In this document: positions 1 through 64,000 of the stretch, piece after piece | Numbering within the stretch: the first letter of the stretch is position 1 | Layout: the number at the start of each line of letters is the position of its first letter | Source of the DNA: an uncultured Cryomorphaceae bacterium | GTDB taxonomy: Bacteria > Bacteroidota > Bacteroidia > Flavobacteriales_D > Cryomorphaceae | Length of the DNA: 64,000 bases | Direction of reading: 5' to 3' | Assembly: GCA_942492545.1 (NCBI GenBank) | Contig: CALOFA010000016.1 | Span: 30,935 to 94,934 of the forward strand | The notes under the pieces: model-generated | The model's database searches: none | What the model saw: only the letters and a program-made list of their open reading frames with translations | What the model was told of the DNA's origin: nothing | Translations under genes and position numbers: made by a program

Positions 1-451
1 CTCGGTGGTCTCATCGATCAAAGTTTAGTACACTTTCCAATTCCAAATTTCGTTGTATGATAAGGATTGGCAAAGTGATGTGAATAAAAATACTGCCTTT
101 CTTCGGCGATGGTTGACAAGCATACTACATTCGTCATGATTTGTGTGAAGAGAAAATTCTGTCAATTCGAGTGAATTTCCCGAGTGTAAGGAGGGAAATT
201 TGTATCGAGAATCAGAATTTTCGTGTGCAAGGCTGTTCTCGATACTATTCGCTTGGCGCGAATCACTCGAGCTGACATTGCCGCCATTCATGTTCAATTG
301 ACTTAATGAGTTCATTCAATATTGTTTAACAAATATCCATTGATGAGAATTGCCTTGAAGACACTCTTTTTCTTCTTTTTTAGTAGCATTTGCCTTTTCG
401 GCGAAAGCCCAACCGATATTCGATAAGTCTGAAACACCGTGGGCCGACAGC

Positions 452-1933
452 TTGTTGGCTACACTTTCCGTGGAAGAAAAAATCGGGCAACTCTTCATGG
501 TGGCTGCCTACAGCAATCGCGATGCCAAGCACGAAAAGGAACTTCTCGAATTGGTAAAAAGGTACAAAATCGGCGGCTTAATCTTTTTTCAGGGCGGCCC
601 CGTGCGCGAAGCCAAAATGTACAATCGGCTGCAGGCTGCCGCTGAGATACCCTTGCTTATTGGGATGGATGCCGAGTGGGGACTTGGGATGCGGCTCGAT
701 AGCACCATCAGCTTTCCTCGACAAATGACCTTGGGCGCCATCCAAAACGATTCGCTGATTTATGCCATGGGCAAGGAAATAGCCCGCCAAAGCAGACGAA
801 TTGGCATACACGTCAATTTTGCGCCCGTAGTGGATGTGAACAATAATCCGAATAACCCCGTGATCAACAATCGCTCTTTCGGCGAAGACAAAGAAAATGT
901 CGAAAGAAAAGGATTGGCCTACATGCACGGAATGCAAGACAACGGGGTATTGGCCAATGCCAAGCATTTTCCGGGACACGGGGATACCGACACCGACTCG
1001 CACTACAACCTGCCCGTGATCAAGCACGACATCAATCGGTTGAGAAGCGTTGAGCTCTACCCGTATTCACAAATGTTCAAAGAAGGACTGGGCTCCATCA
1101 TGGTGGCGCATTTATCGATTCCCGCTTTGGATTCTACGCCCAATCGTGCGAGTACGCTTTCGCCGAATGTGGTAACGGGACTGCTTCAAGAAGAGATGGG
1201 TTTTGACGGATTGATCTTTACCGATGCCCTCAATATGAAAGGAGTCTCCAAATTTTACGAGCCAGGAGAGGTGGACTTGCTTGCCGCAATAGCGGGAAAT
1301 GACGTACTGCTTTTTGCTGAGGATGTGCCCAAAGCCCTCAACAAAATCCGTGACGCCATAGCTGATGGCTCTTATTCTGAAGCCGATTTGAACCGAAGTG
1401 TCGCCAAGATTTTGAAGGCCAAGGAATGGGCGGGAATTCACCGCGGTGAAGAGATTTTAGAGTCGAATATCTTTAAAGATCTGAATACTCCCGAAGCTGA
1501 TTTTCTCAAACAGAAGCTGAGCGAAGCCGCCATGACCTTGGTTCAGAATAAGAATGGCATTTTGCCCCTCGGCGACTTGGACAGCCGAACCATCTCCGTG
1601 GTGACCATTGGCGGAGACGGCCAAATTTTCAAGAACCGATTGGCCAAATACACCGATTTCAAATCGGTGGAAACAGTGACTTCTCCCGAGCCTGTCGAAG
1701 CCCTGCGCGTCCGCGATTTTGCGCTGAAGAGCAATACCGTCATCATCAACGTCGAGGGAACGTCCAATTCACCATCGAAGAACTTCGGACTTTCCAACGA
1801 TGCCATTAATTTAATCGAAACCATCGCCGCTGAGCGAGAGGTCATTTTGGTATTTATGGGCAATCCATACGCTTTGGCCAAGCTGAATCATCCCGAGCGC
1901 TTACCGTGCTATTTTGGTAGGCTACCAAGATGA
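452..1933 (+). CDS. Glycoside hydrolase family 3 domain (NagZ-like beta-N-acetylhexosaminidase), N-terminal part of a GH3/beta-lactamase-fold fusion. The likely true start is ATG 343, which encodes signal peptide MRIALKTLFFFF... in the +1 frame.
   Basis: GH3 N-domain motifs are present (KHFPGHGDTDTDSHY; MVAHLSIPALD). The C-terminal GH3 beta-sandwich runs past the stop into the next ORF (…VILVFMGNPYALAKL / YQDDAHLNRAAAEAIMGAIPVTGKLPVS). Removing one T from the T6 run at 376-381 joins a good signal peptide in frame. Confidence 0.75.
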   Translation: MLATLSVEEKIGQLFMVAAYSNRDAKHEKELLELVKRYKIGGLIFFQGGPVREAKMYNRLQAAAEIPLLIGMDAEWGLGMRLDSTISFPRQMTLGAIQNDSLIYAMGKEIARQSRRIGIHVNFAPVVDVNNNPNNPVINNRSFGEDKENVERKGLAYMHGMQDNGVLANAKHFPGHGDTDTDSHYNLPVIKHDINRLRSVELYPYSQMFKEGLGSIMVAHLSIPALDSTPNRASTLSPNVVTGLLQEEMGFDGLIFTDALNMKGVSKFYEPGEVDLLAAIAGNDVLLFAEDVPKALNKIRDAIADGSYSEADLNRSVAKILKAKEWAGIHRGEEILESNIFKDLNTPEADFLKQKLSEAAMTLVQNKNGILPLGDLDSRTISVVTIGGDGQIFKNRLAKYTDFKSVETVTSPEPVEALRVRDFALKSNTVIINVEGTSNSPSKNFGLSNDAINLIETIAAEREVILVFMGNPYALAKLNHPERLPCYFGRLPR

Positions 1934-3308
1934 TGCGCATCTCAATCGAGCGGCGGCCGAAGCCATTATGGGAGCCATTCCCGTAACGGGAAAACTGCCT
2001 GTTTCGATAGGAGAGTACTTCCAAGTGAACGAAGGAATAGAGTTGGCCGAAGCCACTCGACTTCACTACACCTCGCCAATGGAGTTCGGTTTATCGCCCG
2101 AGGCTTTCGCCAGAATAGATTCCATTGCCATGGATGGCATTCAAAAACGCGCCTATCCGGGAGCGCAAATTCTCATTGCTAAAAAGGGAAAAGTCATCTT
2201 CAATCAGAATTATGGGTTCCATACGTACGATGATCAAACTCCCGGGAGGAGCACTGACTTGTACGATCTGGCATCGATTACCAAGATTGTGGCTTCTACC
2301 ATCAGTCTGATGAAGCTCGATGACTTGGGCAAGTTTGATCTCGATGCCCCATTGAGTAATTATTTCCCTGAGATTCGGGCCGACAGCCCTTATTACGCCA
2401 TGCAACCACGGCGGATGCTGGCGCACGTGGCGGGCTTGAAAGCTTGGATTCCGTTTTATGTGGAAACCATGAACGAGGGCGAGCCCAAATGGGATGTGTA
2501 TTCCAAAAGCGAGTCGGCTCTGTATTCGCGCGAAGTAGCGCGGCAGATGTACATCAATAAAGTGGTGAGCGATTCGCTGATGTACCGAATCCTGGCATCG
2601 CCATTACGGCCGAACAAGGATTACAAATACAGCGATTTAGGCTACTACTTTATGCGCGAAATCATAAAACGGCAGAGCGGTTTGCGTATTGATAGTTTTG
2701 CTTCGGCCAACTTCTATGAGCCAATGGGATTGCAAACAATGGGGTACAATCCCTTGGAGCGGTTCCCGAAAGAGCGAATCGTACCGACCGAGTACGACAC
2801 CTATTTTCGGGGTCAACTTGTTCACGGATACGTGCATGATCCGGGAGCGGCGATGCAAGGCGGAATCGGCGGACATGCAGGAGTTTTTAGCAATGCCGAA
2901 GACTTGGCGGCCATCATGCAAATGCTGATCAATGAAGGGACATACGGTGGCGAGCGCTTTCTGAGTGAGGCCGTGGTGGCGGAATACACGCGTTGTCAGT
3001 TTTGCGATTCAGAACTCGACGAAGAAAGAAGAGGAGCTGGGTTTGACAAGCCCGTGATTCCCGATGGGCCCGGCCCGACGTGCAAATGTGTGAGCTTTGA
3101 CTCCTTCGGTCACTCGGGCTTTACAGGCACCATTGCTTGGGCCGACCCTGTTGAGGATATTGTTTACGTTTTCCTTTCCAATCGCGTTTATCCCAGCGCC
3201 GAGAATAAGAAGTTAGCCAAGATGAATATCCGCACGAATATTCAGGAGGAGATTTATCGGGTTTTGGGATCGGCCAATACAACTGAGACGGCAAGAGTTG
3301 CTCCTTAA
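1914..3308 (+). CDS. Beta-lactamase-fold serine hydrolase domain (SxxK = SITK), C-terminal half of the GH3/beta-lactamase fusion. It overlaps the previous ORF by 20 nt in another frame.
   Basis: LASITKIVAS is a serine beta-lactamase/esterase motif. It begins with the last strands of the GH3 C-domain, consistent with one gene interrupted near 1905-1935. Confidence 0.7.
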   Translation: MVGYQDDAHLNRAAAEAIMGAIPVTGKLPVSIGEYFQVNEGIELAEATRLHYTSPMEFGLSPEAFARIDSIAMDGIQKRAYPGAQILIAKKGKVIFNQNYGFHTYDDQTPGRSTDLYDLASITKIVASTISLMKLDDLGKFDLDAPLSNYFPEIRADSPYYAMQPRRMLAHVAGLKAWIPFYVETMNEGEPKWDVYSKSESALYSREVARQMYINKVVSDSLMYRILASPLRPNKDYKYSDLGYYFMREIIKRQSGLRIDSFASANFYEPMGLQTMGYNPLERFPKERIVPTEYDTYFRGQLVHGYVHDPGAAMQGGIGGHAGVFSNAEDLAAIMQMLINEGTYGGERFLSEAVVAEYTRCQFCDSELDEERRGAGFDKPVIPDGPGPTCKCVSFDSFGHSGFTGTIAWADPVEDIVYVFLSNRVYPSAENKKLAKMNIRTNIQEEIYRVLGSANTTETARVAP

Positions 3309-3357
3309 GGTAGGGTTAGCTTTAGATTTATAAACTTACGATATTGGTGGCACTCTC

Positions 3358-4578
3358 TTGTTGCTTATGATTGTGAGAACTTGTTTATTGATAATTGTCC
3401 TTTTCTTTTCTTCCGACTTTCAAGGCTTGCGATGTCAATCTTTAGAAGGTAGCTGGATTTGCTCCCACGCTATGAGTATCAAAACGGTCACGGTAAGATC
3501 CGTTTTTTCGATTGATAATCTTTTTTCGAGTGAAACTTTATACAATAAATTGGAAAAGCCTGAAGTAGATTCTTCATACTATGCAGGAGGAGAAATTCTA
3601 TTGATCAGTGAAAATGATCAGGTAGCATTTTATAACCTGAATGGTGTTGAATCCGAAGGAATAATCAATCGAACTAATGGAACGGTAGTATTTACCGATG
3701 GAAAATTGGATTTACGAGTTGATGCAGACTCTCAATTTGTATTAATCGAAAATGTGAATGATTCTATGAGGTGGGAACATACTTTTCACCCATTGAAATC
3801 ATCAAACATCTTTGATACTGATGGAATATCTCAGGACTTCACTTTTTCTAATTCTAGCTGGTTTGTTCAAGCAGATAGCACTTCAATCAATTATCAGCTG
3901 TCTCTCAACGTTGTCGATAGCACTACTTCGATTCTGACTCGCAGAATGAACGACGAGATATTGACTTCATTTGCAAGAAGTTTAGAGGGATGGTATTTTG
4001 ATCACCTGTTCTTTTCATTTTTAGATGAATTTAATTCTTCCGTTCAGATGTTTCATTTTTATGGTATGAAGAATGATTCTTTGCTGGGTGATACATACGA
4101 AAAACATGTGTTTGAAGATGAACCGCCACGATACAACAAAATCTTTTTCGTTAAGAAAGATACCCTTTCACAGTTGGAGAAGAAAAATTTCAAATCTCAA
4201 ATCTATGGTAAGTGGCAAGCGGTGAACGAACCGCTATGGTATGATACTATGTTTTTCTACGGTTTCTTAGCTAATCAAGAATTTGAAATTTCATTCGGTC
4301 GAGACCAAGAATTTAGGTTTGATAAATCCGCTATTCTATTAAGAAATGGTCATTCAATACCACTGGTGGATTCGTTAAAAGGAACTTGGGATATTGGGCC
4401 AACAGGGGAGTATATAAGTATATATCAGACTGAAAGTCATTATCCATTCCTGTCAATTCGCGAAATTCAAGAAGATTCGATGATACTCTTCTATAATTTA
4501 AAAGCCATGTCAGATGAATCAGATTACAATAGTTACGAGAATAGAAAAATTGTATTGAAGCGTATAGATGACCGTTAG
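3358..4578 (+). CDS. Hypothetical protein, markedly AT-rich gene.
   Basis: 406-aa ORF with a hydrophobic N-terminus and no recognisable motifs. Base composition visibly differs from the flanking genes. Confidence 0.4.
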   Translation: MLLMIVRTCLLIIVLFFSSDFQGLRCQSLEGSWICSHAMSIKTVTVRSVFSIDNLFSSETLYNKLEKPEVDSSYYAGGEILLISENDQVAFYNLNGVESEGIINRTNGTVVFTDGKLDLRVDADSQFVLIENVNDSMRWEHTFHPLKSSNIFDTDGISQDFTFSNSSWFVQADSTSINYQLSLNVVDSTTSILTRRMNDEILTSFARSLEGWYFDHLFFSFLDEFNSSVQMFHFYGMKNDSLLGDTYEKHVFEDEPPRYNKIFFVKKDTLSQLEKKNFKSQIYGKWQAVNEPLWYDTMFFYGFLANQEFEISFGRDQEFRFDKSAILLRNGHSIPLVDSLKGTWDIGPTGEYISIYQTESHYPFLSIREIQEDSMILFYNLKAMSDESDYNSYENRKIVLKRIDDR

Positions 4579-4614
4579 CGATTTTAACTAAGCTGGTAAA
4601 AAGTTGCTCCCTAT

Positions 4615-5262
4615 TCAGCGAACTACAAACTTTCCACCTTCTAAGGGTATATCATTAAAAGGCTTCAGGAAATAAACTCCCGGGGCGAAATGCTCTGTAG
4701 AAAAATTGAACGGGCTCCTGTCGATTCTGAAATTCTCCAGTTCTTTTCCCAATAGGTCGTAGACGGCTATTTGTCCGCGCCATTCGGTTTCAATAAAAAG
4801 ATTTCCGCTACTTGGATTTGGGTAAATGCTGAAAACGGATTGATCGCCGTAGTTATTAATTGAATTAACTCCTTCCACGGTGAATTCCGTGTAAGCCGTA
4901 TCAGCCACCGCTTCATCCCCGAAAACTCCCGAGATCATGACGTATTGTACTTTATACGTTCCCGGAGCATAAGATCCCAATGCAGTTGTATCTATGGAGT
5001 TGCAAATGGCCGTGGCGAGTCCAAGTTCGTGTTCAACAATTACGGTGATGGTGTCTTGACTATAGGCGAATTCGGTTTCCACAATCGGGCAACCTTGGCT
5101 GGGATGCCAGGCCGTGGCTATTACAGAAACTACATCATCTGTGGTGATGGGAGCTTCGGGTATGATTTCAAGTTCTTCAATACCTTGCCCAATAGCTGTA
5201 ATGGTGCTCAAGGCAAATAGGAGGATCAAAAAGGGTCGGGTGAATGGGGTGTTTCTATACAT
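4615..5262 (-). CDS. Secreted protein with T9SS type-A C-terminal sorting domain.
   Basis: N-terminal signal peptide. C-terminus IYPNPSSGNLFIETEW…VYDLLGKEL matches the Por secretion-system CTD. Confidence 0.6.
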   Translation of the reverse strand: MYRNTPFTRPFLILLFALSTITAIGQGIEELEIIPEAPITTDDVVSVIATAWHPSQGCPIVETEFAYSQDTITVIVEHELGLATAICNSIDTTALGSYAPGTYKVQYVMISGVFGDEAVADTAYTEFTVEGVNSINNYGDQSVFSIYPNPSSGNLFIETEWRGQIAVYDLLGKELENFRIDRSPFNFSTEHFAPGVYFLKPFNDIPLEGGKFVVR

Positions 5263-5301
5263 GATTGGTCGATTAGGTAATGCTAAATTAAGTATTGATA
5301 A

Positions 5302-5973
5302 TTACCGAAGTAGCGTGTATCCATCAATGGAAAACGAAGTGCCCATATCTCGAACCGTATGACTCATTTTAAGTTGACTTTCGTCGTAAATCAAATATGC
5401 ATCTAGATTTAGAATAATGGGCGGTACGCATGAAACGATTCGGTTGTTTTGATACTCAATGTTCTGATATTCGAAAGTGGGCAGGAATCCGATTTCCTCA
5501 CCGATAAACGGGTCACCGTTGTCGTATTCGATAAAGCAAGTCCCTTGATTGAGGTTGAGGTCTTCGGGTTTGGTCAAGTAGATGGTGTCATTGCCGTAAA
5601 AGAAGAAGAGTTGGGAGAATTGCCTTTCGGGAATTAAAATATAGCCTTCACGAGAAATAACGCGGGTTTCGGATGGTTCCAATCCGCCAAAGTTGGTCGA
5701 TCCTTCAGTGAACTCTTCGTAAAAGACGAGCCCTTCGGTTGTCGAGCGGATTTCGACTACTAAAGTGTCGCCGCTGTAGGCGAAACTTCCTTCGGGGTCG
5801 GAACAGTCGGCCGTGTAGCGGAGATATCGATTTATCTGGCCTTCTTGGATGTTATTGAGTTCGATGGTGTTCTTTGGAGTTGGATCGGTAGGTGAAGAAT
5901 TTGAATCCTTGTCATCGGAATTGCATGAAATAGCGAAAAAAGGGATGAGGAATAATGCAAGATATTTTTTCAT
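5302..5973 (-). CDS. Lipoprotein, hypothetical.
   Basis: MKKYLALFLIPFFAISC is a lipobox. Confidence 0.5.
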   Translation of the reverse strand: MKKYLALFLIPFFAISCNSDDKDSNSSPTDPTPKNTIELNNIQEGQINRYLRYTADCSDPEGSFAYSGDTLVVEIRSTTEGLVFYEEFTEGSTNFGGLEPSETRVISREGYILIPERQFSQLFFFYGNDTIYLTKPEDLNLNQGTCFIEYDNGDPFIGEEIGFLPTFEYQNIEYQNNRIVSCVPPIILNLDAYLIYDESQLKMSHTVRDMGTSFSIDGYTLLR

Positions 5974-6338
5974 GTCGGTAGGTTTAATCGTTTGGTAATA
6001 GAGTGCCGAAAATTGGAAATGGTTACAGAGTGTTGTGTTTTTTTCGGTGAGCCGAAAGCGGTCTGCAAGTCTCCAGTGATTAAGTCTGTAGTGAATTGTT
6101 AAACGCAGAGCACGCCGAGAAGGCGCGGAGATCGCTGAGAGATCCCGTTGAATTCAACTTGGTTTTTTCGGTTGTAGAGATTGTCCTTTATGGCCATTTC
6201 TTCGCGCGCTTTGCGCATCCTGAGTGCACTTTGCGGTTAGACAAGTCAAACAGATGCGGGCCACTTGCACTGTATCTAAAAATCGGTTGATCGAGCGCGG
6301 TCAGTGAGCGAAGCCAAACCGAAGCCGAGATAACCGGC

Positions 6339-7901
6339 TTATTCACTCAACCGATAAATCAATCCCGCTCTCACGGCTACCCCAAAGGGCAGTGTCCTGA
6401 TTTCCTCATTTTCGAAAATCGGTGTCATCCACCCGCGATAACTAGGGTTGAGGCGCAACGCCATGCGCTCTGAAATGCCATATTCCACCGCTACACCTGC
6501 TTGAAAGGCCAGGTAGGTTCCTTCTATCTTTTTCATCGGTGCTATCTCCAAGTCAGGTGAGCCATCTTCAAGTGTGTAGTCCATGCTTGAACCAAGGATG
6601 TGATTTACTGAGAGCCCACCGCCTGCGGTAAACGTGAAAGGGTATAGGTTGTAGACATACTCCAAACTGATTGGAATAGAAAGATAGTTGATCTGTTGAC
6701 GCGCTTGAATATTGAATTCAACAGGATCGGCATCAGGAGAAAGCGTCTCAAAACCAATTCCAAATGGGTTCTCACCCGAAGTTGAATTGTATTGCGTGCT
6801 TCCAAATGAGCTCTCGACACTACCACCGAAATCAAACTGCTCTGATCCTGTTGCCGTGTTGATCATCACCTCTACATCGCTGAATACAACCTGTGCCGAA
6901 TAACTGCCTTCTTGAATCCATTGGTTGTACTCCATACCAATGCTCAAGCGGAATTTTTTTCCGAGTTCGCGACTTAATTGCAATCCCGCTCCGGGAGTGA
7001 TCAACCCGTTTTCAACTTTGTCGAGTTGGTTGGGAATGGCTTCGGCTCCCTCGGCTTGGGCCACAACGCGACGGTGCGTGTAATTGGCCATTCCGTATGC
7101 GAAGAGATACCAGTCTTTTCCCGGCTCATCGAAATAATCAACTTCCCTTTCGCGAATGGTGAATTCGGGACTTACGAATGAGAAAGGAGAAATGCTCGAA
7201 AGCAGGGTGGGGTTGAATGCCAAAGATGAATGACTTCGCGAAGTCGTCGGTATCACTTCAACATTTTCCGGTGAATTTGGCTGACCTTGAGTTGGCTCAA
7301 TCGGCGTTGAACCATTCATTCCGAGAATGGATTCAGCGTCACCTTTTGATGTCCTTGGATTCAGCTCAAGCCCAAGTGTTGAGTTGGCTTCTATCGATTG
7401 ATCTGTTTTTGAATTCGACCCATCAAGATCGCTCGATCGATTTACCGTTGAAGCGGCTTGAACCGAATGCCCTCCTTCCGAATTTTCAACTAAATCTTTT
7501 CCTTGATTTGATTCTCTTTCGGTTTGCTCAACTTCTCGACTTTTCGTTGAGGATGTTCCTGCAACGTTTTTCTCATTGGTCGTCGAAGCTTTCTCAGCAT
7601 TTTGGTCAGAAGTTTTGGTGATATTCTCGTTGGTTTCGGAAATCGATTCGCTCTTCTCCGTCTTGATTTTATTTTCCAATTCAGCCACGCGGGAATCCAT
7701 ATCGTAAAGACGGATGCCTAAAAAGGCAGCCCCACCTATGGGAATAAGCAAGAGCAGCAAAAGGAGGTAGCGCTTATTCCAAGCGAATCCACCTTTGGGC
7801 AAATCAGAAGAGATGCCTTCCCACACGGCTGGTGGCGGCTCCTCGGTATGACCGGCCAGCTTTTCCTGAAAGTATTTATCCAAATTGTTTTCTTCCATCA
7901 C
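6339..7901 (-). CDS. Anti-sigma-factor-like membrane protein: N-terminal cytoplasmic motif, single TM, ~180-aa Ser/Thr/acidic low-complexity linker, C-terminal beta-barrel-like domain.
   Basis: Lies immediately downstream of an ECF sigma gene and overlaps it by 4 nt. N-terminus EEPPPAVWEGIS…KRYLLLLLLLIPIGG is shared with the second anti-sigma at 48219. The C-terminal 250 aa show an alternating hydrophobic pattern. Confidence 0.5.
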   Translation of the reverse strand: MMEENNLDKYFQEKLAGHTEEPPPAVWEGISSDLPKGGFAWNKRYLLLLLLLIPIGGAAFLGIRLYDMDSRVAELENKIKTEKSESISETNENITKTSDQNAEKASTTNEKNVAGTSSTKSREVEQTERESNQGKDLVENSEGGHSVQAASTVNRSSDLDGSNSKTDQSIEANSTLGLELNPRTSKGDAESILGMNGSTPIEPTQGQPNSPENVEVIPTTSRSHSSLAFNPTLLSSISPFSFVSPEFTIREREVDYFDEPGKDWYLFAYGMANYTHRRVVAQAEGAEAIPNQLDKVENGLITPGAGLQLSRELGKKFRLSIGMEYNQWIQEGSYSAQVVFSDVEVMINTATGSEQFDFGGSVESSFGSTQYNSTSGENPFGIGFETLSPDADPVEFNIQARQQINYLSIPISLEYVYNLYPFTFTAGGGLSVNHILGSSMDYTLEDGSPDLEIAPMKKIEGTYLAFQAGVAVEYGISERMALRLNPSYRGWMTPIFENEEIRTLPFGVAVRAGLIYRLSE

Positions 7902-8464
7902 CTGTCAATTTCAAAAATCAAGGCTATTTTTTCTTGCAGCATTGCTCTGGCTCTGGTGAGCCGTACTTTGCTGTTGCTCTCGCTGATCTCCAGCTTCTCG
8001 GCCACCTCTCGGTGCGAGTATCCTTCCAATGCCACCAAGTTGAACACCAGCCGAAAGTCTTCGGGCAGGCTTTGAATCACCGCCGTCAGGTCTTTTGCAT
8101 ACATCTCGGTGGAGGGATTGGTATGCGTTACCGAATCCCATGCCATCACTTCTTGCCCGCGACTTTGCGGACGTCGACTTTTTTTGCGAATATTTTCCAA
8201 AGCGGTGTTGACCATAACTCTGCGAATCCAAGCACCAAGTGGTGCATCGGGTTTGTATTGATGCAAATCGCGGTAGACCTTCAGAAAACCATCCTGTAAG
8301 ATGTCCTCCGCTTCTTCTCGGGAGGACGCATAACGCAGGCACAATGCGAACATGACACCCTTGTGGGTATCGTAGATCGCCCGCTGGGCGTTCTTTTTGC
8401 CTTTGAGGCAAGCCTTTATAAGCTGTGTTTCATTCAGGATATTAAGAGTTGCTTCTGATGGCAC
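7898..8464 (-). CDS. RNA polymerase ECF-type sigma-70 factor.
   Basis: Sigma-70 regions 2 and 4 are present (FLKVYRDL…GAWIRRVMVNTALENIRKK; EGYSHREVAEKLEISESNSKVRLTRA). Confidence 0.85.
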   Translation of the reverse strand: MPSEATLNILNETQLIKACLKGKKNAQRAIYDTHKGVMFALCLRYASSREEAEDILQDGFLKVYRDLHQYKPDAPLGAWIRRVMVNTALENIRKKSRRPQSRGQEVMAWDSVTHTNPSTEMYAKDLTAVIQSLPEDFRLVFNLVALEGYSHREVAEKLEISESNSKVRLTRARAMLQEKIALIFEIDR

Positions 8465-8939
8465 CTATACTTGACTAGTGCCAATATTTCAGAATGGTTA
8501 CAGTGAATTTAGTATTAACCGGTTTTCAATCGAATTTCGGGAATTTTTCAAATCTATTTTTAAGGCACCAATCCACATGTTAATCCCTTTTTGTCTTGAC
8601 ACAAAAAGGGAGAAAACTTAGCGCCAGCGATATCATGAGTTCCTTTGAAAAACATACACGCCACGAATAAAGGTCAAGGACGTCGAAAGGCAATTTTTGC
8701 GCCACTGCAAGATGTTCTCGTGGTCAATTTGGGTGGGCGCAAAACCCGGCAAAAATGGACACGCGCAGTGGATAAGATAATTTAGCGTTCATGCAGAATC
8801 TCGGGATTAAGAACAGTTTATTTCGAAACCATTTTTACCGAGTATTGCTGCACGACGTCCGAACCTTCTTGAATGCACAATTGTCTGAAAGAGTCAAGAA
8901 GTACAGACCGCAATAACTGCCGGCTATTGGCTCTGATCT

Positions 8940-10292
8940 TTATTTTCTACTCTTCTCCAATTTCGCTGCAAAGCGATTTAATAAAGTCCTGAAACGGAAG
9001 GATAAAAGGAGAGCAGAGAGGGTTAAGCCGCCTGCCAGTGCGTACCAAATGCCCATGGCACCCAGAGAGGTGTGATGAGAGAGGAGATAGGCGGCGGGCA
9101 ATACCAGCAACCAATAAACTCCGAATGTGACCCAAGTGGGAACTTTCACATCGGTCAGTCCGCGCAAGGCGCCGAGAGCCACGGCTTGAATACCGTCCGA
9201 GAGTTGGAAGACTACTGCGACGATGAGCATTTTGGTGGCCAAGGCCAATACCTGAGGATCGTCGGAGTAGAAGCCTGCCAAAGCATCGCGGAAGATATAG
9301 ATGATAACTCCGGCGATGGCCATCCAGTAAGTGGCCATCTTAAAAATGGTGGAGCCTGCCCGGCGGAGGTTTAAAGCATCGCCCATTCCCGCTTGATTTC
9401 CAATGCGCACAGTGGCAGCAGCACCGAGTCCTGTCACGGCCATATAACTCACACTGGCGATGTTGATGGCCACTTGGTGTGCAGCCAAAGCTGTAGCGCT
9501 GATCATCCCCGCGAATATAGCTGCCAAGGCAAAAGCGCTTACTTCAAAGATGTATTGCAATCCCATAGGTACTCCCAGTTGGATCAGCCTCTTGGCAATG
9601 TTTTTCCGAAAGGAAAAGCCGGCAAGGTTAAGGCCGTGCAATTTAAATTTCTTGCTTTTCAATACGTACCAGCCCATCCAAAATACCATAAGCACTCGGG
9701 CTAAAAGCGTAGCCCAGCCCGCACCGTTAAGGCCTAATTCGGGAAATCCGAACTTCCCATAAATGAGCAGGTAATTGAGTGCGACGTTGATGAGGTTGCA
9801 GACGATGATCACCTTCATGGCCTCCTTGGTGTCAGAAAGCCCTTCTGCAAACTGCTTGAAAGTTTGGAAGAGCATCAGCGGAACAATTGTGGAGCCGATG
9901 ATAATGAGGTAGGGCATGGCGAGGGGAAGTACGCCTTCGTCTTGTTTCAAGTAGGGCAGGAGTGGTAGCACCGAGAGTAGTCCACCGAAAAGGAGAAGCC
10001 CCACCACTAAGTTTACCCGCATCGAGTGGCGCAGCAATGTGCCTTGGAGGTTGGTTCTTCGTTTACCTGCGGCTTGAGCCACAAGAGGGGTTATCCCGAA
10101 GGTGACCCCAATCCCGAACACCATAAAGATGATGTAAACGCTATTGCCAAGTGCCACGGCGGCAAGAGGCAAGGTACCGAGCTGACCCACCATGATGCTA
10201 TCCGCCACCGAGACCATGATCTGACCGAGTTGGCCGATCATCACGGGCAAGGCGATGCGCAAATTGAGGCGATAATGTTCGGCGGTGGTCAT
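8940..10292 (-). CDS. MATE family efflux transporter.
   Basis: 450 aa, 12 predicted TM segments, MATE-like repeats. Confidence 0.85.
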   Translation of the reverse strand: MTTAEHYRLNLRIALPVMIGQLGQIMVSVADSIMVGQLGTLPLAAVALGNSVYIIFMVFGIGVTFGITPLVAQAAGKRRTNLQGTLLRHSMRVNLVVGLLLFGGLLSVLPLLPYLKQDEGVLPLAMPYLIIIGSTIVPLMLFQTFKQFAEGLSDTKEAMKVIIVCNLINVALNYLLIYGKFGFPELGLNGAGWATLLARVLMVFWMGWYVLKSKKFKLHGLNLAGFSFRKNIAKRLIQLGVPMGLQYIFEVSAFALAAIFAGMISATALAAHQVAINIASVSYMAVTGLGAAATVRIGNQAGMGDALNLRRAGSTIFKMATYWMAIAGVIIYIFRDALAGFYSDDPQVLALATKMLIVAVVFQLSDGIQAVALGALRGLTDVKVPTWVTFGVYWLLVLPAAYLLSHHTSLGAMGIWYALAGGLTLSALLLSFRFRTLLNRFAAKLEKSRK

Positions 10293-10483
10293 CGGGGCTG
10301 CGAAAGTACAGCCTTTAGGCGGGAAAATGCATTACTGAATTTCTAAGTTTTCAGATACTTTAAGGGAGAACCTGAGGCAAGTAAAAGTGCGGGATCGTGT
10401 GGACAGGTTTGTTTTTAGACTTCGAGTATCGGAAGATAGCGAACGGAGTGGGTGAATAGCCTTGATAAAATGCTTTATAAGAT

Positions 10484-11122
10484 TTAAGGATCACTCATAC
10501 CCAATGCCGACTCCATGGATTTATATCTTCCTGTCATTTCACCATTTACGAAAACAAGAAAGCGCCCTCCGTCATGATTTGCTCTTTCTTCAGTCAAATC
10601 TGTCAAGAATCTAGAGAGGTATTTTTGAGTCCATTCAGATTTATAGTATTCCGTATCAATACCCATGATGGGGTAGCTGATTTGGTAGTTGAGATTCATC
10701 AGCTCTGCATCATAGTATTCAGCCACGACAAAGAGATTTGCCTCCGCTTGATTGGCCATTTCTTGCGATTCGTTTAAACTTTTACATACTGAGGATTTAC
10801 ACTTCGCGCCCCAGATGTAGACTATTGAACTGTCAGACTGTAAGCAATCTTTCAAATTACCCGCTGACGCAATCACTACTTTATTTTTCAAATCAGGTGG
10901 TGTGCGACAAATGAGCCCATCCTTCTTGAGATGAATAAATAAGTCCGGATTGGTTAGTACGGATTCGGGATAATAGCTTCTCAAGCCTTGTAAAGAACCA
11001 TTGATGGTGCATGAAGAAGAAACTAGTCCTACAAATGACAGCGCGATGAAAAAAAGGTGACCATTTCTCATACCAACTGATTTTAAGGGAATGTTTTCCG
11101 ATTTTCTGCTGATGTTTTTCAT
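10484..11122 (-). CDS. Hypothetical lipoprotein, AT-rich. The likely start is the internal MRNGHLFFIALSFVGLVSSSC.
   Basis: Lipobox present; no recognisable domain. Confidence 0.4.
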   Translation of the reverse strand: MKNISRKSENIPLKSVGMRNGHLFFIALSFVGLVSSSCTINGSLQGLRSYYPESVLTNPDLFIHLKKDGLICRTPPDLKNKVVIASAGNLKDCLQSDSSIVYIWGAKCKSSVCKSLNESQEMANQAEANLFVVAEYYDAELMNLNYQISYPIMGIDTEYYKSEWTQKYLSRFLTDLTEERANHDGGRFLVFVNGEMTGRYKSMESALGMSDP

Positions 11123-11195
11123 AGCTGTGGCAACCCGTTAATGGAATTGATTCCAATCTTGTCAATGTAGCCATTATCAGTTGAAGCTGTTTATA

Positions 11196-11233
11196 TCAAA
11201 CAAAAAACCCCTTCCGCAACAGCGAAAGGGGTT
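11196..11233 (-). terminator. Rho-independent terminator downstream of the M16 peptidase gene.
   Basis: Perfect 8-bp stem AACCCCTT/AAGGGGTT with a 12-nt loop, followed on the minus strand by TTTTTTGTTTG. Confidence 0.5.
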
Positions 11234-11254
11234 CGTTCTTCTAAACGGTTGGCT

Positions 11255-14200
11255 TTATTTCTTTACCAAGACTTCTGATTTGTCTTTTTGCGGGTAACCG
11301 AAGAGTTCCTCCAAGGTGAGTTCTTCCAGTGTTCCCAGTTCTTCCAGCACTTCTTGGTTTACCAATTCTTTGTTTCCAATTACGCTGAACGTGTATGGCT
11401 TTCCTTTGATGTTGTTGTCAAAGAAACTTTGTAAGTCTTCAAACTTCATGGTCTGAAGGTCCTCGTATACTTTTTCGTTCAAATCGTAGTCGAGGCCACG
11501 CTTCTGAGCACTGAGGTAGCTCCAAAAGATAGACGCGCGAGATGTGCGGTTCGTTTCGATTTGCTTCATGGCTGCATCGCGAGCTGACTCGAATTGAAGA
11601 TCGGCGCGCGGCATATCGTTCATCAAAGTCATCATGGCGTTGGTAGCCTCGGGAAGTTTATCTACCTGTGCACCGATGTACGCGCGCACATAGTGGCTTT
11701 CGTCTTTTTCAGATGGCATGGTGAAGTAGCTATAAGCCGAGTAGGCCAATGCTTTCGATTCTCGAATTTCCTGGAAAACGATTGAAGACAATCCGCTACC
11801 GAAGTACTGATTGAAAAGGTTCACCTCAGGAGCCAAATCAGCATCGAACTTAGGACCCTTGGCAGTCATCAAGAGTTCGCTCTGAACCATATCGTAATCT
11901 ACGAAGTAAACTTTGTTGTCGTCAATGGCGATTTCCTCGTAAACTTTAGCCTCAGGATAATCTTTCAATTCAGCCGGAACCTTGTGGTACTTTTCGATGG
12001 TAGCCATGGCCTCTTTATAATCTTGCGGACCGTAGTAGAACATCTTGTGCTTGTAAGAAGTGATTTCTTTCAAACGGTTCACCAATTCTTCGGGCTTGAT
12101 GTTTCTCAACTCTTCCTCAGACAGGATGTTTTTGAGCGGATTGTCAGATCCGTATTGGGCGTAAGAGCTCATTGCATTAAAGAGGATTTGTCCTTTGCTC
12201 TTCATCGCATCCTGACGCTCTTTGAGCATTCCTTCGATCATATCGTTCATCGCTTGCTCGTCAGGCTCTACATTTGCCAATACTTTCTCGAAAAGCTGAA
12301 CGCCTTCTTCCAAAGACTCATTGAGTCCTGTAAGAACCACGTAAGAACGATCGCGCGAGCTGAATACATCGAAGCTCAAACCGAGTTTGAACAACTCTTT
12401 TCGAAGCTCTTCTGCCGTCATGTCTGAAGTTCCCAAGTAAGGTAGGTACTCAACTGCCAATGGCAAAAGTTGATCGTTGTCCGTTCCCATGTCCAGGATG
12501 TAGTAAAGGCTGAAAAGGTCGTTGTTTTCGTTTTTGATATTGTAAAATTCAATACCATTATCAAAGGCATCTTTCGTGATGGCTTTGTCATAATCAACGA
12601 ATACAGGGTCAAGTCTTCCTGATTCTACACTATCCCATGCAAGGTAGAAATCCGATTGTGTTTCGCGGTCAATATCCACCGGAGTGATTTGTGGCTTATC
12701 CACTTTCACCGCGTTGTTTTTTCCCAATCGCTTGTTTACTTGCACGTAGTTGTCGCCAAACCATTCATTGGCGAAAGCCACGATGTCTTCTTTGGTGAGC
12801 TTGGCCATGTTGTCGTACTGCCCAACAACGGCATTCCACTCTTCGCCGTAAATAAAGGCGTCAACCATTTTTCCTGCGCGGCTCCAGTTGCTTTCAGACT
12901 GCTTCAGTTCGCTTAGTTTCATGTCGTTTACAACGGCTTCTACCATCCAGTCTTCAAACTCTCCGTTCTTGATCATTTCTACCTGACCGCGAAGCAATTC
13001 TGCTACTTCGTTCAAGTCCTGACCTTCACGTGGATTTCCGCTAAGCATCAACATGCTGTAGTCTTTCAAGATAGTGGGAGAACTGTAAGCGCGAAGTACT
13101 TTTTGTTTTTGTACCAAGTTTAAGTCAATCAAACCGGCTTGACCGTTTGAAAGAATTCCGTCCATAACAGAAAGCTTCATGGCCTCAGGAGTTCCGGCTT
13201 CCGGCAGGCGGTATCCGATATTTACAAACTCAGCTTGAACACCAGTGATGTCTTTAACGATTGGCTCAGTGATCGGGTCTTCTTTAGCCGCAGTGAATTC
13301 AGGAACAACTCCTCTTTCGTAGTCGCCGAAGTATTTTTCGATGAGCTCTACCGTTTCGTCAGGGTCAATATCACCCGAAAGAACGATCGCCATATTGTTT
13401 GGCAGATAACGCTCCTTGAAGTAAGCGTGGATCTTCTCCATCGAAGGATTCTTCAAGTGCTCACTCGTACCGATGGTCGTTTGCGTTCCGTATTGATGCT
13501 CTTTGAACATCTCGCCCATCATCATGTAATATGCCTGACGGTAGTCGCTGTCTTGAGTTCTGTTGTACTCTTCGTAAACAGCTTCCAACTCAGTGTGGAA
13601 GAGACGAAGTACCAATTCTTTAAATCTTTCAGATTCGAGCTTAGCCCATTTTTCCAATTCATTGGCAGGCACATCGTTGATGTAAACCGTTTGCTCGTAC
13701 CAAGTGTAGGCGTTGGTTCCTTGAGCACCGAGCGAACCGATCATTTTGTCGTATTCATTGGCGATGGCCAATTTTGCCGCCACTCCTGAAATGCTGTCGA
13801 TCTGCGCGTAAATCGCTTTTCTTTCTGCAGCATCCTTGGTGTTTCTGTGCGCCTCGTAGAGATCCGAAACTTGAGAAATGAGCACTTGCTCCGCTTCCCA
13901 GTCCTTGGTTCCGTATTCGGAAGTACCCTTGAAAAGCATGTGCTCCAAGTAGTGAGCGAGTCCCGTAGCGTCGGCAGGGTCTTGCTTGCTTCCCGTGCGC
14001 ACTGCGATTTGAGTGACTACGCGTGGCTCATCTTTGTTTACAGACATGTAAACTTTCAAGCCATTATCTAATGTGTAGATCATGGCACCGAGCGGGTCGC
14101 CTTCTACTGTTTCGTAGGTGTACTTGCTGTTTTCAGCGTCATTTCCTCCCTCTTGCATACAAGAAACTAAGAAGAGAACAGGCAGAAGCCAAAGCAATTT

Positions 14201-14278
14201 GAGCAGATTCTTCATGGTTTTACTTTGATTTTCGAAAATATTTTGTCGCGCGAAACTACGCGTTATCTGCGAAACCAC
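11255..14278 (-). CDS. M16 family zinc metallopeptidase (insulinase/pitrilysin-like, duplicated two-module form).
   Basis: HxxEH inverted zinc motif HYLEHMLFKGT. 1007 aa with a signal peptide. Confidence 0.85.
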   Translation of the reverse strand: MVSQITRSFARQNIFENQSKTMKNLLKLLWLLPVLFLVSCMQEGGNDAENSKYTYETVEGDPLGAMIYTLDNGLKVYMSVNKDEPRVVTQIAVRTGSKQDPADATGLAHYLEHMLFKGTSEYGTKDWEAEQVLISQVSDLYEAHRNTKDAAERKAIYAQIDSISGVAAKLAIANEYDKMIGSLGAQGTNAYTWYEQTVYINDVPANELEKWAKLESERFKELVLRLFHTELEAVYEEYNRTQDSDYRQAYYMMMGEMFKEHQYGTQTTIGTSEHLKNPSMEKIHAYFKERYLPNNMAIVLSGDIDPDETVELIEKYFGDYERGVVPEFTAAKEDPITEPIVKDITGVQAEFVNIGYRLPEAGTPEAMKLSVMDGILSNGQAGLIDLNLVQKQKVLRAYSSPTILKDYSMLMLSGNPREGQDLNEVAELLRGQVEMIKNGEFEDWMVEAVVNDMKLSELKQSESNWSRAGKMVDAFIYGEEWNAVVGQYDNMAKLTKEDIVAFANEWFGDNYVQVNKRLGKNNAVKVDKPQITPVDIDRETQSDFYLAWDSVESGRLDPVFVDYDKAITKDAFDNGIEFYNIKNENNDLFSLYYILDMGTDNDQLLPLAVEYLPYLGTSDMTAEELRKELFKLGLSFDVFSSRDRSYVVLTGLNESLEEGVQLFEKVLANVEPDEQAMNDMIEGMLKERQDAMKSKGQILFNAMSSYAQYGSDNPLKNILSEEELRNIKPEELVNRLKEITSYKHKMFYYGPQDYKEAMATIEKYHKVPAELKDYPEAKVYEEIAIDDNKVYFVDYDMVQSELLMTAKGPKFDADLAPEVNLFNQYFGSGLSSIVFQEIRESKALAYSAYSYFTMPSEKDESHYVRAYIGAQVDKLPEATNAMMTLMNDMPRADLQFESARDAAMKQIETNRTSRASIFWSYLSAQKRGLDYDLNEKVYEDLQTMKFEDLQSFFDNNIKGKPYTFSVIGNKELVNQEVLEELGTLEELTLEELFGYPQKDKSEVLVKK

Positions 14279-14401
14279 GGAGTTTCGGGTACTAATATTC
14301 GTTAAAGGCTATTTAGGATTATTGGGATGTCGATTTCTTGAACTTGCCGATTCTAGTTAAAACCTTATTTTCAAGGTTCATAACTAAACCTAAAGTCAAC
14401 C

Positions 14402-15383
14402 ATGAAACGGATTTTACTCCTTGCCGCATTATTTTTTCATTTAGCCTTATTCTCTCAAGAATGGGAGGGGATTTGGGAAATTGAAGAATTTGGTGACACT
14501 ATTAATTTCGAGGAAGAAACATTCCTATTTCAGATTGATACATCTTCATCCAATCTTTGGCAAATCGGTATGCCTTCTAAACCCGTTCTTGACTCTGCGT
14601 TTTCGCCAATCAAAGCACTAATTACGGATACGATTAACTCATATTCGATATCCAATTATTCATACTTCGATGTAGTATTTGCTTCGGAAAACCATCCTTA
14701 CTTTTTGACAGAGCAGCTCCATTTCGGTTTTGCTCATAAATTTCATACTGACTCACTAAAGGATGGAGGCTACATCACTATTTCCCTCGATAATGGCGAG
14801 AATTTCTATGATGTATTTGAAGAAGAAGTCGGATCCTATTTAATATCGCCTGCATATAACTCTGTAAATTTATACACTCAGACAGATACATTATATAATG
14901 GTGAGCCCGGCTTTTCCGGTTCAAGCAATGGATGGGTTAATACTATGATGGGCTGGAGCACTATGTACGTGTCAACAAGTGATATCGGTCGTACGAAGGG
15001 AGGTTGGGAACTGGATACGGTTCTTGTCAGGTTCAATTTCATCTCTGATTCAATAGCAGAGTCCAAGGATGGCTGGATGATCGATGATTTCTATATTTTC
15101 GAGGTAGATGTTCTATCAAAATGTCAGAAACAAGTCAATTGCTCAATTCAAGATTTTTCCGAATCCGGCCACAGAAAAAATCATAGCTGAAACGGAAAAG
15201 GATTACCAGAGATTGGAATTGAAGGTTCGAAGTATTTCAGGAAGTGAAGCTATCAGAAAGGCGTATGGTAAAGGAAATCGTGTTGAACTGGAAAACTTAA
15301 ATTTAGAGTCGGGAGTTTATCTGGTATCACTTTATGGCGATGACGAATTTCTCGGTACCGCCCGTTGTGTGATGCACAGATAG
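14402..15383 (+). CDS. Secreted protein with T9SS type-A CTD, split by a frameshift. The body is ORF 14402..15190 and the CTD is ORF 15108..15383.
   Basis: Signal peptide MKRILLLAALFFHLALFSQ. The separate 91-aa ORF encodes only the sorting domain (KIFPNPATEKI…VYLVSLYGDD), which cannot function alone. Confidence 0.55.
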
Positions 15384-15447
15384 TCTTTGATCGCTTATCC
15401 TTCTGGTCAAATGGAAAGGTATATCTTTGCCAAACTGACACTCTGAT

Positions 15448-16590
15448 ATGAAAATAGGAATAGTACTTTACCCCACATTTGGCGGTAGCGGTGTAGTGGC
15501 GACGGAATTGGGGAAAGCGCTTGCGCAAAGAGGACACCAAGTTCATTTCGTTTCTTACAATCAGCCCGTTCGACTCGGTTCATTTACCCAAAATCTCTTT
15601 TACCACGAGGTAATTGTTTCCGAATACCCGCTGTTTGATTACCCGCCTTACGAAACGGTTTTGGCGAGCAAACTAGTAGATGTGGTGAAGTTTGAAAAGC
15701 TTGATTTGCTTCATGTACACTACGCAATACCTCACGCCTCCGCAGCCTATATGGCCCAACAGATTCTGGCGGAGGAAGGCATCCACATTCCATTTATTAC
15801 TACTTTGCACGGAACCGATATCACCTTGGTAGGTCGAGACAATAGCTTTGCACCTGCCATTACTTTTGCCATCAATAAAAGTAACGCAGTAACGGCCGTT
15901 TCGGAGAGTTTAAAAAACGATACCTACGAGCATTTCGATATTAAGAATGAGGTAGAAGTGATTCCCAACTTCATTTGTCCTGAACACTACCTTCCTCGCC
16001 CCGAAAAGAATTTTAGAAAAGACTACGCTCCAAACGGAGAGCGGATTGTGACGCATATTTCAAATTTTCGTCCCGTGAAAAGGGTGGAAGATGTGGTGAG
16101 GGTTTTCAAGAAAATCCTCGCAGAGGTTCCCGCCAAATTGCTCTTGGTAGGCGATGGTCCCGATCGGCACCGCGTTGAGCAGCTTTGCCGAGAATTGGGC
16201 ACCTGCATGCATACGCACATTATTGGGAAATTGAAAAAACCCGAAGAGGTACTCGGTATCTCAGATCTCTTCATTCTCCCTTCAGAGAAAGAAAGTTTTG
16301 GATTGGCAGCTCTTGAAGCAATGGCTTGCGGAGTGCCGGTTATATCAACCGATACCGGTGGTCTTCCCGAACTCAATGTGGAAGGTTTTAGCGGACACTT
16401 GAGCCCCGTAGGCGATGTGGATGATATGGCAGTGAATGCTATCAAAATCCTAAGAGATGATGCCGTACTGAACGACTTTAAGAAAAATGCGAAGACTCGA
16501 GCTTTTGATTTCAGTATCGAAAAAGTCTTGCCGCTCTACACCAATTTGTACAACCGCGTACTCGAGAAGCAAAAGGAAATCATCGCATAG
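15448..16590 (+). CDS. bshA: N-acetyl-alpha-D-glucosaminyl L-malate synthase (bacillithiol biosynthesis GT4 glycosyltransferase).
   Basis: Near-collinear with B. subtilis BshA as recalled from memory: MKIGI..YP..GGSGVVATELGK.LA.RGH.VHF; TTLHGTDIT; EKESFGL..LEAMACGVP. Confidence 0.8.
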   Translation: MKIGIVLYPTFGGSGVVATELGKALAQRGHQVHFVSYNQPVRLGSFTQNLFYHEVIVSEYPLFDYPPYETVLASKLVDVVKFEKLDLLHVHYAIPHASAAYMAQQILAEEGIHIPFITTLHGTDITLVGRDNSFAPAITFAINKSNAVTAVSESLKNDTYEHFDIKNEVEVIPNFICPEHYLPRPEKNFRKDYAPNGERIVTHISNFRPVKRVEDVVRVFKKILAEVPAKLLLVGDGPDRHRVEQLCRELGTCMHTHIIGKLKKPEEVLGISDLFILPSEKESFGLAALEAMACGVPVISTDTGGLPELNVEGFSGHLSPVGDVDDMAVNAIKILRDDAVLNDFKKNAKTRAFDFSIEKVLPLYTNLYNRVLEKQKEIIA

Positions 16591-16592
16591 AA

Positions 16593-17169
16593 ATGGCAAA
16601 ACCTTCTGTTAAAGTTCTGGATCCGAAAGTGAGTTACACTAAATCGGGAGAGAAACTCAGGGTTATCGTTTTGGGAAAAATTGAACGCTGGAAAGAGGCG
16701 CTCCTCATGGCATGGGTAGCTGCTTGGATTTTCTGCGGTGGCATCGTTTTCATTGAATGGCAAAGAACCACTGACGAGGAAACACAGGTTGCCTTTTTTG
16801 CCTTTTTGGTGTTTTGGGCCTATTTCCTTTGGCGTGCCGGACGTACCATGCTCTACCGCATGGGCGGAAATGAGTTGATTGAGGTCAATCAAGATGAACT
16901 CATTTTGAAAAAAGAGCTTCTTCACTTACGGAAAGACCAAATCGTATTTTTTGGAAAATATTGAGGATTTTAAACCCGTCAAGCTTTCAAAGACTTCATT
17001 TGTCTATACCTACGAAAATGGCTGGTGGAATCTAGGTGGCGAAAAATTGAGTTTCAAATACCAAGGGCGATACGTAAAGTTCGCCATGCAGGTAGATGAA
17101 AAAACCGTGGGCACCATTTACTCATTGATCAACAAACAGATCAAAGAGAATATCAAAAAGAAGTCTTAA
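16593..17169 (+). CDS. Hypothetical membrane protein. ORFs 16593..16964 and 16951..17169 are joined by a 1-nt shift in the T6 run at 16947-16952.
   Basis: Two TM helices in the N-terminal piece. Deleting one T gives a continuous …QIVFLENIEDFKPV…. Confidence 0.4.
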
Positions 17170-18261
17170 AGGCAATCCCTGAAAGCCTCGTCGTAGTCTG
17201 TTCCTTCTAAGTTTTCTTGCAGTGTCATTTGTCGAGCAGTTTCTCCGTCCAATACCGCATCGAGCTTTTTGATTTCCCCGAAAGGGATTCCTTTTTGGTT
17301 CATTTTTTTGGATAAATCAGCGAAATCGAATCGCATGATTGCTCTCTTCAAGATTTCAATAAGCGCTAGTCGATTTTGAACCCTCGCCGAATTTGCGCAG
17401 AATCGCGCATCCGCAGTTAAGTCCGAGAGATTCAAAACTTCGGTCAGTTGAGCGAAATGTTTCTCGCTTCCGATGGCGAGGACAAATCTCACTCCATCCT
17501 TGGTTTCGAACCAATCGCCGTAAGGGGCGATATTGGGGTGAGCTGTACCGATGGGTTTGGCCACTTTTCCCACCATTAAATAATTGGATGCTTGATTGGC
17601 CAATGCCGCCAGCGATGAAGCCTCCAGAGAGCAAATGGAGTAAGATCCTTCTCCCGTTCGTTCTCGATGGAGCAGAGCCAATAATGCCGCTTCCTTTAGT
17701 TGGTGTCCCGCCAGTACATCGATCAGTGCGACGGGTAGCTTGGCAGGATGATCAGAGTCGGTGCCGGTCATGGAAATCCAACCGGTCTCGGCTTGAAGAA
17801 CTACGTCGTAAGCTGGTCTTTCTTGGTTCTCGTAGCCTTTCAGATCGAGAAAAATCGCTTTGTCATTTTGACTTTTTAACAGACGCGTAGTCGAGTTTAA
17901 ACTTCTTCGCCACCCGAGGCAGGTAGTTGGAAATGATGAGGTCTGCTTCCTTTACCAATACCATCAATTTCTTCAAGTCGCTTTCATCCGTAAGGTCGGC
18001 CATGAGAATCTTCTTCCCGAAATTCACCGAGGCATAATAGGCTGAAGTACCGTTTTCGTCTTCTCCTGACACTCGCCATCCGCGGGTCACGTCGCCGTTG
18101 GTAAGTTTATTTTCTACTTTAATGACCTCGGCGCCTAGTTCGGCAAAGAAGGTTCCCGCAGCAGGCCCCGCCAAAACGCTGGCCAATTCCACTACCTTTA
18201 ATCCCTTGAAAAAATCTCTCATGAATCGATTGGTATTTCTACTTGGTTTGAGCTCAGCCAT
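17166..18261 (-). CDS. CoA-transferase family III (CaiB/BaiF-like), interrupted by a frameshift between 17772 and 17862.
   Basis: The N-terminal piece (17863..18261) has the CoA-transferase III signature GLKVVELASVLAGPAAGTFFAELGAEVIKVE. The C-terminal piece (17166..17771) continues the family. Summed length is about 365 aa. Confidence 0.65.
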
Positions 18262-19354
18262 CTGCCTTTTGGCATGCGCCCCGACTAATGTTCACAAAGA
18301 TGTGGAATCTCCTCAAACACCCGCAATTGAAAATGCAGCTTCCGACTTCACTTCTGAAGTCATCATTCGCCAAGGCGATAATGTCACTGAGATTTTCAAG
18401 AATCTTCCTTCCGACGTAAGGAAAATCAGCTTTGAACCGGGAGAATATATTGCGGCTGATACGCTTCATCTGCCCCGAACGGGTGGTTTGGTCATCATCG
18501 ATGGAAACGGTTCCGACCTTAAACTCGCCAAGATGGGATTTTACTCCATGCCTAATTCTAAGGATCAGGCAATGCTTTACAATCACACCCGCTACTTGAT
18601 CAAAGATTTTTCGACCATATCGGGAGGGGAGAAGGGAGTGATGCTTGGCTCATCTTTTAATACGGTTATTCAGAATATCGAATTCGTGGGACAACGTGAA
18701 GCCGCCATTGACCTGGTTTTTTGCCTGATGTGTACGGTTGAGAATATTTTGGTCACGAATAACTTCCACGACGGAATAGTGCTACGAACGGGACGGAACA
18801 TCGACACCAAAGAGATCGAATGGGATAGAGCAGGAGTGAACAATTCTCAGTGCAATCACACCGAAGTACGTTCGTGCAGAGTCTACAATCGAAAGGGCTG
18901 CACGGGAACGTCATTTAAAGTCTTGCAAAGTTCAGGTGTGCGGTTGGTCAATTGCATTTCAGAGGGTTGGCCCAATAAACGGGCGGTTTATTTCGATGCC
19001 CTTGGCGCCACCACCGCGAAGTATTTCACCATTGAGAATTTCCATTTGGAGCATATTCCCGAAGAAGGCGGACTCTGCTTTCGGAATTTCGGGAGCTTGA
19101 TTGAAGTGGACGGGTTCTTTGTTCAGCAGGGTAGCGCGACTTCTCCTGTCATCAAAATTGAGAACAACGGAAGCTATGTCTTCCGCAACTTTCCCTATTG
19201 GCCGGGGGAGCCTGGATTGCATCGAGCAACTCACCAAGCGTGGTTATGGAAAATTGTCCCGTCGGGATGTACAAGATTGACACTTACTGTACAAATACCG
19301 AGAAGAAAGGCGAGAAGATTTTTCAAGGGTATTTCAAAGCGGATAAAATGTTGA
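18221..19354 (+). CDS. Right-handed parallel beta-helix repeat lipoprotein (pectate-lyase-like fold). The start is reassigned to MNRLVFLLGLSSAICLLAC.
   Basis: The upstream part of ORF 18098.. overlaps the convergent CaiB gene. The internal Met gives a lipobox, and beta-helix-like repeats (NNFHDGIVLRTG…) follow. Confidence 0.5.
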   Translation: MNRLVFLLGLSSAICLLACAPTNVHKDVESPQTPAIENAASDFTSEVIIRQGDNVTEIFKNLPSDVRKISFEPGEYIAADTLHLPRTGGLVIIDGNGSDLKLAKMGFYSMPNSKDQAMLYNHTRYLIKDFSTISGGEKGVMLGSSFNTVIQNIEFVGQREAAIDLVFCLMCTVENILVTNNFHDGIVLRTGRNIDTKEIEWDRAGVNNSQCNHTEVRSCRVYNRKGCTGTSFKVLQSSGVRLVNCISEGWPNKRAVYFDALGATTAKYFTIENFHLEHIPEEGGLCFRNFGSLIEVDGFFVQQGSATSPVIKIENNGSYVFRNFPYWPGEPGLHRATHQAWLWKIVPSGCTRLTLTVQIPRRKARRFFKGISKRIKC

Positions 19355-19365
19355 GGCCATAAAAA

Positions 19366-19389
19366 AGCCGACTCAAATTTGAGTCGGCT
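19366..19389. terminator. Bidirectional rho-independent terminator between convergent genes.
   Basis: Perfect 24-bp palindrome AGCCGACTCAAATTTGAGTCGGCT flanked by an A6 run and a T-run. Confidence 0.5.
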
Positions 19390-19416
19390 GAAAATTTTGC
19401 AATCGCTATTGGCTCC

Positions 19417-20076
19417 TTAGGCTGCCTGTGCGGTTTCTTTCTTTACGGCCTTCTTGCGCTTTTTGTAAGTCTTCTTAGGCATCGTTCTGTAGATCACATC
19501 CCAAAGAGGAGTAGATACACCAAAAGCAATGGTGTCGTCCTTGTAATGGTGAATGCTGTGATTGATCCAAAGCACGTTCAAACTATTCTTTGGTGGCTTA
19601 AATGCGTGTATAGAGTAGTGAACAAAAAGGTAAAGAGCGTAACCAATGATAAAGCCCGGAAGAAAGGTGAATACATAAGTGCCAATCGTAAATCGGAAAG
19701 CCAAAAATAGCACGGTCAGTATCATAACCGCCGCGGCAGGTGGCATCGCCAGTCTTGTTTTGTCTCTTGGATACTCGTGGTGCACACCATGAAACATGTA
19801 TTGGATTCGTTCTTTGATCTTATTGGTTGGTAGCATGTGAAAAATATGCTTGTGCATAATGTATTCAAACCATGTCCAGAAGATCAATCCGAAGAAAAAG
19901 ATCCCGATTCCTTCCAATGTTCCTGTATAGCCATTTGAAAAATTGATGTACAACATAACTGCCGACCCTACAAAGTAGATTGTTAAGGGCACGGAGATAT
20001 GAGTCCTGGCCAACTTTTCAAGAATGGGATTCTTAAAAAGAGCCGTTGTTCCTTGTTCCTTGGGTGAGTGTTGCAT
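19417..20076 (-). CDS. Fatty acid hydroxylase / sterol desaturase superfamily membrane protein (possibly a carotenoid/sterol-type hydroxylase).
   Basis: Histidine boxes HKHIFH, HGVHHEYP and HSIHHYKDD in a polytopic membrane protein. Confidence 0.65.
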   Translation of the reverse strand: MQHSPKEQGTTALFKNPILEKLARTHISVPLTIYFVGSAVMLYINFSNGYTGTLEGIGIFFFGLIFWTWFEYIMHKHIFHMLPTNKIKERIQYMFHGVHHEYPRDKTRLAMPPAAAVMILTVLFLAFRFTIGTYVFTFLPGFIIGYALYLFVHYSIHAFKPPKNSLNVLWINHSIHHYKDDTIAFGVSTPLWDVIYRTMPKKTYKKRKKAVKKETAQAA

Positions 20077-20210
20077 TTAAGGTAATTTTAGACAAAGATA
20101 TTTTGATTCTTTAAAACTAAGGGGGTTTTCATAATGGATTTTGCTCATTTAACGGTTTATAACCTAAATGTGGTATGGAATGTTCGTATGGTGGATAAAT
20201 TCCAAATAGT

Positions 20211-20239
20211 TTGCGAATTGGGATTATTTCCTACTTTTG
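20211..20239 (+). promoter_or_regulatory. Bacteroidetes-type promoter for tRNA-Leu.
   Basis: -33 TTG at 20211-13 and -7 TACTTTTG at 20232-39 (matches TAnnTTTG) with 18-nt spacing. The tRNA starts about 13 nt downstream. Confidence 0.4.
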
Positions 20240-20251
20240 CGCCTCAATTTT

Positions 20252-20333
20252 GCCCGGGTGGCGAAATTGGTAGACGCGCACGCTTGAGGGGCGTGTGAGC
20301 TACGCTCATGCTGGTTCGAGTCCAGTCCGGGCA
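20252..20333 (+). tRNA. tRNA-Leu (anticodon GAG), type II with a long variable arm. No encoded CCA.
   Basis: Folded by hand: acceptor GCCCGGG, anticodon loop TTGAGGG giving GAG, T-loop TTCGAGT, discriminator A. The T-stem/acceptor junction is 1 nt short (CCGGGC where CCCGGGC is expected). Confidence 0.85.
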
Positions 20334-20343
20334 CATCAATCAA

Positions 20344-20373
20344 AGTCGGTTCTTTCGGAACCGACTTTTTTTG
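20344..20373 (+). terminator. Rho-independent terminator directly after the tRNA.
   Basis: Hairpin AGTCGGTTC-TTTC-GGAACCGACT followed by T7. Confidence 0.6.
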
Positions 20374-20576
20374 TTTTAGGCTGTTTCTTTTGCTGCTTGG
20401 AAAATGAGAACCTTGAAGAGTATCGATTCTCAGTCAAAGAAGTCTTGATTTCTCTTTCTAAAGCCAGCCATAATCGATTCATTTTGCTTGATCATTAATA
20501 GGTTGATGAGTGTGGTTGGATTATCTTTATATCACCACACGATTTTGGTGAAGTATTTATTCAATACCTTCTTTCC

Positions 20577-21626
20577 ATGCCTGTCAAATCACCCCAAATA
20601 AATGAACTTATCGCGGTTACGCTCATTTTGGCTCTGATGTATTTCGGCAGATCGGTTTTTGTGCCCTTGGCATTTTCGGTCCTCATTGCTTTTGTGATTT
20701 ATCCCGTCTGCACCAAATTAGAAAAATGGGGTATAGGCAGAATTAGCTCCATTTTGATCGGCGAAGTACTAGTCTTTCTCTTATTTGGAGGCTTGGTGTT
20801 TTTGTTGATATGGCAGTTTGGTGAATTCCTCGATCAGTGGCCTGTGATAAATAAAAAACTGCAATCGGCCTTTTTCCAATTGAATCAGGTGGTGATCGAT
20901 CGATTCGGAGTTCCGGCTGATACCCAAATGGGTTACTTGCAAACCGTCCTTTTTGACAATACCAATCGCCTGTTTTCTGTTTTGCAAAACCTCCTCTTTG
21001 TCTCTGCTACCGGATTGGTTATGCTGGTTCTCATCCCATTCTACACGGCTTTGATTCTTTTCTACAGAAATTTGTGGATCAAGGCCATAGTAGCAGCCAC
21101 CGGTGAGCAGCATCGCCAAAAAGTACTTCGCCTCGTTAAAGGGTCCATTCAAAAGTATTTTGATTTCGTAAAAGGAATGCTTTTGGTATATCTCATTGTA
21201 GGTACTCTGAATAGCATCGGGCTAGCCATTCTCGGCGTTCCGCATCCGATTCTTTTTGGGGTGATTGCCTCATTGCTCACCTTCATTCCGTATTTCGGAA
21301 TTGTGGTTGGTGCACTTTTGCCGATGGCTGTCTCATGGGTTACTTTTGACAGCGTATGGTATCCTATTGGGGTGGTGGCCATATTTACGTTGGTTCAGTA
21401 TTTAGAAGCCAATTTCATCTTTCCTTTAGCCGTAAGTGTAAAGCTTAAAGTAAATACGCTGGTCAGCATTGTCGCCATTTTTGCCGGAGCACTTATTTGG
21501 GGTGCTGCCGGCATGATTCTGTTCGTTCCCTTTTTGGGTATTCTCAAGCTTATCGCCAAAGAAGTTGAAGGGTGGGAACCGCTGGCCATTTTTCTGGGAG
21601 ATGGTAGTGAAGAAAACCTTGAATAG
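20577..21626 (+). CDS. AI-2E family transporter (PerM / UPF0118).
   Basis: 349 aa, 7-8 TM, family-typical topology and length. Confidence 0.7.
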   Translation: MPVKSPQINELIAVTLILALMYFGRSVFVPLAFSVLIAFVIYPVCTKLEKWGIGRISSILIGEVLVFLLFGGLVFLLIWQFGEFLDQWPVINKKLQSAFFQLNQVVIDRFGVPADTQMGYLQTVLFDNTNRLFSVLQNLLFVSATGLVMLVLIPFYTALILFYRNLWIKAIVAATGEQHRQKVLRLVKGSIQKYFDFVKGMLLVYLIVGTLNSIGLAILGVPHPILFGVIASLLTFIPYFGIVVGALLPMAVSWVTFDSVWYPIGVVAIFTLVQYLEANFIFPLAVSVKLKVNTLVSIVAIFAGALIWGAAGMILFVPFLGILKLIAKEVEGWEPLAIFLGDGSEENLE

Positions 21627-21824
21627 ATTGCGAGATAGTTTAGTTGAGAAGGCAAGTGCAATCTCCTATTCCGTCGTCTTGCAAGAGAGTTTTTTATCCT
21701 TGTCAAAGTCACATGGAAATCACCCATTTTCTGAGAGGCAAGCAAAAAGAATCTGTTGATTCTTCGATCAATATTTTTCCAGACCTCTTAATATTGCTTT
21801 CAAAAATTTGCAGACTTTCGTCCT

Positions 21825-22736
21825 ATGGAACACCTCAAAGAATTTTTAGAACACCTCAAAGTCGTATGGTTTGCCAATAGCTACGCTAAAATGATAGTGG
21901 CTGTGGGAATACTCATCCTTACGGTAGTAGTTAATATGTTGTTCGTACGGGTATTCAATCGCTTCATTCGCCGAAGGACGGATGATATGCACAATGATCC
22001 TACTAATTATAAATTCTTGAGGCATGCTATTGTGGCTCTCATCTATGTCGTTGGGGTTAGTGCAGCGATTTACACCATACCGGCTCTTCGAACCTTGGCC
22101 AACTCTCTGCTCGCAGGTGCGGGTATTTTGGCAGTTGCTGTTGGTTTTGCTTCACAACAAGCTTTGAGCAACATGGTTAGTGGTATTTTTATTATCATGT
22201 TTAAGCCTTTTCGGGTGAATGATCGGATCACGATTCAAGGCTCCATCTCGGGAGTGGTTGAGGACATTTCACTTCGGCATGTAGTGATCAGAAATTTTGA
22301 AAACCGACGAGTCATTGTACCCAATTCTATCATAGGCAATGAGATTTTGGTAAATGCCGACTACGAAGATGCGCTGATTTGCAAATGGGTCGATATGGGA
22401 ATCGGTTACGGGGCAGATTACAAATTAGCCAAAAAGATCATCCAAGAGGAAGCGATGAAGCATCCCTTTTTTATCGATAATCGAACTCCCGAAGAAAAGG
22501 CAGAAGGCGTCGATGCCGTTAGGGTGCGCGTGCTGAATTGGGGCGATTTCTCCATAAATATCCGTGCTTGGGTTTGGACAGCCGACAACGGTGCTGCTTT
22601 TCAATTGGGCTGCGACCTATACGAGAGTGTTAAAGAGCGCTTTGATGCTGAAGGTGTGGAGATACCTTATCCATACAGAAATGTGGTGCATTACAATTCA
22701 CCAAATTACGAAGCCCCTATTCCCAAAAAAGACTAA
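21825..22736 (+). CDS. Small-conductance mechanosensitive channel (MscS family).
   Basis: Three N-terminal TM helices then the MscS beta-domain (FKPFRVNDRITIQGSISGVVEDISLRHVVIRNFENRRVIVPNS). Confidence 0.8.
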   Translation: MEHLKEFLEHLKVVWFANSYAKMIVAVGILILTVVVNMLFVRVFNRFIRRRTDDMHNDPTNYKFLRHAIVALIYVVGVSAAIYTIPALRTLANSLLAGAGILAVAVGFASQQALSNMVSGIFIIMFKPFRVNDRITIQGSISGVVEDISLRHVVIRNFENRRVIVPNSIIGNEILVNADYEDALICKWVDMGIGYGADYKLAKKIIQEEAMKHPFFIDNRTPEEKAEGVDAVRVRVLNWGDFSINIRAWVWTADNGAAFQLGCDLYESVKERFDAEGVEIPYPYRNVVHYNSPNYEAPIPKKD

Positions 22737-22745
22737 GTGAAAGCC

Positions 22746-23780
22746 CTAGGTATGCTGAGCGATGTAAAGGTAAAGCGGCATTCCCAAAGTGATATTGAAC
22801 GGGAAAGTAATGGCCAAAGCCATCGGCAGATATAAACTCGGATTGGCCTTTGGCGCAGCTAGTCGCATGGCAGCCGGCACAGCGATGTAGGAAGCACTCG
22901 CCGCTAAAATCGCGAAGAGCAATCTATTCCCAAGGCTTTCGGTAAATGTGCCGCTGATTACGGCTACTGCGCATCCATTGATCACGGGAATCACTATAGC
23001 GAAGATCAGCGCAAACCAACCTTTTTTCATAAAAGACGAAAGCTCCTTGCCGCTGGTTATGCCCATATCGAGTAGAAAAACTGCCAAGAATCCTTTAAAG
23101 ATATCCGTGGTGAAGGGCTTGATTCCTTCGGCTTGGGCGTCACTGGCCAAGTAGCCTATGACGAGGCTACCAATAATGAGCAATACGCTTCCGTTGGTTA
23201 CCGAATGTCTTAATACTTTGCCAAGAGGTGGCTTATTGGTACTGTCTTTATTGAAAAGGCTGATGAGCAATACCCCGATAATGATGGAAGGTGCTTCCAT
23301 CAAAGCCATCACGGCCACCATATGTCCGTCAAATTGGATTTTTTCCAATTCTAAAAAGGAGATGGCAGTAACGAATGTCACTGCACTCACCGATCCATAC
23401 GCTGCGGCAATGGCCCCTGAGTTCCACACATTGAACTTGCGGCGGAGAATGAAATACGCGTAAATCGGTACGACCAAAGCCAAGAGAATTCCAAAAATGA
23501 GGGAGTAGGCTATTTCTGTGTCAAAATCGCTGTGCGAAAGTTCTTGCCCACCTTTGAATCCGATGGAGAGGATGAGGTACATCGAGATAAACTTCGAAGA
23601 GTTGGGAGGTATCGCTAAATCGCTTTTCAACTGAACGGCTATAATCCCCAAGAAGAAGAACAGCAGTGCCGGATTGGTGAGATTGTCGGCTAGTAGATGA
23701 AGGTCCATAACTACTCTGAATTTCTCCGAAGGTATGCTTGGAAGGAATTTATCTGATGGGTTTTGAATTTCAGTTATCAA
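22746..23780 (-). CDS. SbtA-family (DUF897) Na+-dependent bicarbonate-transporter-like permease. The probable start is the internal MDLHLLADNL.
   Basis: C-terminal block AASASYIAVPAAMRLAAPKANPSLYLPMALAITFPFNITLGMPLYLYIAQ aligns with cyanobacterial SbtA (AASSSDISGPPTLRAGIPSANPSAYIG…PLFIGLAQ) as recalled from memory. Overall 10-TM architecture fits. Confidence 0.55.
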   Translation of the reverse strand: MITEIQNPSDKFLPSIPSEKFRVVMDLHLLADNLTNPALLFFFLGIIAVQLKSDLAIPPNSSKFISMYLILSIGFKGGQELSHSDFDTEIAYSLIFGILLALVVPIYAYFILRRKFNVWNSGAIAAAYGSVSAVTFVTAISFLELEKIQFDGHMVAVMALMEAPSIIIGVLLISLFNKDSTNKPPLGKVLRHSVTNGSVLLIIGSLVIGYLASDAQAEGIKPFTTDIFKGFLAVFLLDMGITSGKELSSFMKKGWFALIFAIVIPVINGCAVAVISGTFTESLGNRLLFAILAASASYIAVPAAMRLAAPKANPSLYLPMALAITFPFNITLGMPLYLYIAQHT

Positions 23781-23839
23781 CGACCATTGTTAGAAATTTC
23801 GGTATTCATTCTTATACATGACTCTCTTCACCTTCATAC

Positions 23840-24082
23840 ATGCATATATTTGCTCTCATGTCTGAGAAACCGAATAGAGCGAAGTTTTACATCATTCCCT
23901 GGGCCCTGAGCGCGGCTTTTCTTATCCGAGCTATGATTCTGCGCGATAGCGCTGCCACTTATGCTACGGATGATTTGAGCATTTGGCAATCGCCTTCTTT
24001 TTACTTTGTGCTCTCTTCAGTTGGTTTCATTTTGGGGCTCTATTTTCTTTCGCTGAAAGGCGGAAAGTCAAAATCTGATTAA
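23840..24082 (+). CDS. Small hypothetical membrane protein.
   Basis: 80-aa ORF with two hydrophobic segments; nothing else supports it. Confidence 0.25.
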   Translation: MHIFALMSEKPNRAKFYIIPWALSAAFLIRAMILRDSAATYATDDLSIWQSPSFYFVLSSVGFILGLYFLSLKGGKSKSD

Positions 24083-24112
24083 ACTCTACACCAACCATAT
24101 CAATCGAACTTC

Positions 24113-24277
24113 ATGAGTATTGTAAGAATAATTTTCGCCATCATTTTACCGCCACTCGGAGTATTTCTCACGGTAGGATTGGGTAAGCATTTCTGGATTA
24201 ATGTGCTTTTGACCATTCTGGGCTTTGTGCCGGGTATTGTGCATGCCGTCTGGATTATTGCCAAGAATGACGCATAG
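24113..24277 (+). CDS. Pmp3/YqaE (UPF0057) family small proteolipid, 54 aa.
   Basis: MSIVRIIFAIILPPLGVFLTVGLGKHFWINVLLTILGFVPGIVHAVWIIAKNDA is the family signature. It is below the ORF-track cutoff, and the antisense ORF 24100..24318 is spurious. Confidence 0.6.
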   Translation: MSIVRIIFAIILPPLGVFLTVGLGKHFWINVLLTILGFVPGIVHAVWIIAKNDA

Positions 24278-24315
24278 ATTTCGTTATTGCAGGTCAACTG
24301 CACCATTTCAAATGA

Positions 24316-24419
24316 CAAGCAGGAATATCGGTCTGAGAACCGATAACTTGAAATATCGCCTCTAGAACCGATATTTGGTATTATCGGCTTTAGAGCCGAT
24401 AAATTAGATTATCTGCTGA
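24316..24419. promoter_or_regulatory. Array of four tandem 20-bp palindromic operator-like repeats (TATCGGn-N6-nCCGATA) at exact 28-bp periodicity.
   Basis: Copies at 24316 (tatcggtctgagaaccgata), 24344 (tatcgcctctagaaccgata), 24372 (tatcggctttagagccgata, perfect) and 24400 (tatctgctgagaagccgata, degenerate left arm). The last copy ends 20 nt before the start codon at 24440. Confidence 0.5.
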
Positions 24420-24439
24420 GAAGCCGATATATTCGTGAT

Positions 24440-25039
24440 ATGATTGCAATCATCACCGGAGATATTATAAACTCCACAGAAGACGATTCGACTCAGTGGC
24501 TGTCGCTGCTCAAGCAGGTTTTGAATCGCTACGGCAAAAGCCCCGAGAAATGGGAAATTTTCAGGGGAGATAGTTTTCAATTGGAGGTTGAACCAAAAAA
24601 TGCACTGCACACCGCCTTTCATATCAAGGCATGCCTCAAGCAAACGGGCAGCAGAGATGTAAGAATGGCCATTGGCATTGGCGAGGCTACTCATAAGGCA
24701 GCACGCATTTCAGAATCTAATGGTTCGGCCTATGTGCGCTCAGGCGAAAGCTTTGAGGAATTGAAAAAGCAAACGCTGGCCATTCGAACGGAGAACGAAG
24801 ATATTGACGAAACGATCAATTTGATGTTGCAATTGGCCCTCCTCATTTCGGATAATTGGAGTTCGGCAGTTGCTACGATAATAACCGCATCGATTGAAAA
24901 TCCCGAAAAGTCCCAAAATGAACTGGCTAAGCTTTTGAATAAATCTCAAAGCAGCGTAAGCGAAGCCATGTCGCGTGGAGGATACAGCGAGATGATGAAG
25001 GTGAATCATTACTATTCCAAACGAATCGAAACCTTATGA
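24440..25039 (+). CDS. SatD-like protein: N-terminal region with class-III nucleotidyl-cyclase-like motifs and a putative C-terminal helix-turn-helix.
   Basis: IAIITGDIINST resembles the cyclase metal-binding strand and RMAIGIGEA resembles the cyclase RxGxxxG element. The C-terminal SQNELAKLLNKSQSSVSEAM is HTH-like. Stop/start overlap ATGA with the next gene. Confidence 0.45.
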   Translation: MIAIITGDIINSTEDDSTQWLSLLKQVLNRYGKSPEKWEIFRGDSFQLEVEPKNALHTAFHIKACLKQTGSRDVRMAIGIGEATHKAARISESNGSAYVRSGESFEELKKQTLAIRTENEDIDETINLMLQLALLISDNWSSAVATIITASIENPEKSQNELAKLLNKSQSSVSEAMSRGGYSEMMKVNHYYSKRIETL

Positions 25040-25755
25040 GTCTCCTCTTTATAAAAATGCTGTTGGCCCATGTCTTGGGCGATTTTGTTTTTCAGCCAAG
25101 CGGGTGGGTGGAGCATAAGCTGAAACGGAGGCATAAATCTAAATACCTCTACTTCCATATCCTGATTCACTTGGTTGCGCTGTTGGTTGTATTTCGTCTG
25201 GACTTTGCCTATTGGCCCGTTTTTGTGATCATTCCGATCAGTCACTTCATCATCGATCTGATCAAAATAAATTTGCACAAAAAGGTGAACACGCGTTGGC
25301 TTTTTGTGGTGGATCAGCTTGCGCATATAATGGTCATCTTGGGCTTGGGCCTCTATTATTTTCCCGATTTTTCTATTTCAGCAGAACTCTTTTCCGAGAA
25401 GGATCTATTTCTCGTTTTGTGTCTTCTGATACTCACTTTTGCTGGATCAGTTTTCATACAGGTGCTGATGAGTCGGTGGATCGTTACCGAGGACAAAGAA
25501 AATCAATCGCTACCCGCTGCAGGGAAGTACATCGGCATGCTCGAGCGACTCTTCATCTTTGCTTTCGTGGTATTGAACCAATGGTCAGCCATCGGATTTT
25601 TAATCACCGCAAAATCCGTTTTTCGATTCGGCGACCTTTCTCGGGCCAAGGATCGCAAGCTCACTGAGTACATCCTCATTGGGACGCTGCTCAGTTTTGG
25701 TTTGGCAATTTTGACGGGGCTGCTCTTCAAGTGGTTTTACAAAGCAGCACTTTAA
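25036..25755 (+). CDS. DUF3307 family integral membrane protein.
   Basis: N-terminal AHVLGDFVFQ motif typical of DUF3307. Six hydrophobic segments. Translationally coupled to the SatD-like gene. Confidence 0.55.
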   Translation: MSLLFIKMLLAHVLGDFVFQPSGWVEHKLKRRHKSKYLYFHILIHLVALLVVFRLDFAYWPVFVIIPISHFIIDLIKINLHKKVNTRWLFVVDQLAHIMVILGLGLYYFPDFSISAELFSEKDLFLVLCLLILTFAGSVFIQVLMSRWIVTEDKENQSLPAAGKYIGMLERLFIFAFVVLNQWSAIGFLITAKSVFRFGDLSRAKDRKLTEYILIGTLLSFGLAILTGLLFKWFYKAAL

Positions 25756-25758
25756 GAT

Positions 25759-26595
25759 TTAAAGCGCATCACCTTCCCATGGATTCAGATAGATTCTCCT
25801 CAATGAATCGCGCTCTGCGTCGTTAAACGAACGATCGTAATTGTAAATTGCACCTTCCCAAGTGCCATAGAGCGAGTTGGGCAAAACGATAAATTTCACA
25901 CCCATTTCATCTCTATGAACTTGAACATTGCTCAATCGTTCATCTACGTTTGAGGGTTTGTCCCAAATTTCTGAGTAGTCCCCCAAATTATCGCCGATGT
26001 AAAGAATGATATCTGCCGCTCCTGCTTTCACTTTGGCCCTTCTTTCAGATTTATCTGAAGTATTCGTTTTCAACAAAATATGAGTCGAGTCGGCTTGCGG
26101 CGCTCCCAGGCTTTGCAAGTTTTTGATCGTAGCATCCAAGCCATCGGCGCTGCGGTTGCTGATGTAGTAAAGGTCGACTCCGTTGCTGTTTGCCCAGGTC
26201 AAAAATTCGATTGATCCGGGAATGGCTTCGGCACTAGCATCTTCTACCCATTTTGACCAAGTATCAGGCGAGTAGGGGTTGTTTGTTGTTATCTGCCAAG
26301 CTGTGTATGGACTATTGTCCAAAACCGTTTCATCCAAATCGAGAATGACGGTTGGTCTTTTTAATCCTTTTGACAAAGCCCTTTCAACTTGAATTTCAGC
26401 CAACTCATAGGCTTGGTAGCACAGTGCCTTATATTCTGCGGCGCTTTGGGCGTAGAGCGTAGAGTGGATGAGGTAATCTTGCGATTTTATTTCCGTAGAG
26501 TCTTTTCTCGCAGGCTCTGTTTGCTGTATGGCTATTTCTTCACAGGCCGACAGGGCAATGAAAATTGAAAGAGCAATGGCGCTGATCTTATTCAT
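25759..26595 (-). CDS. 5'-nucleotidase / class B acid phosphatase, lipoprotein e(P4) family (HAD IIIB).
   Basis: DLDETVLDNSPY is the DxDxT HAD motif in e(P4) context. Signal/lipobox LSAC. Confidence 0.75.
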   Translation of the reverse strand: MNKISAIALSIFIALSACEEIAIQQTEPARKDSTEIKSQDYLIHSTLYAQSAAEYKALCYQAYELAEIQVERALSKGLKRPTVILDLDETVLDNSPYTAWQITTNNPYSPDTWSKWVEDASAEAIPGSIEFLTWANSNGVDLYYISNRSADGLDATIKNLQSLGAPQADSTHILLKTNTSDKSERRAKVKAGAADIILYIGDNLGDYSEIWDKPSNVDERLSNVQVHRDEMGVKFIVLPNSLYGTWEGAIYNYDRSFNDAERDSLRRIYLNPWEGDAL

Positions 26596-26601
26596 TTTTA
26601 C

Positions 26602-27974
26602 TTACGCGTTCAGAGTTTTAAGAAATTCAAAGAGCCCATGATGGTCATCAGATTTTAGAATGATACCATGTACACAGGTATTTCTGTTGAGACGGTCTAT
26701 GAGGGCGATATCAAATCGTGAAGCCAAAATATAAACCGGAGTATGCGGGTGAGCGGCCTCAAAATCAGTTAAAAAAGACCAGAGGTCGTCGCAAGAATCT
26801 TCATCGAGAATGACGACTTCCGCTATACCCGTATCTTCATTAGTAGAGAGATATTCATCAAGATTCTTATTCAAATCAAAATTCATTTCTAGTGCAATGT
26901 CCTCTACTGTGTTTTTGAGGATCATACTCTGTAAGTTATCCTTGCAAATAAGGCTAACCTTTTGAATATGTGCGCTTATGATTCCACTTTCCTCTTCAGT
27001 AGATTCTATCATATTATTAATCTCGTGGATTCTCTCATCCAGCTTAATGGCCGTTTCTTTTAAATGTCTGAGATTGTCGGCACTGGATTCCTCAGAAAGC
27101 AAGTCTACTAAGCCGATAACAGAAGAGGCAGGGCCTCTCAATAAATGTGAATTCATAAACGCATAGTCAATTAATTTTTGCGTTTGTTCCATGATGATTT
27201 GTTCTTTCTTCTTTTGCTCATCGATGTTGCGAATTATTCCCGATATTCTGAGTGGACTTCTTTTGGAGTCGCGCTCCATCACCTTGCCATCTGAGTGTAC
27301 CCAGATGTACTCGTTCTGATTATTGAGAACTCTATACTCGATGGAGTAATCGTCGTTTTGGCTTTCCAGTGTATTGAGCCAGTTGAGCTTAACTCGTTGT
27401 CGGTCAGTGGGGTGAACTTTCGAAAGGAAATATTCTTGATCGAACTCAACCACTGTCATTTCTTTTTCGAAGATACCGACATGTGCATCATAGACGGAAA
27501 CTTTTTAATGGATGAATACCACTCCCAAACTGCTTGATTTGAAGCTTCAAGGGAATTTTTCAGCTTCGTGATCATGTCTGAGAAAATCTCTGCATCAAGA
27601 TTTCCTTTGCCCATCGATCGCATCACTCCATAGTAATAGTCAGTCTTTTCTTCAAATGGCAATTTGGTCAATCGAAGTTCGTAAACACCAGTCTGGCCAT
27701 CTTTGCTCTGCATGTGCCAGGTCACGATTTTCGCTTCCCTTGGCTCAAGACCTTCGTGAATTTCTGTTAGTGTATTGAAATTGTTTTGATCAATGCTGAG
27801 CTCATCAAATCCAATATTGGGAAGATCATCTCGATCATACCCTGATAATGCCAGAAAAGCTTCATTGAACATCACAAATTTTGATGAGTTACACCAAAAC
27901 ATGGGGATGAGAGATTTATTAAATGTCTCGTTGAAAAGCTCGATTTTAGAATGATCGGATAATGGCCCTGTCAT
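26602..27974 (-). CDS. Multi-PAS sensor protein with HisKA-like H-box and receiver-like C-terminus. It is split into ORFs 27456..27974 and 26602..27459.
   Basis: One PAS domain spans the junction: AVWEWY… in the upstream ORF and …VHPTDRQRV in the downstream ORF, about 40 aa apart. Downstream H-box-like NSHLLRGPASS. T5 run at 27503-27507. Confidence 0.55.
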
Positions 27975-28238
27975 TGATGGTTGGTTTGATTAGTCTTTGC
28001 TCAATATCTGATGGGGTTGGTCATATCCATCAGCCAATGTTATTTTTTACAAAACTATTCTAATTCTCGAAAGATAAGCGCTTTCGAGGTTTTTGGCCTC
28101 TCATCACCTAAACTCAAATGTTTCTTTTAATTTCACTTCATCTCAGTTACATTCCTTCTTTTTAAAGCCCCACATTTCTTATTCTTTTTTAAATTGGCTG
28201 TTTTCACAATCACCACCTGTGTGTTAGATTAAAATATT

Positions 28239-30140
28239 ATGATGGATTTCCAAGTAAAAAGCTTTGATGATTATAAAGCCACCTATAAAAGAAGCGTTGA
28301 ACAACCCGAAGAATTTTGGAACGGCATCGCCGACCAATATTCATGGATTAAAAAGTGGGACAAGACTCTCGACTGGGAGTTTGAAACCCCTGCTGTAAAG
28401 TGGTTTTTGAATGGAAAACTCAATATCACAGAAAATTGCTTGGATCGCCATTTAGAGAAGAGAGGAAATAAACTGGCGCTTATCTGGGAACCCAATGATC
28501 CCAAAGAGCGATTCATCAGATATACCTACCGCGAGCTGCACGAAAAGGTTTGCAAGTTCGCCAATGTGCTCAAGGCAAAAGGCATTAAAAAGGGAGATCG
28601 AATTGCGCTATACATGCCCATGATTCCCGAATTGACCATTGCCGTTTTGGCATGTGCCAGAATCGGAGCGGTACACTCGGTGGTTTTTGCAGGTTTTTCG
28701 GCGCACGCTTTGGCTGATAGGATCAACGATTCGCAATGCAAGATGGTGATTACCGCCGACGGATTGTTTCGCGGAACGAAAGAAATTCCCGTCAAGGCAG
28801 TCGTAGATCAAGCTCTGAAAGATTGTACGTCTGTCGACACGGTTCTGGTAGCCGAGCGCACCCAATGGTCGGTACATATGGAAGAGGGAAGAGATTTTTG
28901 GCTTCACGAAGAATTGGAGAAAGTAAGTGCCGATTGCCCTGCTGAGCCAATGGATTCAGAAGATATGCTCTTTATCCTTTACACTTCGGGAAGTACCGGG
29001 AAACCGAAAGGAGTGGTGCACACATGCGGTGGGTATATGGTCTATGCCGGCTATAGTTTTGCCAATGTTTTTCAGCCAAATGAGAGTGACATTTACTGGT
29101 GCACAGCCGATATAGGCTGGATCACGGGGCACACTTACATTGTCTACGGTCCGCTTTTGAATGGAACGACAACTGTAATGTTTGAAGGAGTTCCGACTTA
29201 TCCGAGTCCGGGTCGATTCTGGCAAGTTTGCGATAAGCACGGAGTCAACCAATTTTACACAGCGCCTACCGCCATTCGTGCCTTGATGGCGCATGGAGAG
29301 GACCACGTCCTGAGCTACGGACTCTATAGTTTGAGAGTGCTTGGAACGGTGGGAGAGCCCATCAATCAGGAAGCTTGGGAATGGTACCATATTCACATCG
29401 GTAAAGAAAAATGCCCGATTGTGGATACCTGGTGGCAAACCGAAACGGGAGGAATTATGATATCGGGATTGGGAAACCACAGTCCGATGAAGCCAACTTA
29501 CGCCGGATACCCCTTGCCGGGAATTCAGCCCGTGTTGCTGGATCAGGAAGGAAACGAAATTGAAGTCAACGGAGAAGAGGGTTACTTGGCCGTTAAATTC
29601 CCTTGGCCCAGTTTGCTTAGAACGACTTACGGAGATCACGAGCGCTGCAAGAACACTTACTTCTCTCATTACAAAGGCTACTACTTTACGGGTGATGGAG
29701 CCCGCAGAGACGATAACGGTATGTACCGAATCATCGGACGAGTGGATGATGTGATCAATGTTTCGGGGCACCGATTCGGAACGGCTGAGATTGAAAATGC
29801 CATAAACTCAAACGACCACATCGTAGCCGAAAGTGCCGTGGTGGGATACCCTCACGAGATTAAAGGTCAAGGTATTTACGCCTATGTGATCACTAAAGAA
29901 AAACCCGAAAATCCCGATAAGCTTCGTGCCGAAATCGTGGAAACGGTGGTCGCTCAAATTGGCAAGATTGCCAAGCCTGATAAAATCCAATTTGTCAGCG
30001 GACTTCCCAAAACGAGAAGTGGAAAAATCATGCGTAGGATATTGCGAAAAGTAGCAGAAGGAGATACGAGCAATTTGGGTGATACCTCAACCTTGCTGGA
30101 TCCTGATGTGGTGGAGGAGATTAAGCAAGGGGCGTTGTAG
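28239..30140 (+). CDS. acs: Acetyl-coenzyme A synthetase (acetate--CoA ligase).
   Basis: Full-length 633 aa with canonical Acs blocks (YTSGSTGKPKGV; TWWQTETGG; C-terminal SGKIMRR). Confidence 0.95.
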   Translation: MMDFQVKSFDDYKATYKRSVEQPEEFWNGIADQYSWIKKWDKTLDWEFETPAVKWFLNGKLNITENCLDRHLEKRGNKLALIWEPNDPKERFIRYTYRELHEKVCKFANVLKAKGIKKGDRIALYMPMIPELTIAVLACARIGAVHSVVFAGFSAHALADRINDSQCKMVITADGLFRGTKEIPVKAVVDQALKDCTSVDTVLVAERTQWSVHMEEGRDFWLHEELEKVSADCPAEPMDSEDMLFILYTSGSTGKPKGVVHTCGGYMVYAGYSFANVFQPNESDIYWCTADIGWITGHTYIVYGPLLNGTTTVMFEGVPTYPSPGRFWQVCDKHGVNQFYTAPTAIRALMAHGEDHVLSYGLYSLRVLGTVGEPINQEAWEWYHIHIGKEKCPIVDTWWQTETGGIMISGLGNHSPMKPTYAGYPLPGIQPVLLDQEGNEIEVNGEEGYLAVKFPWPSLLRTTYGDHERCKNTYFSHYKGYYFTGDGARRDDNGMYRIIGRVDDVINVSGHRFGTAEIENAINSNDHIVAESAVVGYPHEIKGQGIYAYVITKEKPENPDKLRAEIVETVVAQIGKIAKPDKIQFVSGLPKTRSGKIMRRILRKVAEGDTSNLGDTSTLLDPDVVEEIKQGAL

Positions 30141-30233
30141 GAAATAGAGAATTCTATGGGTTGGGGTTTTAGTCTAATCTGTGGTTATTGTTTAACGACT
30201 GCGACTTGGAGGTGATGTCGAAATGGTGTATTT

Positions 30234-30497
30234 TTGCACCAAACGCATTCAATGTCTAGACAGAGCATTTCTTTTACTCAACCCAATAACGAGTGGCTTA
30301 ATCAACAAGTGGAAAGCAAGGAGTACTCGAGCAAAAGCGAGTTGATCAACGATTTGGTAAGGCAAGCACGAAAGCAGCAAGCGCAAGTAGATTGGCTAAG
30401 GGCTAAACTGGATAAAGCAGAGAAAAGCGGTTTTACAGAGGACGGACTTTCGGAAATACTGAGTCGTTCGAAAGCACGTTTCAATGCGAAGCTATAA
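30234..30497 (+). CDS. parD: Type II antitoxin, ParD/CopG ribbon-helix-helix family.
   Basis: 87 aa with N-terminal RHH and the family-typical SKSELINDLVRQ. Overlaps the toxin gene by 14 nt. Confidence 0.7.
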   Translation: MHQTHSMSRQSISFTQPNNEWLNQQVESKEYSSKSELINDLVRQARKQQAQVDWLRAKLDKAEKSGFTEDGLSEILSRSKARFNAKL

Positions 30498-30771
30498 GCT
30501 GAGTAACGAAGCTAGCGAAGACCTCATTAGGATTCACCACTATGGTATGCAGAAGTTTGGCGAAGCCCAAGCCGATAGATATTTGAGTGATTTGTTCAAA
30601 TGCTTCGAGCAAATTGCCGAAAGGCCGTTTTCATTTTCTTCAGTTGAATACATAAAAGCGGGCTATCGGCGAGCGGTTTGTGGCTCTGACAGTATCTACT
30701 TTACAGTAAATAATAGTACGGTCGAAGTGATGGCAGTAGTGGGCAGACAAGATTTAGAAAATCTGCTTTGA
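30484..30771 (+). CDS. parE: Type II toxin, ParE/RelE family.
   Basis: 95 aa, a ParE-like small protein immediately downstream of the antitoxin. Confidence 0.7.
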   Translation: MRSYKLSNEASEDLIRIHHYGMQKFGEAQADRYLSDLFKCFEQIAERPFSFSSVEYIKAGYRRAVCGSDSIYFTVNNSTVEVMAVVGRQDLENLL

Positions 30772-30896
30772 AGAATGCTTTTAACTTCAATAGCTTGGGG
30801 GCGTATCGCAACTCCATCTCTGATTCTAGACTTCGCTTTGCAGAGTATTGCTGCTGCATAAATCTTATGTTTACGGAATGATAGAAAAATATTGAA

Positions 30897-31403
30897 ATGG
30901 ATTCTATAAAAAATCCACCATCGCTCAATAAAGAAGCCCAAGACTACATTCGTAAGGCGACTAACCCCTTCTTGTTTAAACTGGGATTAGGATCGAAACT
31001 TCCTTCTGCGCTTTTTTGGGGACTTCACATCAAATCACTCAGTCTTGAAAAATGTGAGGTTACGATTCCATTTAAATGGCGAACCCAGAATCCGTTTAAG
31101 TCGATCTACTTTGCTGCAATGGCGGGTGCGGCCGAACTCTCAACAGGTGCGCTTTGTCAATTGAGTCAGGCAGGAAAGGGAAAATTCAGCATGTTGGTTG
31201 TTGACTTCAGAGCAGAATACTACAAGAAAGCCAATCAAAAAATCACCTTTACTTGTGCGCAAGGATTGGAACTGTTCGCTTTGATCGATTCTTTGGCTGT
31301 GGGAGATTCTGATAAGCTCACCATGATTTCCACCGGAACGAATACCGATGGGGAAGAGGTGGCTAAGTTTTTTGTGACTTGGTCTTTTAAGCGGAAATCC
31401 TAG
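30897..31403 (+). CDS. Hot-dog-fold protein, DUF4442-like (putative thioesterase-like).
   Basis: 168 aa. Pattern and length resemble DUF4442 / PaaI-like hotdog proteins; the call is weak. Confidence 0.4.
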   Translation: MDSIKNPPSLNKEAQDYIRKATNPFLFKLGLGSKLPSALFWGLHIKSLSLEKCEVTIPFKWRTQNPFKSIYFAAMAGAAELSTGALCQLSQAGKGKFSMLVVDFRAEYYKKANQKITFTCAQGLELFALIDSLAVGDSDKLTMISTGTNTDGEEVAKFFVTWSFKRKS

Positions 31404-31413
31404 ATAGGCACAT

Positions 31414-31448
31414 AAAAAAAGCAGCACTTTCGCGCTGCTTTGAATTTT
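31414..31448. terminator. Bidirectional terminator between convergent genes.
   Basis: A7-GCAGC-ACTTTCGC-GCTGC-TTTGAATTTT. Confidence 0.5.
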
Positions 31449-31462
31449 AGTTTGATAGCGTA

Positions 31463-32888
31463 TTATTTCTTTTCTGAATTATCTACATCTGTTTCGGGTT
31501 CATCACTTGATTCCAAATCTTTTCCCTTCAAATAATCAGGAAGTTGCATTCCCGCCATATTGAACATTTCCTGAAGCGGGGGTACGGATTTGTATAATCC
31601 CGAGATGAAGTTGGAGGTGGAAGTTTTCCCATTTTCTCCGTTTCCTCCGTCCCATACAGTGACCTTATCGATCTTGATGTTTTTAATGGCTTCAGCTTGA
31701 GTTCTAACCAGCTCGGGAAGTTTATCAGCGATGAGTAATAATACTGCCTCTTTTGGCTGGCCATTGGCTGCTTTTACTATTTGGTCCAGACCTTCAGCTT
31801 GTTTGGTCAATACTTCATAAAGACCTTTCGCTTCAGCTTCTTGTTTTAAGAAAATCGCATCGGCTTCACCTCTCGCAATTCTTCGGATTCTTTCGGCATC
31901 CGCTTCGGCATCAATTTCAATCTTACGTTTGTCTATTTGGGCAGGTACAATAATGTCGGCTCCTTGCTCAGCTTCTTTGCGCTTGGCCCGCGCATCTTCC
32001 GCAATTTTCTCAGCGGCATAGGCTTCTTCAAGAGCTTTTGCAGCTTGAACCTTTTCTGAAGCATTTGCCAATCTCTCGGCTTCAGCTTCCCGTGCACGTC
32101 TATCTGCATCAGAATTTGCAATCTGTATTTTCGCTTTGTTTTCTCCTTCTACTGCCTTTGCATTCGCAGCAGCCACTTGTACCCTTTGATCCTGAAGTGC
32201 CTGTGCTTGTCCTATGGCTCCATCTCTGTCCTTTTGAGCCACAGATATTATGGCGTCGTTGATCGCTTTAGCAGCAGCTTCTTTTCCTAAAGCTTGGATG
32301 TAACCACTCTCATCGTGAATGTCAGTGATGTTTACGTTGATGAGTTTCAGACCAACCTTTTTCAACTCAGCCTCCACACTGTGGGTAATGTGCGAGAGGA
32401 ATTTATCTCGGTCGGTATTGATTTCTTCAATATCCATAGAGGCTACAACCAGCCTCAATTGACCGAAGATGATTTCTTGAGCCAGTTCTTTTACTGCTTC
32501 CAAGCTTAGTCCTAGCAATCTCTCAGCTGCATTTTGCATTACACTTGGTTCTGTAGAAATTCCAATGGTGAATCTCGAAGGAACGTTTACCCTAATGTTT
32601 TGCTTGCTCAGCGCGTTTATAAGGTTTACTTCGATAGAAATGGGTGGTAAGATCCAGAAACGCATAGTCTTGGATTATTGGCCAAATGAATGCGGCACCT
32701 CCGTGAACACATTTTGCAGATCCTTCGCCACCAGTTTTACCATAAACGACGAGTATTTGATCCGAAGGACAGCGCTTGTAACGCTTCTGAACATCGAGAA
32801 GATGAATACCACGAAGTACGAGGACAATGACTCCAACGAGGTAAACTCCAACAGGACCGCCTTCCGCGGCTAAAAGAACGGTTTTCAT
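31463..32888 (-). CDS. Flotillin / SPFH (band-7) family protein, YqiK-like. It is split into ORFs 32592..32888 and 31463..32665 by a frameshift near 32641-32647.
   Basis: N-terminal piece …CPSDQILVVYGKTGG…IWPIIQDYAFLDLT continues as PISIEVNLINALSKQNIRVNVPS. The long Ala/Glu/Lys coiled-coil C-terminus is typical of flotillin. Confidence 0.75.
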
Positions 32889-32908
32889 AGACTAAGATTT
32901 TGAATAAA

Positions 32909-33562
32909 TTAATTTGATGATAGTTTTTCTACAAGAAGGAGCTCTGCACTCACTATCTCTGTTACTTTAACAATAGTTGATGTGGGAAGACCTTCAGGGG
33001 CGTCGGTAATTGCTTCTAATTCTCGGAAGCTTCCCTGAACTTTGATTTGAACTTTTCCAATGCTCGAACGGTTTCCCCCAATTGGAAGATAAACCTCTCC
33101 AATTGCACCAATTGCATTATTGATTTTCAAGGTGCCCGATTGTGCAAGCTTGTGCATTTGAAAAAACAGTAGTGAGGTAAGCACCATCATAATCAAACCT
33201 GCAACCGTAGAAATTCCAATGCTCGTCATATTGCTCATTCCATTGTCGAGACAAAGAATTCCAGTCCAACCGAATACGGTGAAGAATGCAATGACATTTT
33301 TAAAGGTGAAGAATTGAAACCCAACTCCTCCATCATCGGCTTCAAATTCAGTACCATCAGCAGCCATGTCTGAATCAATGCCTCCAATAAAAGTGAGAGC
33401 GAAGATGATTAGGAATATGCCAGAGCCCACTATTGCTATGGTCCAGTAGGCTTGTTGGATGGTTGAGAGTCCCTCAAAAAGATCTTGCATTTTTCGTGTT
33501 TTTAACGATTCTAAAACTAAACAAAAATCGAATATGCGTGGTAAAGTGAAATTGGGATGCAA
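32909..33562 (-). CDS. NfeD-like membrane protein (flotillin operon partner). The probable start is the internal MQDLFEG.
   Basis: TM segments plus a C-terminal OB-fold-like stretch GEVYLPIGGNRSSIGKVQIKVQGSFRELEAIT. Immediately upstream of the flotillin gene. Confidence 0.6.
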   Translation of the reverse strand: MHPNFTLPRIFDFCLVLESLKTRKMQDLFEGLSTIQQAYWTIAIVGSGIFLIIFALTFIGGIDSDMAADGTEFEADDGGVGFQFFTFKNVIAFFTVFGWTGILCLDNGMSNMTSIGISTVAGLIMMVLTSLLFFQMHKLAQSGTLKINNAIGAIGEVYLPIGGNRSSIGKVQIKVQGSFRELEAITDAPEGLPTSTIVKVTEIVSAELLLVEKLSSN

Positions 33563-33641
33563 CGCCTTGAGAATACCGAACGGGGTTGGGGAATGGGTAG
33601 TAATGGCTATTAAACGAAAGTCTGTTTTGCCTATTCGATAA

Positions 33642-34440
33642 TCAATAAAAAATTCCCGCTGGCGCTTCTAATCCAGCCTCATCGGTTTTTATAAACTTAA
33701 AATTGCTCAGCTCAGCTTTTCCTAATTGTCGCGTCAATCCCGAATCAACTCTCCACTCCCAAAATTTCCAGCAATGGGCAAGGTCAATTCCATCCACTTT
33801 TTTGTAATCGTGGTAGGAGATGGCATGGGGGTCTTTTTCGGCTTCTTCCACTGAGGTTCCTCCGGCAGCTACTATATAAGCCGCTACTTCCAGCAGGTTT
33901 GTTTGGTGCGGGTTTGAGTAGGTAATGTACTCATCAGGCGCGTCGCCTATGCCTTCTCCGAAGGTTAGTTTTTGAGAGTTGTAGGGCTTTCCATTCAAAT
34001 TGAGTCATACTTGGCTTGTAGACCAATTTGTACCAGGGTCGCTTAGTTTGTACGGAATAGAAAGAAGTACGACCATGTATATGCTGCGAAACGTGCACCT
34101 GCTGTGTTTTCTGTTTCGGTAGAGTCTACAAAAACCTTGTCCTGGTTAAAATAAAGCTCTTTCCCATTTTTGTAAGCGAAATTCTTCCCGCTGAGGAATT
34201 TGTAGCTAAACTCATGGTGCCCTTCAGCCTTTCGGTTCCTCCAAATTCTAGAACAATATCGAATTGGACGACGTCATTACTCAGAAAGTCTTGCTTTGAA
34301 TGGGCTTCTTCGATTTTTTGAGTCGGACTCAACTCCACCTTATCCATTGGTGACTCTGCAGCTATTGTATCCGTGGTGGTAACCTGTCCGCAAGCAATCA
34401 GTCCGATTGCTATCAAAAATAAAATTGCTTGTTTCATGTC
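33642..34440 (-). CDS. Hypothetical lipoprotein, apparently broken into three ORF fragments by two frameshifts.
   Basis: Lipobox MKQAILFLIAIGLIAC. The minus-strand window 33999-34125 is open in a third frame linking the 120-aa and 118-aa ORFs. Confidence 0.3.
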
Positions 34441-34583
34441 CCGAATGTAGAAAGAAGGCACAGTATGGCTTGCGCGGGAAGGCGACATTTTACCTGAATA
34501 TTAGCTAAGGTCTCTTCCTTGCTTTCGCGAAATGGCCATGAATTTTGATTTTTGATGATTAGCTTTATCGCGAATACAGATCG

Positions 34584-35177
34584 ATGAAAAAACCTGAAAT
34601 CATACTTACAGCACTCGTTGTCGTAGCACTGACGATGAACTACCTCAGGATTCCCTTTGGCGGAGTGCTTTCCGTGCTTTCCATATCCGGCTTAGCCGTT
34701 TACTATTACCCCATTTTTCCATTAACGGTGACGGGAAACTCGCTGAGCAAGCTTTTTTCAGGAGCTAAATCAAAAGAAATTTTGCTCTATGCCTTTTTAA
34801 CGGGAATTGGCCTTGCAATCCTGCTTTTAGGTTTACTCTTCAAAGTTCAACTTTGGCCGATGGCAAATGAACTGCTTACCGTTGGGTTGTTCTCTACCGT
34901 TGCGCTGATGGCTGTCAATGCCGTTAGATTTAAAAAATCGGGAAAAGAAGTTTTTAAAGGACTGCTGATTCGCTGCTCAGTTGGGTTCTTTGTTGGGTCT
35001 TTGGCCTACATGATCCCAAACGATGTATTGTTGCAACATCATTTCGGTGATAATCCCGAATACATAGAAGCTTATAGAGAATGGACGCAGGATCCGAACA
35101 ATCCTGAAAAAATAGAAAGACTTCAGAAAGAGCAGATGAAAATCCATGAAGGAAAAATCGAAACCGATACAAATTAA
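34584..35177 (+). CDS. Hypothetical integral membrane protein.
   Basis: 197 aa with 5-6 hydrophobic segments. Confidence 0.4.
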   Translation: MKKPEIILTALVVVALTMNYLRIPFGGVLSVLSISGLAVYYYPIFPLTVTGNSLSKLFSGAKSKEILLYAFLTGIGLAILLLGLLFKVQLWPMANELLTVGLFSTVALMAVNAVRFKKSGKEVFKGLLIRCSVGFFVGSLAYMIPNDVLLQHHFGDNPEYIEAYREWTQDPNNPEKIERLQKEQMKIHEGKIETDTN

Positions 35178-35208
35178 CCAAAGTCAATTCCGCATCGCGA
35201 TGGACCAA

Positions 35209-35868
35209 TCAATCCATGCGGATCTCTGACAAGTCTTTAACGCGATAGATGTACAGTTCAGGTACGAATGGTCTAACCACTTCAATCTGGTTTAAACCTT
35301 CCTCTGATGAGTAAATATAGGTGCTAACACTTCTTTCGCTCCCATCTTCCGAGAGAGCATATTTTTGAACACCTTGAATGTCTAACTCTTTTATTTCACC
35401 TTCTGTTTCCGAAAGGCTTATTTCCTCGCCTATAGGTTCGTGAAAATAGAGTTTCGCTGAGCTTGATCTAATTTCACGTGTGTAGATTTTACTTTGACGA
35501 CCATCTTTTTCGATGGTGTAAAATCCATTTTCCTTTTTGATTTTGGTGTCTGAATAGACGCTTCCATTTACATAGAGAGTAGCCGTGGAATATTGAAGCA
35601 CCCCATCTTCAAAAACAGCTTGAATCTTATTGGTCATTTGCACTTTGAACAGAATTCGAACGGTAACATCCGATGAAATTTCAAATTTCGTCACCTTGCC
35701 GTCATGACTTTTGGTGGCAGTGAGGTAGCCTACATCTTTTTTGTCTGATGTAATCTTGTAATGCCTCTTGTACACTTGACCATTGGCTAAGCCTGCAATC
35801 AGCAATAGGAAGATTATTAAGCTATTTTTCATGTTTACACCTTGTATGACATGTTCTGACTTCAACAT
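35209..35868 (-). CDS. Hypothetical secreted protein. The start is probably the internal MKNSLIIFLLLIAGLANGQ.
   Basis: Signal peptide present; no other motifs. Confidence 0.4.
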   Translation of the reverse strand: MLKSEHVIQGVNMKNSLIIFLLLIAGLANGQVYKRHYKITSDKKDVGYLTATKSHDGKVTKFEISSDVTVRILFKVQMTNKIQAVFEDGVLQYSTATLYVNGSVYSDTKIKKENGFYTIEKDGRQSKIYTREIRSSSAKLYFHEPIGEEISLSETEGEIKELDIQGVQKYALSEDGSERSVSTYIYSSEEGLNQIEVVRPFVPELYIYRVKDLSEIRMD

Positions 35869-35883
35869 TACGTATTGAGTTGC

Positions 35884-36285
35884 CTAAAGGTTAAGGCTTT
35901 CGATATCTTCTTTTCTGAGCGGCTTCTGGAGATACCCCTTCACAGAAGCGTAGGAAAAGGCTTTTCTCTTATCCTTTGGGTTGATACTGGAGCTTAATAA
36001 AATCAGGTGACTTTTATTGAATCTTATCTTTTGTTCATCAATGAAATCCAATACTTCCCATCCGTCTTTTTGAGGCATATTGATATCCAGCACAATCAAA
36101 TCAGGCTCTTTGATCCCCATATTTTCTAATTCTGAAAGTTCCGTGATGAAATCTGATCCGTCATGAAATTCTTGGTAGGAGCTGAATAAATCAGTGCGTT
36201 CAAGAGTCTTCTTGATCAATAGCCGTGAGATAGGATCATCATCTACAATCCAGACTTTTTTTGATCTCTCATCTGATTCTATCAT
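35884..36285 (-). CDS. Single-domain response regulator (CheY-like receiver).
   Basis: Receiver motifs VWIVDDDP, LIVLDINMP and K in YLQKP. Confidence 0.75.
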   Translation of the reverse strand: MIESDERSKKVWIVDDDPISRLLIKKTLERTDLFSSYQEFHDGSDFITELSELENMGIKEPDLIVLDINMPQKDGWEVLDFIDEQKIRFNKSHLILLSSSINPKDKRKAFSYASVKGYLQKPLRKEDIESLNL

Positions 36286-36443
36286 GAATGATTAAGTTTT
36301 ATCGGAATCTCTTAGCTGTAAGGTATGAAAAATGAATTTTAAATATGCTAAGCACTCATTAATATGAAAATTGCGTCTGATATTTATTTCACCATGCTCA
36401 TCATTATTTTCAAAACAATGAGCTATACAAATGATCGTTTTCG

Positions 36444-39172
36444 CTATCCTGTATAACCCATTACCCCCGAAATAGCATTAATACTAAGTAAGAGTGAGAG
36501 TAGTAGCTCCTCTTCTTTTTCTCCATAACCATACTCTTTTTGTTCCCGCCAAGTTTTTAAAAGTCCGATCTGTTTTCGCTGCAGCGGAATAAGTAATTGC
36601 TCTCGGATAGTGTCGAGCTTAAAGAGCTCATCATCTTCATCTACTTCAAAAATTGCTGCAAATTCCTTTACCGTTTTATTTCGTTCTTCTTCGAACATTA
36701 AATGAAAGCGGTTTCTGATTTCATCATTTTCTACGAGCGAAGAGTATTCTTTCATCATGATAGGGTTACTGAAGGACACTCCTGTTGCCGAGATTCTAAA
36801 AAGGTATGAAACGAATGGATCTTCATTGGCAGCTTTTTTGATTTCTGCATATTCTGCACCTCTTTCTTTTCTTAGGCACTCCAATGTTGAGCCAAAACCA
36901 TACCACGAGGTCATATTAAATCCTGACTGTGCCCAAGAGAATACCCAGGGTATAGCGCGCAGGTCGCTCAGTGAATTGGCCCCCGTTCTTCTGGCGGGTC
37001 TGGAACCTATTCTACCCGCTTCGATAGCGTCTATAGGAGTGGCACTGCGGTAAAACAGCATAAAATCCTTGGCGTGGATCAGTTCCTCGTAAACCGCTCT
37101 GCTTTTCTTGGCCATCCATTCGAGGGTGTCAAATAGGTAGTGTTTCTCATTTTTTGACTTGGCAGAAAGCATTGTCTTCGCCAAAGTACCCGCCATAAGC
37201 AATTCCAGATTGTAGACGGCATTCACCCGATTGGCATATTTCTGTTCAATGGTTTCACCCTGTTCCGTAAGCCGAATGTCTCCTTTCAGACTATTTGATG
37301 GTAGGGCGTTGATGAAATCTTTTGTTGGCCCGCCACCTCTGCTTATCGAGCCTCCCTTCCCGTGAAAAAACCGTATGGTAACACCGTGTTTTTCTCCAAT
37401 CTCGGCAAGTTCTTGTTGCCCGCGATGCAGTCCCCATTGGCTCGCCAGAATCCCACCGTCTTTATTGCTATCGCTGTATCCTACCATGACTTGTTGCACC
37501 AAATATTCATCTTCTCGCAATCTCTTTTGATATGCCAGGGTGTTTTTAGTGATGGGGTGGGAGAGAAACTCATCGAGAATCTGAGGGCCTGCCACTAAGT
37601 CATCAATGGTTTCAAATAGAGGAACGACAGGTAGCTTGCAAACCACACCTTCTTGCTCTTTGACTAGCAGGCCTGCTTCTCGGGCCAATACATAAACAGC
37701 GAGCAAGTCAGAGACATGCCTTGTCATGCTTACAATCAGAGAGCCTAAACCTCTACTTCCGTAATTGTCAATAAAGTCTTCTAATACTTTGTAAACTTCA
37801 ATTACGGCTTTTGCTTCTTCGCCTGTCAGATCATTTCCTCCCGTGAATGGTCTCAGGGTTTTAAGCTCACTTTGAATAAATTTCGTTCTGGAAGCAAAGT
37901 CACCTTTTAAGTAGTGATTGCCGTCAAGGTCTGCGGTCGTCATCAATTGACCGATTGCCTTTTCATGGAAAACTGAATTCTGGCGTATGTCAAGCTCAGC
38001 AAGGTGAAACCCAAAGGTCTCAACCAAGCGAAGCACATCGTGGATTTCTTCCTGAGCGACAGTTCTTGCACCGTAAGCCAGCAGAGATTTTTGAAGGATT
38101 CGCAAATCTTCAATTAGCTCTCGCCTGAGGCGGTAATCTGAATGGTCTTGACGAAGTGTGGTAGAGTGCTCTCTCTCAATATTGAGGGGGACTTTACTGA
38201 GAATTAAACCTAAAAACTGACGAAAGGCTTCTCCTTTGTTGCGGGAGAGAATTTCGTTTGCCTTGCTACCCAATTCTTGTTTCAGCTCATTCACTCGGCT
38301 TTGAAGTGCATCAGGCGCTTTGTCCATATGGAGTTGAAAACTGAGCGTTTTTATGAGGTTAAGCAAACGCCTGCGAATCACCACAAATGCATAAAGACGA
38401 AACAACATGAGGGTTTCTTGTGTAATTTGGGCTGTAACAAAAGGATGACCGTCCCGATCTCCACCTACCCAGTCGCCAAATCGATACCTGGGAAAAGCGT
38501 TCTCTTTGATTAAGTCTTTTGAGTCGAAGCCATTTGCCTCTAATGCATATCTCAATCTTCTGTCTAGCACGGGCACTACCTCCGGAAAGACTTCGGAAAA
38601 ATAATGAAGCACATTTCTCCTTTCAGAAGGCACGTCGGGCTTCTCGATAAATATTTCTCCCGTATGCCAAAGCTTGTAAAGATCACGGCGCAATCTCGCC
38701 TCGAGGCTTTTTGATTCGCTTGAAGAAAGCTGAGAATTCAGTAATGTCTTAAATCCTAAAAATACAGACCGATGATGCTCGAGGACGGTTGCCCGTTTTG
38801 CTTCGGTGGGGTGAGCGGTAAGTACGGGCTCAATGCGCAGCGCCAGGAGGGCTTTAAGTATGTCAGTTTTACTAAAGCCTTTTCCAGAAGAATCTGGATA
38901 TTTTTGGCAAAAAGGCCTTCGACATTTCTCATATCAGGATTCTCTTTTTGGCGTCGCTCTTCCACGGCTGCTTTCACTTCTACCATGTTCAGTAAATGAG
39001 CTACAATGCTAAAAAGCTGGATGTGTTTGTCTTCGAATGTCTCACCTCGGTAGTCGCTTACTTCGCCTACCAGAGGTAATTGCATTGCCGTGTCCCTCTC
39101 GCCATTTTCTTCGAGGCTCTGTTTGAAATTATTCAACAGATCTATGAAAACTTTATCTCTATTAAATTCCAT
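36444..39172 (-). CDS. ppc: Phosphoenolpyruvate carboxylase. It is split into ORF 38756..39172 (N-terminal piece) and ORF 36444..38693 by frameshift(s) near 38694-38900.
   Basis: VMVGYSDSNKDGG is a PEPC signature. The N-terminal LFSIVAHLLNMVE block sits in the separate 138-aa ORF. Combined length is about 900 aa. Confidence 0.9.
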
Positions 39173-39182
39173 TCCTTATTGT

Positions 39183-39896
39183 TTACAAGTGTTTTTTATT
39201 GATCACCTCAAAGTTCCTTACCTCAAAATAATCGTCTACACCGTAATCGGTGTTGATGATGATTCCTCCGAGAAGGGTTATTCTATCCACTTTAAACTCT
39301 TCTTTGGTTGCTCTCAAATATTTGTAGAGCATCTCTTCTATTCGAATAAAGGCTTTTTCAGTAATGGTCTGTTCGGGATTTTTGGCTGCCAAGATTTCTT
39401 CCTTGTAGGGAAAAAGAACCTTTTCAAGCATCGTTTGCTGGTAGTCTTCTTCTACTAGTTCAGGTTTGAAATCAGGGTTTTGAAACCTGGATAGGGCAAG
39501 CATGAGGGCTCCGCAACAAAAGCCCGATTCCTCCTGACGAGGTCGATACATTTTCCCTAAATGACCGTCCGAAGTGATGCCAATATGCGGACCGTAAAAG
39601 ATGAACGCCGAGCCATTGTCAGGTATATGATGCGCAAAGGCTGTCATTCCCGTTATTCCGCCAAATGGCAATCCACCGAGTCCTCCCAAGAAGAATGGGC
39701 CGAGTAGTACTCTGAAGAAGCTCGTCGAAGGAATGTTCATATCGTCTGAGCAAAGGGAGGTAGCCAACAATGTTTTTGAGACGTCAATATTATGGCCGTT
39801 TTGGAGTAAGCCTAAATACTTGATCGAAGTATCTCTGGTGTCCAAGGCATCCGGATAGTGCTCCCTTACAGCCTTTCCGAATTTTTTTTGCAGCAT
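39183..39896 (-). CDS. Conserved hypothetical protein of unknown function, first gene of the ppc operon (9-bp gap).
   Basis: 237-aa ORF with a Gly-rich block GGLGGLPFGGITGMTAFAHHIPDNGSAFIFYGPHIGI. No family recognised. Confidence 0.4.
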   Translation of the reverse strand: MLQKKFGKAVREHYPDALDTRDTSIKYLGLLQNGHNIDVSKTLLATSLCSDDMNIPSTSFFRVLLGPFFLGGLGGLPFGGITGMTAFAHHIPDNGSAFIFYGPHIGITSDGHLGKMYRPRQEESGFCCGALMLALSRFQNPDFKPELVEEDYQQTMLEKVLFPYKEEILAAKNPEQTITEKAFIRIEEMLYKYLRATKEEFKVDRITLLGGIIINTDYGVDDYFEVRNFEVINKKHL

Positions 39897-40010
39897 CTTT
39901 TTCTTCTTTTTCAGGCAAGACGAATATAAGAGAAAGTGTCCGAACTTTATGAAAATATAATATTAAGTCAGTATTACATAAATATATCTAATGATAAGTC
40001 GGGGTGAAAC

Positions 40011-40025
40011 ATAACCATGGGTTAT
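40011..40025. promoter_or_regulatory. Perfect palindrome ATAACC-ATG-GGTTAT in the promoter region of the unknown-gene/ppc operon.
   Basis: 6-bp arms with a 3-nt spacer, about 130 bp upstream of the start codon at 39896 and just downstream of the DtxR-family regulator gene. Confidence 0.25.
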
Positions 40026-40087
40026 ACATCCCGGTGTCAGGTTTTATTCTTTCGGCTTCAAGAAAAATGGAAAAGATGGAACAGGGT

Positions 40088-40771
40088 TTAGGGCAACGGG
40101 CTTACCAATAGTCTCTTGGTGACTTCAGTGCTTAGGATCAGTTGAGATTGTCCCGAAAGTTCTATTTCCATGGTATTGTCAAAAATCTCAACCTTCATTA
40201 TTCTCAATATACTGCCGAGTTCTATGTTTTTAGCATTCAAGTACTCCAGAAACTCTTTTGAGCTGTCATTGAGCCCTTTGATAACCACTTTTTTTCCTTC
40301 TTTCATAGAAGAGAGAGGGCTATAATTGTGTTGGAGGATTTTTCCGTTTTTATCGGGAATAGGCGAGCCGTGAGGATCTGTAATGGGGGAGCCGAGAATC
40401 TCATCCATGCGATTGAAAAATGCAGGCGAATGTATGTGTTCAATCTGTTCGGCTATTTCATGCACTTCTTCCCAACCAAAGCCCATTTTTTCAACGAGAT
40501 ACATTTCGGTAAGTCGGTGCTTTCTGATGATAGAAGCCGCCAGTTCCATACCTTTCGAAGTTATTCTGATGGGGCGGTATTTCTTGTAATCTACCCACTC
40601 TTTCTCGCTAAGCCGCTTTACCATGCTATTGGTGGTAGGATTGCTCACATTCAAAGCTTGACTGAGATCCGAAACACTCACTTCATTTTTTTCATTTGCC
40701 AATGAGAAAAGCGCTTTGAGGTAGTTCTCTTCGGTAGGAGAGGCTTTCTTTTTCATACTTAGCGGAGCCAC
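40088..40771 (-). CDS. DtxR/MntR-family metal-dependent transcriptional regulator with C-terminal FeoA/SH3-like domain.
   Basis: N-terminal wHTH, metal-binding helix IRKHRLTEMYLVEKMGFGWEEVHEIAEQIEHI, C-terminal FeoA-like domain. Confidence 0.8.
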   Translation of the reverse strand: MAPLSMKKKASPTEENYLKALFSLANEKNEVSVSDLSQALNVSNPTTNSMVKRLSEKEWVDYKKYRPIRITSKGMELAASIIRKHRLTEMYLVEKMGFGWEEVHEIAEQIEHIHSPAFFNRMDEILGSPITDPHGSPIPDKNGKILQHNYSPLSSMKEGKKVVIKGLNDSSKEFLEYLNAKNIELGSILRIMKVEIFDNTMEIELSGQSQLILSTEVTKRLLVSPLP

Positions 40772-41738
40772 TTAAACTGATGCCGTTCTTTCGGGATTTT
40801 TGATCGTCGAATCACGGCTTCCAGTCTGCCGGGAAGTTTAAGAAGGTATTCTCTCACCCTTTCAGCATCATCGTCTAAGCCCCTGCGGTTTTCAATGTCC
40901 CATCTGGAAAGTAGCTTTTTGAGTAAATAGAGGTAGTCTTGACCCGTGTATATTTCCAATCTGGCTGCAGAGTTGGAGAAGTGCTCAAAAAGCTCTCCTT
41001 GCGGCGCACCCGATTCTCGCATCATGTGGCCGGGCATTAGGATTCCGTGTTTCATCATGGCGCCAAAGGCTCGCATCACCTCAGAGGGGTCGTATTCAAA
41101 AAGGAGACTTATGAAGTCCATGTAGGCATTTGCGTGCCTCATCTCATCTGCTGCAATAGCTCCGCAAATTTTTGCCAAATGAGCGTTTCCTTGCTTTTTG
41201 CACGCCGAGGCGACTCTCCTGTGTGTAATATTCGTCGCCAACTCTTGAAGGAGGTATAAACAAAACTCTTGTAAGGACTATGCTCCATTCCTACGAAGAA
41301 ACCATCTTGCAAGAGATACTGAATGGTCATTTGAAATTCCTTCATATTCACCCTTCCGGAAAGGTACAGGTAGGTATTGAGCAAATCACCGTGTCGATTT
41401 TCTTCTGCTGTCCATCCCCTCAGCCATTGGGCCCAAGAGTTGGAATTCTGTTGGTCAAACCCTTCTGTCTGCATCAGCCATGACTGATAGGTGGGAAGTG
41501 CTTCTTCTGTTACGGTATCTCCAACCAAAACAGAGAATAGATCATATTCAAGGGCTTGCGATAATTCTTGAATTTCTTCAACTTGAAATTGAAAATTATC
41601 ACTTTGGCTATCAGGTAGAAAATCTGCCGGTTGCCACAGATCTTCGGGTTTGGGGAGGTATTGATTCACAATGTGGAGCGCTCTTGGTTCCGCGTCCTTC
41701 ATTATTTCAATTACTTCAATGATTTTGGTCATGCACAA
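40759..41738 (-). CDS. Soluble acyl-ACP desaturase (diiron, FA_desaturase_2), split into ORFs 41139..41738 and 40759..41241.
   Basis: Both diiron EENRHG/DEMRHA-type motifs are present (WTAEENRHGDLLNTYLYLSGRV in the upstream ORF; IAADEMRHANAY in the downstream ORF). The upstream ORF tail after about 41290 is out-of-frame junk. Confidence 0.75.
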
Positions 41739-41774
41739 AGGTGCTTTTATTCCCCAAAACTGACAAAAGAAAAA

Positions 41775-41808
41775 GCCCTCAATATTGAGGGCTCAATCTA
41801 ATTCGCTA
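41775..41808 (-). terminator. Rho-independent terminator for the lipoprotein gene 41817..42407.
   Basis: Perfect palindrome GCCCTCAATATTGAGGGC followed on the minus strand by TTTTTCTTTTG. Confidence 0.55.
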
Positions 41809-41816
41809 AAATTTGT

Positions 41817-42407
41817 TTAGTCTTTACTTTCGTAAACAAGTTGTAAATAGTCCTTTGCCTCACTCTGCAGCTTATTCGCTTGAGTCATTTCACTCTTCTC
41901 TTGTTCAGTTACTTCGCTCATTTCGAAATCCTCACTTACAATTATTTCACCGTTGTGGTAGTAGAATGCTTCACCGGAGATTTCGTCTTCCATTGAGTTG
42001 TTCTCAATTCCTTCATTTTCCAGAAGTGCAAATACCAACTGGTCATCTATGAAGTAGAATTCTTCTGTCTTTCCTCCTTTTGCCGCTGAAGGGTAGGTCT
42101 TTATTCTTACCACTTTGTCTCCGCTTTTGTAAAAGTCTAATTTTTGCCAATCTTGACTGATTTCTGCTCTTGCTTCTGACAAATCAATTGTTCCTTTATC
42201 GAGGTCGGCCTTTGTATTTTCAATGGTCTGGCGATATTGTTCTATTTCATTGCGTAATTGGACTGCATTTTGCTCTTCTGTTACGTCTGTTTCGTTTTCG
42301 ATTTCTGCTGCAGTCTCGGTTTCTGAAGACTTCTCGGTTTCAGTATTCGAGCAGGACCAAAATGATAGAGAAGAGCATAAGATGGCGATTGTAAAAAAGT
42401 GTTTCAT
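41817..42407 (-). CDS. Hypothetical lipoprotein, acidic/coiled-coil.
   Basis: Lipobox LSFWSC; Glu-rich. Confidence 0.45.
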   Translation of the reverse strand: MKHFFTIAILCSSLSFWSCSNTETEKSSETETAAEIENETDVTEEQNAVQLRNEIEQYRQTIENTKADLDKGTIDLSEARAEISQDWQKLDFYKSGDKVVRIKTYPSAAKGGKTEEFYFIDDQLVFALLENEGIENNSMEDEISGEAFYYHNGEIIVSEDFEMSEVTEQEKSEMTQANKLQSEAKDYLQLVYESKD

Positions 42408-42489
42408 CTCGATTGTATATTTTTTGCAAATATAAAGTGTTGATCAACTTTTCCATTCCAATTTCTATTGATTTTGAAATCTTCATACC

Positions 42490-43017
42490 TTGGCGCAAAC
42501 AATGATGAGAACCAAGTACATTCTAATGCTAATGGCCTTTTTTATAATCTCGCTTTCTAAGGGTCAAAACAAATGGGGCTTTGAGACCATGGTCAAAACG
42601 ATGCTGACGAATGAGGTTGATACGATCTCTTCGCAGGAGCTCGCAGAGATGCTGAAGACTGAGCATGTAGTGCTCTTAGATTCCAGAGAATATGAAGAAT
42701 ACAGCGTTAGCCATTTGGAAGGAGCGAAGTTTATAGGGTACGATAACCCGGATTATAAAGTGTTGGATGATGTAGATAAATCTATGCCCGTGGTGGTATA
42801 CTGCTCCATAGGCAAGAGGAGCGAAAACATTGGAATCGAGCTTGAAAAACGTGGGTTTACCAATGTGTACAATCTTTTTGGCGGAATTTTCGATTGGACA
42901 AATCGAGGGTTTCCCGTTTTGGATTCTGATGGAAATCAAGTAAAAAAAGTACATCCATACAGCACCACATGGGGCGTTTGGGTAAATAATTACGATAAAG
43001 AGTATGGTACAGAATAA
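42490..43017 (+). CDS. Rhodanese-domain (sulfurtransferase-like) protein, secreted.
   Basis: Active-site loop VYCSIGKRS. Signal peptide. Confidence 0.75.
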   Translation: MAQTMMRTKYILMLMAFFIISLSKGQNKWGFETMVKTMLTNEVDTISSQELAEMLKTEHVVLLDSREYEEYSVSHLEGAKFIGYDNPDYKVLDDVDKSMPVVVYCSIGKRSENIGIELEKRGFTNVYNLFGGIFDWTNRGFPVLDSDGNQVKKVHPYSTTWGVWVNNYDKEYGTE

Positions 43018-43609
43018 CTTGTTGATGGTTTTTGCAAAGAATCCTGAACTGGGTAAGGTGAAAACCAGGCTGGCAAAGACAGTAGGTGAGCACAAAGCGC
43101 TTGAGATATACCTCAAATTACTGGAGCACACATATGCTGTAGCAGACAAAACCTTTGCCGATAAGGCTATTTTCTACTCCAACAAAATAGAGGAGTTTGA
43201 TATTTTGGATTATTACAAGTTTCCCAAATTCCTGCAGAAAGGGGATGATTTGGGAGAGCGAATGGACCGTGCTTTTGGAGAGGCCTTTGCTCAGAATTAC
43301 GAAAAGGTGGTTATCATCGGTTCTGACTGTTATGACCTAACTCCTGAGATTATTGAGGATGCGTTCAGGTTATTGAATGATCACAACGTTGTCATTGGAC
43401 CTGCTTTCGATGGTGGCTATTACCTCTTGGGGATGGACAGGCATTATTCTCACCTTTTCAAAGACAAAAAATGGTCTACGCCTGACGTGCTTTTGGATAC
43501 GATTTTGGATACAAAAAAGCTCAAGTTGAGCTATACTCTGTTGCCAACTTTGACGGATGTTGATGAGGAGAAAGACCTTGGCTCTTTAAGAGATGTGATT
43601 ACCAATTAA
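43004..43609 (+). CDS. TIGR04282/DUF2064-family glycosyltransferase-like protein (MobA-like NTP-transferase fold).
   Basis: MVFAKNPELGKVKTRLA…GPAFDGGYYLLGM is typical of DUF2064. Overlaps the rhodanese gene by 14 nt. Confidence 0.6.
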   Translation: MVQNNLLMVFAKNPELGKVKTRLAKTVGEHKALEIYLKLLEHTYAVADKTFADKAIFYSNKIEEFDILDYYKFPKFLQKGDDLGERMDRAFGEAFAQNYEKVVIIGSDCYDLTPEIIEDAFRLLNDHNVVIGPAFDGGYYLLGMDRHYSHLFKDKKWSTPDVLLDTILDTKKLKLSYTLLPTLTDVDEEKDLGSLRDVITN

Positions 43610-43721
43610 GTGGGCAAATTCGAGACATTGATAAAATATATAAGTATCACAACGTTATGTCAATCAGTTATTTGATTGTTTTACATGAAGTGTTACTTAA
43701 CATTTGAGTTTTCTTTAAGCT

Positions 43722-45008
43722 ATGAGTTCATTCATGAATATATCCGATACTGCTGCCCCTAGAATTGTAATTGTTGGAGGTGGTTTTGGAGGGCTTCAAT
43801 TCATAAAGAACTTGCCCCAAGGAAAATTTCAGATCGTCTTGATTGATAAGCACAATTATCACGCTTTTCAGCCCTTGCTCTATCAAGTTGCTACTGCCGG
43901 ACTGGAGCCTGACAGTATAGCGTATCCATTGCGAAAGATTTTCAAGAATCGAGGAGATTTTTTCTTTCGTTTGGCGGAGGTAAAGTCCATCGACTCAGAT
44001 AAAAAGGAGATCCGCACATCTCTGGGGAATTTGGGGTACGACTACTTGGTTTTGGCAACAGGAACCGTTACCAACTTCTTTGGTAATGAGACAATTGCCG
44101 CCAAGAGCATGGGGATGAAGACCGTGCCCGAAGCGTTGAATATCCGATCATTGCTCTTGGAAAATTTTGAAGCAGCTTTGATTACAGATGATCTTAAGGA
44201 GAGGGAAAGCCTTATGAACGTGGTAATCGTAGGTGCAGGTCCCACGGGTGTTGAGTTGGCGGGAGCAATCGCTGAGCTCAGGGCTCATGTGCTTCCGAAA
44301 GACTATCCTGACTTGGATTTTCGCCGCATGAGCATTCACCTGGTGGAGGGTATGGGTAAGGTTCTGCCGCCGATGTCTGACATTTCCTCGCAGAAGGCTC
44401 AGGAGTTTCTGGAAGATTTGGGAGTTCAGGTTTGGCTTAATACCAAGGTAGAAGGGTATGACGGAAGAACGATTACGACTTCCGGTAAGCCCATGTTGAC
44501 ACAAACGCTGATATGGGCGGCAGGAGTGCAGTGTAAGCCGCCTGAGGGTATTTCGGGGGATGATCTCGTAAGAGGAAATCGAATCCGAGTAAACCGATTC
44601 AATCAGGTTGAAGGAAAAGATGGACTCTTTGCCATTGGCGATTTGGCCTACATGGAAACGGAGAATTATCCCAAAGGTCATCCACAAGTAGCGCAACCTG
44701 CCATTCAGCAGGGAAAGTTATTGGCTAAGAACCTGAACCGAATACGGTTGGGGCAAGAGATGAAGCCTTTTGAATACACGGACCTTGGCTCTATGGCTAC
44801 AATAGGTCGATCTAGAGCAGTAGCTGATCTTCCAAAATTTAAGACCCAAGGTGGTCTCGCTTGGTTTATTTGGATGTTCGTTCACTTGATGTCTCTGGTG
44901 GGTTTCCGAAACAGGGTAGTGGTATTTGTCAACTGGACTTACAATTTCTTTAATTACAATCGGGACATTCGATTGATCATCAGACCTTTTAAAAATCGCT
45001 TACCATAA
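43722..45008 (+). CDS. ndh: Type II NADH dehydrogenase (NDH-2) / NAD(P)/FAD-dependent oxidoreductase.
   Basis: Two Rossmann GxGxxG motifs (RIVIVGGGFGG; VVIVGAGPTGVE). Confidence 0.8.
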   Translation: MSSFMNISDTAAPRIVIVGGGFGGLQFIKNLPQGKFQIVLIDKHNYHAFQPLLYQVATAGLEPDSIAYPLRKIFKNRGDFFFRLAEVKSIDSDKKEIRTSLGNLGYDYLVLATGTVTNFFGNETIAAKSMGMKTVPEALNIRSLLLENFEAALITDDLKERESLMNVVIVGAGPTGVELAGAIAELRAHVLPKDYPDLDFRRMSIHLVEGMGKVLPPMSDISSQKAQEFLEDLGVQVWLNTKVEGYDGRTITTSGKPMLTQTLIWAAGVQCKPPEGISGDDLVRGNRIRVNRFNQVEGKDGLFAIGDLAYMETENYPKGHPQVAQPAIQQGKLLAKNLNRIRLGQEMKPFEYTDLGSMATIGRSRAVADLPKFKTQGGLAWFIWMFVHLMSLVGFRNRVVVFVNWTYNFFNYNRDIRLIIRPFKNRLP

Positions 45009-47490
45009 ATTTATCACGGTAGGTTTTGCCATCTTTTTCCAGGTTTATCACATACATTCCCTGTGTTAGATTTAATCTTATCAGTTGATTGTTTAGTACA
45101 CCTTCCAATACCCTTCTGCCGTTGAGGTCGGCAACATAATAGGACGAACCTAATGGGGCCTTTGAAATATTAATATATTCTTGTGCAGGATTTGGGTAAA
45201 GCCCTGTAGTAGTTACTTCTTCGGGTTTGTTTGCTGAAAGTACGTCTCCTGTCAAATCATCAATGTCTGCCGAGAATATCGAGACACCATAGGTTGCTGC
45301 GATCAGTCTGTTCGTTTCCGTTTGAATTTCAAGATCGGTTACTACTACGTATGGGAAATTGCCCCCTGCTCTATACCAGTTAAACCCGTTATCTATAGTC
45401 ATATAAACCCCGTTATCTGAAGCTATAAACCAAGTTGTTTCGTCGTAGATTTCTATATGGTTTATGGGCATTTCTTCCAGATTTCCCGATACGGGAATCC
45501 AGTTTTGACCGTAATCTGAACTCAAATAGAGGTGTGGGGTTTCATCATTATCTCGATATCCCGAAACGGATATCAGAACTTCGGATTCCTGGAAAGGTGA
45601 GGCTTTTACATCCGTCACGTAAAAGCCCGGTAGTCCATCGGAGATGTCGTTCCAACTGTCACCTCCGTTTTGGGTTACCCATGCCTTACCGTCGGAAGTT
45701 CCCGCATAAATTACATCACCATTCACCTCCGATTGCCAAATCGTACTCACATTCCTTCTGTCAAAGAACTCCTCACTCTCATCTACCAGCACAGGCGAAA
45801 TTGGTTCCCAAATGCCGAATGGTGATCCTTCCATCTTATAAACTCGCTCGCGAGCCATATACAGCGTTGTATTTTCTTCGTGATCCATTCGAATAGGTGC
45901 ATCCCAGTTCACTCTTTCATTAAATGGATATCCATCGATCAGAGGTATCAGATCGCCAAATTCAGAATCAAAGCAGTAGAAGAGCCCATTCTGAACCGTC
46001 ATGTATGTCAAGTTTCCAAAAATTGGATCGATAATGGGCTGAAATCCATCACCCCCGAAAAACCTCAACCAATCGTCGGTTGGCTCTTCTCCAATGCTTA
46101 TCGATGTTCCGTTGTCCTGCGCACCACCGTATATCAGAGAAATGTCATGCGGACTCGTTGCGATTCGGTAAAACTGCGTATTGGGAATATTATCGACGTC
46201 TTGCCAAGTTTCGGCTCCGTCTGAAGTTCGATAAAGCCCTCCATCCGTGGCTAGGAGGACGTCATCAGGACCTATGTAAACCATGTCGTGTTTGTCGGCA
46301 TGAACGATATATTCAAACCATGGCGGAGCACTCATCACCCAATTATTACCACTATTGTTGGTAGAGTATAGATCGACTCCCAGTAGACTTATTTGATTTT
46401 GATTTGTTGGATTGACTCCAATCTTCCCGAAGTACCAACCAAATCCACCCAAAGCGTTTGCAGGAATGTCGAAAGTTGGGATTGTTTCAAAGTTCCCCCC
46501 GGCATTTTGACTCTTGTATATTCCTTCTAGCTGGTAAGTAGGATTTACATAAACAGCAAAGAGCACGCTTGGATCACCCTCCCATAAGTGCAGCCCTATT
46601 CTGCTCATCGGGCCTTCGGGTAGGCCGTTACTTAGTTCCTCCCATGATTCACCTCCATCGGTCGTTTTAAAAATTTTGGCATCGTCACCTTCGGCAATGC
46701 TTTCGAGGTTGGTGCGAATTCGGTTCCACCCTGCAGCGTAAAGTACGTTAGGATCTTCAGGATTCATCACCAAATCAATTACTCCTGCCGACTCGCTCAC
46801 AAAGAGTACTTGTCCCCAAGTATCGCCACCATCATCACTCCTGTACAATCCTCTATCGGGCCCTTCTTGGAAAGGATTTCCCATTGTAGCAACAAAAATT
46901 TGGTCGGAGTTATCCGGATTTACAATGATCTTAGAAATGATTCTGCTTTCTTCAAGACCAATATTTTGCCATGAATCTCCCCCGTCAGTGCTGCGATAAA
47001 GGCCATTACCTATGTAAACCTGCCCGCTAATGTTTGGGTCACCTGTGCCCAGGTAAATGGTTTCGGGATTGTTTGGGTCATAGGCAATATGCCCAACGGG
47101 CAAATGTGTGAGACTTTCAGTAATGGCTTCCCAAATCTGACCATCGTCTTCCGTGCGGTAGGCCCCGCCCCCCGCAGTTCCTATAATCCAGGTGCTTGGG
47201 TCATTCGGATGAACTGCGATGGTGTTGATTCTTCCTCCAATATTAAATGGCCCTTCTTGAAGCCACTCTGTATCAATCGTTTTGGATCTGTTTAAACCAA
47301 ATTTTTTTCGAGCTCTTTCAACACTTTTCAGCAATACTTTGTGATCTACTATGCTATCGGGAAAGGACCGCTGAAAATAGAAGTGCTCGTATGGTGCGTA
47401 CTTTTCATCCAACTTATTTGACTGTTCTTCGCAAGCCAAGAATACCAGCGGAAAGAGAAAAGCAATAAAACCTTTTTTCATATTCTCCAA
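44989..47490 (-). CDS. BNR/Asp-box (sortilin/VPS10-like, xyloglucanase-like) repeat protein with T9SS type-A CTD.
   Basis: Multiple SxDxGxTW-like repeats (e.g. STDGGDSWQ, SDDGGDTWG). C-terminus YPNPAQEYINI…MYVINLEKDG. Confidence 0.6.
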   Translation of the reverse strand: MENMKKGFIAFLFPLVFLACEEQSNKLDEKYAPYEHFYFQRSFPDSIVDHKVLLKSVERARKKFGLNRSKTIDTEWLQEGPFNIGGRINTIAVHPNDPSTWIIGTAGGGAYRTEDDGQIWEAITESLTHLPVGHIAYDPNNPETIYLGTGDPNISGQVYIGNGLYRSTDGGDSWQNIGLEESRIISKIIVNPDNSDQIFVATMGNPFQEGPDRGLYRSDDGGDTWGQVLFVSESAGVIDLVMNPEDPNVLYAAGWNRIRTNLESIAEGDDAKIFKTTDGGESWEELSNGLPEGPMSRIGLHLWEGDPSVLFAVYVNPTYQLEGIYKSQNAGGNFETIPTFDIPANALGGFGWYFGKIGVNPTNQNQISLLGVDLYSTNNSGNNWVMSAPPWFEYIVHADKHDMVYIGPDDVLLATDGGLYRTSDGAETWQDVDNIPNTQFYRIATSPHDISLIYGGAQDNGTSISIGEEPTDDWLRFFGGDGFQPIIDPIFGNLTYMTVQNGLFYCFDSEFGDLIPLIDGYPFNERVNWDAPIRMDHEENTTLYMARERVYKMEGSPFGIWEPISPVLVDESEEFFDRRNVSTIWQSEVNGDVIYAGTSDGKAWVTQNGGDSWNDISDGLPGFYVTDVKASPFQESEVLISVSGYRDNDETPHLYLSSDYGQNWIPVSGNLEEMPINHIEIYDETTWFIASDNGVYMTIDNGFNWYRAGGNFPYVVVTDLEIQTETNRLIAATYGVSIFSADIDDLTGDVLSANKPEEVTTTGLYPNPAQEYINISKAPLGSSYYVADLNGRRVLEGVLNNQLIRLNLTQGMYVINLEKDGKTYRDKFMVSDF

Positions 47491-47626
47491 TTTGGAACAA
47501 TATCATTAAGTTGAAGGATCTTCACAATTAAAAATAGAGGCTATTCTTACATTCCCTCGGAGAATGATTCAAATAATCAGGAATAAAATCCGAAATTGAA
47601 GTAAGCTTAAGACAACTATTTCAAAC

Positions 47627-48226
47627 TTGATGAGTCAATCAAACAAAAGAGAAAGTAAAGAAGTGGATGACCAAGAATTGGCCAAAGCCTGTATGGAAGG
47701 AAATACCAAAGCGCAGGCATTGCTTTATGAAAGGCATTCAGGACAAATGATGGCGCTTTGTTTGAGGTACGGAAAAGACTATGAGGAGGCTCAGGACATG
47801 TTCCAAGACGGATTTATTAAGGTTTTCAATAAGCTGGATAAATACGACGGAAAGGGGCCGCTGGGAGCTTGGATCAGACGAACCATTGCCAATAATGCAT
47901 TGGACCACCTCAGGCGAACGAAGCGTGAGCAAAGAAACATTTCTCTTTTTGAAGTAGAGTATAAAATGGATACCGACTCGACGGTTCAACCTATGGATGA
48001 GGAAGAACCAATGGTGTCGGCAGATAAATTGACAGAATTGATTGGCCAAATGCCGGATGGTTATAGAACGGTTTTCAACCTTTACGCAGTTGAAGAGTAT
48101 ACGCACAAGGAAATTGCCGAACAGCTCGGAATTACTGAAAGCACTTCGAAAACCCAGTACCGTAAGGCAAAGGCTTATATGAGAAAATTGATTTCAAACG
48201 AAATAAAACAACCTATCCGTGAGTAA
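47627..48226 (+). CDS. RNA polymerase ECF-type sigma factor.
   Basis: Regions 2 and 4 are present. Paralogous to 7898..8464. Confidence 0.85.
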   Translation: MMSQSNKRESKEVDDQELAKACMEGNTKAQALLYERHSGQMMALCLRYGKDYEEAQDMFQDGFIKVFNKLDKYDGKGPLGAWIRRTIANNALDHLRRTKREQRNISLFEVEYKMDTDSTVQPMDEEEPMVSADKLTELIGQMPDGYRTVFNLYAVEEYTHKEIAEQLGITESTSKTQYRKAKAYMRKLISNEIKQPIRE

Positions 48227-49328
48227 GGATTTATTTGAACAGCAAATAGGTGAGACTTTGCGAAAAGCAGAATCCACTCCACCGGCCGGCGCTTGGGAAT
48301 TAATCAAATCCCAAATTGCCAAGCCTTATACCCCACCTTTCAAGTTTCCCACATGGGCAGTGGTGGCTGTATCTGCCGCTCTTTTGGGCGGCATGGCATG
48401 GAGTGATCAGAACTCAGATATCGCAGTTTCTGATCAAGTGATGGTCAGTGCTTCTGTAGAAGAGGAGCAAAAGATTCAGCCTACTGAGGCATACACCAAT
48501 AGCGGGATTCAAGAATTTTCTGATGATAATGTAGCAGAAGACGATCAATTGATTGTATCGGAAATGACTCCTGCTGCCACAACCGAAATAGAATTGGCTG
48601 AAGCCGAAAACGGTGAATCTAAACCTTCCGATGAGTCAATATCAGAAGAGAATTTCGGTGGTCAGACCGGTAGACAAGAAGAGCTTAAGTCTAAGGCTAG
48701 CTTCCCCATTCAAGTGCAAGCTGCACAACCATTGGAAGCTTTGGTACGACAAGCGAATGAAGAGGCGGAGAAACCCGAAATTTTTGAGGAGAGCAACACT
48801 GCTGCAGCTCCAAAAGCCGACCCGATCCTTTCTGTAGAAGGGGTAAGAACTTGCTACACTCCGTGCGAATTGACTTTAACCGCAAAAGGTAATGCGGTTG
48901 AATACAGCTGGGATGCCGCTTCATTCGGGCTGATGCAAGGAAAGAGCTTGAATCTAGTGATCAACGAACCTCAATCATTGACGGTTTATGCGATAGCTCG
49001 ATACGAAGACGGTTCAGAGCGAACAGTACCAAGAACCATTGAGGTAAAGCAGGGCTCAGAGCTTTTCGTTCCAAACTCATTTACACCAAACGGAGATGGG
49101 CTCAATGATTCCTATTTGGTAAGAGGATCGGGAATCGAATCATTCAGTATGACCATTATTAACTCTAAGGGCAAGGTTGTTTTCCAAACAATCAATATCA
49201 ATGAGGCTTGGAATTTTGATGGCTCTGCCAATGATTTGGAGAACGAATTCTACACGGCCATTGTGCGAGCAGTTGGATTCGATGGAAAAGTCATCACTAA
49301 AAACGAACGCCTGACCATTTATCCATAA
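48219..49328 (+). CDS. Anti-sigma-like membrane protein with acidic linker and C-terminal CHU_C / T9SS type-B sorting domain.
   Basis: Overlaps the ECF sigma gene by 8 nt. N-terminus STPPAGAWELIKSQI…FPTWAVVAVSAALLGG parallels the anti-sigma at 6339. C-terminus FVPNSFTPNGDGLNDSYLV is the gliding-motility C-terminal domain signature. Confidence 0.5.
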   Translation: MSKDLFEQQIGETLRKAESTPPAGAWELIKSQIAKPYTPPFKFPTWAVVAVSAALLGGMAWSDQNSDIAVSDQVMVSASVEEEQKIQPTEAYTNSGIQEFSDDNVAEDDQLIVSEMTPAATTEIELAEAENGESKPSDESISEENFGGQTGRQEELKSKASFPIQVQAAQPLEALVRQANEEAEKPEIFEESNTAAAPKADPILSVEGVRTCYTPCELTLTAKGNAVEYSWDAASFGLMQGKSLNLVINEPQSLTVYAIARYEDGSERTVPRTIEVKQGSELFVPNSFTPNGDGLNDSYLVRGSGIESFSMTIINSKGKVVFQTININEAWNFDGSANDLENEFYTAIVRAVGFDGKVITKNERLTIYP

Positions 49329-50385
49329 CAGGATTGGCATAGCGCAAATACAAACTTACGAAGGCGTCATAGTCATCCGTTCCGCCTTCAACTCCTTGAA
49401 TTTTCAAGTAGCTGTCGTTTACCGCTTCCGACAGTTCGGGAAAGTAGGGTGGGGCATCGCTCATTCTTCGCCAAATGGCCAAGCGGTCAATCTGAAGTTC
49501 TATGGGTATGGCTTCGGCCAAAATTACTCGATCGCTCTCTTCCAGTTTTCGATTGACTTCACCTGCAGTGTACCTCCAAAGGGAGTAAGCGGCAGAGTAT
49601 TCCCAAATAGGGTTTCCTGAATGGATCAAGGCCATGTAGGCCACAAGGTTGGCTTCACCCTCGCTGGTGATGCCGTAAGCGTGGGCCATCTCGTGTGCTG
49701 CCGTGAAGGTGCCCGTCAAAAGACCGGCATCCGATTCTACATTGGCTTCGCCAGTGAAGGGGTTGTAGATTCCTCTTATTCCGATGCGTCTCAGTGCGCC
49801 TAAGGGCTTTACTTGCCTTAACGCGACATCCGTGCGGATTGGGTAGCCAAAGTCAGATAAAACATCCTTAACGGCGGTATTTAGTTTTTGAGCATCGATT
49901 TCCATCCCTAAATCCTCAACTGAAGTCGTATCGGTTGGTAGCTCTATCTCTTCCCGCTTTTCGGCGGCCTCGTTCATAACGTAGAGGTAGAGCTTTGCCA
50001 CATCATATTGATGGTTGTTTTCGGCCAGTGACATCCGCTCAGCCAGGCTCGGACCAACGTAATTGTAGCCCCACAAAACCAGAAAGAGAGCGATGAGACC
50101 ACCACAGAAATTCAGTAGCCTCCTGCCGAAAGTCAGCCACTTTATCTTGACCTTGGATTTTGGCAGTCGCCAAATAAGCCAAGCGATGGCGATAAAGATC
50201 AAAAGATAATACCCCGAGACAGGCAGAGCCGATCCAATAGGGTATTGCATGTTCCTAATAAGGGGAAAAACCCCTTGGAAATAAACCAGTTCAAACGCTT
50301 CAGGAAATCCTGCGAAGATCAGCCTTAGGATCAGGGCTAACCCTAGTAGTATCAGTCCTCCGAAGCGTTTGAATGATTTTTTCAT
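49297..50385 (-). CDS. DUF3810-like membrane protein with zincin HExxH motif.
   Basis: TAAHEMAHAYGI; N-terminal TM segments. Confidence 0.45.
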   Translation of the reverse strand: MKKSFKRFGGLILLGLALILRLIFAGFPEAFELVYFQGVFPLIRNMQYPIGSALPVSGYYLLIFIAIAWLIWRLPKSKVKIKWLTFGRRLLNFCGGLIALFLVLWGYNYVGPSLAERMSLAENNHQYDVAKLYLYVMNEAAEKREEIELPTDTTSVEDLGMEIDAQKLNTAVKDVLSDFGYPIRTDVALRQVKPLGALRRIGIRGIYNPFTGEANVESDAGLLTGTFTAAHEMAHAYGITSEGEANLVAYMALIHSGNPIWEYSAAYSLWRYTAGEVNRKLEESDRVILAEAIPIELQIDRLAIWRRMSDAPPYFPELSEAVNDSYLKIQGVEGGTDDYDAFVSLYLRYANPVMDKWSGVRF

Positions 50386-52610
50386 TTTTCAACGGGGGAG
50401 GTTCTGCCCAATTCGGTTATGCCCATTTCATATAGCGTGAAGGCCCAAATATCGGCTTGTTCTTCGATTATCTTGGCCATCGGCTTTCCCGCTCCGTGGC
50501 CCCCGTCAGTTTCTACTCGAATGAATACGGGGTTGTCGCCGGTGTGCGCTTCTTGAAGCGTCGCAGCGAACTTGAACGAGTGCGCAGGTACCACTCGGTC
50601 GTCGTGATCGCCCGTGGTAACTAGAGTAGAGGGGTAAGCCGTTCCTTTTTTTAAATTGTGCAACGGCGAATAAGCGTAAAGTGCATCGAATTCTTCTTTG
50701 GAAGCCTCTGCCGATCCATATTCCGGAATCCATCCTTTTCCAACGGTGAACTTTTGGAAGCGCAACATGTCCATCACTCCAACGGCAGGTAGCGCTACTG
50801 CAAACAATTCGGGACGTTGGGTCATGGCCGCACCTACGAGCAATCCTCCGTTCGACCCTCCTCTGATGGCTAATTTTTCCGAAGAGGTGTAGTTTTCTGC
50901 AATCAGGTATTCCGCGGCAGCGATAAAATCGTCAAACACGTTTTGCTTGTCTGACTTCATTCCTTGCTTGTGCCATTCCTCGCCAAACTCACCGCCACCA
51001 CGAAGATTCGCCACAGCGTAAATCCCGCCGTTCTCGAGAAAGAAAATATTCGATACGCTGAAGCTAGGGCTAAGGCTGATGTTAAAACCACCGTAGCCAT
51101 AAAGAAGCGTCGGATTCTTTCCATTCATCTCTAGGTCCTTTTTATGGACAATAAACATCGGAACTTCCGTGCCGTCTTTGCTTTTGTACTTCACTTGCTT
51201 AGAAACGTAGTCTTCGGGATCGAATTTCAAGTCGGGCTTGTTGAAAAGCGTTGACTCTCCCGTGGCAAGGTCAAATTCAAAAATAGTGGGAGGGTAGGTG
51301 AACGAGGAAAAGGAGTAAAACACGGTTCCATCTTCCTTTTTTCCTGAAAATCCCGATGCTGAACCCGGTGCCGGAAATTCTATTTCGCGAATCGTGTTGC
51401 CGGCATAGTCCATCTGAAAAACCTGAGAAGTGGCACTCTTTAAGTACTCCGGAAAGAGGTAGCCCCCTGCGGTACTTAAGTTTACCAATGTTTCTTCCCG
51501 TTCAGAGATGATTTCCTCCCAATTTTCTAAAGCGAAATTCTTCGGATCGATGGCCACCACGCGATAATTGGGTGCATCGATATCCGTTAAGGCAATGAAC
51601 TTTCCGTCCTTATGGTCGATGATGGAGGTTTTATTGGCAAAGCCTTCTCTCACCTTGGTGAGCTCACCATCGGTTTCAAGGTTTTTGAAATAGAGCTCAA
51701 AACCATCGGTTCCCGAAGCGGCGTACATCACGAGGTACTTGTCATCTTCGGTGACGCTGCACCAGTGGTAGAGATCGGGATTTTCGTCATTGCGGTAGAA
51801 GAGTTTGTCTTCGCTTTGAGGAGTGCCGATTTTATGGTAGTAAATGCTGTGGTGTTTATTGTCGGCGCTCAGTTCCGTTCCCGGTTCAGGTTCGGGGTAG
51901 CGGCTGTAATAGAAACCATCCTTAAACCATCCTGCTCCCGAAAACTTCACCCATTCGAGCTCATCGTCCAAATCGGTATTCGTCGCAATCTCTCGAATGT
52001 AAATCTTGCTCCAGTCCGATCCGCCTTCAGACTTGGTGTAGGCCATGTACTTGTTGTCAGCCGATGCGCCAATTAAATTGACGCTTATCGTTCCGCTTTC
52101 CGAGAGGGTATTGGGATCGATAAAAACGGTTGGATCTCCGTCTTTTCCTTTTTGGAAATAGATAACGGCTTGGTTCTGTAGTCCGTCATTTTTGTAAAAG
52201 AAGTAGTAGTCACCTGCTCGGAATGGCGAAGAGAGCCTCGGGTAATTGATCAGCTCGGTTAGTCGATCTTCTATATGCTGTCTGAATGGGATTTTTTCAA
52301 GGTAAGATTGAGTCACCTCGTTTTGGGCTTTTACCCAAGCTTCCGTATTGGCAGCTGTATCGTTTTCCAGCCAGCGGTAGGGATCTGCTACCTTCGTTCC
52401 GAAATAGTCATCAACAACATCAACTTTTTTCGTTTCGGGGTAGGTAATGGCTTCTTTCTCTATCATGGGAGTTTCAGTGCTGCATGCCGCGGCGATACCT
52501 GCCGCTAAAATTAGGATTGACCTTTTCATATTAAGAATGGGCTTTACGCAAAAATAGGAGTTGAACTTAGATTTGATTTTTAGGCATAAAAAGAGGGATG
52601 ACTTTCCCAT
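50382..52610 (-). CDS. Prolyl oligopeptidase family serine peptidase (S9A).
   Basis: Beta-propeller plus alpha/beta hydrolase with GGSNGG nucleophile elbow and C-terminal DHDDRV. Confidence 0.85.
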   Translation of the reverse strand: MGKSSLFLCLKIKSKFNSYFCVKPILNMKRSILILAAGIAAACSTETPMIEKEAITYPETKKVDVVDDYFGTKVADPYRWLENDTAANTEAWVKAQNEVTQSYLEKIPFRQHIEDRLTELINYPRLSSPFRAGDYYFFYKNDGLQNQAVIYFQKGKDGDPTVFIDPNTLSESGTISVNLIGASADNKYMAYTKSEGGSDWSKIYIREIATNTDLDDELEWVKFSGAGWFKDGFYYSRYPEPEPGTELSADNKHHSIYYHKIGTPQSEDKLFYRNDENPDLYHWCSVTEDDKYLVMYAASGTDGFELYFKNLETDGELTKVREGFANKTSIIDHKDGKFIALTDIDAPNYRVVAIDPKNFALENWEEIISEREETLVNLSTAGGYLFPEYLKSATSQVFQMDYAGNTIREIEFPAPGSASGFSGKKEDGTVFYSFSSFTYPPTIFEFDLATGESTLFNKPDLKFDPEDYVSKQVKYKSKDGTEVPMFIVHKKDLEMNGKNPTLLYGYGGFNISLSPSFSVSNIFFLENGGIYAVANLRGGGEFGEEWHKQGMKSDKQNVFDDFIAAAEYLIAENYTSSEKLAIRGGSNGGLLVGAAMTQRPELFAVALPAVGVMDMLRFQKFTVGKGWIPEYGSAEASKEEFDALYAYSPLHNLKKGTAYPSTLVTTGDHDDRVVPAHSFKFAATLQEAHTGDNPVFIRVETDGGHGAGKPMAKIIEEQADIWAFTLYEMGITELGRTSPVEK

Positions 52611-52644
52611 CCCTTCTTAATATTAATTGATTTGATATTCTAAA

Positions 52645-53079
52645 CTACCAGGCTTCTCCGTCATCTTCGTCCAATATCAATAAGGCCTCTGATAACTCAC
52701 CAAGCGTTTTGATATCGTTTTTGACTTTCGCCAATTCTCTTCCTCTTTTGTAGAAAGTAATGGCTTCAGCGGTTTTATTCTTCTCTTCTAACAATTTACC
52801 CAATTGGTAGTATGTGGGAAGGTAGTCGGGATCATTGTCAATGATCTTGCGGAAAAAAGAAATGGCCTTCGCGGTCTTTCCTTCTTTTTTGTATTCCAAG
52901 GCGGCTGCGTAGTTCAGAAAAGTATCGTTTGGATTCTTCTCGAGCATCTCAGCGATTAACTCCATTCGATTGTGACTTATGCCTTCCATTTTGAATTTAC
53001 TTTGAGTACAATAGGTAAAATTAAGGTCTTTCGAGTGCTTCTCATAGTGGCAGTTTGCCAAAAATCGTGAAGTTTTCAA
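52645..53079 (-). CDS. Tetratricopeptide-repeat protein.
   Basis: TPR-like helical repeats. Confidence 0.5.
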   Translation of the reverse strand: MKTSRFLANCHYEKHSKDLNFTYCTQSKFKMEGISHNRMELIAEMLEKNPNDTFLNYAAALEYKKEGKTAKAISFFRKIIDNDPDYLPTYYQLGKLLEEKNKTAEAITFYKRGRELAKVKNDIKTLGELSEALLILDEDDGEAW

Positions 53080-53101
53080 CCGGTTTTCACAGGCAAGATG
53101 C

Positions 53102-54026
53102 CTATACTACAGAGGTTTGACTTTTAACGTACTCCATTACCTCATCGACCTGTTCGGGTTCAAACCACTTTATGGTGTCGATCTTTCGGAACCAAGTTAG
53201 CTGCCGCTTTGCATAATGTCGGCTGTTTCGCTTGATAAGCCTCACTGCTTCATTGCGATCGTAGTCGCCATCGAAAAAAGAAAAGAGCTCTTTGTAGCCA
53301 ACCGTTTTTAGTGGGTCTGCATTTCTGTGACTCACCAGAGATCGGACTTCTGCTTCCAGTCCTGCTTCGATCATTTGGTCGACGCGTCGATCGATTCGTT
53401 CGTATAACATATCCCTCTCGGGACTGATGCCGATCCAGATGGGATCAAAATATTTTTCGGTTTTTTCCTGATCCCTTAATTCGGCCAGAGGCTTTCCACT
53501 CAGCTCGACTAATTCGATGGCCCGCATAACGCGAACTTGATTCTTGTGATCAATGCCCTTTTTGGCATCGGGGTCAGATGTCGCAAGCCGATCCAAAAGT
53601 GATGGAAGCCCCTCGTTTTCAAATTGGGCGATGAGTTCTTTTCTCAAGATTTCATCCGAGGGTAAATCGTCCAAGCCCTCCATCAGCGAACGGATGAAGA
53701 GTCCTGATCCACCTACCACAACGGGCAGTTTTTTGCGACTTAGAATCTCTTGAATTCTCTGTTCTCCTTGCCTTTCGAATTCTCCCGCAGTGATCGGGCT
53801 GTTAATACTGCAATGATCGATAAAGTGGTGGGGAACTCCCTGCATTTCGGCCGCGGTTGGCTTAGCCGTCCCGATGGACATTTCCGTGTAAAACTGTCTG
53901 GAATCGGCAGAAATCACTTCGCCGTTTAAGGCTTGGCAAAGCGCTATTCCGACTGATGTTTTTCCCCGCAGCGGTAGGCCCGCAGATCACGGGGATTTTG
54001 GGTTTAGATGAGTTCGTCGTAGTCAT
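53102..54026 (-). CDS. miaA: tRNA dimethylallyltransferase. The true start is ATG 54026. The P-loop N-terminus is displaced by a +1 insertion in the homopolymer run near 53956-53963.
   Basis: The in-frame ORF starts MISADSRQFY…GTAKPT. Upstream reads VICGPTAAGK then shifts; removing one A restores GKTSVGIALCQALNGEVISADS. Confidence 0.85.
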
Positions 54027-54528
54027 CTATGTTTTCGAATCCTTCTTCCTCTTCAAAATCGTCGTCAAATTCGCCGTCGAAATCTATTTGAAAGGAATCA
54101 ACCGGTTCTTTAGAGTGTTCGTCCGGAGCATCGCCCACGGTTAAAATGACCGAAGGATAAGTTTGACCCGTCTTTGCCTCAGAGATAGCCACCAATTCGA
54201 CAAAGAAAATCCACATTCTCATGAAGTCATAGAGATAAAGCAACTTTTGACCTTCTTCAAAAATCATCTCGTCCAGACTTGTTTCTTTCATCATCTTGAT
54301 GCCTTCATCTCCCGGTCCACCCATATCCATTTGGGTGATTTCTTCGCCTTTGTCCCAGTCTTCATTGCTCATATAGAATGAGGCTATTTCATCGCCCGAA
54401 AACTCAAAAGCTTCGACAATGGCCTGATGAAATTCTTCAAAAGTATCGGAACTCTTGATTTCGATATCACGAAAAACCTCTTCCGATTGATCGGGAAGAA
54501 CTCTGAAATGAAAAATTTTGTCGCTCAT
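54004..54528 (-). CDS. Acidic hypothetical protein, possibly a pRiA4b ORF-3-like domain.
   Basis: IFHFRVLPDQ…FHQAIVEAFEFSGDEIASFYMS follows the PRiA4_ORF3 beta-alpha-beta pattern; the call is weak. Overlaps the miaA start by 23 nt. Confidence 0.35.
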   Translation of the reverse strand: MSDKIFHFRVLPDQSEEVFRDIEIKSSDTFEEFHQAIVEAFEFSGDEIASFYMSNEDWDKGEEITQMDMGGPGDEGIKMMKETSLDEMIFEEGQKLLYLYDFMRMWIFFVELVAISEAKTGQTYPSVILTVGDAPDEHSKEPVDSFQIDFDGEFDDDFEEEEGFENIDDYDELI

Positions 54529-54569
54529 GAGGCCGCAAATTTACGCAATAGGATAGAGGTATCGAAGCG

Positions 54570-55382
54570 CTAAAAGTTTAAGCTGATCCCGTTTTCGATG
54601 GAATAGATAAATTTGGTGATGGGCACGATAGGACGATCTTCGTATGCCAGCCGCACGCCCGTTTTGAACGAAATTTTTTCGTTGATTTGAAAGTTGAGGT
54701 TCGTGCTGTTGGTGTATCTGTTTCGAGTGGCTTCTATGTCATCATCGTATCCCACTTGGTAGTATACGATTGTATTCATATCCACATGTTCTCCAATTGA
54801 CCAGCGTATGATGATATTTGAACTGAGTTTCAGAAATCGAGCTTCTACTTCTTCACTGTCAACGGGAGACAACCATCGTTCGAATTCATACATAGGTCCG
54901 GAACCTACAGTGAGCATGAAATTAACTTTTCGAATGGCATTCCATCTGAGCGCACCACCTGCCAATAGTCTGTCGTTCAATCCACGGAAGTCGTCGTACT
55001 GAGCTTGCGCGAAAAGCTCAGGACTGAATCTTGTCCGAAAGTTAAAGGTACTTCGAACATGAACGTTCCCATTGTTTAGAATCTTGCTGGAGTTGTTCTC
55101 GACATAAGACACTTCACCTAGAAGCATATAGAAATGCTTTCCCGGGGCGTAAATGGAACTGATTTCGGAACCGAGCGCGAGGAACTCAGCGCGCTCTTCT
55201 GCCGTTGCACTGCGATTGTAAAGATCAAAGTTTGCTTCAAGTTTAAGCCGGAAAGGATCTTCCCGGCTTAAACTATCAAGTCTGAACTTTTCGATGTTCA
55301 TGATTTGCCCTTTCACTTGAAGTGAACTAAGACAAACGAGAAAGAATGCGAACAGAATTTTTCCGCTGTTGCGGATACTCAT
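54570..55382 (-). CDS. Putative outer-membrane beta-barrel protein (DUF2490-like).
   Basis: Signal peptide, amphipathic beta pattern, ends …SLNF. Confidence 0.35.
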   Translation of the reverse strand: MSIRNSGKILFAFFLVCLSSLQVKGQIMNIEKFRLDSLSREDPFRLKLEANFDLYNRSATAEERAEFLALGSEISSIYAPGKHFYMLLGEVSYVENNSSKILNNGNVHVRSTFNFRTRFSPELFAQAQYDDFRGLNDRLLAGGALRWNAIRKVNFMLTVGSGPMYEFERWLSPVDSEEVEARFLKLSSNIIIRWSIGEHVDMNTIVYYQVGYDDDIEATRNRYTNSTNLNFQINEKISFKTGVRLAYEDRPIVPITKFIYSIENGISLNF

Positions 55383-55389
55383 AAATAAC

Positions 55390-56301
55390 TTAGTTCGAAA
55401 TAGTGATGGTATTGGTCATTTCGATGGGAACAGTCATTCCATCGGGAATTTGAGGGTTAGGAGCGAGCGTTATACTTCCTACAATATCGTCTTTCAGTGT
55501 ACCCGAAGTTACCCATCCACTGGCTACTTCAACATTTAGGGTACCTGATCTTTCTCCCTCGTAATATTGCGTGGCATCCATACCTTGCATGCTTGTGCTG
55601 GCATTGGCCGGATCAGTTTCCAATGTTGCTTTTACTTCAACAACTGCAGTTCCACCTTCAACTGATTTTAAAGTGTAAGTAGTCTTCGAAATAATGGGCA
55701 ATCCCGTAGATGTGAATTGCTCCTTGGTCCAAGAATCCCCAACTTTCACAGATTTTTCAGGAAAGATATCAGTGGTCATTTCCAAGTTCTTTGCAAGACC
55801 GTCGTCGCCAAAACTGCTTGCTACCTGCTCAGCCATTGCCGGGCCTCCTGCCATCTCTGCAGTAGCCTCTTTCACCATTTCTTCAAGACCCATCACTTCT
55901 TCTACCATTCCTTTCTCGGTGATCTTTGCGTCAAATTTCTTGTCTGTTAAACCTGCCAAAACCTTCGACATGGGATCAACGGTTTCAAGTGATGCTGTAT
56001 CAGAGGTGAAGGTTTGAGATTGTCCCATTCCTGTCATAGACATACCTACATTGCCGTACCAGATGTTGTAGGTATCGGTTTTGCCATTATCCTCGGCCAA
56101 TTCCATGTAAGTCGTTGAGGAAGCCGTTGTATTGATTTCCATCACTTGACCCATCATGGTTTGCTTGGTCACGTTAGCAACTTCCGTCTTCTGCGTGTAC
56201 TTCTTTCCCTTCTCAAGGTTCAATTTCATGTCCACCTTCTGAGCGAGGACGATAGATGGAGCTATAAGAGCTACCCCGATTAAAGCTTTCGTAAATTTCA
56301 T
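55390..56301 (-). CDS. Hypothetical secreted protein.
   Basis: Signal peptide MKFTKALIGVALIAPSIVLAQ. Confidence 0.35.
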   Translation of the reverse strand: MKFTKALIGVALIAPSIVLAQKVDMKLNLEKGKKYTQKTEVANVTKQTMMGQVMEINTTASSTTYMELAEDNGKTDTYNIWYGNVGMSMTGMGQSQTFTSDTASLETVDPMSKVLAGLTDKKFDAKITEKGMVEEVMGLEEMVKEATAEMAGGPAMAEQVASSFGDDGLAKNLEMTTDIFPEKSVKVGDSWTKEQFTSTGLPIISKTTYTLKSVEGGTAVVEVKATLETDPANASTSMQGMDATQYYEGERSGTLNVEVASGWVTSGTLKDDIVGSITLAPNPQIPDGMTVPIEMTNTITISN

Positions 56302-56461
56302 TGTCTTATTTGTTTGAGGCCAAAGAAAGCAAAAAATCAGCCAAGATTTAATTAGCTCATCCCATTATACTGCCGTTCATGTATGAGTGGCAGTTATGGG
56401 ATTGGTTCTCGTAGTTTAATTCAGTATTTGCGGATATTGTTTAGAACCGATTCTGCCGGGA

Positions 56462-57074
56462 CTACCTGGAGAAGCTAAGCCTTACACCCGCATTGATGAT
56501 AAAGGTGTTTTGTTTGAAATCAGTGAAATTTTCAAAAACCCCGCTATTTTCTTTTAGCCCGTCGTTTGTGTTCGTTAAACCGAACTCATAAATAACATCC
56601 AAGAAGAAAATGGAAACATCAAGACCTGCTCCGATTTGAGCACCCCATTGGCTATCATTCCAATTGACGGCATCATTGATGTCGCCGTTGTCGTATTTGG
56701 TGGTGGTTAGAAACATCAACGAAGGCCCCGCCTGAAGCCGAAAGTTTAAGAGGGGCTCAGTAGTCGGGTCGACAAATCGGTATCCCACCAAAATAGGAAT
56801 AGTAACTCCCTCAACGGTTTGATCTACGTTTACGTTTCCCGAAGAGCTGTATTCAGTAGACCTTGAAAAATAGGCAATACCTGGATTAAGGTGGAATCTA
56901 TTTCCGATCATCAAACTAGCACCTATCTTGTCCGCCTAATTTTGCTTTGGTGGTTGTGCCGTCTGGCGTTTTGCTGACATTGCTGAAATTCGCTCCTAGA
57001 TACGGACGAATTTCTACTTGTGAATGCGCCACGAAAAAGAAAGCGAGAAAAATTAAAGTGATTATGGATTTCAT
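56462..57074 (-). CDS. Outer-membrane beta-barrel (OmpW/porin-like) protein, split by a frameshift near 56914-56945 (ORFs 56916..57125 and 56462..56914).
   Basis: Signal peptide MKSIITLIFLAFFFVAHSQ lies in the 69-aa ORF. The body ends in the OMP-typical …AGVRLSF. Confidence 0.5.
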
Positions 57075-57125
57075 AGTAGATAGATTTAGTATTAAAGTTA
57101 CAGGTTTCTTTAAAGCCATTGTCAA

Positions 57126-58378
57126 TTCTCAGGCAATAAGTTCAAGAGTTTCTGAGACTGCTTTTGCTGCATTTTCCCCTGAACGCATAGCTCCATCAAT
57201 AGAGGCGTTGGTAAGATAGTCTCCGCTAAGTGGATGTGTTCTGTTATTTGGGTTTGTTCTGGTGGCAATTGATAATGCCGGACGATTCACTGTCGGTAAA
57301 GCATAGGGTTTATTTTATTGTTTTAAGGAATTGTAACTGAGAATTGACCTATGATTCAAGTTCTTGCCAAGTCTGTCTTTACAACTTGAGGACTTTCGTT
57401 ACCACGAACTGTTACAGACCACAATGAACGATCGGAAGGAGCAGACTGCGGGACTACTTCGTCGTGTCGTGCAAAATTATTGATTGAGCTCTTGAGCCGC
57501 GCATCTAAACCAATGGAGCGATTCATCGATGGTAGACTCTTTTCCCCACCGAAGTACATAGTTGTGGTATTTTTCCACCTAATGGGATGATCTATTTGAG
57601 TGAGAAGATTGTCAGGGTTTGAGGCGATAATGATTTTTTTGGCTGTAATTATGGAGCCATCTTCTAGTTCAACGGAAGGGGCTTGGTTGACTTTCGCAAT
57701 TTTAGTACTCAATTTTATTTCGGTTGATTTCAACTTAGCCTTAAGTTGCTTGGGTATTTCTCCCATGCCTTTTGCAGGAATGCAGGCACTTCCTTTCGAG
57801 AAATTTCTAAAAACGAATCGAAACATAGCAGCGTCTGTGGAAAGCTCTCTTTCGAGAAAAATACCTCCAAAAAATGGTCTGAAAAAGTTCTCAATGATTT
57901 TGTCAGAGAATCCAAACTCCTTTAAATAGTCTAGTGTAGTTTGTCGTTCTCCTTCAAAAATTTCATTCAGTGTTTTTGTTTGAAGCTGTTTAGAAAGGTT
58001 GAGCATTTTAATCTTGTCGGACAAGGAGCCGACACGTGAAATAGCAGTTGAAGGAAGCGCAGCAATTTTTCTCGTAGGATCAGCGATGGAAAAGCTCCCT
58101 TTACTGCCGAAAATTTTCGCTCCCGGCTCAAATTTTTTTAGATCTAATGCTTCAAAATCCAGTAACTCTTTTGCCTTTTCGTAAGTGTCGATAAGCACTT
58201 GAAAACCCCTTTCCAAGGTGTATCCATCTATTGTATCCGTTTGTATTCGCCCACCTACTTCGCGATCTGCTTCGATAAGCAGGGTCGTGTGTCCGGCTTC
58301 TTCACATTTCTTTGCAGCTACGAGTCCTGCCACACCTGCACCGACGATTATAACGTCGTATTGAGTTTCATTTTTCAT
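57126..58378 (-). CDS. FAD-dependent amine-oxidase/protoporphyrinogen-oxidase-like oxidoreductase. The C-terminal ~80 aa lie in another frame (frameshift near 57280-57360).
   Basis: N-terminal YDVIIVGAGVAGL dinucleotide fold. The minus strand 57126-57215 encodes GDYLTNASIDGAMRSGENAAKAVSETLELIA*, a typical amine-oxidase C-terminus. Confidence 0.65.
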
Positions 58379-58429
58379 GTTGGCCGAAAATAAAAAAAGC
58401 AGCTTGAAGTCAGCTGCTCGCAGATGGAA

Positions 58430-58669
58430 TTAAACTTCTTGTTTTCCTAATTCAGGCCTGTCCATGTAGCCGAACTCCTGCTCATCTTCCAGCTCCTCTC
58501 CATTATACTCGCCGTATTTCAGTACTACCCAAACCATCCAAATGATCAGAACGGGGGACGCAGCAAAGATTAGAGCAACCCAATTTAAAAGTATGCCTGT
58601 ACTGGCGAACATGGTATATAGGAGAAGAATCATTGATACTCCTCCTACGGCTATTGACTCGTGTTTCAT
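58430..58669 (-). CDS. Small hypothetical membrane protein.
   Basis: Two TM helices and an acidic tail. Confidence 0.3.
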   Translation of the reverse strand: MKHESIAVGGVSMILLLYTMFASTGILLNWVALIFAASPVLIIWMVWVVLKYGEYNGEELEDEQEFGYMDRPELGKQEV

Positions 58670-58702
58670 GGTGATAAAACACTGAATCAGGCATATGGTT
58701 CA

Positions 58703-59860
58703 TCACTGACCTTCGAAGTGGCGATCCTTTTTTAATTGAGCTACCCGACTTTCAGCATAAGTCTTTTCAGGGCTTTGAAGAGTGTCCTCCTGAGCTATAA
58801 ACGTCTCAAACATTTCCAATGTCGGTTTTGAGTCTTGGTAATACACATCATAGCTTTTTGCCAAATGAAAATTGAGAATGTTTCTCGCAGAAAAATGCTT
58901 TGCCATAAGAAAGGACTCGATAGCCTCTTTATGATTTCCGCTTGCTTGCTGCATAAGTCCTAGCCTTTCGTAATATGTACCAAGGTTGCCGGAGAGGGCT
59001 TTGTTTAATGCCTGTCCATACTGCACCGTAGCCATATCGGTTTGTCCGAGTTTCTCCATGCACAAGCCCATGTAGTAATGCGGATAGTCAAGCTCGTTGA
59101 CACTATTTGAAAGTAACCTAAGGATATCAATCGCTTCTTGATATCTCCCCAATTGATAGAGTGATATTCCTTGATAGCGCATCGCCATAAGCGGAGGGTT
59201 ATCGATCATCAGAGGATCCAGCCATTCTATTGCACCTTCCCAGTTCTCTGAATCAAAGGCAAGTTTGGCTTTGGTGAGTCTGCTAAACCGGTTTGAGGGG
59301 TCTAGTTCCAAAGCACGACTTAAAATACTGTCGGCATCACTGTACTGTTTGAAATCCACTAGCAGCTTGGCAAACCCCGTAATCGTTATTAAATCCAGAC
59401 TGTCATTTTGGTAAGCCAAGGAATAATAAGCCAAAGCTTTATCCAATTTCTGCGACTGAACGGCACTTTCAGCAGCTTCTCGGTAGAAATAGGCATTGGT
59501 GGGGTTGATGAAAATAAGCTGCTCGTAAAGTTCCAGAGCATCACCATTCGAAGCTTTTAAGAGTTCTGCCGATGCCAGCAAGGAGGGCACGTGGGTGCTG
59601 TCTATCTCCAGCGCTTTGTTTAGATTTTTGATCGCATCTTTTTTTCGTCCTTTTTTTACCAAGGCTTTCGCGGTCAAATAGTATGCATTGATGTTCTCAC
59701 TTTCGTTCAACTTCCATTTTTCTCCAATGACTATGGCGGTTTGGATTTGCCCGTTTTCCATGGCAGAACTGAACTGACGGTAAAAGTCTGAATCGTTATC
59801 CTGTGCAAGGAGCGAGATGACAATAAGGAGGAACGAAAAAAGAGTGAGTGTTTTTTTCAT
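58703..59860 (-). CDS. Secreted tetratricopeptide-repeat protein.
   Basis: Signal peptide plus multiple TPR motifs. Confidence 0.55.
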   Translation of the reverse strand: MKKTLTLFSFLLIVISLLAQDNDSDFYRQFSSAMENGQIQTAIVIGEKWKLNESENINAYYLTAKALVKKGRKKDAIKNLNKALEIDSTHVPSLLASAELLKASNGDALELYEQLIFINPTNAYFYREAAESAVQSQKLDKALAYYSLAYQNDSLDLITITGFAKLLVDFKQYSDADSILSRALELDPSNRFSRLTKAKLAFDSENWEGAIEWLDPLMIDNPPLMAMRYQGISLYQLGRYQEAIDILRLLSNSVNELDYPHYYMGLCMEKLGQTDMATVQYGQALNKALSGNLGTYYERLGLMQQASGNHKEAIESFLMAKHFSARNILNFHLAKSYDVYYQDSKPTLEMFETFIAQEDTLQSPEKTYAESRVAQLKKDRHFEGQ

Positions 59861-59934
59861 ACCCCGAATATAAGAGAGTCGGGGCAGATCAACTAATTAT
59901 TTAGTTGAAAGATAAGTTCAATTTTTTAGGCTTC

Positions 59935-60426
59935 TCAGATGGCTGCAGCCAAAGCAGAAATTCGAAACCAATACGCTTTTCCTTGCTGAAGACCTCTTAC
60001 GGTAAAGGAAGTTGAGCGAGTTTTGCTATAAACTCGCCAATCCGGTTTATTGGTCTCTTCGAAATTTGCGTACTCAATTACGAAAAGTGAATTCGGGTCG
60101 TGGTAGTTCCATTCGAGGTGAATGGGTAAAATGCTATTCGCAGTAGCAACTTGTAAACCAATCGGACGCATGGGCGCATTTTCAGCTGAGAAACCTTTTT
60201 CCATTCCTTTCAAGACAAAAACCAAGTCTATGAAGCATTCCAGCAGCAATCCGGGTTTTCCCTTGTCAGCTGAAAACAATACGTTTTCCAATCGCTCAAC
60301 AGACCATTTTAGCTCTTCGAGTCGGCCCTTCTTTTGAAGAAGGTTTTCTCTTGCCTCTCTCAAGGCAGAAATACATCTGACTTGCAGAGATTGTTCGTTT
60401 TTTCGGATTGCGTATTGTTCGCTCAT
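59935..60426 (-). CDS. Hypothetical protein with FN3-like C-terminal region.
   Basis: Weak; the C-terminal W/Y pattern resembles FN3. Confidence 0.3.
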   Translation of the reverse strand: MSEQYAIRKNEQSLQVRCISALREARENLLQKKGRLEELKWSVERLENVLFSADKGKPGLLLECFIDLVFVLKGMEKGFSAENAPMRPIGLQVATANSILPIHLEWNYHDPNSLFVIEYANFEETNKPDWRVYSKTRSTSFTVRGLQQGKAYWFRISALAAAI

Positions 60427-60704
60427 TTCTTGGTTGTTCCTTGTGCGATACGATGGTTGTACTTTTTTGTTACACCGGCTCTTGGCTTTGGTTAATTATC
60501 AATTTATGCCTTGGTAACGCAAACGGGTTTTTACAGGTTGGTTATTATTTCTTCGAGTTTTAAATCGTTTTTCTCTACACCTTAAATTCCAGTTGAATAT
60601 AAGGTGCTTTTTGCTCTAAGTAGACTAAAGTTTTAGCCTAATATGGGATTCTAAAATGCCGAGATTTTGAATCAAACCGTCAATGAGAAAAACGAATTTT
60701 GATT

Positions 60705-61303
60705 CTATTCAGTCTTTGAAAAGGCTTTTTTAACATGTGTCCAAGCCTCAGAAATCTCTCCTTTGAAGTTCGTCCATCCCTCTTCCGTCTCTTGGCTTAT
60801 TTCTCCAAGTTTTGATTCCAAGTTACGGATGGATTTGTTCAAATCTTCTTTCTTCTCCTTCCATTCATCTGAAGCATCCGCAGCGCCGAGAGAGATTTGC
60901 AGCCTCAAAAGGTCGAATCGGGTATGCCATTCATCGAATTTCGAATCTGCTTTTGCAGCTATTTCACGAACGTTTTTCTTTGAATCGCCCATTAATTTTA
61001 TAGAAGCTTCATTCGCGTCCTTAATCAATGAGGTAAGCTTTTTCTTTGCTCTTGTAAGGCCTCTTTGGTCTCAGCCTTGCCAAGTGCAGCTTGCACTTCA
61101 AGCTCCTCAAGCTTTTTGCGCATTTCCGTTGAAGCAATTGAAGCTTCACTTTCCAGAGAAGATCTGGTTTCTTTTGACCAGTTGAGTATTTCTTTTTTCT
61201 GTTCTTCGAATTTGTCGCTTAGGTCTTTTGAGCCTAGGTGCAACTGCACACGAAGTTCATCAGCTGTAGCCCTCCAGCGATTGATAAAATTCTCTTTGTC
61301 CAT
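60705..61303 (-). CDS. Hypothetical helical-repeat protein. It is either two tandem paralogous small ORFs or one gene split at the T5 run at 61038-61042 (A5 on the coding strand).
   Basis: Both halves share a repeat (…DELRVQLHLGSKDLSDKFEEQKK… / …RFDLLRLQISLGAADASDEWKEKK…). Inserting one A makes them continuous. Confidence 0.3.
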
Positions 61304-61516
61304 TTGAGTAAGTTTTGGTTGCTGTAAATGTATACAATTATAACTGACTTTAAAGCCGTTATCTGAGATTTTCTTTAATGCTCTGAAAGGCTCTTATTTC
61401 AAAGGGATACAACTAGATAACCGGAACACTCATACCAAAGAAATTTCCAAAAAGAAACGGCGGGCCCTCTTGGGTAAGGCTGCCATTCCTTCACTTTCCG
61501 AAAATCAAAATATACG

Positions 61517-63097
61517 TTAATAAAGAACCGCTGCTTGAGCATTTATCTTTCCCCATCCAAAATCACCATTTCGAGCAGGATAGAAGTTCGATGCGTTTTT
61601 CAAAGCTTCCAATACATCTTCTCTTGATTGAGACAAATCATTGGACCAAACCAAAGCAGCTATTCCTGCAGCAGTAGCCGTTGCTACTGAAGAACCTCCC
61701 GTATAGTTCGGGTCGTTGCCCGAATCTGCAAGGGTCAAAGGTGTCCTGTTTGAATTGTTGCGATCTTCCATGGTTACCACGAAATCTACCTGAGAACCAC
61801 TATGGCAAGTCGTGCACTTTTCCATGGGAAAACCTGTCTTCGTTCCGGTTACGGCTATCGTATTGGCAAGGGTCGCAGGAAAAATCACTCCGACGAACGT
61901 GGTGAACTCAAATGAGGTTCCCGCTGCCGTGAAGATCATTTTACCCTGATTGTAAGCAAAGTTGATCGCATCTGTAATTTGACCACTTGAAAACAGATTG
62001 CCCATTGACATGGAAATGATGTCTACATCAGCTCTATTTCCCAAAAAGGTAAATGCATCGGATACTCCGTCTTGTTCGGCACTCGAATCGTGAACGACAT
62101 CTTCGGCAGCACGGATTCCAATCAGATTACTCTGAAAAGCCACGCCCGCAAATGATCCATCGCTACTGGCCGGTCCTGCTGCTGTACCTGCCATACTCGT
62201 TCCATGTCCGCATAGGTCGTCAATTCCGTCATTTTCACAGAAAATAAATAAGAAACAAGGATCGTGAAATCCATAGCGCTCTACGGTTCGACTTCCTGAA
62301 AGTCCACCCGAAAACTCGCTGTTCAACTTTGCTTGATCAGAGGATATTCCCGTATCGATAATACCCATTGTTATGCCGTTTCCACGGCTACTCGTTTTCC
62401 AAGCCTTGTGAATCTTCATGTCAATGAAGTTCCAGCTTACTCTGGGCCCTTGGGGTGCTGTAAAATAATCCGCGGGACTGGGATTGGCTATGCCTGAATT
62501 TCCTCCGCAGCCGCTGTCGGATCTGTAAGGTCCCTGCTGCTCAAATGTAAATCCCATCGGCTCAGCGTAACGCACTACGCTGAAGTTACGTAGGTTGGCC
62601 AAGATTTCGTAATCCCATATTCTTATGTTGAAATAGGGCAGTGGCTTATCGCCAAAAACCAGTAAATCTTCTGCTTCCACAGGCAGTGTCGGATACTTGC
62701 GTTTGGTCTCCGAAACCACATAATTGATCAAACTATTCTTGGTGTTTTTCCATTCGGGCGACTCTACATCTATTTGGTGAATGCTTTGATCCAAGTTTGT
62801 GTAGCCATCGGGCTGATAACCCACTGAGATCACACTATCAGATGAGAGAGCCGTGCTCCACACGGTGAAATCGTCATAATTCGACCAAGAAACAACACCA
62901 TAACGCTCCAGATGGGAAGAGAATTCTTCAACCAATTCTGAGTAACTCAAAGGTTCTCGGTCATTTAAAGGTTCAATGGAATTGATAAGAATCAACTCTG
63001 TATCAGGAATTGTTGAACCAGTTGGTGTGCTGTCCTTTTCTTTTTGGCACGAAAGCAAAGCAATGGTAAGGAGGGTGAATGTGAAATAGCGTAAGCG
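61517..63097 (-). CDS. Subtilisin-like serine peptidase (S8), lipoprotein. The probable start is the internal MRLRYFTFTLLTIALLSC.
   Basis: Catalytic triad blocks GIIDTGI, CGHGTSMAG and GGSSVATATAAG. Confidence 0.8.
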   Translation of the reverse strand, partial: RLRYFTFTLLTIALLSCQKEKDSTPTGSTIPDTELILINSIEPLNDREPLSYSELVEEFSSHLERYGVVSWSNYDDFTVWSTALSSDSVISVGYQPDGYTNLDQSIHQIDVESPEWKNTKNSLINYVVSETKRKYPTLPVEAEDLLVFGDKPLPYFNIRIWDYEILANLRNFSVVRYAEPMGFTFEQQGPYRSDSGCGGNSGIANPSPADYFTAPQGPRVSWNFIDMKIHKAWKTSSRGNGITMGIIDTGISSDQAKLNSEFSGGLSGSRTVERYGFHDPCFLFIFCENDGIDDLCGHGTSMAGTAAGPASSDGSFAGVAFQSNLIGIRAAEDVVHDSSAEQDGVSDAFTFLGNRADVDIISMSMGNLFSSGQITDAINFAYNQGKMIFTAAGTSFEFTTFVGVIFPATLANTIAVTGTKTGFPMEKCTTCHSGSQVDFVVTMEDRNNSNRTPLTLADSGNDPNYTGGSSVATATAAGIAALVWSNDLSQSREDVLEALKNASNFYPARNGDFGWGKINAQAAVLY

Positions 63098-63222
63098 CAT
63101 GGTTAAAATTATTTGGTTGTGTGCAAGTTCAACATTCTCTGCGAAAAAAGAAAGAACCATTTACAAACCACCTTAGTAGCATCATGGAAGTTTTATATTT
63201 GCACTCCTTTAAAAATCAAACC

Positions 63223-64000
63223 ATGAAAAGAAATCTTTCACATCTACTCATTGCTTTCTTTGCTGTCGGCATTATGACTGCTTGTCAAAATGACGGTGGT
63301 GAAAAACAAACGGATCAAACTTCAGAAAACGTTTCTGAAGAAAGCGAAGACGACTTCAAAACCTTGACGGAGCAATTCGCAGACATTAAAATTCTGCGTT
63401 ATCAGATTCCTGCTTGGGATGAACTTACTTTACAACAGAAAGAGTTGACCTACTACCTAACCCAAGCCGGGACTGCAGGAAGGGATATGATGTACGATCA
63501 AAATTACCGCCATAACCTTACCATCCGTAGAACGCTGGAAGATATTTACAGAAACTACGATGGAGACAAGTCGACCGATAATTGGAAAGCATTCGAGACC
63601 TACTTGAAACGCATCTGGTTTTCAAATGGAATCCATCACCATTACTCCTACGAGAAATTCACACCCGAATTTGATCGTGTTTACTTGGAAACCTTACTTG
63701 CTGAAACGGGGTCAGAGTTGAGCGATGAAGTGATGACCGTGATTTTCGATCCAACGGTAGATTCTAAGAAAGTGAGCAAAGACCCGAATAAAGACCTTGT
63801 ATTAGCGAGCGCCGTAAATTTTTACGATCCTACGCTTACCGAGGCGGACGTGAATGCTTTCTACGAAGTGAAGAAGAAAGACAAAGACCCCAAACGTCCT
63901 ATTTCTTATGGATTGAACTCAAAGCTCGTGAAAGAGAACGGACAAGTAATGGAGAAAACCTGGAAAGTCGGAGGAATGTACGGACCTGCTTTGGAGAAAG
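63223..64000 (+). CDS. Dipeptidyl-peptidase III (M49 family) lipoprotein, 5' partial (runs off the window end).
   Basis: N-terminus closely parallels Bacteroides DPP III as recalled from memory (ILRYQIPAWDELTLQQKELTYYLTQAG…RHNLTIRRTLE…WFSNGIHHHY). Lipobox MTAC. Confidence 0.6.
   Translation, partial: MKRNLSHLLIAFFAVGIMTACQNDGGEKQTDQTSENVSEESEDDFKTLTEQFADIKILRYQIPAWDELTLQQKELTYYLTQAGTAGRDMMYDQNYRHNLTIRRTLEDIYRNYDGDKSTDNWKAFETYLKRIWFSNGIHHHYSYEKFTPEFDRVYLETLLAETGSELSDEVMTVIFDPTVDSKKVSKDPNKDLVLASAVNFYDPTLTEADVNAFYEVKKKDKDPKRPISYGLNSKLVKENGQVMEKTWKVGGMYGPALEK

Follow-up and report, generated by a model that had tools for sequence, protein, structure and literature searches.

The 64-kb window, the whole stretch of DNA analysed here, contains four 20-bp palindromes of the form TATCGG-N8-CCGATA in an exact 28-bp register between a Pmp3 gene, whose product matches Pfam PF01679, and an open reading frame starting at 24440, raising the question of what binds them and to what effect. 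From sequence comparison, the four palindromes are almost certainly binding sites of the regulator encoded by the cassette itself, SatD. The best explanation, which we hold to be highly probable, is that they are SatD operators mediating cooperative autorepression of a self-contained satD-DUF3307 operon, a repression probably modulated by a nucleotide. The operators are:

24326..24345, no strand assigned: operator O1, TATCGGTCTGAGAACCGATA, predicted at -114 to -95, symmetric in 7 of 10 pairs and in register with O2 to O4
24354..24373, no strand assigned: operator O2, TATCGCCTCTAGAACCGATA, predicted at -86 to -67, symmetric in 8 of 10 pairs, 28 bp after O1
24382..24401, no strand assigned: operator O3, TATCGGCTTTAGAGCCGATA, predicted at -58 to -39, the best copy, symmetric in 9 of 10 pairs, 28 bp after O2
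24410..24429, no strand assigned: operator O4, TATCTGCTGAGAAGCCGATA, predicted at -30 to -11, symmetric in 7 of 10 pairs

The initial annotation described the four copies and their 28-bp register correctly but placed all four 10 nt too low. O4 ends at 24429, which leaves 10 nt instead of 20 nt to the satD ATG at 24440, and the third copy, which had been called a perfect palindrome, falls one pair short, its symmetry consisting of 8-bp arms and one inner pair; the O3 sequence is identical in relatives L001-L003. Tandem Repeats Finder delimits the array to 24322-24433 (period 28, 4.0 copies, score 87). The looser pattern TATC-N12-GATA occurs five times in the window, four of them in the array, compared with an average of 0.8 in shuffled sequence, and a motif scan detected the operator motif nowhere else in the window or its flanks.

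The array precedes two genes:

24440..25039, + strand: satD, 199 aa, with a predicted palm/cyclase-like domain at residues ~1-117 and a predicted helical DNA-binding domain at ~120-199
25036..25755, + strand: DUF3307 membrane protein, 239 aa, assigned by Pfam, with ~7 hydrophobic segments by hydropathy

Both proteins pass the Pfam cutoffs, in agreement with the family memberships initially proposed. SatD scores 39 bits against PF16264 (cutoff 29; residues 2-177 aligned with model positions 2-192 of 211), and public sources label its close relatives 'SatD family protein'. The partner scores 102 bits against PF11750 (cutoff 23; residues 4-125); no Pfam model covers its C-terminal half (126-239), the half in which the longest invariant runs of a 25-sequence alignment (A2) are located. 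NCBIfam returned no match for SatD and only noise for DUF3307. The protein motifs quoted in the initial annotation are present in the translations, as are the HxxxDFxxQ motif of DUF3307 and the ATGA at 25036-25039 through which the DUF3307 start overlaps the satD stop. DUF3307 had also been described as a six-TM protein; it is a membrane protein, but its hydropathy profile indicates about seven segments and not clearly six.

The N-terminal part of SatD has the beta-alpha-alpha-beta-beta-alpha-beta order of a palm fold, with two metal-binding Asp residues on beta-1 and in the beta-2/beta-3 loop. D8, S12, G43-D44 and R75 are invariant, and D8 and D44 (both metal-carboxylate positions), S12 and R75 are retained across homologues at 23-37% identity. 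No match to Guanylate_cyc (PF00211) at E <= 1 was obtained in Pfam or NCBIfam and no GGDEF family match in sequence searches; the GG[D/E]EF signature is absent, the hairpin reading RGDSF. A profile search against PDB sequences matched designed helical-repeat proteins only and was discarded as spurious. In the C-terminal part, residues 143-180 are matched by HTH_24, HTH_3 and HTH_37 with sub-cutoff scores (17 bits versus 21.9), and the predicted model has helices at 142-153, 159-165 and 170-179.

Equivalent arrays are found in relatives. Across 151 non-redundant related loci, 2-5 palindromes, usually three, precede satD; these loci comprise set 1, 81 loci (50-91% identity) of which nearly all have 3-5 palindromes just upstream of satD, and set 2, 70 loci of a second subfamily. 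The initial annotation had stated that absence of the repeat upstream of orthologous cassettes, or its scattering genome-wide as a generic repeat, would count against it. The repeat is present upstream of orthologous cassettes and is concentrated there, the family motif matching 200 times in 20.7 kb upstream versus 23 times in 465 kb elsewhere, and a strict palindrome scan gave 8.7 per kb upstream versus 0.19 per kb elsewhere. Successive spacings are exactly 28 bp in 64 of 83 cases in set 1 and 62 of 76 in set 2 (~80%); a Segatella plasmid also has 28-bp spacing, and the array belonging to a SatD homologue of 28% identity on a Vibrio lentus plasmid has a 28/28 register. Adjacent units share 91% identity in their arms and 51% in their spacers, the latter compared with 45% for random pairs. 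Spacer length is thus conserved and spacer sequence is not, indicating selection on the spacing itself.

These values bear on whether one operator-plus-spacer unit was simply duplicated in tandem and has persisted by chance, without function. Arrays range from 2 to 5 copies and a few hold identical palindromic units, indicating that units do duplicate. However, only 0.4% of adjacent units are identical, spacers are near-random in similarity, and three or more copies are maintained at exactly 28 bp across phylum-level divergence and into Gammaproteobacteria, making a functionless origin of the array extremely improbable. The view that the 28-bp phase reflects higher-order and not simple dimer binding is supported indirectly, by the retention of spacer length but not sequence and by the occurrence of the same phase on a gammaproteobacterial plasmid with a sigma-70-type promoter.

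The identity of the binding protein is indicated by co-variation between the half-site and the following element:

24941..24976, + strand: predicted recognition helix of SatD, KSQSSVSEAMSR, residues 168-179, in which S172 co-varies with position 5 of the half-site and E175 with position 4

In set 1, S or T at residue 172 accompanies G at position 5 in 50/50 loci and N172 accompanies T in 19/24, while E175 accompanies C at position 4 in 68/68 and residues other than E accompany A or T in 9/9. A permutation test, which ignores phylogeny, matched these values in 0 of 2000 rounds. The N172/T5 class occurs in at least six separate clusters of a tree constructed from residues 1-140 only, the independence of these helix-site switches resting on simple UPGMA clustering. 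Set 2 contains new helix-site pairs, QNSVSKRY with TATCACC, QNAISNRL with TATCACG and QNSVSGRW with TATCGTT, and again pairs QSSVSE with TATCGG. Exceptions are loci L020 and L037, in which N172 occurs with G5, and L098, in which QNSVSGRW occurs with TATCGGG. The co-variation, with its switch in at least six clusters, thus identifies SatD as the binder; recognition of the TATCGG half-site by the SatD HTH, and sequence-specific operator recognition in general, are established by comparison only, in two subfamilies. The initial suggestion that SatD is a plausible autoregulator of the array is strengthened by this co-variation and by co-occurrence in ~150 loci. The resulting natural recognition code, in which residue 172 would read position 5 and residue 175 position 4, predicts specificity-swap mutants.

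Regularly phased repeats could alternatively serve the replication or partition of a mobile element, as iterons or as a centromere-like site, or be bound by some other, global regulator, and SatD-like/DUF3307 pairs are indeed carried on plasmids, including a 3.77-kb plasmid with the pair as its only cargo. That plasmid, however, has its own ColE1-type Rop/Mob backbone, no Rep or ParA is among the conserved neighbour families in 164 loci, and the context in the window is chromosomal and housekeeping. Confinement of the motif to the array, within the window and flanks, and the co-variation pointing to SatD likewise argue against such an origin, to which we assign a very small probability. The likeness to iterons noted in the initial annotation is formal only, the units being palindromes and not the directional, directly repeated asymmetric Rep-bound sites that lie beside an origin with its AT-rich unwinding element and DnaA box.

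Comparison of loci also indicates that the array, satD and DUF3307 form one self-contained cassette whose parts travel together. The DUF3307 gene is directly downstream of satD on the same strand in 80/80 genome loci, overlapping it by 4 nt in 60/80 and by 4 or 7 nt in 73/80. Across 164 loci there is no conserved third gene; besides SatD and DUF3307, nothing recurs in more than 9 of them.

Two putative promoter elements flank O4:

24404..24407, + strand: -33-like element TTAG in the O3-O4 spacer, one mismatch to the Bacteroidetes TTTG, a tentative assignment in the window
24428..24435, + strand: predicted -7 box TATATTCG, one mismatch to TAnnTTTG

The flavobacterial TAnnTTTG element occupies -12 to -5 (PMC9723704), and the position of the -7 box therefore predicts A24440, the first base of the ATG, as the transcription start and hence a leaderless mRNA. 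O4 occupies the -33/-7 spacer and overlaps the -7 box by 2 nt. Across 72 loci, the penultimate spacer has TTTG at the matching offset in 43 and TTG in 53, the consensus reads TAnnTTTG after the last operator, and that operator has the same place as O4, filling the -33/-7 spacer and overlapping the -7 box. The last palindrome ends 8 nt short of the ATG in 27 set 2 loci; the sequences inspected there, GATATTTG followed by 4 nt and ATG, give the same predicted +1 geometry as in the window. On the Vibrio plasmid the last operator occupies a sigma-70 spacer of the normal 17 bp, without the extra length of MerR-type spacers. Both promoter elements of the window are off consensus (TTAG and TATATTCG), and alternative -7-like boxes are present 3' of O2 and O3. 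A reading of the 28-bp period as mere Bacteroidetes -33/-7 geometry was rejected, as distal copies and the sigma-70-type Vibrio plasmid keep the period.

The array lies 3' of the Pmp3 stop codon and its RNA is predicted to fold strongly (-43 kcal/mol, z -5.4), as would be seen if the palindromes acted as RNA or single strand, in Pmp3 terminator or stabiliser hairpins, a structured leader or REP-like elements, with SatD uninvolved. The fold energy, however, is a trivial consequence of the palindromes. Arm mismatches (G:T 64, A:C 88, other 227) have no wobble bias and the 6-bp arms are conserved in sequence and not in pairing alone, which argues for symmetry of the protein type, not the RNA type. 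In addition, changes in the half-site follow those in HTH residues, the array always accompanies satD although the gene before it is a different one in nearly all loci, and the predicted start is downstream of the array; no Rfam match was obtained in 24200-24500 at E <= 1 and a terminator scan found no T-tract terminator. A role at the RNA level is accordingly most improbable.

Taking the palindromes as SatD operators, the following mechanism is proposed. SatD would bind each palindrome as a symmetric dimer and adjacent dimers would touch, contacts that would account for the fixed 28-bp phase; 28 bp corresponds to 2.67 helical turns, and three sites to 84 bp or 8 turns. The occupied array would span -114 to -11 of a sigma-A promoter and, with O4 within the -33/-7 spacer, RNA polymerase would be excluded, such that a leaderless bicistronic satD-DUF3307 mRNA would be held low by negative autoregulation. 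The palm/cyclase-like domain most likely binds, and possibly converts, a nucleotide, which would thereby set the tightness or cooperativity of SatD on DNA. The combination of a cyclase-fold domain having an intact metal site with an operator-specific HTH suggests a nucleotide-controlled repressor, whose release would allow expression of polytopic DUF3307, the presumed output of the cassette. Although accessory in Streptococcus pyogenes, satD scores as essential by Tn-seq in three strains of that species (PMC11323703). The repressor model offers an explanation, as we infer that essentiality is expected if SatD represses a harmful partner.

Conversely, SatD on the array could be mainly an activator or a two-state switch, with the upstream operators recruiting or remodelling RNA polymerase in positive feedback. 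MerR-type and class I/II activators act on RNA polymerase in this way; three of the four sites are upstream of -35, where occupancy could activate transcription, and the -33 and -7 elements in the window are both imperfect, as in activator-dependent promoters. The placement of the last operator in the 72 loci and the normal, not MerR-type, spacer of the Vibrio plasmid speak against activation, and the S. pyogenes Tn-seq result suits a repressor better. We consider an activating role improbable.

The repressor model for SatD has partial precedents. NrdR, which consists of an ATP-cone and a zinc ribbon, represses ribonucleotide reductase genes from boxes ~31-32 bp apart, an integral number of turns, and its oligomeric state is thought to set binding. 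SatD resembles it in combining a (predicted) nucleotide-binding domain with a DNA-binding module and in having at least two palindromic boxes at a fixed centre distance over a promoter, but differs in its palm/cyclase fold and HTH, in its 3-4 boxes at 28 bp (2.67 turns) and in its predicted regulation of only itself and DUF3307. Ss-LrpB of Sulfolobus and lambda CI at OR1-OR3 are autoregulators binding three phased palindromes over a promoter as cooperative dimers. Like the SatD array, their palindromes are regularly spaced in the regulator's own control region and overlap its promoter; however, spacing is ~31 bp for Ss-LrpB and 23-24 bp for lambda CI, the folds are Lrp/AsnC and lambda repressor, respectively, and neither has a cyclase-like domain or a single membrane-protein partner. 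Compared with the palm domains of class III cyclases, GGDEF proteins and the minimal CRISPR polymerase (mCpol), SatD, with its RGDSF hairpin and without a Guanylate_cyc or GGDEF sequence match, is distinctive in joining a palm domain to an HTH with operator specificity. PDB 6yii, from a Pseudomonas aeruginosa transcriptional regulator, is a class III adenylyl-cyclase-like ATP-binding domain; unlike SatD, that regulator is much larger and multidomain (473 residues), with no sign of phased operators or a DUF3307 partner. Type II toxin-antitoxin systems share with the cassette the two-gene, translationally coupled and (as predicted here) autoregulated organisation, variable neighbourhoods, carriage on plasmids and, in S. 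pyogenes, a regulator gene scoring as essential though accessory. In contrast to them, the second gene encodes not a small soluble toxin but a polytopic membrane protein of 239 aa that is highly conserved, the regulator has an enzyme-like domain, and the cassette is widely conserved across Bacteroidota, where it lies among housekeeping genes.

At E <= 1e-3 the SatD profile retrieves 2188 clusters (50% identity). Confirmed cassettes number no fewer than 587 in a collection with one genome per bacterial or archaeal species. Of two further alignments, A3 proved too divergent to scan a collection with, and the narrower A4 served instead. The satD-DUF3307 pair is also on four plasmids from three phyla or classes. 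The literature searched contained no published function or mechanism for SatD or DUF3307, and the 28-bp layout in ~150 other genomes provides a first testable handle on this widespread pair. For the family this yields a regulatory model that specifies the operator, a fixed 28-bp architecture shared between Bacteroidota and a Vibrio plasmid and, as predictions, the promoter and a leaderless start.

We hypothesise that satD-DUF3307 is a signalling module. A stronger form, tentative and in our estimate rather unlikely, is that SatD is a catalytically active minimal palm-domain nucleotidyltransferase/cyclase-HTH protein whose substrate or product controls a 28-bp-phased filament, and that DUF3307 is a conditionally harmful membrane effector silenced by the filament. 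If so, the cassette would represent a novel type of self-contained module for nucleotide signalling or addiction, with a logic like that of mCpol-plus-membrane-effector or toxin-antitoxin systems and unrelated parts, and rapid, repeated re-coding of HTH and operator would insulate co-resident cassettes from each other.

With respect to defence, PADLOC-DB 2.0 gave no real match for either protein, the sole match being a chance-level CARF (E 0.015), and, in contrast to mCpol, the window cassette has no defence-island context. Defence models matched only sporadically among 150 flanking proteins, most clearly in one type I restriction enzyme, and no defence-island enrichment was seen around the cassette; together with the lack of a conserved third gene, this makes a defence reading less likely for the chromosomal Bacteroidota form. 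Both proteins gave no tblastn match in 50,697 phage records, and the cassette of pEC34A, the 3.77-kb plasmid, is absent from RefSeq complete E. coli genomes. One plasmid homologue adjoins Pycsar and TIR genes.

The array is best read as part of a conserved autoregulatory switch with several operators, serving a self-contained satD-DUF3307 operon; comparison of related loci lends good support to the predicted operators, their binder, the 28-bp architecture and the two-gene unit. Between Pmp3 and satD, direct reading of 23900-25900 reveals an array of four palindromes of 20 bp each, followed by the two genes.

Predicted operators and genes of the cassette
O1, start 24326, TATCGGTCTGAGAACCGATA
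O2, start 24354, TATCGCCTCTAGAACCGATA
O3, start 24382, TATCGGCTTTAGAGCCGATA
O4, start 24410, TATCTGCTGAGAAGCCGATA
24440-25039 (+), satD, 199 aa
25036-25755 (+), DUF3307 gene, 239 aa

The exact 28-bp register described in the initial annotation was borne out, as were the ORFs, the quoted protein motifs and the ATGA overlap (25036-25039). All four palindromes had been placed 10 nt too low, however; the last base of the array is 24429, which leaves 10 nt rather than 20 nt to the ATG at 24440, while the third copy, described as a perfect palindrome, is symmetric in only 9 of 10 pairs. Tandem Repeats Finder independently delimited 24322-24433 (period 28, 4.0 copies), and of the five TATC-N12-GATA matches in the 64-kb window four fall within the array, the shuffle mean for the window being 0.8.

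The arrangement is retained in related genomes. In 80 Bacteroidota loci of 50-91% identity, found by scanning a single genome per species, palindromes are located directly 5' of satD in nearly all cases, numbering three and sometimes four or five, and 80/80 have DUF3307 downstream of satD in the same orientation, 60 of them with a 4-nt overlap. Within the 220 nt preceding satD, a strict palindrome scan gave 8.7 hits per kb, versus 0.19 per kb elsewhere. The possibility that the motif is a generic genome-wide repeat is contradicted by a looser family motif, which matched 200 times in 20.7 kb of upstream sequence versus 23 isolated matches in 465 kb. Scanning metagenomes with a more distant subfamily as query added a second set of 70 non-redundant loci, referred to here as the second subfamily, and plasmid tblastn detected SatD-like/DUF3307 pairs at 25-29% identity.

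Successive palindromes are spaced by exactly 28 bp in 64 of 83 cases in the Bacteroidota set, the remainder being mostly 56 or 84, and in 62 of 76 in the second subfamily. The same spacing separates three TTAGCC-N6-GGCTAA palindromes on a Vibrio lentus plasmid (28 and 28 bp) and two AATCAA-N10-TTGATT palindromes on a Segatella plasmid. Among 224 adjacent pairs of units, arm identity is 91% and spacer identity 51%, versus 45% for random pairs, with only 0.4% of pairs identical. Spacer length is thus constant while spacer sequence drifts, which argues for selection acting on the 28-bp phase rather than for an array of recent duplicates. A by-product of Bacteroidetes promoter geometry is ruled out, as copies far from the promoter keep the phase and so does a plasmid of Gammaproteobacteria.

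The half-site, or palindrome arm, varies by lineage and the predicted recognition helix of SatD (residues 168-179) varies along with it.

Half-sites and the predicted recognition helices paired with them
TATCGG, KSQSS[IV]SEAL
TATCTG, KSQ[SG]NISE
TATCGT, KSQS[TV]ISE
TATATGC, KKQSNIST
TATTAC, STQSNISK
TATTGA[CT], KTQSTIS[IA]

At residue 172, S or T accompanies G at half-site position 5 in 50/50 loci and N accompanies T in 19/24; at residue 175, E accompanies C at position 4 in 68/68 and non-E accompanies A or T in 9/9, associations equalled in strength by 0 of 2000 permutations. The N172/T5 class falls into at least six separate clusters when clustering uses residues 1-140 only, some switches occurring inside Flagellimonas/Allomuricauda. 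The second subfamily supplies further helix-site pairs, QSSVSE again being paired with TATCGG. Within the palindromes, sequence conservation covers the six outer positions, the centre being A/T-rich and non-complementary, and arm mismatches carry no wobble bias (G:T 64, A:C 88, other 227), a symmetry that reads as the protein-binding kind; Rfam gave no match in the array region. Combined, the co-variation, the symmetry and the lack of an Rfam match identify SatD as the putative reader of the palindromes, an assignment well supported by comparison. About 170 nt 5' of satD in two loci, L135 and L145, single palindromes pair a TATCGG arm with a TATAGG (CCTATA) arm, which could mean that position 4 is read loosely or that two specificities are present side by side; in both arrays an interruption separates pairs of units.

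Across 72 loci, the units share the consensus aTTATCGGCTtTAaAGCCGATAT.TTTG. TTTG is present in the penultimate spacer of 43/72 loci and TTG in that of 53/72, and this TTTG would correspond to the Bacteroidetes -33 element. The final TA of the last palindrome and its spacer form TAnnTTTG, the -7 box, which in flavobacteria occupies -12 to -5 (PMC9723704).

Predicted promoter positions
24428-24435, -7 box TATATTCG, sets +1 at A24440 of the ATG
O4, -30 to -11
O3, -58 to -39
O2, -86 to -67
O1, -114 to -95

With the predicted box ending 4 nt before the ATG, the satD mRNA is predicted to be leaderless from A24440, a class comprising only about 5.5% of mRNAs in Flavobacterium psychrophilum (PMC9723704). 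In the second subfamily, 27 loci have 8 nt between the end of the last palindrome and the ATG; where sequence was read, GATATTTG plus 4 nt precedes the ATG, the same +1 geometry. On the Vibrio plasmid, in our own reading, the last operator would occupy the 17-bp sigma-70 spacer. An operator inside the core-promoter spacer suggests that the array acts in repression.

SatD scores above the Pfam SatD cutoff and its nearest relatives are named SatD family protein, Cryomorphaceae (Flavobacteriales). HTH Pfam matches in residues 143-180 are weak and sub-threshold. The AlphaFold2 model, built with 25 homologues, is confident (pLDDT 93) and matches GTP cyclohydrolase III (11.4), adenylyl cyclase Rv1264 (11.3), the GGDEF protein DgcB (11.1) and a minimal CRISPR polymerase (9.3), with Cas10 palm domains also among the matches. 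The cyclase-like core proposed from sequence therefore holds at the level of fold but not of sequence models, as no cyclase or GGDEF model matched SatD, whose hairpin reads RGDSF in place of the GGDEF signature. D8 lies at the end of strand 1 and G43-D44 in the strand 2-3 turn, by topology the probable metal-ion-holding positions of such enzymes; D8, S12, G43-D44 and R75 are the sole invariant residues among 23-37%-identical homologues.

The partner exceeds the Pfam DUF3307 cutoff and has about seven hydrophobic segments. Its longest invariant runs in a 25-sequence alignment fall within the C-terminal half, a part without Pfam coverage. Residues 158-225 (SLxxAGKYIGxLERLFxFxF...AKSVFRFGDLSxAKDRKLTEY), outside the DUF3307 model, are near-invariant in 25 homologues of 53-84% identity, although their AlphaFold2 pLDDT is only about 50; they could represent a conserved domain not yet recognised or an interaction surface.

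Clustering of flanking ORFs at 164 loci showed conservation of SatD (in 161) and DUF3307 (in 154) alone; no third gene emerged, every other cluster occurring in at most nine loci. The 150 immediate neighbours match 163 Pfam families, mostly housekeeping (FTHFS, SBF, MscL, RmuC), with few, scattered defence-model matches, the clearest a type I restriction enzyme. MscL is matched by 3/150 neighbours, and a cluster with an MscL-like-looking example sequence spans seven loci. The window cassette neighbours MscS, an SbtA-type transporter, Pmp3, acid phosphatase and PAS proteins. Its 5' genes (21825-24277: MscS-type channel, SbtA-type Na+/bicarbonate transporter, 80-aa hydrophobic ORF, Pmp3) are all small-solute or membrane-stress proteins, which may hint at a membrane-stress role or be coincidence.

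Distant homologues are mobile. The 3.77-kb ColE1-type mobilizable plasmid pEC34A (NC_019077.1; E. coli and Klebsiella; Rop and MobA) carries SatD-like (226 aa) and DUF3307 (332 aa) proteins at 1792-3481 as its only cargo besides a short hypothetical ORF. The complete E. coli genomes in RefSeq lack this cassette. Two AACC-N5/6-GGTT palindromes about 28.5 bp apart lie 5' of this pair. On a Sphingomonas insulae plasmid (1-5564), the pair sits between ImmA/IrrE-HTH and TIR genes and a Pycsar effector and cyclase, surroundings that resemble a defence island and differ from those of the Bacteroidota chromosomal loci; a small extra ORF overlaps the SatD-like start and no palindrome array is evident 5' of the pair.

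A literature search found no paper assigning a mechanism to either SatD or DUF3307. The satD gene of Streptococcus pyogenes is accessory (71% of genomes) and is the single accessory gene to score as essential by Tn-seq in each of the three strains, for which the authors give no explanation (PMC11323703). Repression of a harmful partner by SatD would account for this score, as expected of such a repressor, though the link is indirect. SatD would repress its own operon, whose mRNA would be leaderless, with dimer-dimer cooperativity on the array and nucleotide control via the palm domain. The logic is that of familiar autorepressors with phased operators, but the protein behind the switch unusually joins a cyclase fold to an HTH and comes from an uncharacterised but very widespread family.

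Unrelated to the array are a tRNA gene at 20252-20333 (Rfam RF00005, 39 bits) and a 24-bp tandem repeat at 45381-45431 (2.2 copies, TAAACCCCGTTATCTAAAGTCATA).
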